IMG/VR virus record: IMGVR_UViG_3300018413_000024
Coordinates: 1 to 29,900 of that record
DNA length: 29,900 nucleotides
Reading direction: 5' to 3' (one strand)
From: a virus
Lineage: Duplodnaviria; Caudoviricetes
The notes beneath the pieces are model-generated. The model was given only the letters and a program-made list of their open reading frames with translations. It was not told where the DNA came from and ran no database searches. Positions 1 to 29,900 of the stretch are shown here, piece by piece. How positions within the stretch are numbered: position 1 is the first letter of the stretch; each line of letters starts with the position of its first letter. A program made the position numbers and the translations under genes.

Positions 1-327
1 AGGCTCGACCACAATCGTAGACGGGTCCACAGGATACGGGTGAGCATCCTTCACAGCCTGCACAGCATCCAACCAATCCTGCTCAGTCACCTCACCACGC
101 TGATAATCAAAGAACACAGGGTCAGACTCAGACTGGTATGCGGCCTGCCGTTGCTTCTGAACAGCCTCATAAGCCACCTCGTATTCGACCTGAGCCCACT
201 CAGCCTCCAACTCGGCAAGGGTAGGGGCTTCACCGTCAGACAACCAAGTCAGCCCACTGTAAGAGTCACCGTTGAGAGTCCACTCGGACCCTGGGTAACG
301 CCGTGAGAGTACCAGTGAAATATCCAT
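1..327 (-). CDS. Putative tail fibre assembly/chaperone-like protein (truncated by window edge)
   Basis: Not in the ORF track. ATG at 327 overlaps the upstream TAA (TAATG). Open to position 1: MDISLVLSRRYPGSEWTLNGDSYSGLTWLSD...DPVFFDYQRGEVTEQDWLDAVQAVKDAHPYP. Directly follows the fibre gene. Confidence 0.7.
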   Translation of the reverse strand, partial: MDISLVLSRRYPGSEWTLNGDSYSGLTWLSDGEAPTLAELEAEWAQVEYEVAYEAVQKQRQAAYQSESDPVFFDYQRGEVTEQDWLDAVQAVKDAHPYPVDPSTIVVEP

Positions 328-1268
328 TAGCCAGCCACCTCCATAAGAGTAATAGTTGACGTCGTGCGTTTAGTATCATTAGGGACCCAGCGATTTATAT
401 ACAACGTAGAGCCAGACTGGGCAAACACCTGCGCTGAATAAGTTAGGGTGCTAGTGCTCGAGGGTGAATCAAGATATGAAATTGACTCTGTGTGGTTGCC
501 GTAGGTTGCACCACTTGTCACGCTTAGACCACCGGAATTAGTGGCCGAGCCACCCGTGGAAACATTTAGAGCAGTACCATCACGAGCAATTTGTAGGTTT
601 CCTGTATTTCCAGCTTCCGGTGAAAACGCGCCAATAGTGACCAAAACCATGATTTTACTAGAGGTGGACCTTGGTGTAATCGAGGCGGTCAATCCCGTAA
701 TATCCACAGCCGTGGTGCTAGTCGTGCTGAAAATGTCAGTTTTTGCCGTGGACACAACCTGTAAAATACCGCCAGACCGCGACACCGCACCAATCCACGA
801 AGAAGCACCCCCACCAGGGTCAGTGTAATAAACATACATAGACCCATCAGTGTCATCCAACCACAGTTGCCCCTCATACCCTGTAGGTGCTGTGGACTGG
901 ACTGCTACAGACGGACCAGCAGCATCCACCCACTGAGAGCTATCGCCATCGTTGTAGTAGACAAACATTTTGCCGTCATCCGAATCCCACCACAGGTCAC
1001 CCTCGTCAGGGTCAGTCGGTGCGGTGGGCGAGATAGTGACCCCGCCACCGCCAGAGGTAAACTCTTGCCAAGCCGAGCCGTCATAGTAAGTCAGCAGGTC
1101 TGTTCCGGTGAGGAATGCGAACATACCCTCGGATGGGGAAGTAATAGCCGCATCTCTGGCAGTCGCATCAGCGAAAACCATTAGCGATTGTTGCATCAGG
1201 TAGGTGTCTACATCATTAGCGGTAAGAACCTCACCCGCTACAAAATCTTTGAAGCCTGCGCCAGCCAT
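327..1268 (-). CDS. Tail fibre / receptor-binding minor tail protein
   Basis: N-terminal F..GEVLTA anchor motif, two GxLW.D..DG.M.VYY repeats and a Ser/Thr-rich beta C-terminal domain. Lies after the tail hub gene. Confidence 0.75.
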   Translation of the reverse strand: MAGAGFKDFVAGEVLTANDVDTYLMQQSLMVFADATARDAAITSPSEGMFAFLTGTDLLTYYDGSAWQEFTSGGGGVTISPTAPTDPDEGDLWWDSDDGKMFVYYNDGDSSQWVDAAGPSVAVQSTAPTGYEGQLWLDDTDGSMYVYYTDPGGGASSWIGAVSRSGGILQVVSTAKTDIFSTTSTTAVDITGLTASITPRSTSSKIMVLVTIGAFSPEAGNTGNLQIARDGTALNVSTGGSATNSGGLSVTSGATYGNHTESISYLDSPSSTSTLTYSAQVFAQSGSTLYINRWVPNDTKRTTSTITLMEVAG

Positions 1269-1275
1269 TTTACTC

Positions 1276-2466
1276 CTAGAATCCTAAGTGGTCTGTATCC
1301 AGTTTACCGAACAAACTGTCATCGAGTACCAGGAACGTATAGTCAATTTGGGCAATACCTATAGTAATGTCGTGGCGAATCTGCTCGACCTCACTATCGA
1401 GCTTGATAACCTGCCCGTATTGGAGGATGGGGTCCCCGATTCCGTTGGGAGTGAACTTGACAAGAATGATGTCACCAAGCTCCAAGCCCAATACTGAAGT
1501 TTTGTCCCCGGCGCTCATAGTATCCAGGTTCATAGACAAAGACTCGATACGGTATTCCGGGTCCACATACTTGCCCAGAATGAAGTCGGCAATATTTTGC
1601 AACTGGTCTGTGGAGTTTACGAGAGTTTCAATCTCCTCAGCGACAACCCCATAAGTGACCCTGGACCGTTCACTTGTTGCGTTAGCTGAACCAGCAGACG
1701 AAGTGACCGTTACATCATTGACCAAAAGCTCAGTGCCGTACACGACCTGAACTGAAGTGTAGGGAATCCCTGTACCGTCATCGGCAAAAGTAATCAGACT
1801 ATCCGACCTGGGTGTGGCGTCACCACGGTCCTGGAACACCAGGTCGCCAGACTTTGAGATGAACAGATTACCCTGCTCTGAAGTATCCACTTTCTGGAGG
1901 TACTCAAGGGCGTTGCCCTCGAACACGTCAGCCCCGAGCGTAGAATCGCCCTCTGAGATGATTCTTTTGTCCACCGGCCATAGAACCCCGTCCATATCGA
2001 GAACGGCGCTTACACGGGCTCCTGTAGCTTGTGGGGTGGCTGTGCCGGGCGTGACGAGCTGTCGAGCGAGCGAAGTGAACTCATCCGTAGCCAAAATCTC
2101 AGCTTTTGACCTACCGCCTGGGTCGTAGTCAAAGTTCCAGTCGTCAATAAGACCCTCAAACTGGCGCACCCCATCTGTAGTGATTCTTAGCCCACGCCTT
2201 GGAACAATCTGACCGTAGTAGGGACCGCCAGTGTATAACGGGTCAAACGTGCGCTGTTCGTTGTTCAGGACAACCGAAACTGCACCTGACGAGAATCTAT
2301 CCAGGTCCCGTGACTTACCCCTGGCAATACTAAGCTCAATCATTTTGTCGGTAATATCCGACCAAACAACACCGTCAAGCGTATAGGTGGGATTGTCTAG
2401 GACACCAGCTATTGGGTCGTCAAGAATGAAACCGGATACGGACTGGAACTCAACTACGGTAGCCAT
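1276..2466 (-). CDS. Minor tail protein (baseplate hub-like)
   Basis: 396 aa directly downstream of the tape measure gene, TAATG-coupled. F.LDD...G.LD motif at both termini. Confidence 0.75.
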   Translation of the reverse strand: MATVVEFQSVSGFILDDPIAGVLDNPTYTLDGVVWSDITDKMIELSIARGKSRDLDRFSSGAVSVVLNNEQRTFDPLYTGGPYYGQIVPRRGLRITTDGVRQFEGLIDDWNFDYDPGGRSKAEILATDEFTSLARQLVTPGTATPQATGARVSAVLDMDGVLWPVDKRIISEGDSTLGADVFEGNALEYLQKVDTSEQGNLFISKSGDLVFQDRGDATPRSDSLITFADDGTGIPYTSVQVVYGTELLVNDVTVTSSAGSANATSERSRVTYGVVAEEIETLVNSTDQLQNIADFILGKYVDPEYRIESLSMNLDTMSAGDKTSVLGLELGDIILVKFTPNGIGDPILQYGQVIKLDSEVEQIRHDITIGIAQIDYTFLVLDDSLFGKLDTDHLGF

Positions 2467-4778
2467 TACGCTCTCGCAAAGACAGGACCAGACTGCCTCT
2501 CATACCGTTTGATTTCCTTGATAATCTGCTCCCCGATACGCTGACCGTCAGCTCCTAGCCCAGCGTTCACAGTAATGTTGTAGGTGGCTCCCATCCCGCG
2601 CCCACGGCTCAACGGCACAACTGCCTCGGGACCAGCTTCACCTATCATCGCCAGGGTTGGGTCAGATACGATACCACCCTCAGCTAGCTTGGGAATACTC
2701 ACGCGGGGCAAGCCCAGTTTGCCTATCTCTGGCACATTGAAGCCGATAGTGCGCTCCGGGGAATCCCCGATTGCCGGAATCGTTATAGACAAGCGGTTGA
2801 GGGCACGAATCATAAAGTTCACGCCAGAGATAATCGTATTGACGAATCCCTCAAACGTGCTAATCCATGAGTTGATGTAACCCTCAATAAGACCACCGAT
2901 GAAATTGAGGACCGCCTTGAACACATCCTTGATTCCATTCCAAGCTACCCCGATGAACTCCACAAGTGACCCAAATACGGCGGGCATAACTTCACCGAAC
3001 CAGTAGTCCCATAGCTCGCCAAAACCCTCAACAACTGAAGTGAAAAAAGCAAACACTTCACCAACTAGCTTGCGCCCGTACTCGGTATTAGTCAGAAACC
3101 AGATAAGTCCCGCAGTCAGAGCCGCAATCCCAGCAATAATCAAGCCGATTGGGTTAGCAATCAAAGCCAAACCAAAAGCCTTCACAGCCAAAACAGCTTT
3201 ACTCGTAGCCAAGTTGTGAGCAATAGTTGCGGCTGTACTGGCAACCAAGCTGGCTTTATGAGCAACCGTAGCGGCTACGTTCCTAAGCGTGGTCCCGTTC
3301 AGCAAGTTGCCTACGATGACACCCAGCTTCTGCGCTGTCGTGTTCGCGTAGGTTGCCCCGACAGCCCCATAAGTTGCCAAGCTGAACCCGAGCATCAAGC
3401 CCTGCCCGATAGCAAGCCCGGCACGAAGTAGAGCAAACGCCTTCACCGCCACGAATACGGTAGCACCAATCTTGACAAGCGACTCATCCGTACCCTCGAT
3501 GACCTTAGCCACAAACTCCACAATAGGAATGAGAGCCTGGAGAATCTCAACGAACAAAGGTATAGCCATCTCAGCTAGGTCCAGAATGACCGGCGCGAGC
3601 ACATCAAGCATTGTGTTGGCAATCTCCAACAACGGCGGGGCAAGTCGCACAAACGCATCTATCAGAATCGGGATGGCTTGGTCCATTAGTTGCTGGATAA
3701 CCGTCAAAAGTGTGGGCAATGCGGTTATCGCCATCAGAGCGAACAGGTCAGAGATTGACTTGACAATGGGGATTAGCGGGGGCAACTGACCAAGCATGTT
3801 CTGGAACGAAGTAACCAACGGTTGGAATACCGACACAGCTCCACCGGCGCGGTCCCGAAGCATCGTCATAAAGGTTACGAATGTGGCAATCGGGACAGAC
3901 AGGTTGCGAACGAACTCAACCAGTTCATCCAGTCTGGGGTTCAGGAACTTGCCGATAGTTTCACCGACACTCTTAGCCATCTCCTCAACCGGACCTAAGC
4001 CCTCAATGGCGGCACGAAAAAACTCACCAAACTGGTCGTAGATGGGACCAATCAGGTTAGCCCCGACACGCTGGATTGCGGCTAGAGTATTCGCAAACGC
4101 GCCAGAGGTAGAGTCACCCATCTTGAGTGCGGCTCCACCAATCTTATTCTCCAGAGCATCCTGAAGAATGTCACCAGTGACAGCTCCGGCAGAGGCAAGC
4201 TCAAAGATTGCTTCCTCAGAAACACCCATCTCCTCAGCGAGCATCTGGAAGATTGGAAGCCCACGGTCCGCCAACTGCTGAAGCTCAACGCGGGTAGCTT
4301 TACCACTAGTCGTAACCTTGCCCATAATGGACTGAATCTCGGTCAGCGGTCTACCCGTGATTGCGGCTGTATCCGCCAGGATAGACAGGGTACGGGTCAG
4401 TTCCTCACCAGGTTTGACACCTGCCGCAACTGCTTGTGCCGCAATAGTTGCCGCATCCCCTAGCCCAAACGCGGTCCCCTTCACAGAGGCAAGCGCAGAA
4501 TCCATAATGTTCTCGATGGACTCAGCCTCATGCCCCAAACCTTTGAGCATAAACGTGGCTTGCTCAATCTGCTGAAGTCTTTGGAATCCCTTGGTGACTG
4601 CGAAGCTCAGACCAGCTACCGCTGTCGTGGCGGCAGTTGCCGCAACAACCATTCCGGTCCCGATGACCTTATTCAGCAGGTTGGAGCGTTGCTCGAATCC
4701 AACGATGGCACGCTGAGCGTTGTCCAAGCCCTTCAGGTCTGACTTGTAGACAATGGGTATAGTTATGCCCTTAGCCAC
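2466..4778 (-). CDS. Tape measure protein
   Basis: 770 aa, Ala/Gly-rich and helical. N-terminal tape-measure domain (VKGTAFGL, ELQQLADRGLPI), hydrophobic repeats, C-terminal LAEGGIV..PTLAMIGEAGPEAVVPL. Confidence 0.95.
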   Translation of the reverse strand: MAKGITIPIVYKSDLKGLDNAQRAIVGFEQRSNLLNKVIGTGMVVAATAATTAVAGLSFAVTKGFQRLQQIEQATFMLKGLGHEAESIENIMDSALASVKGTAFGLGDAATIAAQAVAAGVKPGEELTRTLSILADTAAITGRPLTEIQSIMGKVTTSGKATRVELQQLADRGLPIFQMLAEEMGVSEEAIFELASAGAVTGDILQDALENKIGGAALKMGDSTSGAFANTLAAIQRVGANLIGPIYDQFGEFFRAAIEGLGPVEEMAKSVGETIGKFLNPRLDELVEFVRNLSVPIATFVTFMTMLRDRAGGAVSVFQPLVTSFQNMLGQLPPLIPIVKSISDLFALMAITALPTLLTVIQQLMDQAIPILIDAFVRLAPPLLEIANTMLDVLAPVILDLAEMAIPLFVEILQALIPIVEFVAKVIEGTDESLVKIGATVFVAVKAFALLRAGLAIGQGLMLGFSLATYGAVGATYANTTAQKLGVIVGNLLNGTTLRNVAATVAHKASLVASTAATIAHNLATSKAVLAVKAFGLALIANPIGLIIAGIAALTAGLIWFLTNTEYGRKLVGEVFAFFTSVVEGFGELWDYWFGEVMPAVFGSLVEFIGVAWNGIKDVFKAVLNFIGGLIEGYINSWISTFEGFVNTIISGVNFMIRALNRLSITIPAIGDSPERTIGFNVPEIGKLGLPRVSIPKLAEGGIVSDPTLAMIGEAGPEAVVPLSRGRGMGATYNITVNAGLGADGQRIGEQIIKEIKRYERQSGPVFARA

Positions 4779-5292
4779 TGATACGCCTCTCGGTTATCTC
4801 CGCGAACTCATTGATTGTCTTCTCAATAAAGTGAATCATCTCGCCACGCCGACTGATGTATTGTTGCCATACGAAACGCCCAGCCTTCTGGTTGGGGTTA
4901 CGGAATCGCCGGTTCAGTTCCTGGATGAGAGCCTCACCCTGAGTGGTCCGAACATAAGTGCCCTTGGTCCCGGCTAGGTCCGCAATCTTGACTGCCGCCT
5001 TGTTCTGCCCACGCCCGAATACCTCGATACGAGCCAAAGACTTGCGAGAGCTAGGAGTGACGTAAGCCGTTGCCTTGACTGACGTTGGCCAGGCGGTCCG
5101 ACCACCGTGCCCGCCGAATCCCGATAAGGGCGGGTTGGCGTTACGGTTTATCCAGCCCTGAATCTGGTCAGCGAACGGTTGTAGGTCAGTCTTGAGTTCC
5201 TTGACAAAATACTTACGCAGATTGGGGTCAAGTTGCTTCATTTCGGATACGAGCTTTTTCATCTCGCTTGTATCCACGTGCGCTGTTAGCAT
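4771..5292 (-). CDS. Putative HK97 gp10-like tail completion protein
   Basis: Basic 173 aa protein in the tail module with an N-terminal helix and C-terminal GRFVW motif. Family call is by resemblance only. Confidence 0.5.
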   Translation of the reverse strand: MLTAHVDTSEMKKLVSEMKQLDPNLRKYFVKELKTDLQPFADQIQGWINRNANPPLSGFGGHGGRTAWPTSVKATAYVTPSSRKSLARIEVFGRGQNKAAVKIADLAGTKGTYVRTTQGEALIQELNRRFRNPNQKAGRFVWQQYISRRGEMIHFIEKTINEFAEITERRISG

Positions 5293-5312
5293 GACTCACC
5301 CCTACAACCAGT

Positions 5313-5474
5313 CTACCGCTTGCGGTTCTGATTCTGGCTTCTATGTATTAGGTAGCGAGCCATTGTCCATAGCATCCTGGGCTCTAACGCCATCAGCTCA
5401 CGGGGACTTATCCCGGTTTCAACTGAGATGACTGCTAACTGCCAATGTACGCTAGAGTCACCCAGGCCAGCTAT
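5313..5474 (-). CDS. Tail assembly chaperone, frameshifted (gpGT-type) extension
   Basis: The -1 frame after A AAA AAA is open for 53 codons: IAGLGDSSVHWQLAVISVETGISPRELMALEPRMLWTMARYLIHRSQNQNRKR-stop. It has no start codon near its beginning. Confidence 0.85.
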   Translation of the reverse strand: MAGLGDSSVHWQLAVISVETGISPRELMALEPRMLWTMARYLIHRSQNQNRKR

Positions 5475-5722
5475 TTTTTTGCTTCTGCTTCCGTGACGAT
5501 ATTGACCGACTCAATCCACTTGTCGAACTCATCCTTGGTTTCCCCAGTGCGCTTGAGGACATGCCAAGCAATGAAGAACAAGTGGGTCAGTCGCACCTCG
5601 GACTGAAGTCTGGCTACGCTCAAGTCAAACTTGCTCTCGAACGCAACCAGGTCAGCCGCAATCGCGGTCACTACCTTTTCTGAACCGTCAGTAAAGATTA
5701 CTCGTAGGTCAAATGGGTTCAT
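5471..5722 (-). CDS. Tail assembly chaperone (gpG-type)
   Basis: 83 aa between major tail and tape measure genes, ending GCA AAA AAA TAG. Confidence 0.85.
   Translation of the reverse strand: MNPFDLRVIFTDGSEKVVTAIAADLVAFESKFDLSVARLQSEVRLTHLFFIAWHVLKRTGETKDEFDKWIESVNIVTEAEAKK
5474..5480 (-). promoter_or_regulatory. -1 programmed ribosomal frameshift heptamer A AAA AAA
   Basis: Seven A in X XXY YYZ phase directly before the TAG, at the canonical position for tail chaperone frameshifts. Confidence 0.85.
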
Positions 5723-5723
5723 T

Positions 5724-6131
5724 TTAGGACTCAGCCCTTACCACAGCTCCTGTAACGGGCCAGGAAACTGAGAGGGTCGCTAGGTCCCCGACAGACGATG
5801 CAAACGGCTGATACTCCGTCACAAGCGCGCTGAAGGTGTAAGTGGGGTTCGTAGCGGAAGTCGCATCGCTGGTCGGCTTGATTACGATTTCCACCGTAGT
5901 ACCAAGCAGAGGCCAGAGAGTAGCGTCCACGGAGCTGGCACCAAAGTCTTGGTGAAAGTCCAAGGATACCGACCCATCTTTGAGCCCGCCAATGCGCTCA
6001 CGCCAGGAGTCACCAAAGCTGGTGGTTTCTTGCTCCTCAGCGTTTACGTCAAGGGTCACAGAGGCAAGGCTGGTGCTAAAGTCATCCCCACCTACAGTGA
6101 TGTTGTAATCTGTTGCGACAAACTTTGCCAC
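5724..6131 (-). CDS. Major tail (tube) protein
   Basis: ETTSFGD.WRERIGGLKDGSVSLDF and VGDLATLSVSWPVTG motifs. GTG at 6131 fits AGGAG spacing better than ATG at 6137. Confidence 0.85.
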   Translation of the reverse strand: MAKFVATDYNITVGGDDFSTSLASVTLDVNAEEQETTSFGDSWRERIGGLKDGSVSLDFHQDFGASSVDATLWPLLGTTVEIVIKPTSDATSATNPTYTFSALVTEYQPFASSVGDLATLSVSWPVTGAVVRAES

Positions 6132-6140
6132 AGTCATCTC

Positions 6141-6545
6141 CTAATCTGCGTATACTGTCACCGCATAGTCTGCGGCAAGGTACATTACCTCTCCCAATGA
6201 TACCGTACCGTAGTTGCTCATTTCAGTTACACGCACATCATAAGCAGACCCGCCCAAAGTCTTATCTGACTCGATAGCAGACTTGACTGAGCTGGCACCT
6301 TCATCGGAAGTGTATTCATCTAGCTTGGCTTGAGCCCTACGCTCTGAAGCCCGGGAAGCTAGCAAGGTGATAGTAAAACGGTAGATAGTCATTCCACGCT
6401 GGAACGCCTCATCGTAGCTCACGGTTTCCAAAGCAATAATGGCGATAGGTGGGCTCGGGTTATCGGGGATGTCAATGGAAGTCCGCAACCCGCTGATAGT
6501 CGCCAGGTTGGTGGCTAACCCATTCCGTAGGTCAGCTATGCTCAC
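6141..6545 (-). CDS. Tail terminator / tail completion protein
   Basis: 134 aa directly upstream of the major tail gene. LATISGLR, PPIA and SVKSAIESDKTLGG motifs. Confidence 0.7.
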   Translation of the reverse strand: MSIADLRNGLATNLATISGLRTSIDIPDNPSPPIAIIALETVSYDEAFQRGMTIYRFTITLLASRASERRAQAKLDEYTSDEGASSVKSAIESDKTLGGSAYDVRVTEMSNYGTVSLGEVMYLAADYAVTVYAD

Positions 6546-7153
6546 GCGAAACTCACTTTACGGAACGGCATAAGCATTGACTCAATGTCCGGGTCTATAC
6601 GGGAGACGCGCATCGCGCCGATATCCCCGAACCCTGCGATTCCTAGCGGGGAGTCATAACGCTTGAACTGGCGCATGGAGTAAAGTATGCAAGCCTGGTT
6701 GATAGCGTCAGGAATACTAGCCCAACCCCAGGTCCCAGTCACCCTAACGGTGGCTTCATAATGGTTCACGTTATTGAACTCCCAGATTGGGAATACATAA
6801 TCGCCCACAGCCCGAATGCGAGTAAATGGTGTGCTGATGCCACCGGCTTTGCCGTTGAGTGGCTCTAGTTGATAGTCATTCGCAGTCCAAGTGTCTGAGA
6901 ATGTTTCGCCATCGGGTGAGGTTTCCAGCAAGGTCAGACTTTGTAGGTCGTCAATGTCTGCCAAGAATGAATCGGTGGGCAGGAACAACCGGGTGGCTGA
7001 ACCCTCATCGTAGAACCGGCGCTCACAGTATCCGTCAATCGCACGACTGGATGAGTTGATAGCGGTTTCGAGCAGAGCGTCATCCACGTTATCAGTGATG
7101 CGGAGAGCACCCTTGAGTTCCGCCAAAGTACAGTAGCCGTTGGTTATCGCCAT
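6542..7153 (-). CDS. Head-tail adaptor (gp6-like connector)
   Basis: YCTLAELK..LRI...DD.LL..AI..SRAIDGYC.R.F N-terminus and GW..IP.AI.QAC C-terminus. Follows the capsid gene. Confidence 0.85.
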   Translation of the reverse strand: MAITNGYCTLAELKGALRITDNVDDALLETAINSSSRAIDGYCERRFYDEGSATRLFLPTDSFLADIDDLQSLTLLETSPDGETFSDTWTANDYQLEPLNGKAGGISTPFTRIRAVGDYVFPIWEFNNVNHYEATVRVTGTWGWASIPDAINQACILYSMRQFKRYDSPLGIAGFGDIGAMRVSRIDPDIESMLMPFRKVSFA

Positions 7154-7159
7154 GACACC

Positions 7160-7165
7160 ATTCTA
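7160..7165 (-). promoter_or_regulatory. -10 box TAGAAT, probable leaderless promoter of the adaptor gene
   Basis: TAGAAT, 6 nt, then ATG(7153), with no Shine-Dalgarno. Sits just after the capsid terminator. Confidence 0.6.
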
Positions 7166-7169
7166 GCTG

Positions 7170-7214
7170 AAAAAGAGGTATCCCCTGGGATGACCTACAA
7201 CCCCAGGGGATACC
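7170..7214 (-). terminator. Intrinsic terminator after the major capsid gene
   Basis: Perfect 13-bp stem GGTATCCCCTGGG/CCCAGGGGATACC (7177-7189, 7202-7214) followed by TCTTTTT on the minus strand. Confidence 0.85.
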
Positions 7215-7230
7215 AGCTTTGATTGTTGGG

Positions 7231-8412
7231 TTAGCTTGCGCCTCCAACGAAGTGACGCACGTGCGAAGCGTGAGTCAGGTCGCCATCTACGCGAATCAGG
7301 AAGCGGTAAGTAACCACGTCCGTGTTGAAAGCGTAGTCGGCAGAGGAAGCCACCTGGAGTCCACCAGCAAGGCGAACCTTGTAGCTGGGGAAGTGACCGA
7401 ACAGAACCGACTTGGCGTCAATCGCAGGTGCGGCAATGTTGGGGTTCTCAATGACGGGGAATCCGAGAATGGTGTCAGGTCCGCCAACTACAGGGTCGTA
7501 GATGTAGCGGTTGTCGCCATCCTTGAGTTTCCGCATTGCGCCCATTGCCGTACCGGAAGCCATGAAGCCAGTTCCGGGCAGACGGCGAACGAGTCCATCA
7601 ACACCGTTGTAAGCCAGGTCAATCAGGTTGTCAGCGGTGAAGGCACCGGTCACGCCGGTTCCACCCACGACACCTTCAGACGAAGCAGTCACGATACCGT
7701 TGGGCTTTGAAGAACCGTCACCCGTGGTGAGTGCGGCGTTCACAGCAGTTCCGATACCGTTACCAGCCTGACCTGCCAAGTGTGACTCAATGTCGAATCC
7801 GGCGTCAGAGATAAGCTCAGAAGCAACAGGAATCAACAGACCATACTTGTAAGCGCCAAGCGTGATGCTGGAGTATGTGGGCTCTGACTCGTCCAGGGCA
7901 GTACCGGCACCCTTGAGGGTTGCGGCGCTGTAGGCGGTCAGGGTTGGGATAGTGAGGTCCTCACCGGATGCGGTACGGATAACGTCAGAAACGCCTCCAT
8001 CGAGCATCGGTCCAACCAAACGTGCTACATCGAACACCTGGTCAAAGAATGACTTGGGTACGGTGTTAGCAGACGGGACCAAAGTCGCACGCTGTTCAGC
8101 GCCGAAAGTGTGGTCACGCATTTCTCCCAAAGCAATGCTACGCAGGATGTCACCAGCGGTACGGTCTTCAGACCGCTCAGCGGGTGCGAATCCCTTGGAT
8201 GCTTCAGCGACCTCACGGGCACGTTCCTCGTTGCGCTTAGCTACCTCAATAGCTTCATCGGCACGGCGGATGTCACCCTCAATGCGGTCAATCTTCTCAA
8301 TCTCAGCAGAGTCGAGCCCACGGCTCTCAGACTCAGCACCATCGATGACCTCACGGATTTGCGAAGTAAGGTTGGCGCGGAGTTCCTGCTGAGTCTTTAC
8401 GAACTCAGACAA
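7231..8412 (-). CDS. Major capsid protein, HK97 family
   Basis: N-terminal coiled-coil delta domain, then TGDGSSKPNGI, RKLKDGDNRYI, LFGHFPSY and RVDG motifs. TTG at 8412 follows GGAG (track start 8424). Confidence 0.95.
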   Translation of the reverse strand: MSEFVKTQQELRANLTSQIREVIDGAESESRGLDSAEIEKIDRIEGDIRRADEAIEVAKRNEERAREVAEASKGFAPAERSEDRTAGDILRSIALGEMRDHTFGAEQRATLVPSANTVPKSFFDQVFDVARLVGPMLDGGVSDVIRTASGEDLTIPTLTAYSAATLKGAGTALDESEPTYSSITLGAYKYGLLIPVASELISDAGFDIESHLAGQAGNGIGTAVNAALTTGDGSSKPNGIVTASSEGVVGGTGVTGAFTADNLIDLAYNGVDGLVRRLPGTGFMASGTAMGAMRKLKDGDNRYIYDPVVGGPDTILGFPVIENPNIAAPAIDAKSVLFGHFPSYKVRLAGGLQVASSADYAFNTDVVTYRFLIRVDGDLTHASHVRHFVGGAS

Positions 8413-8508
8413 TGTAATCTCCAATGTGTTGGTTTACTAGGGTTTGCCCAGGGTGGTTCCACTCACTGACGCTGGTCGGCAGAGCACACTCACGATTCCG
8501 ACATACCT

Positions 8509-8517
8509 AGTCTAGCA
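8509..8517 (-). promoter_or_regulatory. Extended -10 promoter TGC-TAGACT for the capsid gene
   Basis: TGn-TAnnnT about 97 nt upstream of the capsid start. An own promoter is expected because an opposite-strand island separates capsid from protease. Confidence 0.6.
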
Positions 8518-8574
8518 GGATGACCTCAAAATGTGCGGCTCCAGAGCCCTTTAGAATCGCGGGGTCTAGGGTCC

Positions 8575-8603
8575 TAGACAATCGGGGACTTAAGGACTAG
8601 ACT
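8575..8603 (+). promoter_or_regulatory. Sigma70-type promoter of the plus-strand island
   Basis: TAGACA (8575-8580), 17-nt spacer, TAGACT (8598-8603). Confidence 0.7.
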
Positions 8604-8698
8604 TAAGGGACCGCGTTGCTCCTGGCTAGTGAAGGTGACAGTGAAGCTACTGACCGAGTGACTGCGAATGGATACTGAAAACTACAGAGTGACTGAAT

Positions 8699-8725
8699 GA
8701 CTGACTGGCCTGCTGGATGGCTCGC
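8699..8725 (+). repeat. Long-range inverted repeat A, left arm (pairs with 9440-9466)
   Basis: GACTGACTGGCCTGCTGGATGGCTCGC. Against the right arm: 24/27 Watson-Crick, 1 G.U, 2 U.U. Confidence 0.95.
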
Positions 8726-8741
8726 TCCTCGTATCTACGAT

Positions 8742-8771
8742 GACCGGGTTGCCTGCTGGCTGTCCATCCTC
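8742..8771 (+). repeat. Long-range inverted repeat B, left arm (pairs with 9044-9073)
   Basis: GACCGGGTTGCCTGCTGGCTGTCCATCCTC. Against the right arm: 27/30 Watson-Crick, 1 G.U, 2 U.U. Confidence 0.95.
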
Positions 8772-8794
8772 CTACAAAACTGGAGGTACTGATT

Positions 8795-9037
8795 ATGGCT
8801 ACTTACAATCTGCGTATTACTGAAAAACAACGCGATGCTTTGGCTGCCGCGCTGAGCTACTACGAGATGCTACGAGTTGATGAGCCACCCGTGACTATTC
8901 CTGACGAATGGTCTGGTCGTGCCGAGCGTGCTGAATACAATGACTACGCTCGTGACGAGAATCGCATGATTCGTGCGATAAACAAGATTGAGGAGCAGTT
9001 GGGTTTCCGACTCACTCCTACTCTTGACTACAAATAA
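8795..9037 (+). CDS. Hypothetical protein (island ORF1, 80 aa)
   Basis: AAACTGGAGGT RBS. First gene after the island promoter, enclosed by repeat pair B. Confidence 0.8.
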   Translation: MATYNLRITEKQRDALAAALSYYEMLRVDEPPVTIPDEWSGRAERAEYNDYARDENRMIRAINKIEEQLGFRLTPTLDYK

Positions 9038-9043
9038 TCATCT

Positions 9044-9073
9044 GAGGATGGACAGTCTGCTGGCAACCCGGTC
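9044..9073 (+). repeat. Inverted repeat B, right arm
   Basis: GAGGATGGACAGTCTGCTGGCAACCCGGTC, starting 6 nt after the ORF1 stop. Confidence 0.95.
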
Positions 9074-9097
9074 CGAATGAAACTGGAGGTGCCTACT

Positions 9098-9433
9098 ATG
9101 GACACTATATTCAAACCGCTTGGCGATTGGAAACCTTACTACATCCCAGAGGGAACTGAGGTTCCTGCTACCGACCTGCGACGTGCTCGCAAGGTCTACC
9201 GTGGTGAGAGCTGGGGTGGCCCTACTACCTACAAGCTCGCGAGCCATAAAGCAGACCCTACAGAGACGCTTTACATCTGGGAGACTCACTCCGATGGTTC
9301 TGCTATCTGTGTTCAGGATGACGCTAGCCACTTGAACCGTGCCGAGAATGAAGGCATATTCGAGATGCGTTGCGACAATCTGGACCTTGAGGGTCGTGCT
9401 CTTATGGCTGAATACCTGGACGAGATTCGCTAG
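9098..9433 (+). CDS. Hypothetical protein (island ORF2, 111 aa)
   Basis: Same AAACTGGAGGT RBS as ORF1 places the start at ATG 9098 (MDTIFKP). Confidence 0.8.
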   Translation: MDTIFKPLGDWKPYYIPEGTEVPATDLRRARKVYRGESWGGPTTYKLASHKADPTETLYIWETHSDGSAICVQDDASHLNRAENEGIFEMRCDNLDLEGRALMAEYLDEIR

Positions 9434-9439
9434 TCCACT

Positions 9440-9466
9440 GCGAGCCATCCTGCTGGCTAGTCAGTC
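9440..9466 (+). repeat. Inverted repeat A, right arm
   Basis: GCGAGCCATCCTGCTGGCTAGTCAGTC, starting 6 nt after the ORF2 stop. Confidence 0.95.
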
Positions 9467-9496
9467 CCCTACCTAATCAGAAGAATGGAGAATCAA

Positions 9497-9700
9497 ATGA
9501 TTGATGTCAAATATCCTGAAGTTGAAGTGGACCTGGTTGGTGAAGACGGTAACGCCTACTCCATCCTGGGTCGTGTCCAGAAGGCAATGCGTCGTGCCGG
9601 TGTTCCTGCCGGTGAGATTGAGGCATACCTGAAGGAAGCCACCGCCGGTGACTACAACCACCTGCTCGCTACAACCTGCGAGTGGGTTCACGCTAACTGA
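9497..9700 (+). CDS. Conserved small phage protein (island ORF3)
   Basis: LVGEDGNAYSILGRV..AMRRAG...GDYNHLL resembles a widespread uncharacterised phage family. GGAG RBS. Confidence 0.8.
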   Translation: MIDVKYPEVEVDLVGEDGNAYSILGRVQKAMRRAGVPAGEIEAYLKEATAGDYNHLLATTCEWVHAN

Positions 9701-9712
9701 TTGGAGAATCTG

Positions 9713-10135
9713 ATGAATCACAAGTTCACCACTGAGGATGGGCTACCCACTGAGGGAACAATAGCCCACTCCTTGTTTACTGAAACCTACCCCAAAGTGG
9801 AACTGGTCGAGCCTGTCCAGTTCGGTTGGGATGGTTACAACACACGGCTCAAGGTTGGCGATATTTTCTACCGCTACCCCTTGGAACCGATGACGGAATA
9901 CGATGAGGGTAGGTGCTACCGGGTTGCGCTTTTGCAAAACGGTGCCGCTTACCTTTTGAATTTTCCTACAAGCGGTTCGTTTACTGCGGACCGAGAATGG
10001 TTCCAAGGTCGCACAGCCAAAGGCAAATTCTACTCATACGGTTACACCTTGATAGCCCGTCATACGGATGAGGTGAAGCCTGGCTATGCGATTGACCGGT
10101 TGGACAAATGGGCTAAGCAATACGCTGGGTCCTGA
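9713..10135 (+). CDS. Hypothetical protein (island ORF4)
   Basis: GGAG RBS before ATG 9713. Aromatic-rich, 140 aa. Confidence 0.75.
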   Translation: MNHKFTTEDGLPTEGTIAHSLFTETYPKVELVEPVQFGWDGYNTRLKVGDIFYRYPLEPMTEYDEGRCYRVALLQNGAAYLLNFPTSGSFTADREWFQGRTAKGKFYSYGYTLIARHTDEVKPGYAIDRLDKWAKQYAGS

Positions 10136-10138
10136 TTG

Positions 10139-10172
10139 GGTGGGGTGGGGGACTTTGGTCCCCTGCCCCGCC
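10139..10172 (+). terminator. GC-rich hairpin within the island (partial terminator or processing/stabilising stem)
   Basis: 15-bp stem GGTGGGGTGGGGGAC/GTCCCCTGCCCCGCC with 3 G.U pairs that form only on plus-strand RNA. Weak U tail (ACTTTGATT). Confidence 0.6.
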
Positions 10173-10192
10173 ACTTTGATTGGAGGAAGCAA

Positions 10193-10504
10193 ATGAACAA
10201 GGTACGAACTGACGAATCGGTCTACTGGGACCGTTACTCGGATGCCCTATACGATGTTACTAGCCAGTTGGATTCTATGCGGAAGCGCATTAGCTGGATA
10301 TGTGACCGGGCTGACGGGTTCAAACGACAGACTGGCTCTGAGCGCCGTGAAGAACTTGTCAAGTCGGTGCGAGATGAACTGTCTGATGTTTGCAATGTCG
10401 CTTACCGCGATGCCCTGGATACTATCGCCAAGCTGGAAGCTATGGTCGGCATGGAGATTGAGGCAGAGGGCATTATCAAACGAATGGAGGAAGGCAATGG
10501 CTAA
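10193..10504 (+). CDS. Hypothetical helical protein (island ORF5)
   Basis: GGAGG RBS before ATG 10193 (MNKVRTD). Confidence 0.75.
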   Translation: MNKVRTDESVYWDRYSDALYDVTSQLDSMRKRISWICDRADGFKRQTGSERREELVKSVRDELSDVCNVAYRDALDTIAKLEAMVGMEIEAEGIIKRMEEGNG

Positions 10505-10835
10505 GAGAATACCTGCCAAAGTGAACCGTTACATGAGGGTCATGCGAGCTTTGCGTGCCGCCAAGGATACCGCTAACACTTCTACTAGCAAGTGGAGTGT
10601 TGTGGAGCCCTGGGGTCGTGACGAAGCCAGTGAGCTTCAGAATCATATCCACGAGATGATTCGTGCTAAGCGTGCTGAGCTTGCTGAGCTTGAACACGCT
10701 TGGTCTGAACTCATTGAGATGGTGGACGATGGTTGTGTTGAGGAATACACCGAGTTCACCCGCGCTCAGATGGAACGTCATGCTGAGGCTATGCGCCGTG
10801 GTCATGAGGAACTGAAGAAACGAGTGCTCTCATGA
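10497..10835 (+). CDS. Hypothetical coiled-coil protein (island ORF6)
   Basis: GGAGG RBS before ATG 10497 (MAKRIPAK). 8-nt overlap with ORF5. Confidence 0.75.
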   Translation: MAKRIPAKVNRYMRVMRALRAAKDTANTSTSKWSVVEPWGRDEASELQNHIHEMIRAKRAELAELEHAWSELIEMVDDGCVEEYTEFTRAQMERHAEAMRRGHEELKKRVLS

Positions 10836-11035
10836 TGACTCGCAAAGATTACATCGCAATCGCTGAGGCTATTGTCCCCTGCGGTTTGGAGATGGGTGCT
10901 AGTGACTATGAGTTACTAGTGGACCGCTTGAGTGCTGTGTTCGAGCGTGACAATCCCCAATTTGACCGTGAGCGTTGGGAGCTTGCCTGTGGGTTCCAAA
11001 GAATCCCTGGCTCCTATGTTCGCCACACTGTGTGA
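10832..11035 (+). CDS. Conserved small phage protein (island ORF7)
   Basis: MTRKDY..IA...F..DNP.FD.ER...AC pattern resembling a common small phage family. ATGA overlap. Confidence 0.75.
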   Translation: MMTRKDYIAIAEAIVPCGLEMGASDYELLVDRLSAVFERDNPQFDRERWELACGFQRIPGSYVRHTV

Positions 11036-11045
11036 CAGTGACAAG

Positions 11046-11083
11046 AATACCCCTGGAGCTTATTGGCTCTGGGGGTATTTTTG
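11046..11083 (+). terminator. Intrinsic terminator ending the island
   Basis: 14-bp stem AATACCCCTGGAGC/GCTCTGGGGGTATT (2 G.U) running into a T tract, between convergent genes. Confidence 0.8.
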
Positions 11084-11086
11084 TAT

Positions 11087-11275
11087 CTACCTTACCTCGG
11101 TAGGTTCAGTCACTCTGACTTCACGCTTGGGCTTCTCCGCCCTGGGTGACTCATCTGGAGTGTCCAGTTCGGCAACTGCCTTAGCCATCTGGTCCGCCAA
11201 AGAATGGATTGCGCCACTCTCGGGATTCCCCGCCACCTTGAGGATTGCCTCTTTGATGTCTTTTTCACTAGCCAT
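11087..11275 (-). CDS. Small head-module protein (62 aa)
   Basis: Overlaps the protease stop and has a GGAG RBS. Ends KREVRVTEPTEVR. Confidence 0.7.
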   Translation of the reverse strand: MASEKDIKEAILKVAGNPESGAIHSLADQMAKAVAELDTPDESPRAEKPKREVRVTEPTEVR

Positions 11276-12668
11276 TGATTAGCTCCAATAGTTTGAGTTT
11301 CTGCTTCTTGAGTTCAAGCATAGCCTTGCCGTTGTCCTCATCCTCAGCTGGCTTCTCTGGGGCAATCGAGTCAAGGACCTCATTGAGCAAGCGCGTATCT
11401 TCCTCAGTCATGTCCTCACCCATCTCCAGTTTCACTAGGGCATCGGATAAGGCATCCAGGTCCACGTTTGCTCGCTGAGCGACTCTCTCAAGACCACGGA
11501 CCGTAGCCTTACCGGAAGTGCCCTCGTATGCGGGAAACGCAACAATGCTGACCTCGTGAAGCATAACCTCACGCAGAGTGCGCTCCTTGCCGTCCTCGGA
11601 CCAGTCATCTCCGCCACGGGGTACGGTAAAACCAAAGCTCATAGCGTCCACATCCCCACGCTTGAGGAGTTCAGCCGCGTCACGCCCAGTAGTGGTGTTA
11701 GGCAGTTGAGCTACAACCTTGAGCCCGCGCTCATCCTCAACCAGTTTCATCGTGCCGGACCGGGTAGAGCCCAGGACCTCACTAGTGTCGTGATTCCACA
11801 GCAACTTGATGTCGTTGCGGGACTTGAGTGACCGGATGAAAGCTCCAGGTGCTATACGCTCAGTGAACGGAAGTGGCTTGCTCGGAGAATCAAATAATGC
11901 GGCATAGCCCTCAAAGAACATGCCGTCAGCGTTCTCACGGACCTCCATCTCTTCCAATGGTGTTTCGCGTGTTTCAATAGCAGGCAAAGTGTGTCCCCTG
12001 TCTTTCTGCTCAGCTTCCAGTCTACCAACCACACGGTCAGCATACTTCATTGCTCGCTCCGCGCCACGTTTTGTGGGTCCACTTCCCCATAATAGGTGAG
12101 CGACCACTCCAGGGCTGGGATACTTGTCGTTGTCTGGGTCTGCCGCAGGAGCATCTAGGTCAGGCATATGCCGTGCTATCCAAGCCCGCAATCTGACCCA
12201 CTTCTCTGAGGTCACGTTACCCTCAGCCATAGCACGAGCTTCACGAATGGTCTTTTCCTTCAGACCACCACCGCCCTTGCCTTCCTCCACATACTTGAGC
12301 CCCTGCCTTGCCGCAGCACGCATGAACGCTGGCGGGTCCAGGTTCAAGGCACGGTCCTCAGAGCCCCTGTCAGGCGTTAGGGATTCTCCCGGGGTTCCTA
12401 TATCGGTGAAGCCCTGTTCGTCGCTCAGACGCGATTCTGACGCCTCTATTTCTGGGTTTTGACCCTGATTCCGGGTCCGATTCCCCTCAAATGGCTCATT
12501 TTGCCCCTCATAGGTTCCTCCAGGTTCCATGCCTTCATCCTGCGATATCGCAACCATCTGCTCTACAGCCCCATCCTTGTCGTCATGGCACCCAACCACT
12601 TCGCCATCCTCTTTGACAACAGCCCAGCCCGGGCAACTGTCAGCTTCATCGGTAATGAAATACGGCAT
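11268..12668 (-). CDS. HK97-family prohead protease with long N-terminal extension
   Basis: C-terminal half has FEGYAALF, F.E.I.PGAF, LWNHD (His), MSFGF (Ser) and EVSIVAFPAY. About 230 extra N-terminal residues. Confidence 0.92.
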   Translation of the reverse strand: MPYFITDEADSCPGWAVVKEDGEVVGCHDDKDGAVEQMVAISQDEGMEPGGTYEGQNEPFEGNRTRNQGQNPEIEASESRLSDEQGFTDIGTPGESLTPDRGSEDRALNLDPPAFMRAAARQGLKYVEEGKGGGGLKEKTIREARAMAEGNVTSEKWVRLRAWIARHMPDLDAPAADPDNDKYPSPGVVAHLLWGSGPTKRGAERAMKYADRVVGRLEAEQKDRGHTLPAIETRETPLEEMEVRENADGMFFEGYAALFDSPSKPLPFTERIAPGAFIRSLKSRNDIKLLWNHDTSEVLGSTRSGTMKLVEDERGLKVVAQLPNTTTGRDAAELLKRGDVDAMSFGFTVPRGGDDWSEDGKERTLREVMLHEVSIVAFPAYEGTSGKATVRGLERVAQRANVDLDALSDALVKLEMGEDMTEEDTRLLNEVLDSIAPEKPAEDEDNGKAMLELKKQKLKLLELING

Positions 12669-12946
12669 TAGTCATTCTTTTGGATTTGGAGAACATGGAC
12701 CACGGGTGCTCCCTGACTGCTATATGCGTATAACACATCCCCAGGGCGCAAAGTCATTGACATAGTTTCGCCAGCGTGGAGGTGGAGCCCGTTGGTGTTA
12801 TCTACGGTGGCGTTGCCTAACAATACGGTTGTGGACTCACTGTGGTCTGCCTCGTGAACCCAAATATCTTGGGGCATATTGTCAGCCGAAGCAACCAATA
12901 CTCTTGTGCTCTCGGCAATCGTGAAATGGTTGTTGATAATGGGCAT
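12668..12946 (-). CDS. Hypothetical beta-rich protein, possibly virion-associated
   Basis: 92 aa, TAATG-coupled to both portal and protease. Confidence 0.7.
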   Translation of the reverse strand: MPIINNHFTIAESTRVLVASADNMPQDIWVHEADHSESTTVLLGNATVDNTNGLHLHAGETMSMTLRPGDVLYAYSSQGAPVVHVLQIQKND

Positions 12947-14310
12947 TATTTGACCTCATCCTCATACGGTTCCTCTGGGTCCTCGGGGTCCACTTGAGAA
13001 ACTGGCTGAAGTTGCGAGCTAGCAAGACCAGTGTGCTCGATAGCGGGTAGACCCAGGGCTTCCAAAACCTGCTCAGGGTTGAATCCGACCAGAACCAACT
13101 GCTGTGCGGCTTGGACCTTGTTCTTGATAGCGGTGATACCGGAATCGTCCAGGTCCACGTTGGCTAACGGCACTCTAACCATGTTCGCCGTTGGGTCGTC
13201 CATCGGTGTCAGGTCCTCAAGCCTACGGACGTCATTGATTGTCAAGAATCCTGACTGTAACCCTGTCGAATATGCGGATGCTCTGGTCTGGAGGTCAGCT
13301 CGAAGCAATCCGTCCAGGTTGAACTTGATGTATGCGTTTTCTCCACGCGGGGACCGAGCCAAAAGTGGGCTCAGGCTACCCTCAATCTTTTGGATGATTG
13401 GTCGCAAACCGTGGGTAACCCAAGCCAGGTTGTTCTGCTCCACGCTCGCATAGGATGTAGTCCCGGGCAGACCAAGCAGGTGGGGTGGGATATTGAACGC
13501 TCTAGCGATATCCTCTACCGCCATGTGTCGTGCCTCTAGCGCTTGCGACTGAGCCGGGTCAATCTGGGTCGCTTTGAAAGTGGCTCCACCGGACAACACA
13601 CCAGTCTTGTGACCCTTACGCCAACCTTTATGGCGGTTATCGAATCCATTGACCAGATTTGCGGCTTGCTCGGCGGTCAGGTTGCCGGGGAACTCAATGA
13701 TTCCGCTGAGGTTGGTTCCTTGACCAAAGAATGAAGCCGCAAACTTTTCCAGCCCCATAGCCAGCCCAAAGTTTTCCTTGAGTGCCTTGATTCTCGACAC
13801 GCCACGGACCTCACCAGGGCGAACAATGTCCGGAATCCAAACTATGGACTCTGAATCGAATGGTCTACCCTCATTCTCAACGGTGAACGTCAGTCTGCCG
13901 ACAGAATTGCGTTTGATTTCCACTGTCAGCGGGTTCAGGACCGTCAGGTTCACAATCTCGCCACGCCGATTCGAGAATACCCGGATGAAAGCGTTTCCAT
14001 CGAGCAAAAGCGACACGATAAGTGAGTTGTAGAACGCTTCACGGGGCATATCCACATCTGGCTTGTTCACCCAAGCTGGTTTCGGGTCCAGCTCCTCGCG
14101 GTTACCGTCTACCTTCACATAGCAGTTCACCGGCAGAGTGGAAACCGTATTGGCGATAAGGCTGACAGCAGAGAATACGGCATTGACCTCAAACACGGTC
14201 TTGTCCGTAATGTTCGTAGATGACAGATTGCCTATTGTCAGGTCGTCACCGCTACCCCAAACGGTTTGAAAGTCAATGGCTCTCTGCTCGAACAGCTTAT
14301 TGAAAACCAT
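12946..14310 (-). CDS. Portal protein, HK97 family
   Basis: AVFSAVSLIA..VSTLP, LLLDGNAF, IARAFNIPPHLLG, SYASVEQ and G.LTINDVRRLEDL motifs. Confidence 0.96.
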   Translation of the reverse strand: MVFNKLFEQRAIDFQTVWGSGDDLTIGNLSSTNITDKTVFEVNAVFSAVSLIANTVSTLPVNCYVKVDGNREELDPKPAWVNKPDVDMPREAFYNSLIVSLLLDGNAFIRVFSNRRGEIVNLTVLNPLTVEIKRNSVGRLTFTVENEGRPFDSESIVWIPDIVRPGEVRGVSRIKALKENFGLAMGLEKFAASFFGQGTNLSGIIEFPGNLTAEQAANLVNGFDNRHKGWRKGHKTGVLSGGATFKATQIDPAQSQALEARHMAVEDIARAFNIPPHLLGLPGTTSYASVEQNNLAWVTHGLRPIIQKIEGSLSPLLARSPRGENAYIKFNLDGLLRADLQTRASAYSTGLQSGFLTINDVRRLEDLTPMDDPTANMVRVPLANVDLDDSGITAIKNKVQAAQQLVLVGFNPEQVLEALGLPAIEHTGLASSQLQPVSQVDPEDPEEPYEDEVK

Positions 14311-14444
14311 TACCTATCCATCCCCATCGCGTATCCGATAATCAGCAAAAATGCGCCACCTACGATGAGTCCTAACGGCGCAAATATGAGTGAAGTTCCC
14401 AAAGTGATAGCGATTGCTCCACCGACTTGTAATGTTGAGGCCAT
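14310..14444 (-). CDS. Small membrane protein (44 aa) between terminase and portal
   Basis: Not in the track: MASTLQVGGAIAITLGTSLIFAPLGLIVGGAFLLIIGYAMGMDR. Fills the gap and its TAA overlaps the portal ATG. Confidence 0.75.
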   Translation of the reverse strand: MASTLQVGGAIAITLGTSLIFAPLGLIVGGAFLLIIGYAMGMDR

Positions 14445-14448
14445 GTTC

Positions 14449-15969
14449 CTATCCAAAGAACTCAGGTACTAGTGCTTCCATTCTACCGATAGTTGCCCGG
14501 TCTACGGCAATAACCGCCGCAACCGCTGAGTCAATCTTGCGTGGACTGTCGCGCTTGTCTTTTACTATACGGGGTCCAACTGAGTCAATCTTGACAACCG
14601 CGTTATCCAAATGGCGTGCCAAAGTGGGGTCCCCATCGTGAACTAGGCGTTTCTCAATGACGGCATCGTAGAACTTGGTACAAGCTGGGACCATACGCTT
14701 AGCACTTGTGGACGGGTATTCCACAATAGGTAGACCGTAGTCCTCCAAAACCTGCATCGTTCTTGTCCAACGGTAGGGGTCGCAAGCGATTTCCCTGACA
14801 TTGGGATGGTCCCGGCAAAACTCAATCAGGGTTTGCTCGACCTCACGAACATCCACCCGCCAGTCCTCATCGTGAATCTCTAGGTCCTTCTCCCAAGCCT
14901 TCACCATGAACACTCTCAGCGGGTCATCCTCATCCTCGGGGATAACACAGCCCACGATTACTGTGGCGTCACCGTTGAACGAGCCATCGAATCCTAGAAT
15001 GATTTGGTCATCAGGTTTGACCTCGAATGTTTCCTCGCAAGCATCCCACGCCCCATTCGGGAGCCACGCCAGTTGGCTAGACACCCACTGGTTACAGCGC
15101 TTGGTCCTGAACTCTGCTTCCGGGGTCCGGCGGACCGAAGAATGAAAGTCGCTGGGAGCGTTCAGGTCCGCATAGCCTGGGTTAGCTTTACGCCATGTTT
15201 CCTCGTCACGGTGGTCCCCGTCATCCTCCCACCAAGCCATAAAGAATGTAGGGTCATCTACTTCCCCACGGGATATTTTCTGGCCATATTGGTACAAGTC
15301 GTATGCGATTGAGTCCCGACCAGTGCTATCAGCCTTGACACCTGCCGTTGTGATGGCGAGCATCGTTGCCATCGAACCACGAGCACCCATAGCCAGCGAC
15401 ATAACGTCAAATAGGTCACGATTTGGTTGGGCGTGAAGCTCGTCAAACATGACGAACGTGGGGTTCAGACCCTCTTTTGAGTACGCCTCAGCCGACAGAA
15501 CCGTATACGAACTATTACCGGCAGGATAGTAGATGGCGTTACGGTAGACCTTCATCATCTTGGATAGTTCCTCAGATTCACTCACAATCCGTGCCGCATC
15601 CTTGAACACAATACGGGCTTGCCCCGTTTCTGCGGCTACAGAATACACTTCCCCGCCCTCGGGTCCGGCGATAAGCGAATACAGCGCCAGAACGGAACCC
15701 AGGGCTGATTTGCCGTTCTTGCGGGGCATCCCGACATAGTTGATTCTGTGACGGAGCTGGTCAGTCTCATCATGGGCGAAAATATGCCTAATCAGGTCCT
15801 TTTGCCAATCCCTCAGAATCAGTGGGCTCCCTGACTTGCCTGCGACAGAATCTTTGGTGACAATGCCGTACTGTTCCGCAAACTCAATAGCAATATGTCC
15901 CTCTCCACGGTCCAAGTGGTCCTGGGGAACGGGCGTAAGCCATTTGGGGCTATGACTTGTGAAGCTCAT
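14449..15969 (-). CDS. terL: Terminase large subunit
   Basis: LRDWQ, Walker A PRKNGKS, Walker B VMFDELH, ITTAG, nuclease GFDGS and KIDSAVA. Likely start ATG 15969. Confidence 0.97.
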   Translation of the reverse strand: MSFTSHSPKWLTPVPQDHLDRGEGHIAIEFAEQYGIVTKDSVAGKSGSPLILRDWQKDLIRHIFAHDETDQLRHRINYVGMPRKNGKSALGSVLALYSLIAGPEGGEVYSVAAETGQARIVFKDAARIVSESEELSKMMKVYRNAIYYPAGNSSYTVLSAEAYSKEGLNPTFVMFDELHAQPNRDLFDVMSLAMGARGSMATMLAITTAGVKADSTGRDSIAYDLYQYGQKISRGEVDDPTFFMAWWEDDGDHRDEETWRKANPGYADLNAPSDFHSSVRRTPEAEFRTKRCNQWVSSQLAWLPNGAWDACEETFEVKPDDQIILGFDGSFNGDATVIVGCVIPEDEDDPLRVFMVKAWEKDLEIHDEDWRVDVREVEQTLIEFCRDHPNVREIACDPYRWTRTMQVLEDYGLPIVEYPSTSAKRMVPACTKFYDAVIEKRLVHDGDPTLARHLDNAVVKIDSVGPRIVKDKRDSPRKIDSAVAAVIAVDRATIGRMEALVPEFFG

Positions 15970-16408
15970 TGCGTTTCCTGATGATTTCTTCAATCTTTGA
16001 CGCCTTCTTGACCTCAGCCACACCCAGGCGGGTCCTATCGCTAGGCGTGAACCCAAGCAGAGAGAGATTGCGAACAATCTGGTTGGAAACTGAGTCTAGC
16101 CTGCGAGCCATCCCCATATCGTCAGAGTTCATTACCTTGATTCGCAGATTCCAGCGCTCATCCACAAGCTCGCAAGTCATAAGCAGGATTTCCATGTCGG
16201 TGGAAGGTGATATCCATTGAATACCTGCTCCCCAAACCTCATCCCACAATCTGCGACCAGGTTTCAGCAGTGGTCTAGGCGGCTCAGGAATACCGTCAGC
16301 TTGCGGAAGTAACTCAACCTCCATCGGGTCCGGCAGTTTACGCTTTCCAGGGTTGCCCGTCTTACGCTTTATCTCCACCGGGGTAGGTGGTCTACCTCTT
16401 TGCGTCAT
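15950..16408 (-). CDS. terS: Terminase small subunit (P27-like)
   Basis: GRPPTP..K...GNPGKR N-terminus and LGFTPSDR..L C-terminus. ATG 16408 overlaps the upstream TGA. Confidence 0.92.
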   Translation of the reverse strand: MTQRGRPPTPVEIKRKTGNPGKRKLPDPMEVELLPQADGIPEPPRPLLKPGRRLWDEVWGAGIQWISPSTDMEILLMTCELVDERWNLRIKVMNSDDMGMARRLDSVSNQIVRNLSLLGFTPSDRTRLGVAEVKKASKIEEIIRKRNELHKS

Positions 16409-17193
16409 ATCCTGGGCTCTCTCGCGTAGGTCTTGGCTTTCAGCCGTATGTTCGGTACTTCTCCAGCCTTCCAATACATACTAGCCAAATCTGGGTATCT
16501 GGCACATATTGCTTCCAATTCGGCACGGTGCTCAGTCATTCTGTTAGGGATACCTTTATCTTTCACCTCCGCATCTATTCCACCCAACGAAAAAAACTTG
16601 GTCTTGAACGAAAGCCAGTCCATCCTGACAACAGAGCCATATATCAAGAATGACCGCAAGGTTGTTTCGTAGTCATCACCGGAACTCACTTTTGGTCTGT
16701 TTGAATCAGTAATCGTAGGGTCCCCGGCGTAGTTCCCGTAAAGTCCACCCGGAATGTAGCGCAATCCTACTATTGCCTTGTCCGACATATAGAAACCATT
16801 ACCGGTAGGGTTTATGCCCCACATTCCTGAGCCATACTTTTCGCAAAGGTCAAACCCGCGGGCGACCATATCGTCAAAGGAACCAGAATACGGCACCACC
16901 TTGTCCCCATCCTTTTCGGTCAAGTCCTTGATGTCATCATCCAGATTGACCAGTCGTGTCCCGGCGGGATAGTAGTTGTGGTAAAACTGCTGAGCGTTCA
17001 CCTTACCTACCTCAGCAATCACAATCTTGACATCCTCGGGAACAAAACGCTTGTACCAGTCATACTCTGCTTCGTTAGCCACGAACACCGTAACTAGTGT
17101 GGGGTTTACCCCATACTTAGCGAGCAAAGCGAGCGTAGCGGTTGCTACACCGTTTGGGCGCTTGTAGCTAGGGATAGCAACCTGATATCCCAC
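16405..17193 (-). CDS. TET-associated glycosyltransferase-like protein 3 (GT-A fold)
   Basis: YQVAIPSYKR strand, NLDDD (DxD), WGI, GDDYE and a C-terminal GG motif. In an operon with the TET/JBP-like gene. Confidence 0.85.
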   Translation of the reverse strand: MGYQVAIPSYKRPNGVATATLALLAKYGVNPTLVTVFVANEAEYDWYKRFVPEDVKIVIAEVGKVNAQQFYHNYYPAGTRLVNLDDDIKDLTEKDGDKVVPYSGSFDDMVARGFDLCEKYGSGMWGINPTGNGFYMSDKAIVGLRYIPGGLYGNYAGDPTITDSNRPKVSSGDDYETTLRSFLIYGSVVRMDWLSFKTKFFSLGGIDAEVKDKGIPNRMTEHRAELEAICARYPDLASMYWKAGEVPNIRLKAKTYAREPRI

Positions 17194-17195
17194 GG

Positions 17196-18101
17196 CTATC
17201 CCTTTGCCCCGAATTCAGCCTCCACAAGATGACTCGGGATAGTTATGTTCCCCATGTTCTTGTAGTGGAGTCTGAGCTTGCCGTTGGTTGCCCTATACGT
17301 TTTCACTAAGCCGGGATACCTCTCGACCATTAGTGAGAATGCGGCTTCGTTGGCTAGTTGTCTGGCTTTTTTGGCGTCTTTGCTTGTTTCGGCATACCCT
17401 GAGTCTTGAATCTCTTTCCGGATACCGCCCGGGTCCACCCGTCCCCCATTCGGGTTGTTCACATCTATGGACATATACGAGAACTTGATTACCTTGCCGT
17501 ATTTGACGAACGCCTGGAGGCTGGTTTCCCCATCTTCCTCTGCCGACTCACAGTAAGTCCTGCGCGGTCCGATGAATATGTCGTCACCGGCGTAGACTCC
17601 CTGGAATCCCCCATTGACGAGCGTATTACCGACTGAAACGGTGTGGTTCATGTAAAACGGGTTGCTCATGTAGGTGAGTCCCCATAGCCCGGTCCCCACT
17701 GATTTTGCGAGCCCGAATCCGACATTGGCGATATGGTCTAACGTGCCCTCATAGGGCACTGCCGCCTTTCCACAGCTTTGGGTTTCGTCATCTATGACTT
17801 TCAGGAATCCCCAAATGTCATCGTCCATGTGGATTAGTGGGGTCCCCTCCATCCCCTTCCCGACATAATATTTGTGGGCGAGCTGACGGCACTTGAATAG
17901 CCCAGGGTTTGTGACAACCATCCGGTAGGTGTTTTGCCCTAGCACATCCTCATAGTCATATCTTTGTTCTGCACTCGGCACAAATATCGTAATACGGTCC
18001 CGGTCTACGCCTGCTCGCTCCAAGGTGGCTAAGGTTGCCTTTTTGATTGTTTCCTGACGGGCGTAGGTACAGATTGCGACCTGATAGTCCACGCTAGTCA
18101 C
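17196..18101 (-). CDS. TET-associated glycosyltransferase-like protein 2 (GT-A fold)
   Basis: YQVAICTYAR, HMDDD, LWGL, EEDGE and PGG motifs. Paralogue of 16405-17193. GTG 18101 follows GGAGG. Confidence 0.82.
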   Translation of the reverse strand: MTSVDYQVAICTYARQETIKKATLATLERAGVDRDRITIFVPSAEQRYDYEDVLGQNTYRMVVTNPGLFKCRQLAHKYYVGKGMEGTPLIHMDDDIWGFLKVIDDETQSCGKAAVPYEGTLDHIANVGFGLAKSVGTGLWGLTYMSNPFYMNHTVSVGNTLVNGGFQGVYAGDDIFIGPRRTYCESAEEDGETSLQAFVKYGKVIKFSYMSIDVNNPNGGRVDPGGIRKEIQDSGYAETSKDAKKARQLANEAAFSLMVERYPGLVKTYRATNGKLRLHYKNMGNITIPSHLVEAEFGAKG

Positions 18102-18849
18102 GGTACATATCCCTCCATTTGATTTTCTCAAACATGACCTTATTGACGCCGACCTCATCGAACTCCAGGAATGGGTACTTTTCGTTCAGATACCTAGCCG
18201 TGGCTTTTGTGGTTTCGTCAGTCCGATACCCGGCGTATCCGCCCTCATGGTTCCTGGAGTTACTGGAGGCAAAATGGAAGTCACAGTGATACCTCATCAT
18301 TTTGACGAGCCCACCGTGAGCTAGGTGGTGTTGGACAACGTAGTCCAAGTCCTCGGTGTCATTCATGGATTCATCGAATCTAACTGAGTTTGGTTTGTGA
18401 GCCATAAACTGACCAGACCCCATTCCCCATCTCCCAGGCTTGGGTCTGGAGAATCTGAGGTTTCCAACAAATCCGTTGAGGCACAGCATCTTGGTTGATT
18501 CCTCTAGCGCCGTAACCATGTCTTTTATGACATAAGGTAACGGAACGGTAACAACCTTGAACTCCTCAGAGTCCCAATCCCTGGACTCTACCTTCCTGAA
18601 GTCGTCATCCATTGTGATAACTATGCGACCCTCAGCGAATCCGTCATCGAGTGCGGCGTTGAGCTGTTTGGGTTTCATTGGGAGCGTGCCGGGGACCGCC
18701 CTGACCTTAGCCCCAGCCATCGTATAGGCGTCAGCTTGGATAGCGGGAACATACCAAGTTGGGACCAGTGGTCTTAGTGCGGCTAGCATCGGCTCCACTT
18801 GAGCGATACGGGATGCGCTCTGAATTGTGATGTGAGGTAAGTAGGTCAT
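18094..18849 (-). CDS. TET-associated glycosyltransferase-like protein 1 (GT-A fold)
   Basis: ITIQSASR, TMDDD, RFDE....EDLDY and EGG motifs. AAGGAG RBS. Confidence 0.8.
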   Translation of the reverse strand: MTYLPHITIQSASRIAQVEPMLAALRPLVPTWYVPAIQADAYTMAGAKVRAVPGTLPMKPKQLNAALDDGFAEGRIVITMDDDFRKVESRDWDSEEFKVVTVPLPYVIKDMVTALEESTKMLCLNGFVGNLRFSRPKPGRWGMGSGQFMAHKPNSVRFDESMNDTEDLDYVVQHHLAHGGLVKMMRYHCDFHFASSNSRNHEGGYAGYRTDETTKATARYLNEKYPFLEFDEVGVNKVMFEKIKWRDMYRD

Positions 18850-18861
18850 TGTGCTCTCCTT

Positions 18862-19719
18862 CTACGGCACCAGCTTAGCCACCTTCTCAGCCATAACGTG
18901 CTCCCTGGCTGACCTGCGAGCCTTGGCTTCCCCAATCTCGACAGCATAGGTGTGACAATCCTTCATGCCCTTTTTGGCGTAGAACACGATGGAGTAACGG
19001 TAACCGTCCTTGGTCCTGGGCTTCATGGGTGTAACGCCGTGAACGTACCGGAATCCATTGAACCAGAGCGCCCATCCGTCACGACAGTTGATAGTAATGT
19101 CATATTCCGGCATATGGAGGTTTCCGCCTTCCATTCCCCTGCGGATGACGGGCATAGCGGACCAGGTGTCAAAATTGGAACCGTCACGGTGATAGGGCAA
19201 GGCACTCGACTGGTTTATGACACCTGAAGTCCAGAGAGAATCCTCGGTCATACGCCATTCCGGTAGGACTGCCCCTACAGCCTGATAGTCGTGCTCGTAT
19301 ACCTCGGGGAGCACATCGCGTAGATAATCCCCAAGCGCGGTAGCCTGTTCGTTCAGTTCCATCTGGAGCGATGGCGATTCCCAGGCGATTCCGGCTGGAG
19401 CGCAAGCCTCACGGCGTAGAACTACCGACCTGTTAGTCATTCCGAATATCTTAGAAACATTGCGGGTGCCTTTGGCTCTCAGAGTAGTTGTCCACTTGAC
19501 CGCTGGAATCTGCTGACGAAGAATCGCCGTGGACCGTGGGCTGGGCGCATAGACCAGGATTGCTTCCCCGGTATCGGCGTCACGGTAAATGCCTGCCTCA
19601 TTGACATTGGGGACTTTATCCACAACTTTATCCCCAACTACCTTCTCTGCCTCGGGCACGGTTAGTGCTCTCTGGATGAAGAACTCAGGTAGAACTTGAG
19701 TTGAGGTTTCTGACAGCAT
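18862..19719 (-). CDS. TET/JBP-like 2-oxoglutarate/Fe(II) dioxygenase
   Basis: TSGVIN...LPYHRD..N (HxD), GGNL, HGVTP (distal His) and RYSIVFY (2OG-binding Arg), matching the TET/JBP motif order. Confidence 0.88.
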   Translation of the reverse strand: MLSETSTQVLPEFFIQRALTVPEAEKVVGDKVVDKVPNVNEAGIYRDADTGEAILVYAPSPRSTAILRQQIPAVKWTTTLRAKGTRNVSKIFGMTNRSVVLRREACAPAGIAWESPSLQMELNEQATALGDYLRDVLPEVYEHDYQAVGAVLPEWRMTEDSLWTSGVINQSSALPYHRDGSNFDTWSAMPVIRRGMEGGNLHMPEYDITINCRDGWALWFNGFRYVHGVTPMKPRTKDGYRYSIVFYAKKGMKDCHTYAVEIGEAKARRSAREHVMAEKVAKLVP

Positions 19720-20389
19720 CGTTCACCAGTTTTTCTACGACCTCAGCATGGTCGTCTAGTCCCATATGATTCTGAAGCTCTGAGAGCCCTTCAACCATTT
19801 TCCCATACATCTCATTCTGGTAGTAGAGAATGATGGCTCGGGTGGCTTTTTGCGAGTATCTCTCCAGGAACTCTTGGTACGTTTTGTCCTTTTCGACAGC
19901 CAGCTCTGGGTTGCCTTCAGATTTGGTTAGCCTAGCCTTACCTGTGTCTGGGTCAATGACAGCATCGGCTGACATAATCTGTTCCTCCAGGAGTGCGCGG
20001 TAGTCCTCCACGTCAATCTCCTGGAATCCGACATTCTCCAAGTCATCTGGCGCGATGGACTCAAATGCGGCAACCAGTTCCTCGACATCCCATTCGCCAA
20101 GCTGACCGATACGGTTATCGGCAATCGAGTAAGCGGTGCGTGTTTCTGGGTCGTCATCAACTACGACTACAGCCATTGACTCCCAGCCCAGATTCTTTGC
20201 CGCCTGGTACTGGTGGTTTCCGGCAATGATTTCCATTGTGCCCTTTTGGACCACGATGGGTTTGCGCTGACCAAAGCGCTCATACGACTTCATGATGGCT
20301 TCTACGTCACCGCGCCGGGGATTCGAGCCTGCGGGCTTGAGCACGCTCAGAGGGCGCAGGAGCGGTTTCAGGGACTCTGCAACGTTCAT
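19685..20389 (-). CDS. ParB/Srx N-terminal domain protein
   Basis: NPRRGD, S..RFGQRKPIVV, IIAGNH...AA..LGW and IADNR motifs. No methyltransferase domain follows. GAGGA RBS before ATG 20389. Confidence 0.9.
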   Translation of the reverse strand: MNVAESLKPLLRPLSVLKPAGSNPRRGDVEAIMKSYERFGQRKPIVVQKGTMEIIAGNHQYQAAKNLGWESMAVVVVDDDPETRTAYSIADNRIGQLGEWDVEELVAAFESIAPDDLENVGFQEIDVEDYRALLEEQIMSADAVIDPDTGKARLTKSEGNPELAVEKDKTYQEFLERYSQKATRAIILYYQNEMYGKMVEGLSELQNHMGLDDHAEVVEKLVNDAVRNLNSSST

Positions 20390-20439
20390 AGGTCTATATA
20401 TCCTCTCTAGGGGTGTTGGGGCGTCAGCAAGGCGCATGG

Positions 20440-20575
20440 CCCGTTATGGAGCCTACTGGAAAATTCGGAATTTCGCGGGAATTTCTAAAAGCCTCGGCTG
20501 TGGGGTCGCATATTTCACCTATGGGAGAATCTGCCCCGGTCCGGTGGCGATAGCCGTGCGGGGGTAGGGGTATGG
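20440..20575. other. Probable cos / packaging initiation region
   Basis: Non-coding gap right after the HNH gene and upstream of the operon ending in terS. Contains G/C runs, a GGAATTTC direct repeat and an AAATTC-G-GAATTT palindrome. Inferred from position. Confidence 0.45.
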
Positions 20576-20911
20576 CTATGGTTGAGGTTTGTTGCTCTTT
20601 GCTTTATTACAGCTACGGTGAGCTGGAGCTAGCGGACTGCCCGGGTCGCCAGGGTAAATGTGGTCGGCTTCTAGCGGGTCGGCGGGGCGGGGCGGGTGAC
20701 CGCAGAGATAGCAGATAGTCGCGGATTCTAGGACCGCTTTGCGTCTAGCCCGATAGTCCCCGCCGTAAAGTGCTCGCTTCTTAGCTCTGCGCTCGGGAGT
20801 GTCCCTAGCCTGGTCGTATGCTCTTTGCCTAGCCCGGCGGCAGTCATCGCATCTGCTTGGGTTTCTGGTCAGTTTTCCACAGTCTAGGCAGGGTCGGGCA
20901 AAACGGGTCAT
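20576..20911 (-). CDS. HNH endonuclease (packaging-associated, HK97 gp74-like)
   Basis: C..CG, C..C, C..CG, ADH and H..CN..K motifs. ATG 20911 overlaps the upstream TGA. Confidence 0.88.
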   Translation of the reverse strand: MTRFARPCLDCGKLTRNPSRCDDCRRARQRAYDQARDTPERRAKKRALYGGDYRARRKAVLESATICYLCGHPPRPADPLEADHIYPGDPGSPLAPAHRSCNKAKSNKPQP

Positions 20912-22068
20912 AGTTTGTATACGGTCCCGCCATACTCCTTGCCTTGCTCTAGTGTGAGGACCGCCATGCCCGGGGTACTGTCCTCGCCAGCTACGGACCG
21001 GAACCAGTTTGAGCCGTTGTCCATTGTGGGTCCCATTACTAGGAATCGTGACCTGCCGTCTGGGGTTGCTCCCATTTCGGTAATCCGTAGGTGGTGGAAG
21101 TGTCCGTGGACTAGCAGTGTGGCGTTCGATACGGGTTGGTTTCCGAATGCTTGTTGTCGCCACCAAGTCGCCATGAGGTCGGGTCGGCGGGCTTGGTGTC
21201 CGTGCGCTATTCCCAGGATATGGAACCCGTCATCGAATATGTCAATGGCTAGGGATTCATCCCAGGATTGGGGTTCCAGGAATCGTATGTTCTTGGCTCC
21301 AGTTTCCATTGCTAGGCGTGCTAGCTGACGGCCAATAAAGATTCCCCAGTCATCTGTGGGTTTCCCTACCGCTTTGCCGTTCCTGCGCCACTGACAGTGG
21401 TTCGAACCAACTGAAGCGTAGGTCACTTGTGGGACCTTCTCTGCTATCTCCCGCATTGTCCTCCAGGCAAGAGTTGTCGCTAGGTCCACCTGCTCCATAA
21501 TGGATAGGTCATTTGTGACGTTCTGCTGTGGGCTGTTCGCGTTGTCGAAGTTCTCAACGGTGTCGCCAAGGTCGCAGAATATGACCTGGCTCGGATTTTC
21601 GCTGGCGATATGGTCCATCAGTCTGGCTTTGGTTTCCTCCAGCCTTTGAAGTAGTTGTTCGGTCCCGCCACGGTGGTCCACTTTGCCTACCTGGAGGTCA
21701 GACCAGAGAATGACTAGTGCCTTATCTTTGGGCTTCAGCTTCTTGGGCGGCTTGACCTTCTTTTCTGCCTCAGCGAGCAGGAGAGGTAGGTCAATCTGGG
21801 ATGTCTTTTTGTGGAACGTGAACCGGTAGCTGGTTAGCCAGACTAGTTCCCCATCCTTTTGCTGTTGCCAGCGTGAGGTTCGGACCGGCGGGATGACCTG
21901 AATGTCTGTCGGGTCTAGTCCGGCATCTAGCAAGAACTCATCAAAGTTTTCTGGCTCTGACGCATACCCGGGTGTGGTCGCTTCCCCGATATTCCCGTCA
22001 AACTCCACACCTGGTCTGGCGCTAGGTGTAACACCAGCTTTGGGTGCGGAACTGAGATTCTCTAGCAC
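20908..22068 (-). CDS. Calcineurin-like metallophosphoesterase
   Basis: SDLQ, LGD, SNH, HGH and GHFH motifs. Confidence 0.85.
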   Translation of the reverse strand: MLENLSSAPKAGVTPSARPGVEFDGNIGEATTPGYASEPENFDEFLLDAGLDPTDIQVIPPVRTSRWQQQKDGELVWLTSYRFTFHKKTSQIDLPLLLAEAEKKVKPPKKLKPKDKALVILWSDLQVGKVDHRGGTEQLLQRLEETKARLMDHIASENPSQVIFCDLGDTVENFDNANSPQQNVTNDLSIMEQVDLATTLAWRTMREIAEKVPQVTYASVGSNHCQWRRNGKAVGKPTDDWGIFIGRQLARLAMETGAKNIRFLEPQSWDESLAIDIFDDGFHILGIAHGHQARRPDLMATWWRQQAFGNQPVSNATLLVHGHFHHLRITEMGATPDGRSRFLVMGPTMDNGSNWFRSVAGEDSTPGMAVLTLEQGKEYGGTVYKL

Positions 22069-22283
22069 AAGCAGTCCCCTGCTCGGTGCTTCTCAATGTG
22101 ATATCTGGGCAACTTGACGTTACGCTCGGCAAGTGCCTTCTCCAAGTTGGTCGGATTCCAGACCATCGGGCTACCGATAGCGTCCATAAGAATCATTCTG
22201 TCGGATTCATCCAGCTGGTCCGCCACAGTCTTCACACGGCAGGGCTTCTGGGTTGATAGTGGGGTCAGTCCTTCAAGCATCAT
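22062..22283 (-). CDS. Hypothetical protein, possible Zn-binding (C...HR...C.C)
   Basis: GGAG RBS. Overlaps the phosphoesterase start. Confidence 0.7.
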   Translation of the reverse strand: MMLEGLTPLSTQKPCRVKTVADQLDESDRMILMDAIGSPMVWNPTNLEKALAERNVKLPRYHIEKHRAGDCLC

Positions 22284-22434
22284 CTGTCCTCTCCACTTTT
22301 GATGCGAATAATGCGATTACGAGTACCCCGGCGCAAATGAAGCCCAGGGTTTTGGTTATTGGCTCAGCCTGGAGCGCCAGGAGAACGTAGACTACCGCCA
22401 TCGCGGTAAAGGTGCCTCGAACTATGACGGCCAT
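22273..22434 (-). CDS. Small membrane protein (53 aa)
   Basis: Not in the track: MAVIVRGTFTAMAVVYVLLALQAEPITKTLGFICAGVLVIALFASKVERTDDA. TGATG-coupled to ssb. Confidence 0.7.
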   Translation of the reverse strand: MAVIVRGTFTAMAVVYVLLALQAEPITKTLGFICAGVLVIALFASKVERTDDA

Positions 22435-22769
22435 CAGAATGGTGCCTCGTCATCGAACATGGGCTCTGAGTCGAACACTTGTGCGACTGCTTCAGCTCCC
22501 TTGGGCTCCTGGGTAATTCTGGGCTGATTCACGTGACCTCGGGCGTAGCGGATTTCCTCACCCTGGTCGTTCTCGAATCGCTCCATCTTGATAGACAGCA
22601 TCCCGTCAATCGTGACCACATCACCCTCGTTTGGTGTGTCGTTGGTCCAGACGGTCCACTTCTCGATTACCTCGTCACCGTTGCGGGTTGTGAACTTGGT
22701 TTCAGCCCAGAACCCTTTGGATTGGAACACGCGGGTTACCTCGGCGTGCTCGATGATTACTTTAGCCAT
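22434..22769 (-). CDS. ssb: Single-stranded DNA-binding protein
   Basis: OB-fold-like pattern (W.VW...EGD.V.I.G.L) and acidic DDEAPF tail. Confidence 0.75.
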   Translation of the reverse strand: MAKVIIEHAEVTRVFQSKGFWAETKFTTRNGDEVIEKWTVWTNDTPNEGDVVTIDGMLSIKMERFENDQGEEIRYARGHVNQPRITQEPKGAEAVAQVFDSEPMFDDEAPF

Positions 22770-22962
22770 GTTGTAGTTCCTCCAGTTCGCAGTCCGGGCA
22801 CATTAGGTGCCCATTTTTGTCAATAAATGGTGTTGGGAATGGGAACCCGCAACCGTGGCACGGTGCGAGTAACCCGGCACGTTTCATAGCTACTAGAAAC
22901 ATACCGATAATGGAAGCCACGTCCATGGTGTGGTCGTGGGGTTCCTCGTCATGCGATTCCAT
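22762..22962 (-). CDS. Small Zn-finger protein
   Basis: CHGC...CPDC motif. GAGGA RBS. Confidence 0.65.
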   Translation of the reverse strand: MESHDEEPHDHTMDVASIIGMFLVAMKRAGLLAPCHGCGFPFPTPFIDKNGHLMCPDCELEELQHG

Positions 22963-23146
22963 TTGCGTTCCTCCTCATATCTATCAAGAGCTTAGCAAAG
23001 GTATTCACATTGTCCTCGTATTGCTTCAAGTGTTTTTCCAGCGGGTCGTGACGGTATTTCCAGTAGGAATCGCCAATCTGGTTTATGAGCCGCTTCATTC
23101 TGAGTTGCTGAGGGTGGTCGGGGGATTCCGGGTGTATTCGATTCAT
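22949..23146 (-). CDS. Hypothetical protein
   Basis: AAGGAG RBS and ATGA overlap with the initiator gene. Confidence 0.65.
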   Translation of the reverse strand: MNRIHPESPDHPQQLRMKRLINQIGDSYWKYRHDPLEKHLKQYEDNVNTFAKLLIDMRRNANGIA

Positions 23147-23892
23147 TTGCTCTCCTTTTCTGGGTGTCCGAACTCACCTGGTCGGCACTCGAAGTGGTCA
23201 CCCTGGTCGTGGAGCGCCTTCACCCATGCTCTAGGTATCGGACCCTCGGCTGGCTTTTCCCCAGGCTTGACCTCGCGCTTAGGATAGGGCTCATCCTCCC
23301 AGCCTTCCCGGTTTAGCCAGGTGGCGGGATAGGGGATGAACTGGTGCTCGGGCAGGTTGGGGTCGTTGGCTAGTCGCGTCACTCCGTCCATAATCGCCAT
23401 TAGGTGTTCCTGTGCGAGATTCCCAAATGCCTTCCTCGCAGATGCCTTCCCTGCCTTCCTCGGGTAGAGCGCCCAGAAACTATCGAACGCATCAGAGAGC
23501 AAAGAATCGCCATACTTGGGTTTAGTATTCTCAAGATTGGTATTCTTAGGGGTCGGATTCACCGGTGTCGGGTTATCCGCTATCGGTAAATCCGATGACG
23601 GTGACGAAGTGACCCAGACAGTTTCCCCAAACTCACCGGATTCCTGCCGATTCTGTGACCGGACCAGGTAACCGTAATCCTCCAGCTCCTTCACGGCTGA
23701 CCGTATAGCATCCTTTCCGCAACCGTTGGCTTTAGCCAAGCTGTGGATGGAAACGGACCAACCGTCAGAGTGGGACAAGAGCTGAGCTAGCAGTCCCTTT
23801 GCCTTCAGCGAGAGATTCCCGTCCCGCAACCAATCGTTAGGTATTTGTGTGAAGCGACCCTCAAACTCCAGTCGCTGTCGGACTATCGGCAT
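23143..23892 (-). CDS. Phage replication initiator / replisome organiser
   Basis: N-terminal winged helix (FTQIPN.WLRD..LSLKAKGLL..L..EL...GYL) and C-terminal FD.FW..YPRK.GK...YPATWLN..WED domain. Confidence 0.85.
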   Translation of the reverse strand: MPIVRQRLEFEGRFTQIPNDWLRDGNLSLKAKGLLAQLLSHSDGWSVSIHSLAKANGCGKDAIRSAVKELEDYGYLVRSQNRQESGEFGETVWVTSSPSSDLPIADNPTPVNPTPKNTNLENTKPKYGDSLLSDAFDSFWALYPRKAGKASARKAFGNLAQEHLMAIMDGVTRLANDPNLPEHQFIPYPATWLNREGWEDEPYPKREVKPGEKPAEGPIPRAWVKALHDQGDHFECRPGEFGHPEKESK

Positions 23893-23920
23893 TCATCCTC
23901 CCAGATTCTTCTCGCCAATC

Positions 23921-24280
23921 CTAGAACGCAGGACCCTCCACGGGAGAGGCTCGCCCTGAGTCAATAAGATTCATTCCACAGTTGTCATCGAGCAGAACCC
24001 AGGAAGCCAGCCGGGGTATCCAAACTGGAGTCGTGGTCGGATTCTGCCCGTTCCGTAGTTTCCATCCCATCTCCCTGGCTCGCTCAGCCGCAAAAGAGTC
24101 AGACTCAATCAGCCCGTTGTAGAACGAGCAAAGCGTAATGATATTCGATGGTCTGTCACGCTCCTTGGAGCCACCCATCCCACGATTGAGCCTATGGTGT
24201 GGGACCGCAGTTTCCAGGTCGCTACAGTGAAGGCAACCCCAGTCCCTAGACAAGTATCGGTTGAATGTTATCCGCTTCAT
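23921..24280 (-). CDS. HNH-like nuclease
   Basis: RD..C.HC, HHR..RGMGGS and N...LC motifs. Confidence 0.7.
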   Translation of the reverse strand: MKRITFNRYLSRDWGCLHCSDLETAVPHHRLNRGMGGSKERDRPSNIITLCSFYNGLIESDSFAAERAREMGWKLRNGQNPTTTPVWIPRLASWVLLDDNCGMNLIDSGRASPVEGPAF

Positions 24281-24686
24281 CAGGCCACTCAATAATCTCT
24301 CTCAGAACAACTACGGTCCTGGCTTTGTCTTTGCTCGTATAGCGCTTGGTCAGATTCATCTCGACCACTCGGAAGTCATCATCGTAAGCTTCACCGTTGA
24401 GGGCGTCAAGAACCAGTTTCGCCATATTGTCCAAGTCACGCCTGCGCTTATTCCCATTGTAAAACTCAATCTCGACCAAAACGTGGAACGTGAAAGGCTC
24501 CTCATTGAGAGCCCGCCAGTGGTCCCTGACCTTACGCTCAGCCTCCATTGTTTCCTTGGGCGTGAACGTGCCGTGATTCGTCACTCTTGGGCGTTGCTTG
24601 GACCTGGGCTCCCCAGGCACGGTGAACCTAACCACCCTGTCTGGGGGATTCCCCTGGATGGGATTGACAATCCAGTCGTCAGCCAT
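24246..24686 (-). CDS. rusA: RusA-like Holliday junction resolvase
   Basis: PG.P.SKQRPR and DLDN.AK.VLDALNG.AY.DD motifs. Confidence 0.93.
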   Translation of the reverse strand: MADDWIVNPIQGNPPDRVVRFTVPGEPRSKQRPRVTNHGTFTPKETMEAERKVRDHWRALNEEPFTFHVLVEIEFYNGNKRRRDLDNMAKLVLDALNGEAYDDDFRVVEMNLTKRYTSKDKARTVVVLREIIEWPDEADNIQPILV

Positions 24687-25020
24687 TGGCTCCCCACTCC
24701 ATTCGGACCAGCGCCGATATCGAACGCCCCACTTCCAACCTATCCCGTAACGCCTTCAGCGCCTGCTGGCAGGCTCTATGCTTCTGGTCGGCTAGTTCCG
24801 TCTCTAGCAGGGTTGTACGGGTCTCCAGGTCCGCTGTGAAGCGTCTGACGTCCATAGGTCCCTCGATGGAGAGGAATGCCCGGGCGTAAGCCACTTTGTG
24901 CTTCACCCTGGCTCTCACACATTCCTCATCCAGTCGGGACAACTCATCTGTATGGGTTTGGATATCCTTGGAGATTGACTCCAGGGTCGCCATTACATCA
25001 TGCGGAGTGAGATTCGACAT
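24679..25020 (-). CDS. Hypothetical coiled-coil protein
   Basis: 113 aa, helical, overlapping both neighbours in the recombination operon. Confidence 0.7.
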   Translation of the reverse strand: MSNLTPHDVMATLESISKDIQTHTDELSRLDEECVRARVKHKVAYARAFLSIEGPMDVRRFTADLETRTTLLETELADQKHRACQQALKALRDRLEVGRSISALVRMEWGANG

Positions 25021-25195
25021 TCTTCATCTTCTTGCTCCGGTTGTATTTGAGCAAAGTCTTGCTCTTGTAGTAAAAGTCCCAAAGCCAAGCGGTCTGCCTG
25101 ACATCAGGCACGGACCGGGACCCAGCCAAATGCTTGACGTAAGCCTGACTCTCCTCAAGCAAACGCTTATCCAATTCCTTCATTAAAGTACGCAT
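24998..25195 (-). CDS. Hypothetical protein
   Basis: GGAGG RBS and TAATG coupling. Confidence 0.6.
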   Translation of the reverse strand: MRTLMKELDKRLLEESQAYVKHLAGSRSVPDVRQTAWLWDFYYKSKTLLKYNRSKKMKNVESHSA

Positions 25196-25710
25196 TAGCT
25201 CACCTCCTTCTTGCGCTTCTTTACGATGTCAGCGACACTAGCAGAATATCCAGCCTCAACTGCTTTATTCCACTCCGCTTCCAGTGACTTGACATCCTTA
25301 GCTTCCAGGATTGCTTTGACCGCCGATTCCGGAGCAATCTTGGCATCCTTCTTGACCGGACCACGCTGAGCCTTCTCCATCTCCTGACGGCTTGGGCGCT
25401 TGCCCTTAGCGTAGTCGGCATTAGCCAGGGCTCTACCGATAGCTGAGGTTTCTGCGTTTTCCAATGCGGCAGTACGGTTAGCTCCCGCACCTCCCTCAAT
25501 CTCGAACGCCAACCCGGTAGCCTTGGGGCACCTAGCGTGCTGGTCATCGTGGTCAATGAACACTTCAGCCCGGACCACAAAGTAGCCCTTGGCTCGGTCA
25601 TCGTCAGTTGTCATCTCGTAGGTCACGATGCGCCCATCTGGGTGGTCGTTGTAGAACGCACGGATGCGGTCCTCTACGAGTTCATATTCGTCAAGGTTGA
25701 ACTGTGGCAT
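25195..25710 (-). CDS. Single-strand annealing protein (Rad52/Sak-like)
   Basis: Y..V.DRI..F...HP.G.I and LENAETSAIGRALA motifs. Adjacent to the exonuclease. Confidence 0.7.
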   Translation of the reverse strand: MPQFNLDEYELVEDRIRAFYNDHPDGRIVTYEMTTDDDRAKGYFVVRAEVFIDHDDQHARCPKATGLAFEIEGGAGANRTAALENAETSAIGRALANADYAKGKRPSRQEMEKAQRGPVKKDAKIAPESAVKAILEAKDVKSLEAEWNKAVEAGYSASVADIVKKRKKEVS

Positions 25711-26293
25711 TGCTTTTCCTCCATTCGAGTAGCCGGTCAGCTACATCTATCAGTTTGTTCATTTCTTGCTCATCCCGCTCAATCCAAATGCTCTTTGGCT
25801 CGAACCAAGCAGGAACCATGACACCATCTACCTCTTTTCGCAGTAGCCAAGCGAATCGGCATCGTGCGGCACCAGTACAGAATAGTTGCCATTGGACTTG
25901 CCTCCGGTAATGTATGGGAATGTATTTCTCCTCACCCCAATCCTTGCCGGTGGTCTTGATTTCCGATATCAAATGATGGTCCAGGGATAGACCATCGGGT
26001 GTAGCCATATACCGGTTGTGCTCCTCGGATGCTGAGATAAGCCAGTCGTTAGGCATAATCTCGAACTCATCTTTCAGGAACTGTGCGATAACTGACTCCT
26101 GCTCCACACCAAAGTCAATGTAGGCGTTGCCTTCGATGACCTCAGACGGGGCACGGTGGATAGTTTCATTCTCGAACCCCTTGGGCGTGGCGGACCGGGC
26201 AACGGTAGTCGCTGTGACTCCCATCTCCCTGGCTTCCAACCAGGCTTGGCGATTCTGTGAGGAACTGGCGATGAAACGCCTCACGGCAATCAA
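25691..26293 (-). CDS. YqaJ/lambda-exonuclease-like recombination nuclease
   Basis: WL..R..G, ATPDG, EIKT and Y..QVQWQ motifs. Confidence 0.9.
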   Translation of the reverse strand: MIAVRRFIASSSQNRQAWLEAREMGVTATTVARSATPKGFENETIHRAPSEVIEGNAYIDFGVEQESVIAQFLKDEFEIMPNDWLISASEEHNRYMATPDGLSLDHHLISEIKTTGKDWGEEKYIPIHYRRQVQWQLFCTGAARCRFAWLLRKEVDGVMVPAWFEPKSIWIERDEQEMNKLIDVADRLLEWRKSNATVQP

Positions 26294-26541
26294 AATAGGT
26301 CCTCGGGAATGAACTTGGCTAGTTCCAGTTTCATTTCGTGGAACCCATCCTCGATGCTCCGGGTATGGGTCACTAGCACGGTAGAGGCACGCTCGGGTCG
26401 CCCCACATCCCTGTTGTGCTCGTAGTTGAGCAACTTGAACGTGAAACGGTCACCGTCATGCTCTAGGCGCACTTCCCAGGTCCCAATGAACTTGGCTACA
26501 GCTTTGCTTCTCTCCACATCCTGCTGTCTTGACCTATGCAC
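26290..26541 (-). CDS. Hypothetical protein
   Basis: GGAGG RBS before GTG 26541. Confidence 0.65.
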   Translation of the reverse strand: MHRSRQQDVERSKAVAKFIGTWEVRLEHDGDRFTFKLLNYEHNRDVGRPERASTVLVTHTRSIEDGFHEMKLELAKFIPEDLF

Positions 26542-26860
26542 TTTTGCCTCCAAACATACGCTCTCGGACACCTTTGCTAGTCAGCTCCCAGACAATCGCT
26601 TTGCGACCACTCCGGGTAGTTGTGCGCTTGCCGGAATCGCGGACCATCCCACGCTCGACAAGCTCAGACCGGCGGGACCGGATACCAGACTCGGAAGCAT
26701 ACGGCGCAGTCTTATACGCCCGGTATGCCTCTATCAGTTCGTGGTCCGGTCTGCCTCGATTCAGACAACGCAGAATGAACGACTGGGTTTCAGTTACATT
26801 CTTGACGCTCTCTGCCGCTAGGTCACTGGTAACTGGGTCTGTGTTTCTGGCTCTAGGCAT
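26534..26860 (-). CDS. Winged-helix DNA-binding protein
   Basis: AR.TDP.TS..AA and RSRRSELV..G.V.DSG....SGR...VW motifs. Confidence 0.7.
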   Translation of the reverse strand: MPRARNTDPVTSDLAAESVKNVTETQSFILRCLNRGRPDHELIEAYRAYKTAPYASESGIRSRRSELVERGMVRDSGKRTTTRSGRKAIVWELTSKGVRERMFGGKSA

Positions 26861-27071
26861 CTAGCCCACCTCCAACCACATAACCCAGGATGACTCCCAG
26901 TACCAGCGCACAAAATAAGCCCACGAGCATCAAACTCATCTCGCGGGCATCGAGCACCCAAACTGCTTTGGGCTTCCGGTATGTCCCACGTTTCCGCAAG
27001 TCACGCCGGGTCGGGTAGCGGTCAGGCTCCTCAACCTGTAACGCTATTTCCAGATTCTTGTAGTAACCCAT
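26853..27071 (-). CDS. Small membrane protein, first gene of the replication operon
   Basis: AGGAGG RBS and a C-terminal transmembrane helix. Confidence 0.7.
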   Translation of the reverse strand: MGYYKNLEIALQVEEPDRYPTRRDLRKRGTYRKPKAVWVLDAREMSLMLVGLFCALVLGVILGYVVGGGLDA

Positions 27072-27101
27072 TTTTCCTCCTAGGTATCTCGGGTTTCCCC
27101 A

Positions 27102-27157
27102 AGTCTATCTCGGACCACCGACAATCTAGGCTTTTCCCGTCTAGTCCGCTAGACTAG
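27102..27157. promoter_or_regulatory. Divergent promoter region with two TAGACT -10 boxes
   Basis: TAGACT on minus at 27102-27107 and on plus at 27150-27155, each facing an operon start. Confidence 0.6.
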
Positions 27158-27197
27158 TGGAGGGAGTGCCTTACTCCCCTGAAGAATGGAGAATGAA

Positions 27198-27632
27198 ATG
27201 GGTATACACCAAACGCTGGTTGAGATGCAAAGGTCGCAGGAGAATGCGATGCTTTTGGCTTTCCACAACCAGCTTCAGCAGATAGTCAATGAGGAAGTGG
27301 TCTGGGTGGCTCACGTGGATGAGATTATCCGCGCTGTCGCTGACACGATGCTTCCAAAACAACCCAGACCTACCGCCATGATGTGGTTGGCTTGGGACCT
27401 GCCCGAACCAGATGTAGAGATGGACCATAACGCTTCTATGGACACTCGCATGAGGCTCGGGCTTTACTACGCCTACTGTGACTTCCTGGACCAATACGAC
27501 CAGAGTTCGGCACGGGACCGGCACGGGAACACGCTGGAGGTCCTCAAGGGTGCTTTGGAAACGCGTGACGTGGACCTGGGCTCTGCGATTTACGACAACG
27601 GTGCCGGACAGTATGAGGTGACCCGTGCCTAG
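27198..27632 (+). CDS. Hypothetical protein
   Basis: GGAG RBS before ATG 27198. First gene of the second plus-strand operon. Confidence 0.75.
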   Translation: MGIHQTLVEMQRSQENAMLLAFHNQLQQIVNEEVVWVAHVDEIIRAVADTMLPKQPRPTAMMWLAWDLPEPDVEMDHNASMDTRMRLGLYYAYCDFLDQYDQSSARDRHGNTLEVLKGALETRDVDLGSAIYDNGAGQYEVTRA

Positions 27633-27702
27633 CAACCTACAGGAATGGTCCATACTAGTTGGCTTCGTAGCCATCTGGTTTCTTGTACTCATCTACGGAT
27701 AG
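27625..27702 (+). CDS. 25-aa single-pass membrane peptide
   Basis: Not in the track. GAGGTG RBS and GTG start: MPSNLQEWSILVGFVAIWFLVLIYG. Fills the gap between neighbours. Confidence 0.6.
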   Translation: MPSNLQEWSILVGFVAIWFLVLIYG

Positions 27703-27711
27703 GAGAACACA

Positions 27712-27933
27712 ATGGAAGAGCAGGATAAGCAACTGGCAAAACTGGCTCTGTTTCAGACCTCAAGGGCAAAGCTCGAACAACGCATAACGCGTTTCAATGA
27801 GATTGTCCGACAGGAAGTGATATACGCCTACAAGTTGGGTATATCGCAGACCGACATTGCTAACCACCTTGGAGTGTCTAAGCAACGCATCGGTCAGATA
27901 ACTGAGGAATACCGCAAGAATGGAGGAGCATGA
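27712..27933 (+). CDS. Helix-turn-helix DNA-binding protein
   Basis: G.SQTDIANHLGVSKQRIGQI HTH motif. AGGAG RBS. Confidence 0.88.
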   Translation: MEEQDKQLAKLALFQTSRAKLEQRITRFNEIVRQEVIYAYKLGISQTDIANHLGVSKQRIGQITEEYRKNGGA

Positions 27934-28292
27934 TGATAAACGCAATCCAGGTGAACCCGAACGGGTCCGCAATTCACGTTGAGATTGACGGGCTCAAGGA
28001 TATGCAACGCATAGTTGGCGGACTCATTGAGTTCGTGGTGAACCCAGAGGATGACTTTGAGGTCATCGTCAATGAGGAAGGTCTGCTGATTGACCTGGAA
28101 CTGAACACTCTGGCTAGCGTCTTGAGTGGTCGCAGGTTGGTTGGTCCGGCGATTCTAGTTGGGCGGGCTGACAGTGAGGGTAACACTACCTCGGTCCCCA
28201 AGGGTCTGATGAAAGACCTACACCTGGCGAGCATGATGCTCGACATGGCTGGAAGACCAGTCGGTGACCCCAGTTGGGAAGAAGTGAAGTAA
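27930..28292 (+). CDS. DUF3846-like protein
   Basis: L..MQ..VGG.IE, VNEEG, N..AS and LVG.A..VG motifs. Confidence 0.75.
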   Translation: MMINAIQVNPNGSAIHVEIDGLKDMQRIVGGLIEFVVNPEDDFEVIVNEEGLLIDLELNTLASVLSGRRLVGPAILVGRADSEGNTTSVPKGLMKDLHLASMMLDMAGRPVGDPSWEEVK

Positions 28293-28296
28293 CTCA

Positions 28297-28361
28297 ATAC
28301 GAACGTATGCCCCGGGGAAGAATCTGGAGGAAGAACCCGGGGCATACTCGTATCTAGTCTA
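28297..28361 (-). ncRNA. Candidate antisense sRNA hairpin with anti-Shine-Dalgarno loop (may also act as terminator)
   Basis: Perfect 12-bp stem (28305-28316/28336-28347), 19-nt loop UUCUUCCUCCAGAUUCUUC on minus, TAGACT at 28356-28361. The loop is complementary to the mRNA at 23892-23911. Confidence 0.6.
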
Positions 28362-28451
28362 CTACTGGCAACCCTCGCAGTTCACCAACTCTGCCGGGTC
28401 CACGGGACAAGCGTACCCGCCGATATTCTCCATCAAGTCCAGGTTAGCCAT
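28362..28451 (-). CDS. 29-aa Cys-rich peptide ending CxxCQ
   Basis: MANLDLMENIGGYACPVDPAELVNCEGCQ, TAATG-coupled to the holin. Confidence 0.6.
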   Translation of the reverse strand: MANLDLMENIGGYACPVDPAELVNCEGCQ

Positions 28452-28654
28452 TACTCGCTCACCTGCTTGTCGTAAGTAAGAACTGACGTAAGCAACGACA
28501 TGATAGCTGACAGCGCGGTAACTGAAAGCAGATTCATCCAGTCCACCTCGAAGATTCCAGTGACCCCGACACCGATAGTAGCGATTGCTGTCTGTGCCCC
28601 TGTTTTCACTGCTCTCTCCCCTGCGAAGTTCCAATACTTGACCCATTTATCCAT
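28451..28654 (-). CDS. Holin, r1t-like
   Basis: ERAVKT.AQ.AIA...VDW...S.LTS motif with two hydrophobic segments. Confidence 0.85.
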   Translation of the reverse strand: MDKWVKYWNFAGERAVKTGAQTAIATIGVGVTGIFEVDWMNLLSVTALSAIMSLLTSVLTYDKQVSE

Positions 28655-28880
28655 CTGAACCATCTCCTAATTGACTTGCCAACTTGACATCCTCGTAGGT
28701 CGCTCCACCAATGTAGCTGGTGAGAACAAGTGTGATTAGAGCCACTCCGCCCGTAATCAAATCTGAGGACCCTATCCGGTCCGAGAACACAGCCACGGTC
28801 CCAAAAAGAATCATAAATAGACCAGCACCAATGCCGGTCCAAATAATACGACGGCGCACCGCCCACGATGGTTTACCCAT
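28647..28880 (-). CDS. Two-TM membrane protein (holin-like)
   Basis: W..RRR, two transmembrane helices and Y..GAT.ED. In the lysis cassette. Confidence 0.7.
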   Translation of the reverse strand: MGKPSWAVRRRIIWTGIGAGLFMILFGTVAVFSDRIGSSDLITGGVALITLVLTSYIGGATYEDVKLASQLGDGSDG

Positions 28881-29129
28881 CTACGGAATGAATCTGGTGA
28901 TAAAAGGCACGATTGCGGCAAGGAATGAGGCTATCGCCATCATCTGCCAAACGCGCATCTCCACTTTGCGGATACGCTCCTCGTGGTCCTTGACCTGCTG
29001 TTCAATATCCTTGAGTTCATCGTTCAAGTTCGGTAGCTGATGCGAGAGCTTCTCCAGCATGGACTGGATTTTCTGAACCTGCAAATACAGCTCCTTCATC
29101 GTGATTCGGGTGGACGATTCGTCAGCCAT
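28881..29129 (-). CDS. Coiled-coil + C-terminal TM lysis-cassette protein
   Basis: DHEERIRKVE followed by a transmembrane helix. ATG 29129 is TAATG-coupled to the lysin. Confidence 0.7.
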   Translation of the reverse strand: MADESSTRITMKELYLQVQKIQSMLEKLSHQLPNLNDELKDIEQQVKDHEERIRKVEMRVWQMMAIASFLAAIVPFITRFIP

Positions 29130-29707
29130 TACCATCCGCCTTCATTCAGGAATGACTGTAGCGCTCGCACTAGTGCCCGGTCCTTGCCGGTTGTGACCGC
29201 ACCTTTGTAATACCCTTTGGCTGACAGCATCCTCGACAGAGCCGACCAAGTATTCTTACCTAGTATCCCATCCTCAACCAGCTTGCGGGGCTGACCCGCC
29301 TCAGAGAAAAAAGGCATCGGGTCCACCGTATCTCCCCAACGCTGGGACCGGCGCACCTCAAAGTGGAGGTGAGGACCCGTGGAGGCTCCAGTATTTCCCG
29401 ATAGGGCGATTACCTCTCCCTGGTCTATTTTGGCTTTCAGAGCTAGGTGTGAGGGCTTCTGAAGGTGATAGTAGACGGTGTAGAGGTGCGGGTCGTGCTT
29501 CAGAATGAGAGTGTAGCCACCTGACTTGCTGTCACCTTTATGGACAACCTCACCGTCAGCCGGGGCAGTCAGAATGGTGCCGACAGGCAGAGCCACATCT
29601 ACACCGTGATGAAACTTGCGCTTACGGGTAATCGGGTGGACCCGGGGACCGTAGGGTGAGCGCTTATTTACCGTATAGCCGTTTGGCCAGGGTTTGACCA
29701 GTCGCAT
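29129..29707 (-). CDS. Endolysin: M23 peptidase with C-terminal peptidoglycan-binding-like domain
   Basis: H.GVD, Y.HL, SGNTG.STGPHLHFEVR and DG.LG..T..AL...LQ.FLN motifs. Confidence 0.93.
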   Translation of the reverse strand: MRLVKPWPNGYTVNKRSPYGPRVHPITRKRKFHHGVDVALPVGTILTAPADGEVVHKGDSKSGGYTLILKHDPHLYTVYYHLQKPSHLALKAKIDQGEVIALSGNTGASTGPHLHFEVRRSQRWGDTVDPMPFFSEAGQPRKLVEDGILGKNTWSALSRMLSAKGYYKGAVTTGKDRALVRALQSFLNEGGW

Positions 29708-29900
29708 TAGTTTGTTCTCACTCTTACGATAACAATACCGGAACCACCAGCACCAGCAGTTCCTGAGTTTGTTCCTCCACCACCAGAACCAGTGTTAGCA
29801 GTCCCACTTACTGCCGTTGTGGAATCAGAGGCATCCCCACCTCCGCCAGTTCCACCAGTGCCAGCATAAGAACCCCCACCTCCGCCAGCTCGTGTCACAG
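29707..29900 (-). CDS. Glycine-rich minor tail protein, C-terminal fragment
   Basis: GGGGG runs, ANTGSGGGG and terminal GGSGIVIVR. The 5' part lies outside the window. Confidence 0.75.
   Translation of the reverse strand, partial: VTRAGGGGGSYAGTGGTGGGGDASDSTTAVSGTANTGSGGGGTNSGTAGAGGSGIVIVRVRTN

Follow-up and report, generated by a model that had tools for sequence, protein, structure and literature searches.

RNase III processing of T7 messages is textbook knowledge, and the signals are local intergenic hairpins with an internal loop that are usually cut once. In the archaeal bulge-helix-bulge (BHB) motif, two 3-nt bulges lie 4 bp apart, and the excised archaeal RNA is circularised. Five intercistronic RNase III signals were described in the T7 early polycistronic mRNA (PMC3867540), and the BHB was described in pre-rRNA processing stems as the site of the splicing endonuclease (PMC3867540, PMC10515664). 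The leader-trailer stems around 16S and 23S in rrn operons were reported to be cut by RNase III (PMC6582327). Apart from rRNA, long-range RNase III duplexes have become known since 2018-2025 in some bacterial mRNAs, with targets reported in E. coli (PMC6212723) and B. subtilis (PMC11780869), and further such targets were described in the pairing of the 5' and 3' UTRs of S. aureus icaR (PMC3868564) and in yabJ-spoVG (bioRxiv 10.64898/2026.09.18.752551). As presented in these reports, the bacterial targets are single duplexes of 10-36 bp in cellular mRNAs, with strands tens to about a thousand nt apart, paired cuts 2 bp apart, a preference in E. coli for G-C/C-G between the cuts, and a mostly lowering effect on expression. 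Promoter/stem-loop (PeSL) cassettes flank variable genes in T4-type phages, and they were described as direct repeats of a promoter and a local stem-loop that act via DNA recombination (PMC2839356, PMC4122927).

The locus studied here lies on a 29.9-kb contig of an uncultured salt-marsh phage, the whole of which is the window referred to below. Its novelty is an rRNA-style layout on phage protein genes, nested and with an invariant two-fold symmetric core. Like the rRNA processing stems, each of its two helices is a long-range structure built from both flanks and formed after the enclosed RNA is transcribed; the rRNA stems are cut on both strands by a dimeric double-stranded RNA nuclease, and such cutting is proposed for the phage helices. 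Unlike the rRNA stems, they enclose protein genes, are nested instead of consecutive, and carry the same U.U-GC-U.U core. They differ from the bacterial mRNA targets in being a nested pair placed in intergenic spacers that bracket genes, in the repeated core, and in the U.U pairs that adjoin the presumed cuts. As in T7, the phage operon RNA would yield single-gene messages keeping a protective end duplex, whereas the partner arms are not local hairpins but stand 272 nt (B/B') and 714 nt (A/A') apart, enclose ORFs and join sequences up to 740 bases from each other. With the BHB they share a two-fold symmetric irregularity midway along a long-range helix, which in the BHB is read by a symmetric endonuclease, but here the irregularity consists of two 1x1 U.U pairs with 2 bp between them. 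The 33 phage proteins scanned included no splicing endonuclease or ligase, and unlike the archaeal BHB, the only host hint of this phage is a bacterium: its sole relative in the genome collection lies in a Microbacteriaceae MAG encoding RNase III, a weak hint at aquatic members of this family as host. Mimicry of host rRNA stems was rejected, the 16S flanks of one candidate-host MAG having no CTGCTG and the host link being weak. Like the PeSL cassettes as published, the arms are short conserved non-coding elements beside hypervariable small genes gained or lost among close relatives; unlike them, they are inverted, pair as RNA and have no promoter-like site, the sole plus-strand one being upstream of them (Table 1). 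An earlier note on this DNA did not recognise the scheme as described. This is only partly so, since long-range RNase III duplexes of bacterial mRNAs have been published; a literature search that took in few subscription journals found no description of gene-enclosing long-range stems in phage messages.

Table 1. Coordinates of the helix arms and of the parts of the island operon in the window.
Feature	Position	Strand	Remarks
Promoter-like TAGACA-17 nt-TAGACT	8575..8603	+	consensus scan; predicted start near 8610
Arm A, 5' arm of outer helix	8699..8725	+	core CCUGCUGG at 8709-8716
Arm B, 5' arm of inner helix	8742..8771	+	core CCUGCUGG at 8752-8759
ORF1 Shine-Dalgarno GGAGG	8782..8786	+	sequence
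ORF1, 80 aa, enclosed by B/B'	8795..9037	+	G3 homologue ORF1b, L087 3289-3534
Arm B', 3' arm of inner helix	9044..9073	+	core UCUGCUGG at 9056-9063
ORF2, 111 aa, between B' and A'	9098..9433	+	homologues in L002, L003, L087, 62-83% identity
Arm A', 3' arm of outer helix	9440..9466	+	core CCUGCUGG at 9449-9456
ORF3, phrog_1933, first gene beyond the helices	9497..9700	+	
ORF4	9701..10135	+	missing from one haplotype of DNA run X13 (joint 9700 to 10138)
Terminator-like G+C-rich hairpin	10139..10172	+	probably ends the first transcription unit

The genes inside the helices are the first ones of a small operon on the opposite strand. In an inverted-repeat search of the whole window, A paired with A' over 27 nt (89% complementary) and B with B' over 30 nt (90% complementary), and these were the longest two among 29 inverted pairs, the B/B' helix lying inside the A/A' helix. 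The positions and the nested pairing proposed earlier were thus borne out. Base by base, helix A consisted of 24 Watson-Crick pairs, one G.U and two U.U, and helix B of 27 Watson-Crick pairs, one G.U and two U.U; the single G.U in each, claimed before as favouring plus-strand RNA, was confirmed. Scored as matches minus 2 x mismatches against 100 dinucleotide shuffles of the window, B reached 21 and A 18, compared with a mean of 13.5 and a maximum of 19 for the best shuffle scores; B was above 100/100 shuffles and A was reached by 1/100. Both helices were present in the MFE fold of 8640-9500 (z -8.2 vs 20 shuffles), folding having been suggested earlier as a check, and the MFE fold of each haplotype contained 24-25 of the 27 A pairs and 25-28 of the 30 B pairs with a mean pair probability of 0.85-0.92. 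Rfam covariance models run over 8000-11500 at E<=1 gave no match to the arms, and only two chance-level matches elsewhere. An alternative partner of A within ORF2 (8707-8725/9239-9257) was lost in haplotype G3 and was ascribed to chance.

The left arms A and B matched at 78% of 23 nt and the right arms at 75% of 24 nt, so the arms were regarded as paralogues; the statement that A and B differ except for the core therefore stood for the core common to all arms, and not for the flanks. Likewise, each right arm begins 6 nt past a stop codon in the window, as had been noticed, but this spacing was not conserved, because the gaps in relatives were 6, 25, 13, 8 and 6 nt. Both promoter hexamers were kept in the G2, L003 and G3 haplotypes with a variable spacer. 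Arm A was identical in G1, G2 and L003, and its inner half was altered with compensation in G3. Pfam, PHROGs and Atlas gave nothing usable on the function of ORF1 and ORF2, and all seven island ORFs had no assigned function. A leader-peptide ORF across A and B (8697-8792) was discarded as its ATG is missing in G3. RNA contigs ended at 10105-10109 in three runs and at 10135 in one, a weak hint of the terminator.

The sequence YCUGCUGG was found on the plus strand in all four arms, and therefore a U.U-GC-U.U motif occupies the centre of each helix, in agreement with the earlier reading. Counted from either helix end, the centre of the core is reached after 13-16 positions. Across all four arms and all haplotypes the core was 8/8 or 7/8 identical, and the U.U pairs and the central G-C/C-G step were invariant. 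The flanks of A and B had diverged (outer half 6/10, inner half about 2/9), with pairing kept, and the near-palindromic part of a single arm was the 8-nt core only. The window holds eight copies of CTGCTGG, including one plus-strand copy in each of the four arms, and four copies of CCTGCTGG (three in arms) vs 1.5 expected. A Chi-like hotspot was considered for CCTGCTGG and found to have no support, because its excess in a candidate-host MAG (193 occurrences vs 99 for the reversed control) was merely two-fold.

The covariation set comprised 5 distinct rows and 57 pairs, all from one narrow clade with only 3-4 haplotypes that count as independent. Between haplotypes, three double compensatory changes (G-C to C-G, U-A to C-G and C-G to U-A) and three one-sided changes, each to U.G or G.U, were observed, and one terminal pair of helix A was lost in G3 as a C.A mismatch. 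Paired cells amounted to 92.5%, vs 25-48% with partners slid by 1-3 columns. The covariation score was 0.051 vs 0.031 in shuffles and was reached by 7/500 of them, and the number of pairs changed on both sides was reached by 36/500. Five wobble positions were present, and the plus-strand duplexes were 4.5-9.6 kcal/mol more stable than their complements. These results identify the helices as a selected plus-strand RNA structure and not a DNA site, compensatory and wobble changes having accumulated while the enclosed genes diverge or vanish. The RNA-level selection argued for in the earlier note was thereby upheld.

The reading placed first, to which an even chance is given, is that the nested helices form in the plus-strand operon RNA and that host RNase III may well cut at the shared CUGCUG core. 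An RNase III dimer would centre on the G-C/C-G step flanked by the two U.U pairs and cut with a 2-nt 3' overhang between 8713 and 8714, 8756 and 8757, 9060 and 9061, and 9453 and 9454. The core would thus mark where a dimeric enzyme should sit, which gives four precise predicted cut positions. The products would be a leader (about 8610-8713), 43 nt running from 8714 to 8756, and separate messages for ORF1 (8757-9060), ORF2 (9061-9453) and ORF3-4 (9454 to about 10175), and all new 5' and 3' ends would remain within a 12-14-bp duplex, shielded from end-dependent RNases.

Cutting at the centred core would fit published substrate rules. An ideal RNase III substrate was described as spanning 22 bp, with its axis of two-fold symmetry midway between the cuts (PMC3867540); the helices exceed this length with 27 and 30 positions broken only by two U.U pairs each, and a symmetric core in mid-helix fits an RNase III dimer. 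For E. coli, pairing was reported at about 90% for the two positions that lie between the cuts, with G-C/C-G preferred and the sites 16-1080 nt apart (PMC6212723), and for B. subtilis, cutting was reported in long-range mRNA duplexes that measure 10-36 bp and join sites up to 505 nt from each other (PMC11780869). A paired G-C/C-G would lie between the cuts here if the enzyme centres on the core. At mapped RNase III sites the positions flanking the cuts were given as >90% paired (PMC11780869), whereas here a U.U directly adjoins the central 2 bp on either side, which is unusual next to a presumed RNase III cut. Mismatches at the target site were described as able to restrict RNase III to one-strand cleavage, and the enzyme may serve purely as a binding protein (PMC3867540). 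The locus offers a natural system for the effect of dyad mismatches on RNase III, for the stabilisation of messages by duplexed ends, and for whether such frames aid the gain and loss of accessory genes.

The operon was found in all four metatranscriptome runs, at a contig depth of 2.6-7.4 vs 25-42 for the capsid message. RNA contigs ended at 8744, 8777, 8993, 9046, 9469, 9486 and 9506, none at a predicted cut, although assembled contigs cannot show RNA ends. They left 8496-8743 and 9047-9468 uncovered, and none crossed a predicted cut with 31 nt on each side of it, which at a depth of 3-7 carries no weight. Circularisation of the messages, offered earlier as a variant of end protection, found nothing in its support: there was no RNA ligase in the 33 proteins scanned and there were no joints in the RNA contigs. 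In a more far-reaching reading, CUGCUG/CUGCUG would be a dedicated, sequence-specific "cut here" signal of modular RNA cassettes, whichever gene lies between paired arms would be freed as its own message with clamped and perhaps ligated ends, the ends of the ORF2 message would be bridged by the 43-nt leader splint, and pairing between any arms through their common self-complementary core would time translation during transcription. We think this quite unlikely; if true, such cassettes would amount to a common, so far undescribed means of accessory-gene expression in phages.

In the nascent RNA, A is predicted to pair with B core-to-core, and B to hide the ribosome-binding site of ORF1 with its 3' end; B' would later displace both pairings, holding back translation and processing until transcription of the enclosed gene is complete. 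CCUCC at the 3' end of B (8768-8772) can base-pair with the ORF1 Shine-Dalgarno and does so in the predicted nascent fold, and the predicted unpaired probability of the Shine-Dalgarno changed from 0.00 before B' to 0.43 after it. Values for G1, G2 and G3 were 0.00-0.02 before and 0.34-0.47 after, and these three haplotypes are not independent because their B arms are nearly identical. The A:B hairpin folded at -34.3 kcal/mol (z -2.66).

These thermodynamic predictions are equally the case for the helices acting uncut, as a co-transcriptional folding switch by which the first genes are translated only once fully transcribed, with B masking the ORF1 site and pairing with A until B' and then A' displace both. 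The U.U-GC-U.U core would then let any arms nucleate, or blunt RNase III on a helix needed intact, for which the never-varying U.U pairs would be suited, mismatches being described as disturbing RNase III cleavage and the enzyme as able just to bind (PMC3867540). Against it, 27-30 bp far exceeds what masking needs, the effect was predicted only for the ORF1 site (SD2 stayed at 0.09-0.13 in all states), A/A' was found to mask nothing, and the L003 lineage keeps A/A' despite having lost the whole B domain. A switch without cutting was accordingly considered possible but unlikely.

A dimeric protein other than RNase III, phage- or host-encoded, might instead bind or cut CUGCUG/CUGCUG with its two U.U pairs and so regulate or process the operon; if phage-encoded, it would perhaps come from an island gene of no assigned function, as all seven are. 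The near-invariant core beside A and B flanks that diverged while keeping just pairing suggests sequence-specific and not merely helical recognition. Scans of the island proteins gave no RNA-binding or nuclease domain, and RNase III itself was reported to prefer G-C/C-G between the cuts (PMC6212723), so that no extra factor is required. To our knowledge, there is no precedent that can be named for a dimeric protein reading such a U.U-GC-U.U core, and we rate this explanation as distinctly improbable, while RNase III remains the enzyme favoured here.

The helices were kept in nine IMG/VR contigs, which form three or four haplotype groups. The arms occurred in 4/80 capsid relatives (L001, L002, L003 and L005), and both helices in 4/14 ORF3 relatives (L081, L084, L086 and L087); among the other ORF3 relatives, L083 had A/A' alone, and L082 and L085 had A' at the contig edge. 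In 17 capsid relatives, 63-84% identical, no comparable helix was present, so phages can do without the device. No new haplotypes came from exact IMG/VR scans with both right arms, from scans with the core plus the inner halves of the left arms (79 loci screened), or from ORF3 and ORF2 protein scans, one metagenome scan and one genome scan, and INPHARED phages gave no match. L096, L101, L108 and four weak pairs outside the clade lacked a partner arm and resemble chance hits. The occurrence of the element is restricted to a small clade. Within it, the related phages carried the core with compensatory changes and differing enclosed genes, which the earlier note had proposed to search for. B/B' enclosed one, two or no ORF depending on the haplotype: G3 has two ORFs inside B/B', and L003 has no B domain, keeps A/A' and has an extra 65-aa ORF inside it. 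In a relatives' insert, no tRNA was called by ARAGORN, and Rfam gave a tmRNA-like piece. Between the window and G3, B and B' were identical at 30/30 positions each, A at 25/27 and A' at 22/27, and identity was 76% for ORF1 and 84% for ORF2; between the window and L002 it was 93-100% for the arms, 44% for ORF1 and 65% for ORF2.

Such arms around loops of differing gene content could suggest DNA elements, either inversion or excision sites or conserved boundaries for cassette exchange by homologous recombination, in the manner of the PeSL cassettes. The B and B' arms of G1 and G3 are identical at 60/60 positions amid about 20% surrounding divergence, which could reflect recent recombination as well as constraint, and run X13 contains a form, known from flanking matches alone, with a match skipping from 9090 to 9449 (the A' core). 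Against this stand the five wobble positions, which make sense solely in plus-strand RNA, and the two T/T mismatches in every copy, which speak against gene conversion having homogenised the arms. Inversion or excision at the arms, named before as what would make them recombination sites, was seen in none of nine IMG/VR contigs, the seven with an arm pair being all collinear, and contigs of 4 DNA runs had no strand-changing joint, three runs bridging the arms collinearly. Since, in addition, no recombinase occurred among the 33 proteins scanned and single arms had no dyad-symmetric half-sites of the kind found in invertase sites, the DNA-level reading was judged very improbable. A secondary role of the arms as homology patches is conceivable. 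The loop differences themselves are accounted for by in-frame deletions from one copy to another of the repeated translation-start sequence AAACTGGAGGT-N7-ATGGCTAC and not by breaks at the arms.

The contig was covered by the window in its entirety (29.9 kb), and nearly all of its genes were on the minus strand. None of the seven island ORFs matched Pfam, and a PHROG match was obtained for ORF3 only (phrog_1933, unknown function). The helix arms were located in the island's leader and in its first two spacers between genes, downstream of a promoter-like site whose hexamers were kept in relatives with a variable spacer. Directly upstream of this promoter lay the palindrome GTCTAGG-GT-CCTAGAC, and the hexamers TAGACA and TAGACT themselves belonged to the repeated CTAGAC motif, which may be an operator common to the divergent capsid and island promoters. 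Among the remaining genes, the glycosyltransferase and Tet/JBP dioxygenase matches together suggest, from their sequences, cytosine hypermodification of the phage DNA.

Features of the viral contig and of related contigs
Feature	Position	Strand	Remark
Tape measure	2466-4778	minus	
Major capsid	7231-8424	minus	
CTAGAC repeats	8509-8515, 8563-8603	both	
Promoter-like site	8575-8603	+	TAGACA-17-TAGACT, island
A / A' (outer helix)	8699-8725 / 9440-9466	+	24 Watson-Crick pairs, one G.U, two U.U
B / B' (inner helix)	8742-8771 / 9044-9073	+	27 Watson-Crick pairs, one G.U, two U.U
Island	8795-11035	+	2.3 kb, seven small ORFs, between protease and capsid
Terminator-like hairpin	10139-10172	+	after ORF4
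Head protease	11268-12668	minus	
Portal	12946-14310	minus	
Large terminase	14449-16077	minus	
Replication and modification genes	beyond 16 kb	minus	
TET-associated glycosyltransferase	16405-17193	minus	weak match, 26.3 bits (cut-off 27.5)
Tet/JBP 2OG-Fe dioxygenase	18862-19719	minus	36.6 bits (cut-off 34.9)
tmRNA-like match, L002	924-1005	+	Rfam RF00023
tmRNA-like match, L003	1589-1670	+	Rfam RF00023
tmRNA-like match, L037	5130-5211	+	Rfam RF00023
Arms in L088	1675-1703, 2254-2284, 4192-4222		

The two nested arm pairs with a common symmetric core, described in the earlier note, were confirmed as the top two inverted repeats of the entire contig; the best inverted repeat of dinucleotide-shuffled contigs reached the B score in 0 of 100 shuffles and the A score in 1 of 100, and both helices were contained in the minimum-free-energy fold. 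CTGCTGG was found on the plus strand of all four arms, so that each helix has the symmetric centre 5'-CUGCUG-3'/3'-GUCGUC-5'. The arms had been thought to differ outside this core; instead, A and B were paralogues, with left arms 78% and right arms 75% identical. The spacing of 6 nt between a stop codon and each right arm held in the window, and the gap was not conserved in relatives. CUGCUGG(C), at 8709-8716, 8752-8759, 9056-9063 and 9449-9456, would be complementary to the universal 16S rRNA segment around 515-522 (515F primer region), which is probably a coincidence.

The clade with arms is narrow. Arms were present in only 4 of 80 IMG/VR capsid relatives, all close (at least 92% capsid identity), and 17 capsid relatives of 63-84% identity had no such helices, with other content or a similar island instead. 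A search with ORF3 revealed a second arm-bearing lineage (81% ORF3 identity), and additional pattern, protein, metagenome and genome scans gave no new haplotypes. In total, arms were detected on nine IMG/VR contigs, falling into G1, which matches the window exactly, G2 with L001 and L002, L003 as a haplotype of its own, and G3 with L084, L086 and L087. The same core with compensatory changes and different enclosed genes, which the earlier note proposed to look for in relatives, was found in G2 and G3. B/B' enclosed two ORFs (1a and 1b) in G3, of which 1b was kept in the window and 1a in G2; L003 had lost the entire B domain, and its A/A' enclosed an additional 65-aa Cys-rich ORF. Between haplotypes, ORFs were 44-84% identical compared with 81-100% for arms. 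In G3, A carried G-C>C-G, U-A>C-G, U-A>U.G and G-C>G.U within its inner half with pairing maintained, one terminal A pair being lost, and the B helix of G2 carried C-G>U-A, with a further U-A>U.G in L002. Across five rows, 92.5% of cells were paired against 25-48% with slid partners, and the covariation score and the count of doubly changed pairs were equalled in 7 and 36 of 500 shuffles, respectively, controls which support pairing only as far as five rows permit. All five wobble positions pair solely in plus-strand RNA, and the plus-strand duplexes were therefore more stable than their complements by 4.5-9.6 kcal/mol. The helices formed in the fold of every haplotype whatever the cargo, and the central GC and both U.U pairs were unchanged in every arm. 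Based on these comparisons, it was concluded that the helices are selected plus-strand RNA structures whose core is under sequence constraint.

Processing by RNase III was the best-supported reading, and its mechanism is one that we infer. According to published work, the ideal substrate is a 22-bp helix whose two-fold axis falls midway between both cuts (PMC3867540), the E. coli enzyme strongly prefers paired G-C/C-G at the two positions enclosed by its cuts and cleaves at sites separated by 16-1080 nt (PMC6212723), and B. subtilis RNase III cleaves long-range duplexes in mRNA that are 10-36 bp long and up to 505 nt apart (PMC11780869). Here the symmetric core lay 13-16 positions from each helix end, with G-C/C-G at the dyad. 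An RNase III dimer centred on the core would cut at 8713|8714, 8756|8757, 9060|9061 and 9453|9454, giving separate ORF1, ORF2 and ORF3-4 messages with ends held in 12-14-bp duplexes, and the 43-nt piece 8714-8756 would link the two ends of the ORF2 message, an arrangement first proposed in the earlier note. Against cutting, the U.U pairs of the core occupy positions that are nearly always base-paired at mapped sites (PMC11780869). The layout corresponds to that of rRNA leader-trailer stems and of the long-range RNase III targets recently mapped in bacterial mRNAs; it differs from the local hairpins of T7, archaeal bulge-helix-bulge sites and PeSL cassettes. No account of long-range gene-enclosing stems in phage messages was met in a literature search whose coverage excluded most subscription journals; new features here are the nested arrangement and the symmetric U.U-GC-U.U core that both helices share.

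Island operon contigs were present in four salt-marsh metatranscriptomes (depth 2.6-7.4), with ORF1 in two of the four runs and ORF3-4 in all four. Their ends did not coincide with the predicted cuts, and assembled contigs cannot reveal RNA ends. Neither an RNase III nor an RNA ligase domain was found in the 33 phage proteins scanned, and no RNA joint among the metatranscriptome contigs. Circularisation, considered possible in the earlier note, was unsupported. The capsid-message contigs (minus-strand RNA, depth 25-42, four runs) all ended at 8493-8495, pointing to a capsid mRNA whose 5' end is situated about 70 nt ahead of the start codon; the loose end of one of them was Illumina adapter.

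Ordered refolding is the chief alternative to cleavage, or an addition to it: the common self-complementary core may support pairing of A:B, then B:B', then A:A'. This order is possible because the ORF1 Shine-Dalgarno was predicted to pair with the terminal CCUCC of arm B before B' exists, its predicted unpaired probability rising from 0.00-0.02 to 0.34-0.47 afterwards, and because A and B were predicted to pair core-to-core as a local hairpin.

The weakest reading, that the arms are inversion or excision sites in DNA, was opposed by the absence of any inverted or excised form, named in the earlier note as evidence against RNA processing, from the nine IMG/VR contigs and four metagenomic DNA runs (no strand-changing joint listed), by the same arm order and orientation in all seven contigs holding an arm pair, by window-haplotype contigs bridging arms collinearly in three DNA runs (X4, 8300-9395; X8, 8382-9035; X10, 9325-9518), by the lack of a recombinase domain among the 33 phage proteins scanned, and by loop differences that are accounted for by deletions between copies of a repeated translation-start sequence, AAACTGGAGGT-N7-ATGGCTAC. 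The arms may act secondarily as homology patches, and the identity of B/B' between G1 and G3 at 60 of 60 positions is compatible with constraint and with recent exchange alike. In a DNA run from a different habitat (X13), the match of one divergent form jumped from 9090 to 9449, probably across a replaced ORF2. In a second form, two other letters separated 9700 from 10138 and ORF4 was missing, so that island gene content varies also where stems are absent.

An 82-nt Rfam tmRNA match (60-72 bits, gathering score 47) was present in three relatives at a site corresponding to about window 8518, in the interval that separates the capsid gene from the island promoter, and on the capsid strand; it was absent from the window and G3, and ARAGORN made no call at the insert. 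Because the match spans the RF00023 model end to end, the piece is a tRNA-like domain that lacks the mRNA-like portion. The distant 87-kb contig L088, which carries ORF3, had two left arms of 29-31 nt (TTTATCGGTTATA...), both complementary to one site directly after the ORF3 homologue; their sequence was unrelated to the window arms, and the layout is possibly analogous.

Follow-up and report, generated by a model that had tools for sequence, protein, structure and literature searches.

A terminator-like viral hairpin whose loop is complementary to the replication-initiator ribosome-binding site: a candidate trans-acting RNA

The hairpin at the end of the late gene block

The window, by which we mean the whole stretch of DNA analysed here (29,900 nucleotides), corresponds to an IMG/VR virus record of 29.9 kb, with its completeness rated at 99%. 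Almost all of its genes are on the minus strand, the exceptions being a cassette on the opposite strand (27712-28292), which encodes an HTH protein (27712-27933) and a DUF3846 protein (27930-28292), and some ORFs within 9701-11035. Along the minus strand from 27692, the early genes come first (a RecE-like exonuclease, RusA, HNH, the replication initiator, another exonuclease, a ParB-like protein and a queuine tRNA-ribosyltransferase-like protein), followed by terminase, portal, protease, capsid, connectors, tail and tape measure and, across the record ends, by a glycine-rich tail protein, an M23 peptidase and three small ORFs; the order closes with a Cys peptide gene and then the hairpin that is the subject of this study. 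The replication initiator (23143-23892, minus strand; 249 aa) matches phrog_270 (E 6.9e-39) and Pfam HTH_36 (1.5e-11). The Cys peptide gene (28362-28451, minus strand) encodes 29 residues, MANLDLMENIGGYACPVDPAELVNCEGCQ, with the motif P[VI]DPx5C[ED]xCQ followed by the stop codon, and gave no PHROG match. Integrase families had no match among the 50 ORFs scanned, in agreement with an initial annotation made from the sequence, which saw no integrase. The queuine tRNA-ribosyltransferase-like gene (18862-19719, minus strand; phrog_6059, 1.9e-68) adjoins the gene with a ParB-like nuclease domain (19685-20437, minus strand), a pair that hints at a 7-deazaguanine-type DNA modification module. When 27600-29000 was compared at the nucleotide level with a GenBank phage collection, neither the near nor the distant search mode returned a match, and a scan of a genome collection with the initiator returned distant relatives only (37-41% identity); one of these, 37% identical, is on a contig of a Rhodoglobus MAG, the sole hint of a host.

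The DUF3846 gene and the last minus-strand gene are convergent, and the 69-nt gap between their stop codons holds a terminator-like hairpin (28297-28353, minus strand), which lies directly after the Cys peptide gene at the end of the late/lysis genes and of a one-directional gene block of about 27 kb. Read on the minus strand, an outer 6-bp stem (ATACGA, 28353-28348, with UCGUAU, 28302-28297) and a 12-bp GC-rich stem (5' arm GTATGCCCCGGG, 28347-28336; return arm CCCGGGGCAUAC, 28316-28305, followed by a 2-nt bulge, GU) enclose a 19-nt loop, UUCUUCCUCCAGAUUCUUC (28335-28317), which is antisense to the translation start region of the initiator and forms the predicted pairing (seed) region. This is exactly the geometry given in the initial annotation. 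Over the 96 nt folded, the predicted energy was -37.5 kcal/mol with a z score of -4.13, and none of 200 shuffled sequences was its equal. The hairpin is a real, conserved element. Covariance models of Rfam, including the C4 family, gave no matches at E up to 1 within 23500-28800 on both strands.

The hairpin could be a terminator or RNA 3'-end stabiliser and nothing else, serving two convergent units, in which case its pyrimidine-rich loop would look like an anti-Shine-Dalgarno by composition and the match described below would have no function. Its place between convergent genes suits this reading, and a GC-rich stem-loop with a 12 + 6-bp stem closing a transcription unit is what an intrinsic terminator offers. 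The loop does not fit as well: intrinsic terminators usually have loops of about 3-8 nt, beside which 19 nt is unusual, and the initial annotation was right to single it out as larger than normal. Moreover, no U-tract is found 3' of the stem in the window, where the tail reads GUUCGUAUUGAGUUAC, and a terminator scan and a sigma-70 consensus scan of the window listed nothing at the hairpin. Two other candidate roles were rejected. A hidden plus-strand gene that would use the GGAGG of the loop as its ribosome-binding site has no ATG, GTG or TTG within range, and mimicry of the 16S rRNA tail was discarded for the window, since the loop has CCUCC alone in common with that tail.

A TAGACT box (28356-28361, minus strand), a candidate -10 element, is located 8 nt upstream of the 12-bp stem (spacer 28355-28348), as the initial annotation had noted, and abuts the TAG stop codon of the Cys peptide gene (28362-28364). 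TAGACT is the most intergenic-enriched of 2663 gene-strand hexamers, with CTAGAC second: six of its seven minus-strand copies are intergenic (28361, 27107, 20886, 16098, 8514 and 5315) and one is within a gene (12024), for a binomial probability of 6e-5 that would fail correction for 2663 tests. It precedes the first early gene both in the window and in a related locus, L306, and the box 8 nt before the stem is TAGACT in the window, L156 and L306 and TATACT in L004; this conservation at the hairpin is at most suggestive, since the box abuts a stop codon that itself reads TAG. No sigma-70-type promoter was found at the hairpin by the consensus scan. TAGACT is probably the -10 box of the phage's promoters, or another regulatory box, and a promoter role at the hairpin is plausible. 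The 99-nt gap before the first early gene (27072-27170, minus strand) contains a small hairpin (AGGGGAGU...ACUCCCU), a palindrome (CTAGTCTAGCGGACTAG) and TAGATT/TAGACT boxes, and is likely to be an early control region.

RNA data were available as unstranded contigs from six salt-marsh metatranscriptome runs, in which DNA carry-over is possible. In four of four runs the contig approaching from the late side stops just short of the hairpin on its 5' side, at 28357 or 28362, and two further contigs, which come from the opposite direction, terminate at 28312 and 28269; a fifth run gave one contig (28507-28278) through the hairpin and the sixth covers 28538-28688 only. RNA contig cover is absent from 27207-27874 and from other parts of the region. 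Contigs of two of two DNA runs, possibly the source of the window, to which they are almost identical, cross the whole region. The halt of RNA contigs at the hairpin is again in line with a terminator; as unstranded contigs carry no end information, these data hint no more than weakly at an RNA boundary formed by the hairpin and at its presence in RNA.

Pairing of the loop with early-gene start regions

The predicted target, GAAGAAUCUGGGAGGAUGAA (23892-23911, minus strand), comprises the initiator leader, its Shine-Dalgarno sequence and the first base of the start codon, the last A being the A of ATG; the start codon is confirmed by relatives that keep ATGCCGAT... at this place. Hairpin and target are on the same strand, 4.4 kb apart. 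The initial annotation had described an antisense match of 18 bp between the loop and the initiator ribosome-binding site, ending at the A of AUG, and we reproduced it exactly: 11 bp, one bulged target G, 4 bp, one U.U and 3 bp. The match fills the whole loop, extends from -19 to +1 of the leader and has a predicted energy of -24.8 kcal/mol, and the target region is weakly structured by itself (z +0.40). The loop would thereby present a single-stranded seed of the kind used by trans-acting sRNAs, one that faces a distant mRNA over 18 pairs at its Shine-Dalgarno sequence and start codon. A terminator with a chance match is hard to reconcile with the finding that, of 2000 shuffled loops of preserved composition, none binds the initiator leader equally well.

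We then scored the loop against the gene starts of the phage, a check that the initial annotation had named. Among 41 curated minus-strand gene starts the initiator came first, 7 kcal/mol ahead of the next (-24.8 kcal/mol vs -17.8, -14.1 and -13.8), and it was also first of 166 six-frame ORFs, each represented by the best of several candidate starts. A scan of every 30-nt window on both strands placed the next-best site, a purine-/G-rich coding stretch, at -22.4 kcal/mol, just 2.4 kcal/mol weaker, so that energy by itself is not decisive.

The four best start sites in the window all belong to early genes with GGAGGAA-type sites, which would also be expected if the loop acted as a general anti-Shine-Dalgarno sponge, damping all strong early ribosome-binding sites or titrating a factor of the host, without any particular tie to the initiator. 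In the window, however, pairing extends beyond the Shine-Dalgarno sequence, with 11 of the 18 pairs formed upstream of it by bases peculiar to the initiator, which the size of the energy gap to the next start also sets apart. The second-best start site is a possible further target, CUGGAGGAA (22777-22785, minus strand), nine complementary nucleotides in the leader of the gene at 22434-22769. A possible second target is the start region (27050-27080, minus strand) of the first early gene (26853-27071), which has two partial matches: its Shine-Dalgarno stretch, GGAGGAAAA, matches the 5' part of the loop, and AAGAAUCUGGA in codons 5-8 is complementary to the loop over 11 nt. The homologue of this gene is the top-ranked target in L306 and the third in L004.

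The 10-mer AAGAATCTGG occurs in four exact copies, at 20188-20197, 23901-23910 and 27050-27059 (minus strand) and at 28318-28327 (plus strand, in the loop); two of these are coding, as Lys-Asn-Leu codons, one in the ParB-like gene and the other in codons 5-8 of the first early gene. Such recurrence would be compatible with a shared DNA site, that is, with one DNA-binding protein of the phage (the HTH protein nearby or the initiator, for example), which binds both the loop DNA and the DNA upstream of the initiator and with which the sites co-evolve. The HTH gene adjoins the hairpin, as such a reading might lead one to expect. Against it, we saw no repeat array or palindrome of the operator or iteron type; in addition, the match never fails to include the Shine-Dalgarno sequence, and a strong hairpin holds the element in its loop.

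Co-variation of loop and leader among relatives

Relatives were sought through the Cys peptide and through the initiator. A degenerate DNA pattern of the peptide motif has an estimated 560 stretches in IMG/VR; two narrower pattern scans spanned the whole IMG/VR collection, and a protein-guided initiator scan yielded 80 IMG/VR loci. Among 38 distant initiator relatives tested, 37 had no Cys-peptide motif upstream and were unusable for comparison. A fixed pipeline, applied to all loci retrieved, led from 334 Cys-motif loci to 31 with an initiator homologue 1.5-9.5 kb downstream and to 28 non-redundant ones; the 18 loci with a perfect stem of at least 8 bp were tested and the other 10 omitted. 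At L245, L219 and L301 the initiator is off the record, which placed them outside the comparison. The loops of the L245, L219, L196 and L204 lineages resemble anti-Shine-Dalgarno sequences, with initiators that fall outside the contigs.

The Cys-peptide gene often has a terminator-like hairpin within about 100 nt downstream: a perfect stem of at least 7 bp is present at 72 of 127 Cys-motif matches, and some of the others fold into imperfect hairpins (RNAfold). Many relatives have an ordinary hairpin with a 4-7-nt loop and a U tail, and the fact that such terminators occupy the same place in most of them speaks for termination as the sole function. A U-rich tail also follows the homologous hairpin in L009, L306, L243 and L157. 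A subset has large pyrimidine-rich loops with CCUCC, CCCCC or CCACC, and every loop that matches a leader carries one of these three, as a sponge for Shine-Dalgarno sequences would. The stems vary among lineages yet always pair, with compensatory changes between the window and L156 (G>T with C>A) and between L108 and L243 (G>A with C>T). Stem co-variation was read straight from the sequences, since a MAFFT alignment of five hairpins was structurally poor. The loop, on the other hand, is identical in L156, L082, L083 and L084 and near-identical in L004 despite differing flanks, and its retention while stems and flanks vary is not what a terminator alone would require.

In L224 and L242, a pyrimidine-rich CCUUUCUGG lies between the peptide stop codon and the terminator; its opposite strand reads as a Shine-Dalgarno sequence followed by ATG AAC..., possibly the start of an antisense ORF. 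At about 3989-4016 of L009 (minus strand of the locus), GGGGAACCAAA extends as far as the AUG with which the first gene of the opposite-strand cassette begins, and the 5' half of the 22-nt loop of L009 forms 11 contiguous pairs with it; this would be a possible second target, located on the opposite strand.

Loop and initiator ribosome-binding site are complementary in lineages that differ from each other at both (window/L004, L306, L009, L011, L108/L243 and L157). With its own initiator leader, the loop forms 16 pairs in L004 (two of them G.U), 14 in L009, 12 in L108, 10 in L011 and eight in L243, whereas in L157 all seven of its seven bases are paired. In L306 there are 13 pairs, which take up the whole 14-nt loop and reach -1; relative to the window, two loop bases and three leader bases are gone from this locus, at corresponding places. 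The matches contain single-base bulges and G.U pairs. Co-variation by itself fits RNA pairing and a shared protein site alike. The copies differ, however, by single-base indels in the window, L004, L009, L011 and L108, and tolerate G.U-type changes, which suits RNA helices and not a fixed footprint; together with the absence of operator-like repeats, this leads us to regard a common DNA-binding site as very unlikely. The match in L222/G005 was set aside, as it amounts to a generic 6-bp Shine-Dalgarno pairing.

For the 18 loci, the summed energy of own loop with own leader was -222, against a permutation null of -159 (sd 11; p 5e-6), and with one locus per close clade (14 loci) the permutation p was 2e-5; a hand-picked earlier set of loci gave the same picture. 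Thus seed and target co-vary across relatives, as would be expected of a trans-acting sRNA. The initial annotation had proposed that such co-variation be looked for in homologous phages, and the outcome (own versus other p ~1e-5, with clean controls) bears out its expectation. The controls were the opposite-strand loop sequence (p 0.076) and the start regions of the RecE-like gene (p 0.44), of RusA (p 0.66) and of the gene at 26534-26860 (p 0.30); as these were negative, the signal is neither an effect of composition nor a genome-wide flavour of ribosome-binding sites. The match of loop and initiator leader is not due to chance.

The signal is unevenly spread, some half of the relatives having ordinary loops that match nothing. 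Shuffled-loop p values were at or below 0.05 in eight of the 18 loci, and 10 hairpin-bearing relatives are without a significant match at p >0.05 (L079, L341, L158, L358, L116, L322 and L365, p 0.21-0.98; L327, L118 and L242, p 0.09-0.12), a further point for those who would see a mere terminator. The own leader was the best of the 18 for six loops; in a cross matrix of loops and leaders, the margin for L011 is slim (-16.8 vs -16.3). Within its own genome the initiator start ranks first of 166 in the window, first of 57 in L004, second of 62 in L306, second of 116 in L009, second of 120 in L011 (the one better being the hairpin's own opposite strand) and fourth of 93 in L108. In whole-genome scans the initiator site is narrowly first in the window and L004, fourth in L011, fifth among the five sites listed in L108 and outside the best 12 in L009. 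Weighing the ordinary terminators and non-matching relatives against the retained loop, the shuffles and the own-versus-other signal with its clean controls, we consider a terminator with a functionless match unlikely.

Co-variation with the loop, less strong than for the initiator, is seen as well in the leaders of two further early genes: those of homologues of the gene at 25195-25710 (minus strand; leader GAAUGGAGGAAA; n=18, p 2e-4) and of the gene at 22434-22769 (n=7, p 0.005). The initiator is accordingly read as the main target, though probably not the sole one, and the predicted target set is probably wider. The initial annotation had read the loop as directed at a single target; the initiator stands as the best target, but its exclusivity probably does not, as at least two other early-gene leaders co-vary with the loop. 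Their co-variation is what one would anticipate from a sponge, with which the data are partly compatible, whereas the three early genes used as controls show no own-genome signal; together with the initiator-specific pairs upstream of the Shine-Dalgarno sequence, this makes a sponge with no special tie to the initiator quite unlikely.

A candidate anti-ribosome-binding-site RNA and its known counterparts

The reading that we favour, and which the comparison of sequences makes probable, is that of a terminator-embedded, trans-acting RNA directed against ribosome-binding sites. By pairing with the initiator mRNA at its Shine-Dalgarno sequence and start codon, the loop would bar the entry of ribosomes, and a few other early genes are predicted to be touched in the same way. 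An 18-bp helix within a closed 19-nt loop would be strained, so that full pairing should need a free mRNA 5' end or opening of the stem; the likely nucleus of pairing would be the 11 contiguous pairs at the 5' side of the leader. The RNA itself may be the 3' end of the late mRNA, a short transcript from the TAGACT box, or both. Since the hairpin is also the 3' end of the entire late transcription unit, it could be a 3'-UTR element with no promoter of its own; its position fits the class of 3'-UTR-derived sRNAs, and the TAGACT box 8 nt upstream and the unstranded RNA contigs that end at 28357/28362 are equally part of the picture. If the late transcript is the source, early replication and recombination functions would be turned down once late transcription is complete; if the RNA has its own promoter, it could exert dose-dependent feedback on the initiator, as plasmid copy-control RNAs do. 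The initial annotation had proposed a separate transcript of about 50-60 nt, acting either in a switch from replication to packaging or in the control of copy number. More tentatively, and with the odds somewhat against so broad a statement, the hairpin may represent a new class of phage riboregulator, in which the terminator of a genome-length late transcript in small aquatic siphoviruses carries in its loop an evolvable "address" for the initiator and a few early-gene starts, and in which the completion of late transcription, or genome copy number, feeds back on replication by RNA pairing alone. If correct, this would be a simple, protein-free circuit for timing or copy control, and phage terminator loops would merit annotation as possible regulators. 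The natural compensatory variants found in these uncultivated phages would then make the rules of seed and target directly testable with reporters.

To our knowledge, very few phage-encoded RNAs govern the phage's own programme. The nearest in logic is the c4 antisense RNA of phages P1 and P7, whose loops are complementary to the ribosome-binding region of the phage's own mRNA and which acts at a distance; c4 itself arises by processing from the leader of its own target operon and controls immunity (ant). The hairpin described here differs from c4 in position, in target and in its single-hairpin form, and gave no Rfam C4 match at E up to 1. Among phage sRNAs, a review lists VpdS, PreS, 24B_1, OOP and others, and in its accessible sections none of the examples resides in a late-operon terminator or is aimed at the phage's own initiator (PMC12197685). 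Our search of full-text literature other than subscription-only articles likewise found no terminator-loop regulator of a phage's own initiator.

Inhibition of initiator translation by a small RNA is known from plasmid pMV158, in which RNAII acts on repB and the dosage of the RNA gene can give negative feedback, according to the available part of the article (PMC4485353). The hairpin is predicted to resemble RNAII in being directed against translation of the initiator of its replicon (PMC4485353). Copy-control RNAs of plasmids are, in the portions of the sources at hand, encoded in cis, on the strand opposite to their target and in full complementarity with it, whereas the hairpin neither overlaps its target nor lies opposite to it but is 4.4 kb away on the same strand, and its pairing is imperfect.

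In its use of a terminator loop, the hairpin is closer to certain bacterial sRNAs. The LhrC sRNAs of the Gram-positive bacterium Listeria monocytogenes have a CU-rich motif in their hairpin loops, that of the terminator included, which pairs with the Shine-Dalgarno sequence of mRNAs in trans and blocks translation, and RNAIII, RsaE and SprD are named beside them as sRNAs with a UCCC motif, in the accessible text of that report (PMC4132741). A CU-rich terminator loop facing the Shine-Dalgarno sequence of a distant mRNA is common to both (PMC4132741), but sRNAs of the LhrC type, as described in that text, are chromosomal and have several redundant seeds, whereas the hairpin described here belongs to a phage, has a single large loop, closes the late operon, would be directed at the phage's own initiator and has no Rfam match. 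The terminator loop of OxyS kisses the translation start region of fhlA (as described in the part available of PMC11979758), so that in both cases exposed bases of a terminator loop face the start region of a target (PMC11979758); OxyS, by the same partial account, makes two short kissing contacts with structured loops, whereas a loop-to-linear match of 10-18 bp is predicted here. It is likely that the mechanism is of a known kind and that the phage setting in which it is found is new.
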